NCBI GenBank assembly: GCA_001795975.1
Contig: MGLG01000046.1
Location: forward strand, 1-27,992
Length of the DNA stretch: 27,992 nt
Source of the DNA: Candidatus Yanofskybacteria bacterium RIFOXYD1_FULL_42_10
Lineage (GTDB): Bacteria; Patescibacteriota; Minisyncoccia; 2-02-FULL-40-12; GWA2-44-9
Direction of reading: 5' to 3'
The notes under the pieces were generated by a model. It did not search any database. It was not told where the DNA came from and worked only from the letters and a program-made list of their open reading frames with translations. Shown piece by piece: positions 1 to 27,992 of the stretch (the stretch's first letter is position 1; the number at the start of each line of letters is the position of its first letter). The position numbers and the translations under genes are program-made.

Positions 1-2
1 TA

Positions 3-190
3 GAAAAGAGCCGCGAGTATTTTCAACTCTTAAGAGAAGTAAGAATCAAAACAGATTTTTATCAGTATATTCTTGGTCATGTTTTTGAACCGGTTGGCAT
101 CGCCGTCGTCGTGTTGTTTTTTCTTTTTTATCAGAAATTACCCGGTTTTAATGTTGTTACTTTTGCTGCCATTGTGTATTTAATTGAAAA
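3..190 (+). pseudogene. C-terminal part of the transmembrane domain of an ABC exporter (5'-truncated by the window edge), out of frame with its ATPase domain
   Basis: The frame starting at position 3 is open (EKSREYFQLLREVRIKTDFYQYILGHVFEPVGIAVVVLFFLFYQKLPGFNVVTFAAIVYLIEK) and contains hydrophobic helices. It joins the 191 ORF only if one base is added near the A5 run at 187-191. Confidence 0.65.
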
Positions 191-1069
191 ATGTTTATTT
201 ATATTCAGGCGGCTCAGGGAGAGATATACACCATTAATCAAACTGCCCCGTATCTTAAAGTGTTTACAGATTTCCGAACTTCGGCGGAAGAAAATAAAGA
301 AATCAGCGATGGCAAAGATGCATTTAGTTTCAGCAAGAATCTTTGTTTCAGTAATGTGGTTTTTTCTTATTCTGATGACAGAAAAATTTTATCCGATATT
401 AATTTATTAATATCCAAAGGGGAGATGATCGGGCTAATTGGGCCATCGGGTGCTGGTAAGACAACCATCGTAGATCTTATATTGCGTTTATTCAATCCTT
501 CTTTCGGCGAAATTTTGATTGATGAAAAACCGGTTACAAAAATAGATTTGGAAAAATGGCGCAACAACATACGATATGTTTCGCAAGATATTTTTCTTCT
601 CAATGATACGATAGAAAATAATATTAAGTTTTTTGATGAAACCATCCGGCATAAAGATGTAATTGAGGCCACCAAGATGGCAAATGTCTATGATTTTATT
701 AATTCTTTGCCGCAGGGTTTTGATACTATTATCGGAGAAAGAGGCGGTATGCTTTCCGGTGGTGAAAGACAGAGAGTGGCATTGGCCCGCGCTCTTGTTA
801 AAATTCCAAGCTTACTGATTCTTGATGAAGCGACAAGTTCTTTAGGCAGTGAATCCGAATCTCTTATTCAGCAGGCAATTGATAATCTTCGGGGCAGGAC
901 TACCGTTGTTATTATTGCGTACCGACTTTCAACAGTAACCGATTGCGATAAAATTATGGTTCTTGAGAATGGAGAGATAGCAGAGCAGGGCTCGCCGAAA
1001 GAGTTATTAAACAACCCCAGCTCAACATTTTATAAAATGTACAATACTCAACATAAGTCTTATTCTTAA
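191..1069 (+). CDS. ABC transporter ATP-binding domain (MsbA/PglK-like glycan exporter), 3' part of a frameshifted gene
   Basis: Walker A GPSGAGKT, Q-loop YVSQD, signature LSGGERQR, Walker B LILDEATS. The D-loop (SSLG) and H-loop (IAYR) are non-canonical. Confidence 0.85.
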   Translation: MFIYIQAAQGEIYTINQTAPYLKVFTDFRTSAEENKEISDGKDAFSFSKNLCFSNVVFSYSDDRKILSDINLLISKGEMIGLIGPSGAGKTTIVDLILRLFNPSFGEILIDEKPVTKIDLEKWRNNIRYVSQDIFLLNDTIENNIKFFDETIRHKDVIEATKMANVYDFINSLPQGFDTIIGERGGMLSGGERQRVALARALVKIPSLLILDEATSSLGSESESLIQQAIDNLRGRTTVVIIAYRLSTVTDCDKIMVLENGEIAEQGSPKELLNNPSSTFYKMYNTQHKSYS

Positions 1070-1111
1070 GCAAATCATTAAAACTGACCGTGGAGGGCGG
1101 AAAGTAATTAA

Positions 1112-3022
1112 ATGGAAGAAATAAAAATCGGCAATAAAAAGGTCGGAGGCAATAACCCAGTTTTTGTTGTGGCTGAAATCGGTTTAAACCATCAGGGAGA
1201 TGTAAAAATTGCCAAAAAATTGATTGATTTGGCTGTTGGAGCCGGATTTGATTGTGTGAAATTCCAAAAACGCAATCTGGATAAAATTTATAAAAAAAAT
1301 GTCTTGGCCAATCCGGAAAATCAAGAACATGGGAATCACTATGTTTTAGAAAATCTTAAAAAAACAGAACTCACAGAAAGCGAGATGAGGGATCTCTGCC
1401 TCTATAGTCGCAAAAAGGGCATAGAATTTTTATGCACTCCTTGGGATGAAGAAAGTTTAAAATTTTTATCCACTCTTAATTTGTCGGCTTATAAAATTTC
1501 TTCCGCCGACATGATTAATTTTAAGCTTATTCACGCAGCTTCTTTATTAAACAAACCGCTGATTATTTCTACGGGAATGTCTTTTGTGTCGGAGATAGAA
1601 CGCTTGGTGGAATTTTTGGGGGAAATAAGGGCGCAATATATATTGCTTCATTGCAATAGCACTTATCCTGCTCCCTATCACGACATAAACTTAAAATTTA
1701 TTCCCACCCTGATTAATAAATTTAATTGTAATGTGGGATATTCGGGGCACGAACAAGGCATTGCCGTCAGTCTTGCTGCGGTTTCAATGGGGGCTAAATT
1801 AATTGAAAGACATATCACTCTTGATGGAAATCTGCCCGGGCCGGATCATAGAGCCAGTCTTGAACCGGATGAATTTTTTGAATTAATGAAACAGATAAGA
1901 ATTGTTGAAGCGTCGCTGGGTGAACCGATACGTTATCCTTCCAGGGGCGAATATTTGAATCGCGAAGCTCTTTCTAAAAGTATAGTCGCTACCCGTAATT
2001 TAAAGATGGGCGCAGTTTTGACATATGCTGATTTGGAATTGAGAAGCCCCGGTCAAGGAACCCATCCCCTGAAGATGGATTTATTTATCGGGAAAAAACT
2101 AATCAAACGTAATGTCCCGAAACATGATTATCTTCTTGATTCGGACATAGACACATTTAGTGGGAAATTACATGCGGAAATTTCCAGTCCCGTATCACTT
2201 AATCATAAATGGGGGCTTGTTGTCAGGATGAATGATATTGACTCATTGATTTATTCAAAACCCGATTTTGTGGAGGTTCATTTAACAAGCTCGGATGTTA
2301 ATCGTGATGCTACTTATAACAAAAAATATCCATATGATTTAGTAGTGCATGGACCGGAATATAATGAAGATCTACTTCTTGATTTGTCTAACTTAGATGA
2401 CAATGTGCGGACAAAATCAATAGAATTTTTTAATAAAGCTCTTGCACATGCCAGAAAATTTAAACATTTGTTCAAAAATAGAAATAAGCCGGTCAAATTT
2501 ATCGTACACCCCGGGGGAATGAATATGGACCAACCCTTGATGGTCGAGAAAACCAAGTTATATAAAAATTTAGCGGATTCACTGAAAAAATTAGATGGCG
2601 GTGGATTTGAATTATTAATTGAAAATATGCCGTGTCATCCTTGGTATTTTGGCGGTCGGTGGTTTCATGCTTCTTTTATGGATGCGGGTGAAATTGTTAA
2701 GTTTTCGCGTAAACATAAATATGGCATTGCATTTGATATATCTCACGCCGGTTTATTTTGTAATTTGTACAATAAAGATTTGACGCAGTTTACCAAGACG
2801 ATACTCCCGGTTACTAAATATCTGCATGTATCCGACGCGGCCGGCACTAACGGCGAAGGGCTTCAGATAGGGGATGGGACGATTGACTTTAAGACGATAT
2901 TGGCCCACCTTGTTAAAACTGACCTGTGGTTTTTACCGGAGATTTGGCAGGGTCATAAATATGGCGGCGAAGGATTGCTAAAAGCTTTAAAAAAACTAAA
3001 ACTGATAGATGCTAATTTTTAA
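1112..3022 (+). CDS. neuB: NeuB-family (N-acetylneuraminate/nonulosonate) synthase with SAF domain, fused to a C-terminal xylose-isomerase-like TIM barrel
   Basis: NeuB motifs AEIGLNHQG, KFQKR, HCNSTYP, GYSGHE, IERHITLD, PDHRASL. SAF-like KSIVATRNLKMG...PGQG. C-terminal LLIENMP, FDISHA, HVSDA, PEIWQGH. Confidence 0.9.
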   Translation: MEEIKIGNKKVGGNNPVFVVAEIGLNHQGDVKIAKKLIDLAVGAGFDCVKFQKRNLDKIYKKNVLANPENQEHGNHYVLENLKKTELTESEMRDLCLYSRKKGIEFLCTPWDEESLKFLSTLNLSAYKISSADMINFKLIHAASLLNKPLIISTGMSFVSEIERLVEFLGEIRAQYILLHCNSTYPAPYHDINLKFIPTLINKFNCNVGYSGHEQGIAVSLAAVSMGAKLIERHITLDGNLPGPDHRASLEPDEFFELMKQIRIVEASLGEPIRYPSRGEYLNREALSKSIVATRNLKMGAVLTYADLELRSPGQGTHPLKMDLFIGKKLIKRNVPKHDYLLDSDIDTFSGKLHAEISSPVSLNHKWGLVVRMNDIDSLIYSKPDFVEVHLTSSDVNRDATYNKKYPYDLVVHGPEYNEDLLLDLSNLDDNVRTKSIEFFNKALAHARKFKHLFKNRNKPVKFIVHPGGMNMDQPLMVEKTKLYKNLADSLKKLDGGGFELLIENMPCHPWYFGGRWFHASFMDAGEIVKFSRKHKYGIAFDISHAGLFCNLYNKDLTQFTKTILPVTKYLHVSDAAGTNGEGLQIGDGTIDFKTILAHLVKTDLWFLPEIWQGHKYGGEGLLKALKKLKLIDANF

Positions 3023-3031
3023 TTTTTAAAA

Positions 3032-4276
3032 ATGAGATTTGATGTAAAAAAATTAGAATGGGTGGATGAAAATGCCAAGAATATTTTTAGGGTTGTACCG
3101 CCTTATTATTTGTTGAGCGGGAACAGCAACAGTGATGGAGTCGCAAAGAAAAAAGTTATTTTTTTTGGCAGTTGTTTCAAGAATTTGCCTCGCGATGTGA
3201 ATCTTTCAGAGTATGTAAAGATAACTAATCAATGCCTTGATTTTGTCAGACGCGAATGCGCTGGGTGCGATTTGTACTACAAACCCCATCCGGCTGAAAC
3301 CGATGAATCTAAATCACTCAATCTTAATTCTTTTGAAATAGAAAAAGACAAAGCCATAGGTGAAGTGTTTCTGTATAAAAATTTAGATAAAATAAAATAT
3401 GTTTTTTCATCCCACTCCACGATATCGGTACCTGCTTTTAGTTTTGGTTTAAACTCTTATGTGTTTGCAAAGCTGTTTAAATCTTCTTTTGGCGAATTCA
3501 CAAAAAAAAGCTTCGAAGGGTTTTTAAAAGGAATGCCTGAAAATTATTATATTTTTGATTTAAATAAAAAATTGGAAGAAAATAAACTATTGTTTGCTGG
3601 TGAAGATTTTTTAAGCAAGCAGTGGGCGGGGATATTGGCCAATCACAAGGGGACTGTTTGGTTTGTTGCCGATGATCCTTCTCTTGTATTATCAATATTT
3701 GCATTTGTTAAGTTGATAAGAAGTCTTGCTCCCGGCCGGAAAATCGGCATGGTTATTGGGCGGCACGAGCGCTGGGACCTTATAAATATTAATGATTTAA
3801 AAGCTAATTTTGATGAGCTGGTTTTTTTGCCCATAGTTCGGTATACCATGAGGCCTTCCATGTTATATACAGCGATAAAAACCGCCTTAACGATAAAAAG
3901 GTTTAAAATAAAACTAGAGGATATAATATTCGGTTTTGGTCCCGAGGCCTTCCCCATCAATTGTTTTGCTTCATATTTTAAGAAAAATTTGCGCATCGGG
4001 CTTATTCCTAAAACGGTTTTTTATCTTAATCATAATTTTAATCCGCCGCTAAATAATTCCGATTTTTCTATTAAGGCCACAAGGTTATTTTTTATTAATT
4101 TTATGGAGCCGTTTTTGGGTCTTTATAAAACAATAGGAAGATTGCAGCGACATGGTGACAGGGGCGGATTTGGAATTGGCAGATATCAGAGTCCGTTAAA
4201 TGAAGTTTTTGATATTGTCTATATCTCAAAATATATTGATGAGACAAAAACTCCAGTTGTAGATAAGGTTTGGTAA
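3032..4276 (+). CDS. Putative ulosonate (sialyl-like) transferase with HP motif; paralog of 18268..19476
   Basis: YKPHP plus downstream VFSSHSTIS motifs, typical of CMP-sugar GT-B transferases. Directly follows neuB. Aligns by eye along its whole length with the 18268 ORF. Confidence 0.55.
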   Translation: MRFDVKKLEWVDENAKNIFRVVPPYYLLSGNSNSDGVAKKKVIFFGSCFKNLPRDVNLSEYVKITNQCLDFVRRECAGCDLYYKPHPAETDESKSLNLNSFEIEKDKAIGEVFLYKNLDKIKYVFSSHSTISVPAFSFGLNSYVFAKLFKSSFGEFTKKSFEGFLKGMPENYYIFDLNKKLEENKLLFAGEDFLSKQWAGILANHKGTVWFVADDPSLVLSIFAFVKLIRSLAPGRKIGMVIGRHERWDLININDLKANFDELVFLPIVRYTMRPSMLYTAIKTALTIKRFKIKLEDIIFGFGPEAFPINCFASYFKKNLRIGLIPKTVFYLNHNFNPPLNNSDFSIKATRLFFINFMEPFLGLYKTIGRLQRHGDRGGFGIGRYQSPLNEVFDIVYISKYIDETKTPVVDKVW

Positions 4277-4300
4277 ACATATCGTCATAAAATAATAAAG

Positions 4301-5023
4301 ATGGGTAAATTTAAACAAACAAAAAGAATCCTATATTTAGGCGGAAAGGATGGAGAAAGATTATATCTTAATGACCTTAAATTTAAGATGGCAGACGGAA
4401 CGCGTGTTCGGGTTAAAAAAACCATGATACCCGGTAAAAATTCAAAAGACCTTATCGCTAGATCTAAGGGGAGGTATGCTCTTTTGGGATTGTTTAGCCG
4501 GCCAGGATATCGCGTGCTAGATTTTCCTTGCGGAAGCGGTTATGTGGCCGATTTCTTAAAAGAGTTTGGGATAAAGTATGAAGGTAAGGAATGCGACAAA
4601 ATAACCGTTGAATATGCCAAAAGAATGTACGGTGGCTCAAATACCCATTTTTCTTTTGGGGATCTTTGTTCTTCTAAATTAAAAATAAAATATTATGATA
4701 CGATCGGATGCATAGAAGGACTTGAACATATAGACAAAGAATACCAGGAACCGCTTATCGCCGAACTGTATTCTGCTCTTAAACCGGGAGGAACTTTGAT
4801 TATAAGCTCGCCGGAGAATACAGAGGGGGTTTCCGGCTCGAGCAAGGTTAATCCTTATCATAAGTGGGAGCTTACGAAAAATGATTTTTTAAATCTTTTA
4901 TATACCAAATTTAAATCTGAAGAAGTCGTAATAGTTTCATATAAGGTGGTGCTATCTTATGGTGCCCAATTAACAACTTGTTTTTTTGGAATTTGCCACA
5001 AAGAATATGAAAAAGAGAAATAA
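4301..5023 (+). CDS. Class I SAM-dependent methyltransferase
   Basis: Motif I VLDFPCGSGY, plus IEGLEHI and LKPGGTLIISSP. Confidence 0.85.
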   Translation: MGKFKQTKRILYLGGKDGERLYLNDLKFKMADGTRVRVKKTMIPGKNSKDLIARSKGRYALLGLFSRPGYRVLDFPCGSGYVADFLKEFGIKYEGKECDKITVEYAKRMYGGSNTHFSFGDLCSSKLKIKYYDTIGCIEGLEHIDKEYQEPLIAELYSALKPGGTLIISSPENTEGVSGSSKVNPYHKWELTKNDFLNLLYTKFKSEEVVIVSYKVVLSYGAQLTTCFFGICHKEYEKEK

Positions 5024-5783
5024 AATTGGGTGCTTTATTTTAAGCCGTTTAAGTTCTTCAAGGTTGCCCGGCAAAGCGCTTATGGAAATACGAGGAAAGC
5101 CCATTGTTCAGCATATTATTGAAAGAGCTCGCCTGATTCCTTCTTCGCAAGTTGTTGCTTTGTGCACTTCTGCTGAAAAGAGCGATGATCCGCTTGCTTT
5201 AACAGCAAAGAAATGCGGCGCCGATGTTTATCGCGGCCCTCTAAGCGATATATTGAAAAGATTTTTGGGCGCGGCTGATAAGTTCGGCGTTGATTATTTT
5301 GCCATATTTTCAGGCGACAATCTTTTTTGCGATCCACATTTGGCTGAACTTGGCATCAAGCAGATGTTGGATAACGAACTAGATTTTCTTAATGTTGCCC
5401 CAGATTTGGTTTGTGGAGGCACTCCCTATTGTGTATCTGTAAAAGCTTTACGCAAAGCCTGCCAATTAAAGAGCGATGATAATACTGAATATTATCCCAA
5501 GTTTTTTAACGGCAATAAGGAGTTTAAAGTAGCTAATCATTTGGTTGACGACCCCATTTATCACAACAAGAATGTGAGACTGACAATGGACTATCCGGAG
5601 GATTTGAAATTTGTAAAAAGAATTTTTGATGAGTTTGACACGGATTATAATTCCATGCCTCTTAAAAAAATATTGGAATTGTTAAAGCAAAAGCCGGAAA
5701 TAGTTAAAATTAACTTTGTCCGTCACAAAGATTGGGCCAAGAATCAAATACCGATGAAAGTTGTGGGGCTAGTAAAAAAATAA
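5007..5783 (+). CDS. spsF: SpsF-type acylneuraminate cytidylyltransferase family protein
   Basis: RLSSSRLPGKAL nucleotide-binding motif, YRG..SDILKRF, GDNLFCDP, RLTMDYPEDL. ATG 5007 preferred over TTG 4986. Confidence 0.85.
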   Translation: MKKRNKIGCFILSRLSSSRLPGKALMEIRGKPIVQHIIERARLIPSSQVVALCTSAEKSDDPLALTAKKCGADVYRGPLSDILKRFLGAADKFGVDYFAIFSGDNLFCDPHLAELGIKQMLDNELDFLNVAPDLVCGGTPYCVSVKALRKACQLKSDDNTEYYPKFFNGNKEFKVANHLVDDPIYHNKNVRLTMDYPEDLKFVKRIFDEFDTDYNSMPLKKILELLKQKPEIVKINFVRHKDWAKNQIPMKVVGLVKK

Positions 5784-5799
5784 ATCTAAGCCATTTAAA

Positions 5800-5825
5800 A
5801 AGCCGATTCTTTCTTGAATCGGCTT
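5800..5825. terminator. Probable bidirectional intrinsic terminator between convergent genes
   Basis: Perfect 10-bp stem AAGCCGATTC-TTTCTT-GAATCGGCTT between the stops at 5783 and 5831. Confidence 0.7.
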
Positions 5826-5830
5826 AAAGA

Positions 5831-7555
5831 TTACATATCTAAGATTTTGAAGGTTTGATTGGCGTCTATATATTCTCTGGCTTGAAGAAACTGAGCTGTC
5901 GGCATGTCTCCAAAATTCAATGGTTCACTTGCTTCGCCATGGAGAACTTTTGTGGCGTCATCTAGCTCTAAGATATATGCGAGAAATTTTTCATCATAAA
6001 TCGGTTCCCACATAACCCCGCTGGTGTTTAGTCCTGCTGGTTGAAAAGTAATTCCAAATACTCGTGTGAGCTCGTTGCGTACTCGTTCATAGTTGATGAT
6101 TGTTGTGCCTGGGTACCAAGTCAGAGTGAATATGCGAGTGTTAACTGAATCTCTTGGCAAACCTTTACTGGAATAGTATTCCTTTTGCCAGAGCATAAAT
6201 AGCACAGTTTCTTTGAGGTCATCAAGCGTTTCAGTCGGACAAGCAAGAATCCAAGTGCAGTTGGAATGAATATCATTTTCAAGCGCATTTTGAATACCGA
6301 TAATCATAGAACGCGGGAATGCATGATTTTTATTACCCCCAACTGTTACATCCATCATTCCATTAGAAAGCGTGTGGCCGCCCTTACCGATAGCTTCAAG
6401 AACCTTTGGGCTGGCGCTTTCAGGACCAAATCCGATGTATTTGCATCCTGCTTTGGCCATTATTTCAGCAGTACCTCTTGTTGTGCCATTCAGGCCGGCT
6501 ACTTCATCTAACCGGGTATGCGTTCCCCATGCGACAAGATTATTGAGTTGTTTAATTCGTCCGAGAGTAACAGCAAAATTATCATCGGGGAAGCCGTGGA
6601 ATTTAATGTTGTATTTTGCGATATGCTCACATAGTTCGCGCATAATATGCTCGGCGGAGCGGATACCCCACTTGCGTTCGCCCTGCGAACCGCGGAAACA
6701 GTACTTACATCCAAACGGGCAACCTCGGCTAGAGACAGAGGTGGTCTTTGGTGTCACATCTTGATCGTCCCAAGGAATCGCCGAACTGTTATTTGCCTGT
6801 CGGCTCCAAGAAGGCGTCCACAAATATCCTTCAAGAATTTTGTGGCTGAATACATCTTCTTTTAATAGCTCTAAGTCGGCATGAGGAAGTTTGTCTAAGT
6901 CCAAAGGCCTGTCGCCGGCATACAAAAAACGCTGACGGTCGCTGATTTCCCCAATGCAATATGGTGATAGTTTGCCAGAATTCAATGCGTTGGTTAGCCC
7001 TATCTGCTTGATAGTAATAGCATCGTAAGCAATTTTTATTATGATGTCGTCGCCTTCGGAATGAGCCACTCCGTCAAACTCAGGAATATAACTAAATAAG
7101 TGCGTTTTTAGCTCGGTAGCAAGGCCGCCGCCAGTGACCAAAAATACATTTGGCAAAATCTGTCTGATTATCTGTGCTAAAATTTGTTGCCAGCGAAACG
7201 TAGTAATTTTGCCGGAAAAAGCTACAAGATCAGGTTCGCCATGCACATCAAAATGTTTTCGGATCAATGTTTCTGCTTCGGCGGGCGTTTTGTGTCGCCC
7301 CCAAGGTAAGCCTCTTTTTTGTGCATCTTCGTCTTTTATGCGATATGCATTCAAATCAATAATAGAAGCATTTACGCTATAATTTTTTCTAAGGTTGGTT
7401 GCCAAAAGCAGTGGTCCTTCAGGAGTAGTATTTGGCCTTGCACTTTCGCGCAAAGGCATGTTGATGAATACAACATTCATCCCGCGTAAATCAGCCGGCA
7501 TAATGTCTTTAATAACTTCTGACGGATGAAAATATTCGGAAGAAATTTGGCTCAT
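5831..7555 (-). CDS. B12-binding-domain radical SAM protein (class B methyltransferase-like)
   Basis: SRGCPFGCKYC (CxxxCxxC), FPDDNF, GPESAS. N-terminal B12-domain-like segments PEGPLLLAT, DLVAFSG, VTGGGLAT, HSEGD. SD AAGGAG. Confidence 0.85.
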   Translation of the reverse strand: MSQISSEYFHPSEVIKDIMPADLRGMNVVFINMPLRESARPNTTPEGPLLLATNLRKNYSVNASIIDLNAYRIKDEDAQKRGLPWGRHKTPAEAETLIRKHFDVHGEPDLVAFSGKITTFRWQQILAQIIRQILPNVFLVTGGGLATELKTHLFSYIPEFDGVAHSEGDDIIIKIAYDAITIKQIGLTNALNSGKLSPYCIGEISDRQRFLYAGDRPLDLDKLPHADLELLKEDVFSHKILEGYLWTPSWSRQANNSSAIPWDDQDVTPKTTSVSSRGCPFGCKYCFRGSQGERKWGIRSAEHIMRELCEHIAKYNIKFHGFPDDNFAVTLGRIKQLNNLVAWGTHTRLDEVAGLNGTTRGTAEIMAKAGCKYIGFGPESASPKVLEAIGKGGHTLSNGMMDVTVGGNKNHAFPRSMIIGIQNALENDIHSNCTWILACPTETLDDLKETVLFMLWQKEYYSSKGLPRDSVNTRIFTLTWYPGTTIINYERVRNELTRVFGITFQPAGLNTSGVMWEPIYDEKFLAYILELDDATKVLHGEASEPLNFGDMPTAQFLQAREYIDANQTFKILDM

Positions 7556-7574
7556 GATATTCTCCTTCTTTTTA

Positions 7575-7663
7575 TGTCAAAGAACTTAAGAAAAGCATAT
7601 CAAATAATATTGACTTGAGCAATAACTATGATATATTGTCAGTTGCTCGTTAACAATAAGGAG
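7575..7663. promoter_or_regulatory. Overlapping divergent sigma70-type promoters, each followed by a boxA-like 12-mer
   Basis: Minus strand: TTGCTC(7622-7617)-17nt-TATGCT(7599-7594) with TG extension, then AGTTCTTTGACA(7586-7575). Plus strand: TTGACT(7610-7615)-16nt-TATATT(7632-7637) with TG extension, then TGCTCGTTAACA(7644-7655) and SD AAGGAG. Confidence 0.55.
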
Positions 7664-7673
7664 AATCACAAAC

Positions 7674-8222
7674 ATGAACCATGAATTGATGGAAAAATTT
7701 AAGAAAGTAAAAATTCTTGCTCTTGATTGCGATGGGGTTATGGCTCCGCTCTATATAGATACCGGAGTTATTATGGATGTTGAAAATGCTATGAAATTTT
7801 ATAATCGAGAATATAAATATGTAGTTGAAATATCAAGGTTCAATCATCGCGACGGACAGGGGATTGATCTGATGAGGGCGGCTAACATTCCGGTTGTGGT
7901 TATAACTAGACAGAGAAGCGGATACATAGATGCAAGGTGCTTCAAGCTTGGTATTCCATGCGTAAAAGTTGAAGATAAACTAGAGGGACTTAAAAATTGG
8001 CTCAAAAACACGCATCCCAAAGTAAGCTTGAGCGAAGTTTGTTACATGGGAGATGATATCAGCGATATCCATGTTTTACAGGTTGTAGGAGCGCCTGTGA
8101 CTGTGGCTGATGCTATATCTGAAGCTAAAGCTATTGCGGTGCATATTACCCAAAATAAAGGCGGAGACGGTGCCATAAGAGAAGTTTGCTCTCTGATCCT
8201 AAACGCAAGATGTCTTAAATAG
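7674..8222 (+). CDS. KdsC/YrbI-family HAD phosphatase (ulosonate-phosphate phosphatase-like)
   Basis: ILALDCDGV (DxD), RDGQGI, YMGDDISD, GGDGAIREV. Confidence 0.85.
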   Translation: MNHELMEKFKKVKILALDCDGVMAPLYIDTGVIMDVENAMKFYNREYKYVVEISRFNHRDGQGIDLMRAANIPVVVITRQRSGYIDARCFKLGIPCVKVEDKLEGLKNWLKNTHPKVSLSEVCYMGDDISDIHVLQVVGAPVTVADAISEAKAIAVHITQNKGGDGAIREVCSLILNARCLK

Positions 8223-8356
8223 CAAGTGCAAAGTGAGTCAAAGTTTATTCAAGACGAACCAGTTAAAAGCTGGTTTTTTATTTGACTAATTCTAATCTTT
8301 GTGTAATATTTTGGAACAAGTTTGAATGTCCCTTAACAATTAATAGAGGAGTAAAA

Positions 8357-9199
8357 ATGAATACGCAGAATGTCCAAATATTTACTAAGTTTGATCTGAC
8401 TGGCAGGACAGCGATTGTTACTGGCGGTATGGGATTGCTTGGTGCGGAATACGTTAAAACGCTTGCTCTGGCAGGAGCTATCGTTGCGATTTTTGATATT
8501 CAATCTAAATTTCCGCAACACCTTCTGGCGATGATAGAAAAAGGCCACGATATTAAGTCGTTTATGGTTGATATAACCAATCAAGGATCTGTCGGGCAAG
8601 GGTTTGATGAGCTTGTTGAGTCTGTTGGAACGCCAACCATACTTATCAATAATGCTGGTTTGGATTCTCATCCTCATACTTCTATAAGTCAAAATGGTCC
8701 GTTTGGAACTTATTCTGAGGAGACATGGGATGCCGTGATTGATTCTCATCTCAAGGGCGCGTTTTTAATGTCTCGTGAATTTTTCCGATGGTTTATGCTG
8801 TCACATCAAAGCAGGGGTAGCATAATTAATATTTCTTCCACATATGGCTTGGTAAGTCCTGATCAATCAGTTTATGAATACCGGCGCAAGAGGGGTGAAG
8901 ATTTCTTTAAACCCGTTGCTTATTCAGTTGCCAAGGCGGGAATGATTGGATTTACAAAATGGCTTGCCGAATATGGGGGACCCATGGGTATCAGAGTAAA
9001 TGCTCTTGTCCCCGGCGGAGTATTGGCTAATCAAGGGCTGGAACAAGAGTTTATTGAGCAGTATGTAAAAAGAACCATGCTTAAGAGAATGGCTTTGCCT
9101 TCGGATTATAACGAAGCAATTTTATTTCTTGCGTCCGATGCTTCGGCTTATATGACGGGCGCAAATCTTGTGGTTGACGGTGGGTGGACAGCTAGATGA
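8357..9199 (+). CDS. SDR-family oxidoreductase
   Basis: TGGMGLLG, NNAG, YSVAK (YxxxK), IRVNALVPGG, VVDGGWTA. Start placed at ATG 8357 behind SD GAGGAG. Confidence 0.9.
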   Translation: MNTQNVQIFTKFDLTGRTAIVTGGMGLLGAEYVKTLALAGAIVAIFDIQSKFPQHLLAMIEKGHDIKSFMVDITNQGSVGQGFDELVESVGTPTILINNAGLDSHPHTSISQNGPFGTYSEETWDAVIDSHLKGAFLMSREFFRWFMLSHQSRGSIINISSTYGLVSPDQSVYEYRRKRGEDFFKPVAYSVAKAGMIGFTKWLAEYGGPMGIRVNALVPGGVLANQGLEQEFIEQYVKRTMLKRMALPSDYNEAILFLASDASAYMTGANLVVDGGWTAR

Positions 9200-9214
9200 T
9201 TACAAGGAGGATAA

Positions 9215-11131
9215 ATGTTAGAAAAAGATAAACTTTATTTTGTGCCGCTTTATGAGCTTGAAGAGTTAAGAAACAAAATTATTACTTCCGGATCTGATTG
9301 TCAGGTATATCTAAATATCCTTGCTACGATTTTAAGGATCAATATACTTTATATGATCAAAAATGCCGGATCTGGGCACATAGGCACCAGTTTTAGTTCT
9401 CTGGAAATGATGCTGTGGCTTTGGATGATGGAAATGCGGGGTGCGAATGATTCAAGTATTCCTAATTCTGATACTTTTTTTTCATCTAAAGGACATGATG
9501 CCCCGGCCCTTTATGCAGTGATGGTTGCGCTTGGTAAAATTTGCTTTAACAACATTCATCAATTAAGAAAAATGGGGGGATTACCGGGCCATCCTGATAT
9601 TCATACGCCGTTTGTTGCGGCTAACACTGGTTCTCTCGGTATGGGTATTTCAAAAGCAAGAGGCATGGCTATTGCCAATCGTCTCCGCGGTTCTAAGGGT
9701 AGAATTTTTATAATTATCGGAGACGGAGAACTTCAGGAAGGTCAAATTTGGGAATCGCTTCAACCAGCAGCTAATGGAAATTTTTCTGAAATTACTGTTC
9801 TAGCTGATTTGAACCAGATTCAGTCTGATAGAGAAGTGTCTAAAACCAGCCATCTCGGCCCGCTGGTGGAAAAGTTTAAGGGTTTTGGCTGGAATGTTTC
9901 TTGTTGCAATGGAAATGATTTTTCATCTTTGAAATATGCTCTTGATTCTCGCAGTAAAGAAAAACCGAATATCATTTTAGCTAAGACCAAAAAAGGTTTT
10001 GGCGTATCTTTCATGGAATGTCTTGATGAAAATGGTTTTTACAAATATCACAGCGGCGCCCCTTCTGATGAAGATTATTATCGCGCCCTTGAAGAGCTAA
10101 CGATAACAGCTGATCGTGCGCTTATGGCAAGCGGGATGGATTGCCTGCTCCTTGTTTGTAATAAAAAGCCTGAAGTTGCCGGAGTTGGTCTGAGGGTTGA
10201 GAAATTAATACAAGCCTATGGTGAAGAATTGTGCGAATTGGGTAAAATTAGAACTGACATGGTTGTTTTGAATGCCGATCTTGTTGTTGATTGCGGACTC
10301 GTAGGATTTAAAAACGAATTTCCGGAAAGATTTGTGGAATGTGGAATTGCCGAGCAAGATATGGTTTCTGCTGCTGGCGGATTAGCCTTGAAAGGGGTCT
10401 TGCCCATTGTCCACTCGTTCGGATGTTTTTTATCAACTCGTCCGAATGAGCAAATTTACAATAACGCAACCGAAAAGACAAAAATCATTTATACCGCGCC
10501 ATTGGCTGGTCTTCTTCCGGCTGGTCCTGGTCATTCTCATCAATCAGTAAGAGACATTTCTCTTGTGGGCGCAATACCCGGAGTTACTATTTTTGAGCCT
10601 TGCAATGAAATTGAAACAAAGCTGGCTTTACGCTGGGCCGTAAATGAGAATCCAGAAAGTACATATATTAGACTTGTTATCATTCCCGTTGAAATAACTT
10701 ATAAATTACCAGCTGGTTATCAGTTAAATAAAGGACAAGGAATAAGGCTATATACGCCCTCAAGGGTTGGCAGTAAAACAGCTATTTTGGCTTATGGTCC
10801 GGTAATGCTGGGCCAGGCCATTAATGCTGCTCGTGAAATCGGAGCAGATCTTTATAATTTTCCATGGTTAAATTTTATTGATGAAGATTGGTTTTATGGC
10901 AAACTTGCTAGATATAAAAATCTTGTTGTTGTTGACGATCATTATACTAAATTTGGTCTTGGTACTCTGATTGGCGCGGTCGTTGCTAAAAGCCGGCTGG
11001 ATATTCATTTTTCCCAATTAGGATTAGAAGAAATTCCTGTATGTGGCCAAACGAAAGAAGTTTTGAGGCATCATCAGCTTGATGATTTCTCCATTGCTGA
11101 AAGAATTACAGACGAATTTAAAAATATTTAA
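9215..11131 (+). CDS. tkt: Transketolase-family TPP enzyme with N- and C-terminal domains in one chain
   Basis: GSGHIG, SKGHDAPALY, GLPGHPD, TGSLGMG, GDGELQEGQIWE (TPP motif), GIAEQDMV, PGHSHQ. SD AAGGAGG. Confidence 0.9.
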   Translation: MLEKDKLYFVPLYELEELRNKIITSGSDCQVYLNILATILRINILYMIKNAGSGHIGTSFSSLEMMLWLWMMEMRGANDSSIPNSDTFFSSKGHDAPALYAVMVALGKICFNNIHQLRKMGGLPGHPDIHTPFVAANTGSLGMGISKARGMAIANRLRGSKGRIFIIIGDGELQEGQIWESLQPAANGNFSEITVLADLNQIQSDREVSKTSHLGPLVEKFKGFGWNVSCCNGNDFSSLKYALDSRSKEKPNIILAKTKKGFGVSFMECLDENGFYKYHSGAPSDEDYYRALEELTITADRALMASGMDCLLLVCNKKPEVAGVGLRVEKLIQAYGEELCELGKIRTDMVVLNADLVVDCGLVGFKNEFPERFVECGIAEQDMVSAAGGLALKGVLPIVHSFGCFLSTRPNEQIYNNATEKTKIIYTAPLAGLLPAGPGHSHQSVRDISLVGAIPGVTIFEPCNEIETKLALRWAVNENPESTYIRLVIIPVEITYKLPAGYQLNKGQGIRLYTPSRVGSKTAILAYGPVMLGQAINAAREIGADLYNFPWLNFIDEDWFYGKLARYKNLVVVDDHYTKFGLGTLIGAVVAKSRLDIHFSQLGLEEIPVCGQTKEVLRHHQLDDFSIAERITDEFKNI

Positions 11132-11151
11132 GCCCCCCACGGGGGCCTTTT
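11132..11151 (+). terminator. Intrinsic terminator after the transketolase gene
   Basis: GCCCCC-CAC-GGGGGC followed by CTTTT, immediately after the TAA. Confidence 0.65.
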
Positions 11152-11156
11152 CTTAA

Positions 11157-11192
11157 TGAATCCTCCTCGCGGCTTGCCGCGAGGAGGATTCA
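11157..11192. repeat. Perfect GC-rich palindrome (17-bp arms, 2-nt loop), REP/IS200-hairpin-like
   Basis: TGAATCCTCCTCGCGGC-TT-GCCGCGAGGAGGATTCA. Confidence 0.85.
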
Positions 11193-11265
11193 CCCCTTTT
11201 AGCTTCGCTCGGACAAAATGTAAATAAGAATTTCCATTTTACCCCTCGCTCGCTAAAATAAAATA

Positions 11266-11300
11266 TTGATTGGTCTTACATTTTTTGATAATATCGGGGC
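11266..11300 (+). promoter_or_regulatory. sigma70-type promoter giving a probably leaderless mRNA
   Basis: TTGATT(11266-11271)-17nt-TAATAT(11289-11294) with TG extension. The ATG lies 6 nt downstream and there is no SD. Confidence 0.45.
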
Positions 11301-12116
11301 ATGATAAAAAGCTTAAAACCGCAGCGACCCAAAACCGTTGTGTTTGTTCAGGTAAGAACCGGCAGTACGAGGTTCCCCGGAAAGATAATGAACAAAATTG
11401 GGAAAAGGGAGATATTTCTTGTGCAATTGGATAGAATGAAGCCTTCTAAAAGCGCCGACCAAATTGTTGTTGTTACTACTGTTAAAAAACGCGATGATGT
11501 AATAGTCAGGCTGTGCCGAAAGAACAAGATACCTTATTTCCGCGGTAGCGAGGAAGATTTACTTGATCGGTACTATCAAGCGGCCAAAAAATTCAAGGCC
11601 GAACTTGTCGTTAAAATTCCTTCGGACGAACCATTGATGGATGCCGATGTAATGGATACGGTTATCAGAGAAATGCATCAAAATTTGGATAAATATGATT
11701 TTGTAAGCAATCTTCACCCGCCTTCTTATCCCGATGGTCTTGATGTCGAGATAATGACCTTTAAAGCCTTAGAGATTGCGTGGAAAAAGGCAAAGAAGCC
11801 ATATGAGAGAGAACATCTCACCCCATATATTTGGGATAACCCCGGACTTTTTAGGGTTGGAAATGTCGCTAATAAATACGGGGACATGTTTATGACTCAT
11901 CGTTGGACATTGGATTATCCGGAAGATTTTAATTTTTTTAAAGCGGTTTTTTCATCTTTTAAAAATAAAAATAAATTCAAGATGGAGGATATTTTAAAAT
12001 TACTTGATAAACATCCGGAGATCGCCGCCATCAATACCAAACATATGGGCATAAATTGGTTCCGGCATGTCGGCGACCAACTTAAAACAGTTGATTCTAA
12101 ATTTTATAGAAAATAA
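11301..12116 (+). CDS. spsF: Second SpsF-type cytidylyltransferase
   Basis: VQVRTGSTRFPGK, RGSEEDLLDRYY, YPDGLDVE, REHLTPYI, RWTLDYPED. Confidence 0.9.
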   Translation: MIKSLKPQRPKTVVFVQVRTGSTRFPGKIMNKIGKREIFLVQLDRMKPSKSADQIVVVTTVKKRDDVIVRLCRKNKIPYFRGSEEDLLDRYYQAAKKFKAELVVKIPSDEPLMDADVMDTVIREMHQNLDKYDFVSNLHPPSYPDGLDVEIMTFKALEIAWKKAKKPYEREHLTPYIWDNPGLFRVGNVANKYGDMFMTHRWTLDYPEDFNFFKAVFSSFKNKNKFKMEDILKLLDKHPEIAAINTKHMGINWFRHVGDQLKTVDSKFYRK

Positions 12117-12163
12117 TAAGCTGAACTTTTTTCATTTTTTATCGCCAGTTATTTAAAAAATCC

Positions 12164-12295
12164 TTATGGATTATCTTTCTCAAAATATTTATATAAATCA
12201 TGGGCTAAACTTAATGGTTTTCCTAATTTAATATTGGGTGGACCAAATTGTTTTGAAAAACTAATTCCTTCAATAAGTTGTTTTATTTTTTTCAT
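12164..12295 (-). CDS. Possible 43-aa small protein or gene remnant (not in the ORF track)
   Basis: Manual translation MKKIKQLIEGISFSKQFGPPNIKLGKPLSLAHDLYKYFEKDNP*. An upstream extended -10 TGaTATAAT lies at 12377-12369. Confidence 0.3.
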   Translation of the reverse strand: MKKIKQLIEGISFSKQFGPPNIKLGKPLSLAHDLYKYFEKDNP

Positions 12296-12410
12296 AACCT
12301 TGGATGGATTTTATGCCATATCTCGCAGAAATCTACGAGGGTTAGGCAAATTAAATTATATTATTTTGATTATATCATGGATTTAATAAAAAGCCGACCG
12401 TAGATGAAAT

Positions 12411-12499
12411 TTGACATCCTGAATAATAAATGATATTTTAGAAACCAAACGAAGAAAGGTTTTGTTGCTCTTTGTAAATTTAAAAAATGGGAGGTTAAA
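12411..12499 (+). promoter_or_regulatory. sigma70-type promoter + boxA-like element + SD
   Basis: TTGACA(12411-12416)-17nt-TATTTT(12434-12439) with TG extension, TGCTCTTTGTAA(12466-12477), GGGAGG(12489-12494). Confidence 0.6.
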
Positions 12500-13585
12500 A
12501 TGATTCTGGCTGTGGTTAAAGATCCTGGCGGAACTAATGGAGTTTTGCCGGTCGTAAAAGTGTTGCGAGGAGAGAGCTTTAAATTTGATGTTCGTCTTAT
12601 AGCTAACGGCAGTGCAGTTAAACTTTTGTCGGATACAACCGAAAACTATGAAGCCTTGCATTCTGCTGATGAGGTTTCTATGCGCTATCCAAATCCAAGT
12701 ATCATGCTGACCAGCATGTGTTCTGATGGCGGAGTCGGCCGAGATTTGGTGCCCTTGCTTAGAGGCACATGCCCGACCGTCGCCTTTCACGATTATTGGG
12801 GAACAAGGCTTTTCCCCGAATGGCATGACCCTAAATATCGACCTGATTTTTTTGTTGTCAATGATGAACTTGATGCTAATATTGTAATGGGAGCTTGGCC
12901 TGATTACAAAAGAGAGCAATTTATTGTCAGCGGATATCCGATGTTTGATCAATATGCAGTTAAATATGATCAGACAGAATTGCTGACCAGTATTTCTTCT
13001 CGGTTGGGCATTGATGCCGCAAACAAGCCGATTGTTTTGTCTGCTTACGGAATTTATAAGGGTGTAAACAAATTTCTTTCAGAAGTCATTGATGTTCTGA
13101 ATGATCTCAATCTTGATATTTATTTTATTCCAAGGTTCCATCCCCGAATGAAGTTGAATGTTCCCGAAGAGGTTGAGCTTTGTAATCAAGTCCTTAAAAG
13201 ATTCAACGGCGGCACATTAGTAGAAAGCTCTTCAGCTTGTACTACGCAGGAGCTTCTTAGGGCATCAACAGTAGTCTTGTCGGACTATTCCACCACTCTT
13301 CTTGAGGCAACTTTACTTAGAAAGCCGAATATATCAGCATGTTATTTAGAAGAAATTAAGGTTAATTATCAAGTAGAATTTGGAACGGTTCAAAAATGGA
13401 TGCCAGATCCTCCATTTGTAATGTTAGGTTGTTCAGCCAAAGCTGTAGATAAAATTTCTCTAGGTCAACACTTATCGGATGCTATTCATGGTAAACTTAA
13501 CTTGAAAAGCGCTCAAGAAAAGTACTTTGCCCTTGATGGTCAGAACGCTAAAAGAGCGGCAGAAAAAATCGCTTCTTTAATATAA
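12500..13585 (+). CDS. GT-B fold protein with C-terminal HP motif (CDP-glycerol glycerophosphotransferase/ulosonate transferase-like)
   Basis: N-terminal KDPGGTNG, G.PMFD linker, RFHPRM, VLSDYSTTLLEATLLRKP. Confidence 0.6.
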   Translation: MILAVVKDPGGTNGVLPVVKVLRGESFKFDVRLIANGSAVKLLSDTTENYEALHSADEVSMRYPNPSIMLTSMCSDGGVGRDLVPLLRGTCPTVAFHDYWGTRLFPEWHDPKYRPDFFVVNDELDANIVMGAWPDYKREQFIVSGYPMFDQYAVKYDQTELLTSISSRLGIDAANKPIVLSAYGIYKGVNKFLSEVIDVLNDLNLDIYFIPRFHPRMKLNVPEEVELCNQVLKRFNGGTLVESSSACTTQELLRASTVVLSDYSTTLLEATLLRKPNISACYLEEIKVNYQVEFGTVQKWMPDPPFVMLGCSAKAVDKISLGQHLSDAIHGKLNLKSAQEKYFALDGQNAKRAAEKIASLI

Positions 13586-13594
13586 TTTTTTTTA

Positions 13595-13621
13595 GACCGC
13601 CTCAAAAGGGCGGTTTTTTTA
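13595..13621 (+). terminator. Intrinsic terminator
   Basis: ACCGCC-TCAAAAG-GGCGGT followed by a T run. Confidence 0.75.
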
Positions 13622-13648
13622 TCTAATGTTGTTTATGGCAGGGGGGTG

Positions 13649-13712
13649 TTGACATTTTGGTTATATTTACATTATAAAGATAAGGTGTTATTTGAAAAAA
13701 AGGAGACAAAAC
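13649..13712 (+). promoter_or_regulatory. sigma70-type promoter + boxA-like element + SD
   Basis: TTGACA(13649-13654)-18nt-TATAAA(13673-13678), TGTTATTTGAAA(13686-13697), AGGAG(13701-13705). Confidence 0.55.
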
Positions 13713-15089
13713 ATGTCTACAAAGTACAATCTGGTGCCGATTGAAGTTCCTTGTGTAAAGACAAAATATCGTAGTGTTGTGACCAAATTACCCGTACCGG
13801 AATCTTTGCCGATATTCAATAAGCTTATGGATTCAGAGCCGGAATCAATGCGGGGCCAACCCCCGGTGGTTTGGCATCATGCCGAAGGTTTTCAGGTCTA
13901 TGACAGGTATGGAAATATTTGGCTGGACTGGTCTTCTGGAGTTTTGGTGGCTAATGTCGGCCACGGTAGAATAGAGATCAAAAACGCCATCAGAGAAATG
14001 ATTGACCAAGGTTTAATTGGTGCGACTTTTGCTTTTGTGCATGAAAAACGAGCGGAACTCTGTAGTGAAATGCAAAGCATGTCGCCTGATCCCTCAAATT
14101 ATCTAGCTGCTGTTTTCAGCGGCGGAAGTGAAGCCGTGGAGTATGCGATTAAGCTTGCGAAAACATACGCGATCCAAAAATATGGGCCAAGCCGAAAATA
14201 CATTGTGTCGTTTACTAATGCTTTTCACGGAAGCACTCTTGGTTCATTGCTTGCCGGAGGCAAGGATGGGCTGAAGAAATGGATTGTAGGAGAGGGTCAA
14301 ACATTTGTTCATGTGCCATTTCCCGATGGTTTCAAGAATGAAGATGTTTCTTTTGAACTTTTTCTAAAAACTTTGGAAGATTTGAGCATAAAAAATGAAG
14401 AAATAGCTGGTGTAATTACCGAATCATATCAGGGCGGAGGACCGGATTTCTTACCAGCCGAATATGCCCAGAAACTTCAACAATTTTGCCGGTATAATGA
14501 CATTGTCATGATTTATGATGAAATGCAGGCTGGCTTTGGCAGGACTGGCAAAATGTTTGCTTTTGAGCATTACGATGTAACGCCTGATCTGATTGTTTGT
14601 GGAAAAGGTCTTTCTTCGTCCTTGCCGATTTCCGGCGTGATAGGGAGGAAAGACATTATGGGACTTTATCCTCCGGGCGCAACGATCACAACTCATTCTT
14701 CAAGTCCGCTTTGTGTTGCCGCTGCTCTGGCTAACCTGAAGATCTTGAAAGAAGAAAATCTTGTTGAGAATTCAAGAATGCTTGGAGAAATACTTTGGTC
14801 AGAATTGCAGAAAATAAGAAATAAATATTTAGATGTGTTTGGATGCGTGCGGGGTAGAGGCCTTGTGGCGGGAATTCAGGTGGTAAAGAAAAATACCAAA
14901 GAACCAGATGGCGCATTGGCATTGAGAATAAACGAGCGATGTTTTCAAAAGGGGTTATTGATGTTTGCTCCGGCTGGAGTTGCCGGCGAATGCATCAAAA
15001 TAGCGCCTCCGCTAATGATAAATGAGGAGGCCTTAAGAGAAGGAATACAAGTTCTCGAAGAAGCTTGCGATGAAATTATCGGGGAATAG
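13713..15089 (+). CDS. Class III PLP-dependent aminotransferase
   Basis: WLDWSSGVLVANVGHG, GGSEAVEYAIK, FHGST, ESYQGGG, DEMQAGFGRTG, CGKG, RGRGL. Start ATG 13713 behind SD AGGAG. Confidence 0.9.
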   Translation: MSTKYNLVPIEVPCVKTKYRSVVTKLPVPESLPIFNKLMDSEPESMRGQPPVVWHHAEGFQVYDRYGNIWLDWSSGVLVANVGHGRIEIKNAIREMIDQGLIGATFAFVHEKRAELCSEMQSMSPDPSNYLAAVFSGGSEAVEYAIKLAKTYAIQKYGPSRKYIVSFTNAFHGSTLGSLLAGGKDGLKKWIVGEGQTFVHVPFPDGFKNEDVSFELFLKTLEDLSIKNEEIAGVITESYQGGGPDFLPAEYAQKLQQFCRYNDIVMIYDEMQAGFGRTGKMFAFEHYDVTPDLIVCGKGLSSSLPISGVIGRKDIMGLYPPGATITTHSSSPLCVAAALANLKILKEENLVENSRMLGEILWSELQKIRNKYLDVFGCVRGRGLVAGIQVVKKNTKEPDGALALRINERCFQKGLLMFAPAGVAGECIKIAPPLMINEEALREGIQVLEEACDEIIGE

Positions 15090-15098
15090 ACATAAACG

Positions 15099-15123
15099 AG
15101 AGCCGCCAACAGCGGCTCTTTTT
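15099..15123 (+). terminator. Intrinsic terminator
   Basis: AGAGCCGC-CAACA-GCGGCTCT followed by TTTT. Confidence 0.75.
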
Positions 15124-15173
15124 GACTTTTTATTTTAAATCTCATATTGTTATGAAATAATAAATAAAAACTT

Positions 15174-16049
15174 ATGAACGAGCAAAAAGGGAAACAAAAA
15201 GCAAAAGAATATTACGATCAGGAGGCGGCCGATTATGTCAAGCAATATCAAAAAGCCTACGACAAATATCCAGCCAATCTGATAAGGATTAAATTTATCA
15301 TCGAAAGGATGAAAAAAAACAAGGTCAAGACGATTTTAGATGCCGGTTGCGGCACCTGCGGCCCGATGATAAAACTCCTGAAAAGCGGTTTTAAGGTAAA
15401 AGGATTTGATTTTTCAAAAAAAATGGTAACCGAAGGCAAAAGAGAACTTAAAAGGGCCGGATTTTCTTCCGAATTGATAAATTTTGCCGACCTGGAAAAA
15501 GGGAAAGTTTTTCCGAAAGAAAAATTTGACGCGATAATCGCCTTAGGCGTTTTCCCCCACATTTTAAACGAAAAAAGAGCGCTTTTAAACATGAAAAAAA
15601 TGCTGAAGCCCAAAGGCCTGGTTTTCATTGAATTCAGAAACGATTTGTTTTCCGCCTACACCTTTAATAAATATTCTCTTGAATTTTTCCTGAATAGAAT
15701 TATTAATCCGAATTCTTTGCCCAAACACATTCGTGACAAAGTTATAAGTTTTTATTCCAAAAGATTAAAAGTTGACAAGCCCGTTAAAAGAAAGGACGGG
15801 AAAATAGCTTATACGGACATTTTGGCTAAATTTCGTAATCCGTTAATCCTGGGGAAAGAACTGTTTGAGCCTTGCGGTTTTTCCGTCGCCGATTTCCATT
15901 TTTATCATTATCACGCCCTACCGCCGATTTTTGAAAAAATATACCCAAGAGAATTCAGGGAATTAAGTTTAAAATTGGAAAAAATTGACGATTGGAGAGG
16001 TTATTTGATGGCATCGGCCTATGTGGTGGAAGCGCGGAAAACAAATTAA
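15174..16049 (+). CDS. Class I SAM-dependent methyltransferase
   Basis: ILDAGCGTC, GFDFS, FDAIIALGVFPH, LKPKGLVFI. Confidence 0.85.
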   Translation: MNEQKGKQKAKEYYDQEAADYVKQYQKAYDKYPANLIRIKFIIERMKKNKVKTILDAGCGTCGPMIKLLKSGFKVKGFDFSKKMVTEGKRELKRAGFSSELINFADLEKGKVFPKEKFDAIIALGVFPHILNEKRALLNMKKMLKPKGLVFIEFRNDLFSAYTFNKYSLEFFLNRIINPNSLPKHIRDKVISFYSKRLKVDKPVKRKDGKIAYTDILAKFRNPLILGKELFEPCGFSVADFHFYHYHALPPIFEKIYPREFRELSLKLEKIDDWRGYLMASAYVVEARKTN

Positions 16050-16062
16050 GCCGCTAAAAATT

Positions 16063-17340
16063 ATGGAAACATCAGTCGGCAAAGAGATGTACAAACTGGC
16101 GGAACGGCTGTTCCCCATCTGCCGGAGCATTACCGGTAACGGCGTCAGAGAAACCCTTGGGATACTGAAAGAAAGCATTCCCATTAAAATTCACGAAATT
16201 CCGAGCGGAACCAAAGTTTTTGATTGGACGATTCCCAAAGAATGGAACATAAAAGACGCTTATATCGCGGACGAGAGAGAAAACAGGGTAATTGATTTTA
16301 AAAAAAACAATCTCCATGTCGTCGGCTATTCGGTTCCGGTCAATAAAACGGTAACTCTTGCCGAACTTCAAGAACATTTATATTCCCTTCCGGAACAGCC
16401 GGAAGCGGTACCGTATGTCACTTCTTATTATCAGAAGAGGTGGGGGTTTTGCATTGCTCACCAAGACAGGAAAAAGCTTAAGGGGGCGAAATATAAAGTT
16501 TTTATCGATAGCGAATTAAAAAATGGTTCCCTGACTTACGGCGAACTTATTATCCGCGGGAAATCGGAACAGGAGGTTTTTCTCTCAACTTATGTGTGCC
16601 ATCCTTCTTTGGCCAACAATGAATTATCCGGTCCAGTGGTGGTTACTTATTTGGTAAAATGGATTTTAAGCCAACCTCGAAAATACACATACCGCATTAT
16701 ATTTGTTCCGGAAACCATCGGTTCAATTGCCTATTTGAGTAAAAATTTAAAAACGATGAAAAAAAATATAATCGCCGGTTTTAATGTGTCATGCGTTGGC
16801 GACGACGGGACATTTAGTTACCTGCCGACTAAAACCGGCGACACTTATTCTGACAGGGTTGCCCTAAACGTATTGTCATTCAAGCAACCCGACTTTATTA
16901 AATATTCTTTTCTTGACAGGAGAAGCGACGAGCGGCAGTATAACGCGCCCGGCGTTGATCTTCCGGTTTGTTGCGTGATGAGGAGCAAATTCGGGTCGTA
17001 TCCGGAATATCATACCTCGTTGGATAATATGAATTTTATCAGCCCGGAAGGATTGGCCGGAACTTGCAACATATTAAAAGAGTGCCTGAAATTGATTGAA
17101 GAAAATCGCAAATATAAAATCAAATGCTTGGGAGAGCCGCAATTGGGCAGAAGGGGATTATATCCGACCATTAGCACAAAATCATCCGCCGATGAAGCAA
17201 AGATCATAAAAGATTTTATCGCTTATGCCGACGGGAAAAATGACCTGATAGATATCAGCAATAAAACCAAAATTGCCGTTTGGGAATTTTACCAGATTAT
17301 CGAAAAGTTAAAAAAGGCGGATTTGCTTAAGGCGGTTTAA
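16063..17340 (+). CDS. DUF4910-family protein (M28 peptidase-like fold with C-terminal HTH)
   Basis: LFPICRSITGNGVRETL, VFDWTIPKEW, YVTSYY, YVCHPSLANNELSG, PETIGSI, SDERQY, YPEYHTSLD, EPQLGRRGLYP. Start ATG 16063 preferred. Confidence 0.85.
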   Translation: METSVGKEMYKLAERLFPICRSITGNGVRETLGILKESIPIKIHEIPSGTKVFDWTIPKEWNIKDAYIADERENRVIDFKKNNLHVVGYSVPVNKTVTLAELQEHLYSLPEQPEAVPYVTSYYQKRWGFCIAHQDRKKLKGAKYKVFIDSELKNGSLTYGELIIRGKSEQEVFLSTYVCHPSLANNELSGPVVVTYLVKWILSQPRKYTYRIIFVPETIGSIAYLSKNLKTMKKNIIAGFNVSCVGDDGTFSYLPTKTGDTYSDRVALNVLSFKQPDFIKYSFLDRRSDERQYNAPGVDLPVCCVMRSKFGSYPEYHTSLDNMNFISPEGLAGTCNILKECLKLIEENRKYKIKCLGEPQLGRRGLYPTISTKSSADEAKIIKDFIAYADGKNDLIDISNKTKIAVWEFYQIIEKLKKADLLKAV

Positions 17341-17401
17341 AAACACAATGATAAAAATGTCAATATTTTAAAAACAGCCGAGGTGTGGAATAATCAATCT
17401 T

Positions 17402-18265
17402 ATGATAAATTTTAAGAATTTAAAAAAGCCGTATTTAATCGCCGAAATAGGAATCAACCATAACGGCGATTTGCAGATTGCAAAGAAACTTATTGATGCC
17501 GCTTTTTCCTGTTCCTGGGATTGCGCCAAATTTCAAAAGAGAAATCCTGATATTTCCGTGCCAGAACACCAGAAAAACCAACCCAAAGACACTCCCTGGG
17601 GCCAGATGACCTATCTTGAATATAAATACCGGATGGAATTCGGGGAAAAAGAATACGACCAAATAGATAAATATTGCAAGCACAAACCGATAGATTGGAC
17701 GGCGTCGGTTTGGGATCTTGATAGTTTGGAATTTATTAAAAAATATAACCCCCCGTTTATTAAAATTCCTTCGGCCCACTTAACCAATCATAAATTATTA
17801 AAAGTAACTGCACAGACCGGCATTCCCGTGGTGGCATCAACCGGCATGAGCACGCTTAAAGAAATTGACGAAGCAGTGGCTATTCTAAAAAAACATTCTT
17901 CTCAATTTGTTTTAATGCACTGCAATTCTTCTTACCCGGCAAAATTGCATGAACTTAATTTAAAAGTAATTCCACAATTCGCTAAGCGTTATAAGTGTGT
18001 TATGGGTTATAGCGGCCATGAATTTGGTTTGGCTACTACGACTATTGCCATGACTCTAGGAGCTCAAGTTATTGAAAGACATATTACCCTTGATCATACC
18101 ATGTGGGGAACCGACCAAACAGCAAGTATTGAAATCCAGGGCATGGATAAGTTTTATAAACAAATTGTAGACGCAACTCTTTGCATGGGGGACGGCAAAA
18201 AAAGGGTTTATGAAACCGAGTTAGCTATGAAGAAAAAGTTAAGAGGTGATTCTTTCGGTAAATAA
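17402..18265 (+). CDS. neuB: Short NeuB-family synthase lacking the SAF domain
   Basis: AEIGINHNG, KFQKRNP, TPWGQMTYLEYK, HCNSSYP, GYSGHE, IERHITLD, GTDQTAS. Ends at 287 aa. Confidence 0.9.
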   Translation: MINFKNLKKPYLIAEIGINHNGDLQIAKKLIDAAFSCSWDCAKFQKRNPDISVPEHQKNQPKDTPWGQMTYLEYKYRMEFGEKEYDQIDKYCKHKPIDWTASVWDLDSLEFIKKYNPPFIKIPSAHLTNHKLLKVTAQTGIPVVASTGMSTLKEIDEAVAILKKHSSQFVLMHCNSSYPAKLHELNLKVIPQFAKRYKCVMGYSGHEFGLATTTIAMTLGAQVIERHITLDHTMWGTDQTASIEIQGMDKFYKQIVDATLCMGDGKKRVYETELAMKKKLRGDSFGK

Positions 18266-18267
18266 TA

Positions 18268-26887: not shown

Positions 26888-27992
26888 GTGATTACAAAAG
26901 AACCGATTTTAGCTAAAATACTGCGATATTTAATGTATGCCACGGCATTGGTGCCTTTGATTATTTTTTCGCAGTTTATGTCGCCTTTTCATTTTGGAAA
27001 AGTGATTGTTTTTCGAAGCTTGATAGAAATTGCTGCCATTCTATATATTTTATTGATTTGGCAAGACAGAACTTATTTGCCCAAAATAAATAAAATTTTT
27101 TGGGCATTTTTTCTGTTTGTCATTGCTTTTACTGTTACGACCGTAACTAGCATGGCGCCTTTTTCAAGTTTTTGGGGATCTCTTGAGAGGATGGGTGGTC
27201 TTTGGACATTTGGGCATTATTTTGTGTTTTTTGTAATTCTTATATCGGTCTTAAGATCTAAGCAGGATTGGAACTTATTTTTAGAGATTATTATTGTTTC
27301 GGGAATTTTATCCGCTATTTACGGATTCGGACAAAAAACCGATATGAAATTTTTTATCGGCAGTGGAAACAGGGCGAGAATTTTCGGTACGCTTGGTAAT
27401 CCCGCCTTATTTGCCGGTTATCAATTGCTTACACTATTTTTAGCCGGCACCTTATTTTTTAGAAAAGATAATTCCAGAAATAAAAAAATATTTTTTGGTT
27501 TGGCGGCAATTATTATGTCTGTGGCTGTTTTAATGACTGCCGTCAGGGGTTCCATTCTTGCTTTAGGCCTTGGGTTTTTAATTTTTGCTTTTTTATATTC
27601 TTGGCATTATAAAACCAAAATTGCCAAAAAAATTCTTATTGGCTTATTATTCTGCGCCGCTTTGTTCGTGATTTTTTCTTTAACCATGAAAAATACGGCA
27701 TTTGTCACAAAGTCCAGTTATTTGACCAGGGTTACCAATCTTTCTTTCGGTAATTTTACGGTTCAAACAAGATTTTGGGCTTGGCAAGCGGGTCTTAAGG
27801 GGTGGAGCGAAAGTCCAAGAACCGTATTACTGGGTTGGGGACCGGAAAATTTTAACATTCCTTTTTCAAAAAACTTTAATCCAAAATTTTTCACGGGACC
27901 CGGCTCCGAAACTCTTTTTGACCGCGCTCACAATATGTTTGTTGAGGTTTTGGTGACTATGGGATTGTTGGGTTTTCTCGCATATGCGGGAT
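26888..27992 (+). CDS. O-antigen ligase/Wzy_C-like membrane protein (3'-truncated by the window edge; not in the ORF track)
   Basis: Translated by hand at both ends and at key motifs, which are in one frame: PFHFGKVIVFRSLIEI, GTLGNPALFAGY, GWGPENF, FDRAHN. Multiple TM segments. Start GTG 26888 or ATG 26933. Confidence 0.85.
   Translation, partial: MITKEPILAKILRYLMYATALVPLIIFSQFMSPFHFGKVIVFRSLIEIAAILYILLIWQDRTYLPKINKIFWAFFLFVIAFTVTTVTSMAPFSSFWGSLERMGGLWTFGHYFVFFVILISVLRSKQDWNLFLEIIIVSGILSAIYGFGQKTDMKFFIGSGNRARIFGTLGNPALFAGYQLLTLFLAGTLFFRKDNSRNKKIFFGLAAIIMSVAVLMTAVRGSILALGLGFLIFAFLYSWHYKTKIAKKILIGLLFCAALFVIFSLTMKNTAFVTKSSYLTRVTNLSFGNFTVQTRFWAWQAGLKGWSESPRTVLLGWGPENFNIPFSKNFNPKFFTGPGSETLFDRAHNMFVEVLVTMGLLGFLAYAG

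What the first reader, a model, noticed from the sequence alone, without database searches (positions are those of the whole stretch)
3032..4276. HP-motif transferase-like protein appears circularly permuted (donor-binding half first)
Seen: KKVIFFG, YKPHP and E.FL...VFSSHSTIS fall in the first ~140 residues. A second Rossmann-like half (TVWFVADD, KIGMVIGRHERW, FDELVFLP, DIIFGFG) follows. Established: bacterial GT-B sialyltransferases carry the HP motif and CMP-binding S/T region in the C-terminal domain, which is also the order in the 12500 ORF of this window. Inference: the two domains are swapped. The paralog at 18268..19476 has the same order, so this is not a one-off assembly artefact.
Basis: inference. 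Interest (0 to 1): 0.72.

Follow-up and report, generated by a model that had tools for sequence, protein, structure and literature searches.

The report
Circularly permuted sialyltransferase-like sugar transferase
Two genes in this tiny groundwater (CPR) bacterium encode sialyltransferase-like enzymes whose two halves are joined in the reverse of the usual order; the reversal is real and conserved, and a normal-order sister family exists.

Summary
The protein from 3032-4276 (P0001, 414 aa) and its paralog from 18268-19476 (P0002, 402 aa, 35% identical) have the HP-motif CMP-binding domain first and the acceptor domain second.

About 60 roughly 400-aa relatives have the normal order. Profile-profile alignment maps P0001 15-187 onto P0082 229-396 (E 8e-49) and P0001 203-408 onto P0082 11-223 (E 1e-36).

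The chain is cut in the inter-domain hinge, and the old termini are joined through a helix. The donor-site residues K84, H86, P87, E111, S129 and T130 are conserved. Each copy sits between a NeuB synthase gene and a methyltransferase gene. The likely function, inferred and not tested, is transfer of a CMP-activated nonulosonic acid to a surface glycan.

This scan noted the same family before on other DNA (e1-694335, e1-689170). I found no published report of it.

The parts
3032..4276 (+). P0001, 414 aa: circularly permuted HP-motif GT-B transferase (donor domain first, acceptor domain second)
3032..3592 (+). Residues 1-187: remnant of the hinge (1-17) plus the CMP-sugar (donor) binding Rossmann domain. 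It equals residues 229-396 of the canonical relative P0082.
3281..3292 (+). K84-P85-H86-P87: the HP motif. By position these correspond to K289, H291 and P292 of MhPST.
   Evidence: H86 is present in 73 of 74 sequences and P87 in 74 of 74. Residue roles in MhPST are taken from PMC5517516.
3362..3364 (+). E111, candidate ribose-binding glutamate (by position, E323 of MhPST)
   Evidence: E in 71 of 74 sequences; PMC5517516; the correspondence rests on spacing and is an inference
3416..3421 (+). S129-T130, candidate phosphate-binding pair (by position, S339/T340 of MhPST)
   Evidence: S129 is present in 73 of 74 sequences; PMC5517516; the correspondence is by spacing
3593..3652 (+). Residues 188-207: the new connector (helix 192-204) that joins what are the C- and N-termini of the canonical form
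   Evidence: Secondary structure of both models. This stretch is not aligned by hhalign on either side.
3638..4255 (+). Residues 203-408: acceptor-side Rossmann domain, equal to residues 11-223 of canonical P0082. Conserved features are W210, D214-D215-P216, H245-x-R247-W248, D297, N310 and S314.
18268..19476 (+). P0002, 402 aa: paralog with the same permuted order (HP at H83-P84; keeps the Glu of the L-E-N motif)
1112..3022 (+). NeuB-family synthase fused to an AP_endonuc_2 TIM barrel, 9 nt upstream of P0001
   Evidence: same arrangement in L007
4301..5023 (+). Class I methyltransferase directly after P0001
   Evidence: a permuted GT fused to a methyltransferase exists (P0076)
4986..5783 (+). 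CTP_transf_3 cytidylyltransferase (CMP-sugar synthetase type)
11301..12116 (+). Second CTP_transf_3 cytidylyltransferase
17402..18265 (+). Second NeuB-family synthase, 2 nt upstream of P0002
19497..20159 (+). Class I methyltransferase directly after P0002

Best explanation
P0001 and P0002 are natural circular permutants of a GT-B glycosyltransferase from the HP-motif, CMP-sugar-dependent group whose nearest solved relatives are the bacterial sialyltransferases of CAZy families GT38, GT52 and GT80.

Shown here: compared with a canonical-order sister family, the chain is cut in the inter-domain hinge. The nucleotide-sugar (donor) domain therefore comes first and the acceptor domain second.

Inferred from the secondary-structure order of the two models: the former C-terminal helix and the former N-terminus are joined into one internal connector (residues 188-207).

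Also shown: the permuted proteins form one group in a tree of the donor domain. This is compatible with a single origin from the canonical form, but the supporting branch is below the tool's 95 cut-off.

Inferred function: each enzyme takes the CMP-activated nonulosonic (sialic-acid-like) sugar made by the adjacent NeuB synthase and CTP_transf_3 cytidylyltransferase and transfers it to a cell-surface glycan. H86 would stabilise the CMP leaving group. K84 and P87 would hold the cytosine, E111 the ribose, and S129/T130 the phosphate. The neighbouring methyltransferase probably modifies the same sugar or glycan. The catalytic base on the acceptor domain is not identified.
For: Sequence.
- The A1 family profile finds about 80 same-order proteins and about 60 roughly 400-aa proteins with two stretches in swapped order.
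- BLASTP of P0001 against P0082 aligns 11-185 with 228-397 (42% identity, E 1e-33) and 207-328 with 15-145 (E 2e-4).
- hhalign of each half against the canonical family gives E 7.8e-49 and E 1e-36 in swapped register.
- The canonical profile hits both window genes in swapped order.

Pfam.
- Residues about 10-135 of family members match the C-terminal parts of PF07922 (GT52) and PF07388 (polysialyltransferase, GT38). P0033 scores 30.8 bits against a cut-off of 26.1.
- Canonical members hit PF07388 with E down to 6.8e-10.

Structure.
- The P0001 model has pLDDT 91.1 and pTM 0.90.
- Foldseek gives only 2 hits at E<=1e-3, with TM<=0.25.
- Secondary-structure elements of the two models correspond one to one after rotation.

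Tree.
- In the 126-row tree, 72 of 73 permuted rows lie on one side of a branch (SH-aLRT 91).
- In a 44-row subsample, all 22 permuted rows do so (SH-aLRT 88).

Function.
- K/R84, H86, P87, E111 and S129 are conserved in both architectures. Their spacing matches the CDP-binding residues of MhPST described in PMC5517516.
- NeuB and CTP_transf_3 genes flank both the permuted and the canonical genes in unrelated contigs.
- P0076 is a permuted GT fused to a methyltransferase.
Against: - There are no biochemical data.
- P0001 itself has no significant Pfam or NCBIfam hit.
- Family profiles reach solved structures only marginally by sequence: KpsC 6mgd at E 0.055.
- I could not run a non-sequential superposition, so it is not shown that the two domains sit in the same mutual geometry as in canonical GT-B.
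- The Glu of the conserved L-E-N motif is the best positional candidate for the catalytic base equivalent to the D/E-D/E-G motif. It is Ile in P0001 and in two other of the 43 aligned permuted proteins, although it is kept in P0002.
- No duplication or fission intermediates were found, so the route of origin is unknown.
- The branch uniting the permuted clade is not strongly supported (88-91, below the tool's 95 star).
Confidence: 0.85

Rival explanations
1. The permuted protein keeps the fold but is not a nonulosonate transferase. It might use another CMP- or CDP-activated donor, as the retaining beta-Kdo transferases KpsC/WbbB (CMP-Kdo) or the TagF-type phosphotransferases (CDP-glycerol or CDP-ribitol) do.
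Against: The QXXXD nucleophile motif, invariant in retaining beta-Kdo GTs (PMC10148158), is absent. Position 47 is variable and position 51 is Asn or variable. Pfam hits go to GT52 and GT38, and no family member scanned hits Capsule_synth or Glyphos_transf. The best full-length structural match of the canonical sister family is the GT38 polysialyltransferase. NeuB-family synthases, not KdsA, flank the genes.
Confidence: 0.15
2. The permuted proteins are catalytically dead derivatives, acting as CMP-sugar-binding or scaffold subunits, and the permutation was tolerated because catalysis was already lost.
For: P0001 has Ile at the conserved Glu of the L-E-N motif. No acidic residue on the acceptor domain is invariant at a loop position except D297, which lies at the start of a strand.
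Against: The donor-site residues H86, P87, E111 and S129 are 96-100% conserved across 74 sequences of both architectures. Thirty of 43 permuted members, including P0002, keep the Glu. The family is conserved at 33-61% identity over its full length in many lineages, and its neighbourhood next to sugar-activation genes is conserved too.
Confidence: 0.08
3. The swapped order is an artefact: mis-assembly, or a gene call running across two tandem canonical genes (A-D|A-D read as D-A).
For: Tandem copies of the family exist in one genome (G767). The window comes from a fragmented metagenome-assembled genome of 59 contigs.
Against: The ORF is uninterrupted. It is flanked directly by NeuB (9 nt upstream) and a methyltransferase, with no leftover half-domains. 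The same order is found in 81 proteins from independent assemblies. Per-run contigs of three studies span the gene with no differences, and a contig from a fourth study bridges the junction. The tandem copies in G767 are themselves each D-A.
Confidence: 0.01

Closest known systems
Canonical-order sister family (P0082, P0083 [MFC1920727.1, Chloroflexota, 'hypothetical protein'], AFDB A0A0G1VRK8 and about 60 others; unannotated)
   Same: Both domains are homologous: 40% identity in the donor domain and 17-20% in the acceptor domain. The HP, E and S-T residues are the same, as are the W-x3-D-(H/D)-P, H-x-(R/Y)-W and L-E-N motifs. The neighbourhood of NeuB, CTP_transf_3 and NeuC genes is also the same.
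   Different: The order is acceptor domain then donor domain, with a free C-terminal helix. The window proteins start at the hinge and have that helix inside the chain.
GT38 bacterial polysialyltransferase (Mannheimia haemolytica MhPST, PDB 5WC6/5WCN; Pfam PF07388)
   Different: P0001 has the domain order reversed. Sequence similarity is below Pfam's cut-off for P0001 itself. The E152-E153 base motif has not been located. According to the paper, MhPST lacks the C-terminal crossover helix. Polymerase activity is not implied.
GT52 lipooligosaccharide sialyltransferase NST (PDB 2YK4; Pfam PF07922) and GT80 PmST1 (PDB 2ILV)
   Different: The matches cover only the C-terminal domain of those enzymes, which aligns to the N-terminal half of P0001. 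No colinear full-length alignment exists.
Retaining beta-Kdo transferases WbbB (GT99) and KpsC (GT107)
   Different: There is no QXXXD nucleophile motif (PMC10148158), and the acceptor domain is different.
Circularly permuted GT4 families noted elsewhere in this scan (e1-3786389, e1-2924854 and others; AI notes, unpublished)
   Same: The same kind of event: a GT-B enzyme with its two Rossmann halves in reverse order and a canonical sister family.
   Different: A different GT family (retaining GT4, NDP-sugar donors) in different lineages. I did not examine these here.

Membership tests
GT-B fold glycosyltransferases | [quoted passage not shown] | tested here: met
GT-B fold glycosyltransferases | Order along the chain: acceptor (N-terminal) domain, hinge, donor (C-terminal) domain, then usually a C-terminal helix crossing back | tested here: not met
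   The donor domain is residues about 18-187 and the acceptor domain about 203-408. All matches to canonical relatives are swapped. The control canonical model aligns full length.
GT-B fold glycosyltransferases | Active-site cleft between the two domains, with the same mutual geometry | not testable with these tools
The pTM of 0.90, and TM 0.87 to the independently built AFDB model A0A0G1WRP6, show only that the domain packing is predicted consistently.
HP-motif bacterial sialyltransferases (GT38/GT52/GT80) | HP motif in the nucleotide-binding domain | tested here: met
   H86-P87 in YKPHP. H is present in 73 of 74 sequences and P in 74 of 74.
HP-motif bacterial sialyltransferases (GT38/GT52/GT80) | Ribose-binding Glu and S/T pair for the CMP phosphate downstream of HP | tested here: inconclusive
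   E111 (HP+25) and S129-T130 (HP+43/44) are conserved. They have spacing similar to E323 (+32) and S339/T340 (+48/49) of MhPST (PMC5517516). No residue-level structural alignment was available.
HP-motif bacterial sialyltransferases (GT38/GT52/GT80) | D/E-D/E-G motif carrying the catalytic base | tested here: inconclusive
   No D/E-D/E-G string is present. The candidate L-E-N motif has E in 51 of 69 sequences, but Ile in P0001 and Glu in P0002. The equivalence to E153 of MhPST is not established.
HP-motif bacterial sialyltransferases (GT38/GT52/GT80) | Significant match to the family's Pfam model (PF07388 or PF07922) | tested here: not met
   P0001 and P0002 have no hit. Thirteen of 43 relatives hit PF07388 and 9 of 43 hit PF07922, in the rows inspected covering only the C-terminal part of the model. 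One relative is above the cut-off (P0033, 30.8 against 26.1 bits).
Retaining beta-Kdo transferases (GT99/GT107) | Invariant QXXXD nucleophile motif after beta1 of the donor domain | tested here: not met
   P0001 has G46-S-C-F-K-N51. The columns are variable across the family. The motif definition is from PMC10148158.
TagF-like CDP-glycerol/ribitol phosphotransferases (PF04464) | Match to Glyphos_transf | tested here: not met

The most novel reading that the evidence does not exclude
This would be a natural, active, single-origin circular permutation of a sialyltransferase-like GT-B enzyme, cut exactly at the hinge. It would show that GT-B catalysis does not need a covalent hinge. The permuted enzymes would install a so far undescribed, probably methylated, nonulosonic acid on the surface of CPR bacteria.
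Probability: 0.45. Interest if true: 0.72.

Novelty: new variant of a known kind. Interest (0 to 1): 0.65.

Why it matters
GT-B is one of the two main glycosyltransferase folds, and its catalysis is thought to depend on hinge-mediated closure of the two domains. Here a conserved natural family has the hinge cut and the old termini fused, and a canonical sister family is about 40% identical in the donor domain. Together they form a ready-made pair for testing how much chain connectivity matters for domain closure, specificity and processivity.

The result also explains why these genes are annotated as hypothetical proteins: colinear HMMs and Foldseek miss them. It therefore assigns candidate transferases to the nonulosonic-acid loci of CPR bacteria, whose surface glycans are essentially unknown.

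In four full-text searches of the open-access library I found no paper describing a natural circular permutation of a GT-B or sialyltransferase. The library does not cover subscription journals.

Tried and rejected
- Single-sequence and full-family profile searches against PDB sequences gave only noise, or a marginal KpsC hit. Residue-level mapping to solved enzymes therefore rests on spacing alone.
- Foldseek on the permuted model gave no meaningful full-length hit. This is expected for a permutant and is not evidence of a new fold.
- Search for evolutionary intermediates: among 192 collected proteins there are no D-A-D or A-D-A forms. One of the short 'D only' proteins was looked up (P0140) and its gene starts at base 1 of its contig, so it is a truncated fragment. 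Most of the short single-domain hits are 100-290 aa and are probably fragments too. I therefore have no evidence for a split-gene stage.
- The AU test of permuted-clade monophyly on 126 rows did not finish in three runs. It was replaced by a 44-row subsample in which the group is already one side of a branch.
- No RNA holder was listed for the stretch, so expression was not addressed.
- Genome sampling: the A1 profile was not found in 400 other genomes of the phylum sample, and was found in 4 of 400 genomes of the class sample. One of those four is a weak partial hit (E 1.3e-7). The canonical A2 profile was not found in 400 genomes of the phylum sample. Both forms are rare among the genomes searched.
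- ORF 12500 as a relative: there is no BLAST or HMM similarity to P0001 or to the A1/A2 profiles.

Full report
**What is there**

The ORF at 3032-4276 (+) encodes a 414-aa protein, P0001. The ORF at 18268-19476 (+) encodes a 402-aa paralog, P0002. They are 35% identical over 379 residues with E 1e-81.

- KKVIFFG at 40-46
- YKPHP at 83-87
- E111-VFL
- VFSSHSTIS at 124-132
- TVWFVADD at 208-215
- KIGMVIGRHERW at 237-248
- FDELVFLP at 260-267
- DIIFGFG at 297-303

Neither protein has a significant Pfam or NCBIfam match.

The window is a complete 28-kb contig (C46) of a 715-kb, 59-contig, 87.5%-complete genome. Named homologs come from Candidatus Yanofskybacteria, Paceibacterota, Vogelbacteria and Roizmanbacteria, which points to a CPR/Patescibacteria organism.

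**The family**

A word-indexed search found 47 homologs. The 43 aligned are about 390-430 aa and colinear with P0001 at 32-61% identity (alignment A1).

Residues invariant in A1 are P24, G46, N66, L69, R73, H86, P87, L98, F101, F125, S129, F145, N184 and S314.

Scanned one by one against Pfam, 13 of 43 members hit PF07388 (polysialyltransferase, GT38) and 9 of 43 hit PF07922 (GT52). In every row inspected, residues about 10-135 of the protein match the C-terminal part of the model: positions 143-252 of 272 for GT52 and 197-306 of 316 for polyST. P0033 exceeds the curated cut-off, with 30.8 against 26.1 bits. The N-terminal third of these proteins is therefore homologous to the C-terminal, CMP-binding part of bacterial sialyltransferases.

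**The decisive test: relatives in the opposite order**

An exhaustive HMMER search with the A1 profile over 1.84 billion representatives gave 317 hits. After the colinear family come many roughly 400-aa proteins with two matched stretches in swapped register. For example, P0082 matches query 7-196 at its residues 222-411 (E 5e-66), and P0136 matches query 202-395 at its residues 5-201.

- BLASTP of P0001 against P0082 aligns 11-185 with 228-397 (42% identity, E 1e-33) and 207-328 with 15-145 (E 2e-4).
- I aligned 45 such proteins (A2) and ran hhalign on each half of A1 separately. P0001 15-187 equals P0082 229-396 (E 7.8e-49). P0001 203-408 equals P0082 11-223 (E 1e-36).
- With separate HMMs for the two halves, the 192 proteins collected sort as follows: 81 donor-acceptor (permuted), 60 acceptor-donor (canonical), and 50 single-domain hits, most of them short and probably fragments or divergent. 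One protein gave a split acceptor hit.
- The canonical profile hits both window genes in swapped order, and it finds no canonical copy in the window's own genome.

**Structure**

The AlphaFold2 model of P0001, built with A1, is confident: pLDDT 91.1 and pTM 0.90.

An exhaustive structural comparison matches it only one domain at a time:

| P0001 residues | Best matches |
|---|---|

Foldseek, which needs colinearity, found almost nothing: 2 hits at E<=1e-3, with TM<=0.25.

The secondary-structure strings of the two models correspond element by element after rotation:
- P0082 E16-21 through E210-215 equals P0001 E209-213 through E395-399.
- P0082 E232-236 through H364-374 equals P0001 E18-21 through H155-165.
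- The C-terminal helix of P0082 (395-414) occupies the place of P0001 helix 192-204, immediately before beta1 of the acceptor domain.

AFDB holds an independently built model of a same-order relative. It superposes on mine at TM 0.87 and rmsd 2.6 Å (A0A0G1WRP6). A canonical 'capsule polysaccharide biosynthesis protein' has residues 2-190 matching my residues 214-400.

**Anatomy of the permutation**

The alignments end at P0001 residue 408 (equal to P0082 223) and restart at P0001 residue 15 (equal to P0082 229). The chain is therefore opened inside the inter-domain hinge. The MhPST paper defines the corresponding hinge as F227-N236 (PMC5517516).

The old termini (P0082 397-416 plus 1-10) are replaced by P0001 188-202, the only stretch that does not align. 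In ordinary GT-B enzymes the C-terminal helix crosses back onto the N-terminal domain, so the two termini lie close together. That is established knowledge of the fold, and it makes this fusion geometrically easy. This last step is inference. I could not obtain coordinates to superpose the models in a permutation-aware way.

**Origin**

- In a maximum-likelihood tree of the donor domain (126 rows), 72 of 73 permuted rows lie on one side of a branch (SH-aLRT 91). The label needs 2 changes on that tree, against about 40 for shuffled labels.
- In a 44-row subsample all 22 permuted rows form one side of a branch (SH-aLRT 88). With midpoint rooting they sit among canonical lineages.
- A single origin from a canonical ancestor is therefore compatible with the data but not strongly supported.
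- The wider GT-B superfamily has the acceptor-donor order, so that order is taken as ancestral.
- No duplication or fission intermediate was seen.

**Not an artefact**

- The ORF is uninterrupted. It begins 9 nt after the NeuB stop codon, and no half-domains are left over on either side.
- The order recurs in independent assemblies from many samples.
- Per-run contigs of three studies cover 2900-4400 in one piece without a difference, although these runs may be the source of this DNA. A contig of a fourth study, not flagged as a possible source, bridges the domain junction at 3099-3715.

**Likely function**

Donor-site residues are conserved in both architectures (74 sequences): K/R84 in 69, H86 in 73, P87 in 74, E111 in 71, S129 in 73, and T130 in 38.

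In MhPST the published roles are as follows (PMC5517516):
- K289 and P292 hold the cytosine.
- H291 of the HP motif stabilises the CMP leaving group.
- E323 binds the ribose hydroxyls.
- S339 and T340 bind the phosphate.
- CDP contacts only the C-terminal domain.

The spacing in P0001 is K at HP-2, E at HP+25 and S-T at HP+43/44. This is close to MhPST (HP-2, +32, +48/49). The correspondence is by position only.

The QXXXD nucleophile motif is invariant in retaining beta-Kdo transferases (PMC10148158). It is absent here, which favours an inverting, sialyltransferase-like mechanism.

On the acceptor domain the conserved features lie after strands, as expected for cleft-facing loops:
- W210 and D214-(D/H)215-P216 after beta1
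- H245-x-(R/Y)247-W248 after beta2
- L-E-N (309-310) and S314 after beta4

The Glu of L-E-N is the best positional candidate for the base. It is Glu in P0002 and in 30 of 43 permuted members, but Ile in P0001. The base remains unidentified.

**Context**

Each window copy sits between a NeuB-family synthase and a class I methyltransferase: 1112-3022 / P0001 / 4301-5023, and 17402-18265 / P0002 / 19497-20159. Two CTP_transf_3 cytidylyltransferases lie in the locus.

The rest of the window is a surface-glycan locus:
- an ABC exporter
- a B12/radical-SAM enzyme
- a HAD phosphatase, an SDR and a transketolase
- a class III aminotransferase
- a DUF4910 protein
- two GT4 glycosyltransferases
- GDP-mannose dehydratase and an epimerase
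- a Wzx-like flippase
- a Wzy_C protein

The same block recurs around P0006, in the order ABC exporter, NeuB-AP_endonuc_2, permuted GT, methyltransferase, CTP_transf_3. That contig carries a second permuted copy after a CTP_transf_3 - NeuB - NeuC set.

P0014 lies in a locus with two NeuB genes, two CTP_transf_3 genes, NeuC, DegT and an acetyltransferase. The canonical P0082 is followed by CTP_transf_3, NeuB, NeuC and another CTP_transf_3. P0076 is a permuted GT fused to a C-terminal Methyltransf_24 domain, which links the transferase and methylation steps.

I therefore infer that each paralog transfers one of the CMP-activated nonulosonic acids made by the locus to a surface glycan. This function has not been tested.

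**Distribution**

Both forms are rare among the genomes searched. The A1 profile was not found in 400 other genomes sampled across the phylum. It was found in 4 of 400 genomes sampled in the class: three in the same order with 2-3 matches each, tandem in G767, plus one weak partial hit (G478, E 1.3e-7). It was found in none of 10 genomes of the same family. The canonical profile was not found in the 400-genome phylum sample. Named canonical members are also 'hypothetical protein', for example from a Chloroflexota bacterium.

**Comparison with what is known, and novelty**

The proteins work like, and descend from, HP-motif GT-B sialyltransferase-like enzymes. Their nearest solved relative is GT38, through the canonical sister family.

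They fail the defining chain topology of GT-B and the Pfam thresholds of GT38 and GT52. I therefore file them as a new variant, a circular permutant of a known kind, and not as members of those families.

Four full-text searches of the open-access library found no paper on a natural circularly permuted GT-B or sialyltransferase. The library lacks most subscription journals.

After I had reached this reading, I found earlier notes of this scan that describe the same family on other DNA (e1-694335 in a Yanofskybacteria genome, and e1-689170). Other notes describe analogous permuted GT4 families. These are unpublished AI notes. They agree with what I tested here.

**Verdict**

- Observation: confirmed.
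- Interpretation: supported.
- Circular permutation real: about 0.95.
- Overall explanation, including the CMP-nonulosonate transferase function: about 0.85 for the architecture claim and about 0.65 for the function.
- Interest: 0.65.

Noticed in passing
window 3-1069: The ABC exporter at the left end is in two frames. Frame 3 (3 to about 197) matches residues 263-325, and frame 2 (191-1069) matches residues 326-617, of the single 618-aa ABC_membrane+ABC_tran gene of L007 (82% identity). This is a frameshift, or a sequencing error, near nt 190-200.
   Followed up: partly
P0076 (643 aa): A permuted transferase fused to a C-terminal Methyltransf_24 domain (residues 477-594). This fusion links the transferase to the methyltransferase genes that follow both window copies.
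   Followed up: partly
window 1112-3022; L007:8073-9983: NeuB synthase fused to an AP_endonuc_2 (xylose-isomerase-like TIM barrel) domain. It is conserved directly upstream of the permuted transferase in two genomes.
   Followed up: no
window 12500-13585: A TagF/BFO_1060-like protein (Glyphos_transf, E 3.6e-8) with HP (PRFHP) and SDYSTT in its C-terminal half, which is the canonical order. It is not related to the permuted family at HMM level and may be a second kind of ulosonate or phosphotransferase in the locus.
   Followed up: partly
L007:19615-20880; G767:C4:16282-18667; G679:C3:240017-241264: Genomes with the permuted family usually carry two or three copies. L007 has a second copy after a CTP_transf_3 - NeuB - NeuC set. 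G767 has two copies in tandem. G679 has a 465-aa ORF matched in two pieces.
   Followed up: no
window 3956-3961 (P0001 residues 309-310): P0001 and two other of the 43 aligned permuted proteins have Ile at the otherwise conserved Glu of the L-E-N motif on the acceptor domain. P0002 keeps Glu. This may mean a different base, substrate-assisted catalysis or reduced activity.
   Followed up: partly
window 21342-27991: The right end of the contig carries a GT4 (-), a GDP-fucose-synthase-like epimerase (-), GDP-mannose 4,6-dehydratase (-), a Wzx-like flippase, a GIY-YIG nuclease (26561-26869) and a Wzy_C/O-antigen-ligase-like protein that runs off the contig.
   Followed up: no
window 3014-3035 and 3543-3564: In runs X3 and X7 another contig carries these two 22-nt stretches next to each other with one letter between them (tables 5c and 8). 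This is probably a chance A/T-rich similarity on an unrelated contig.
   Followed up: no
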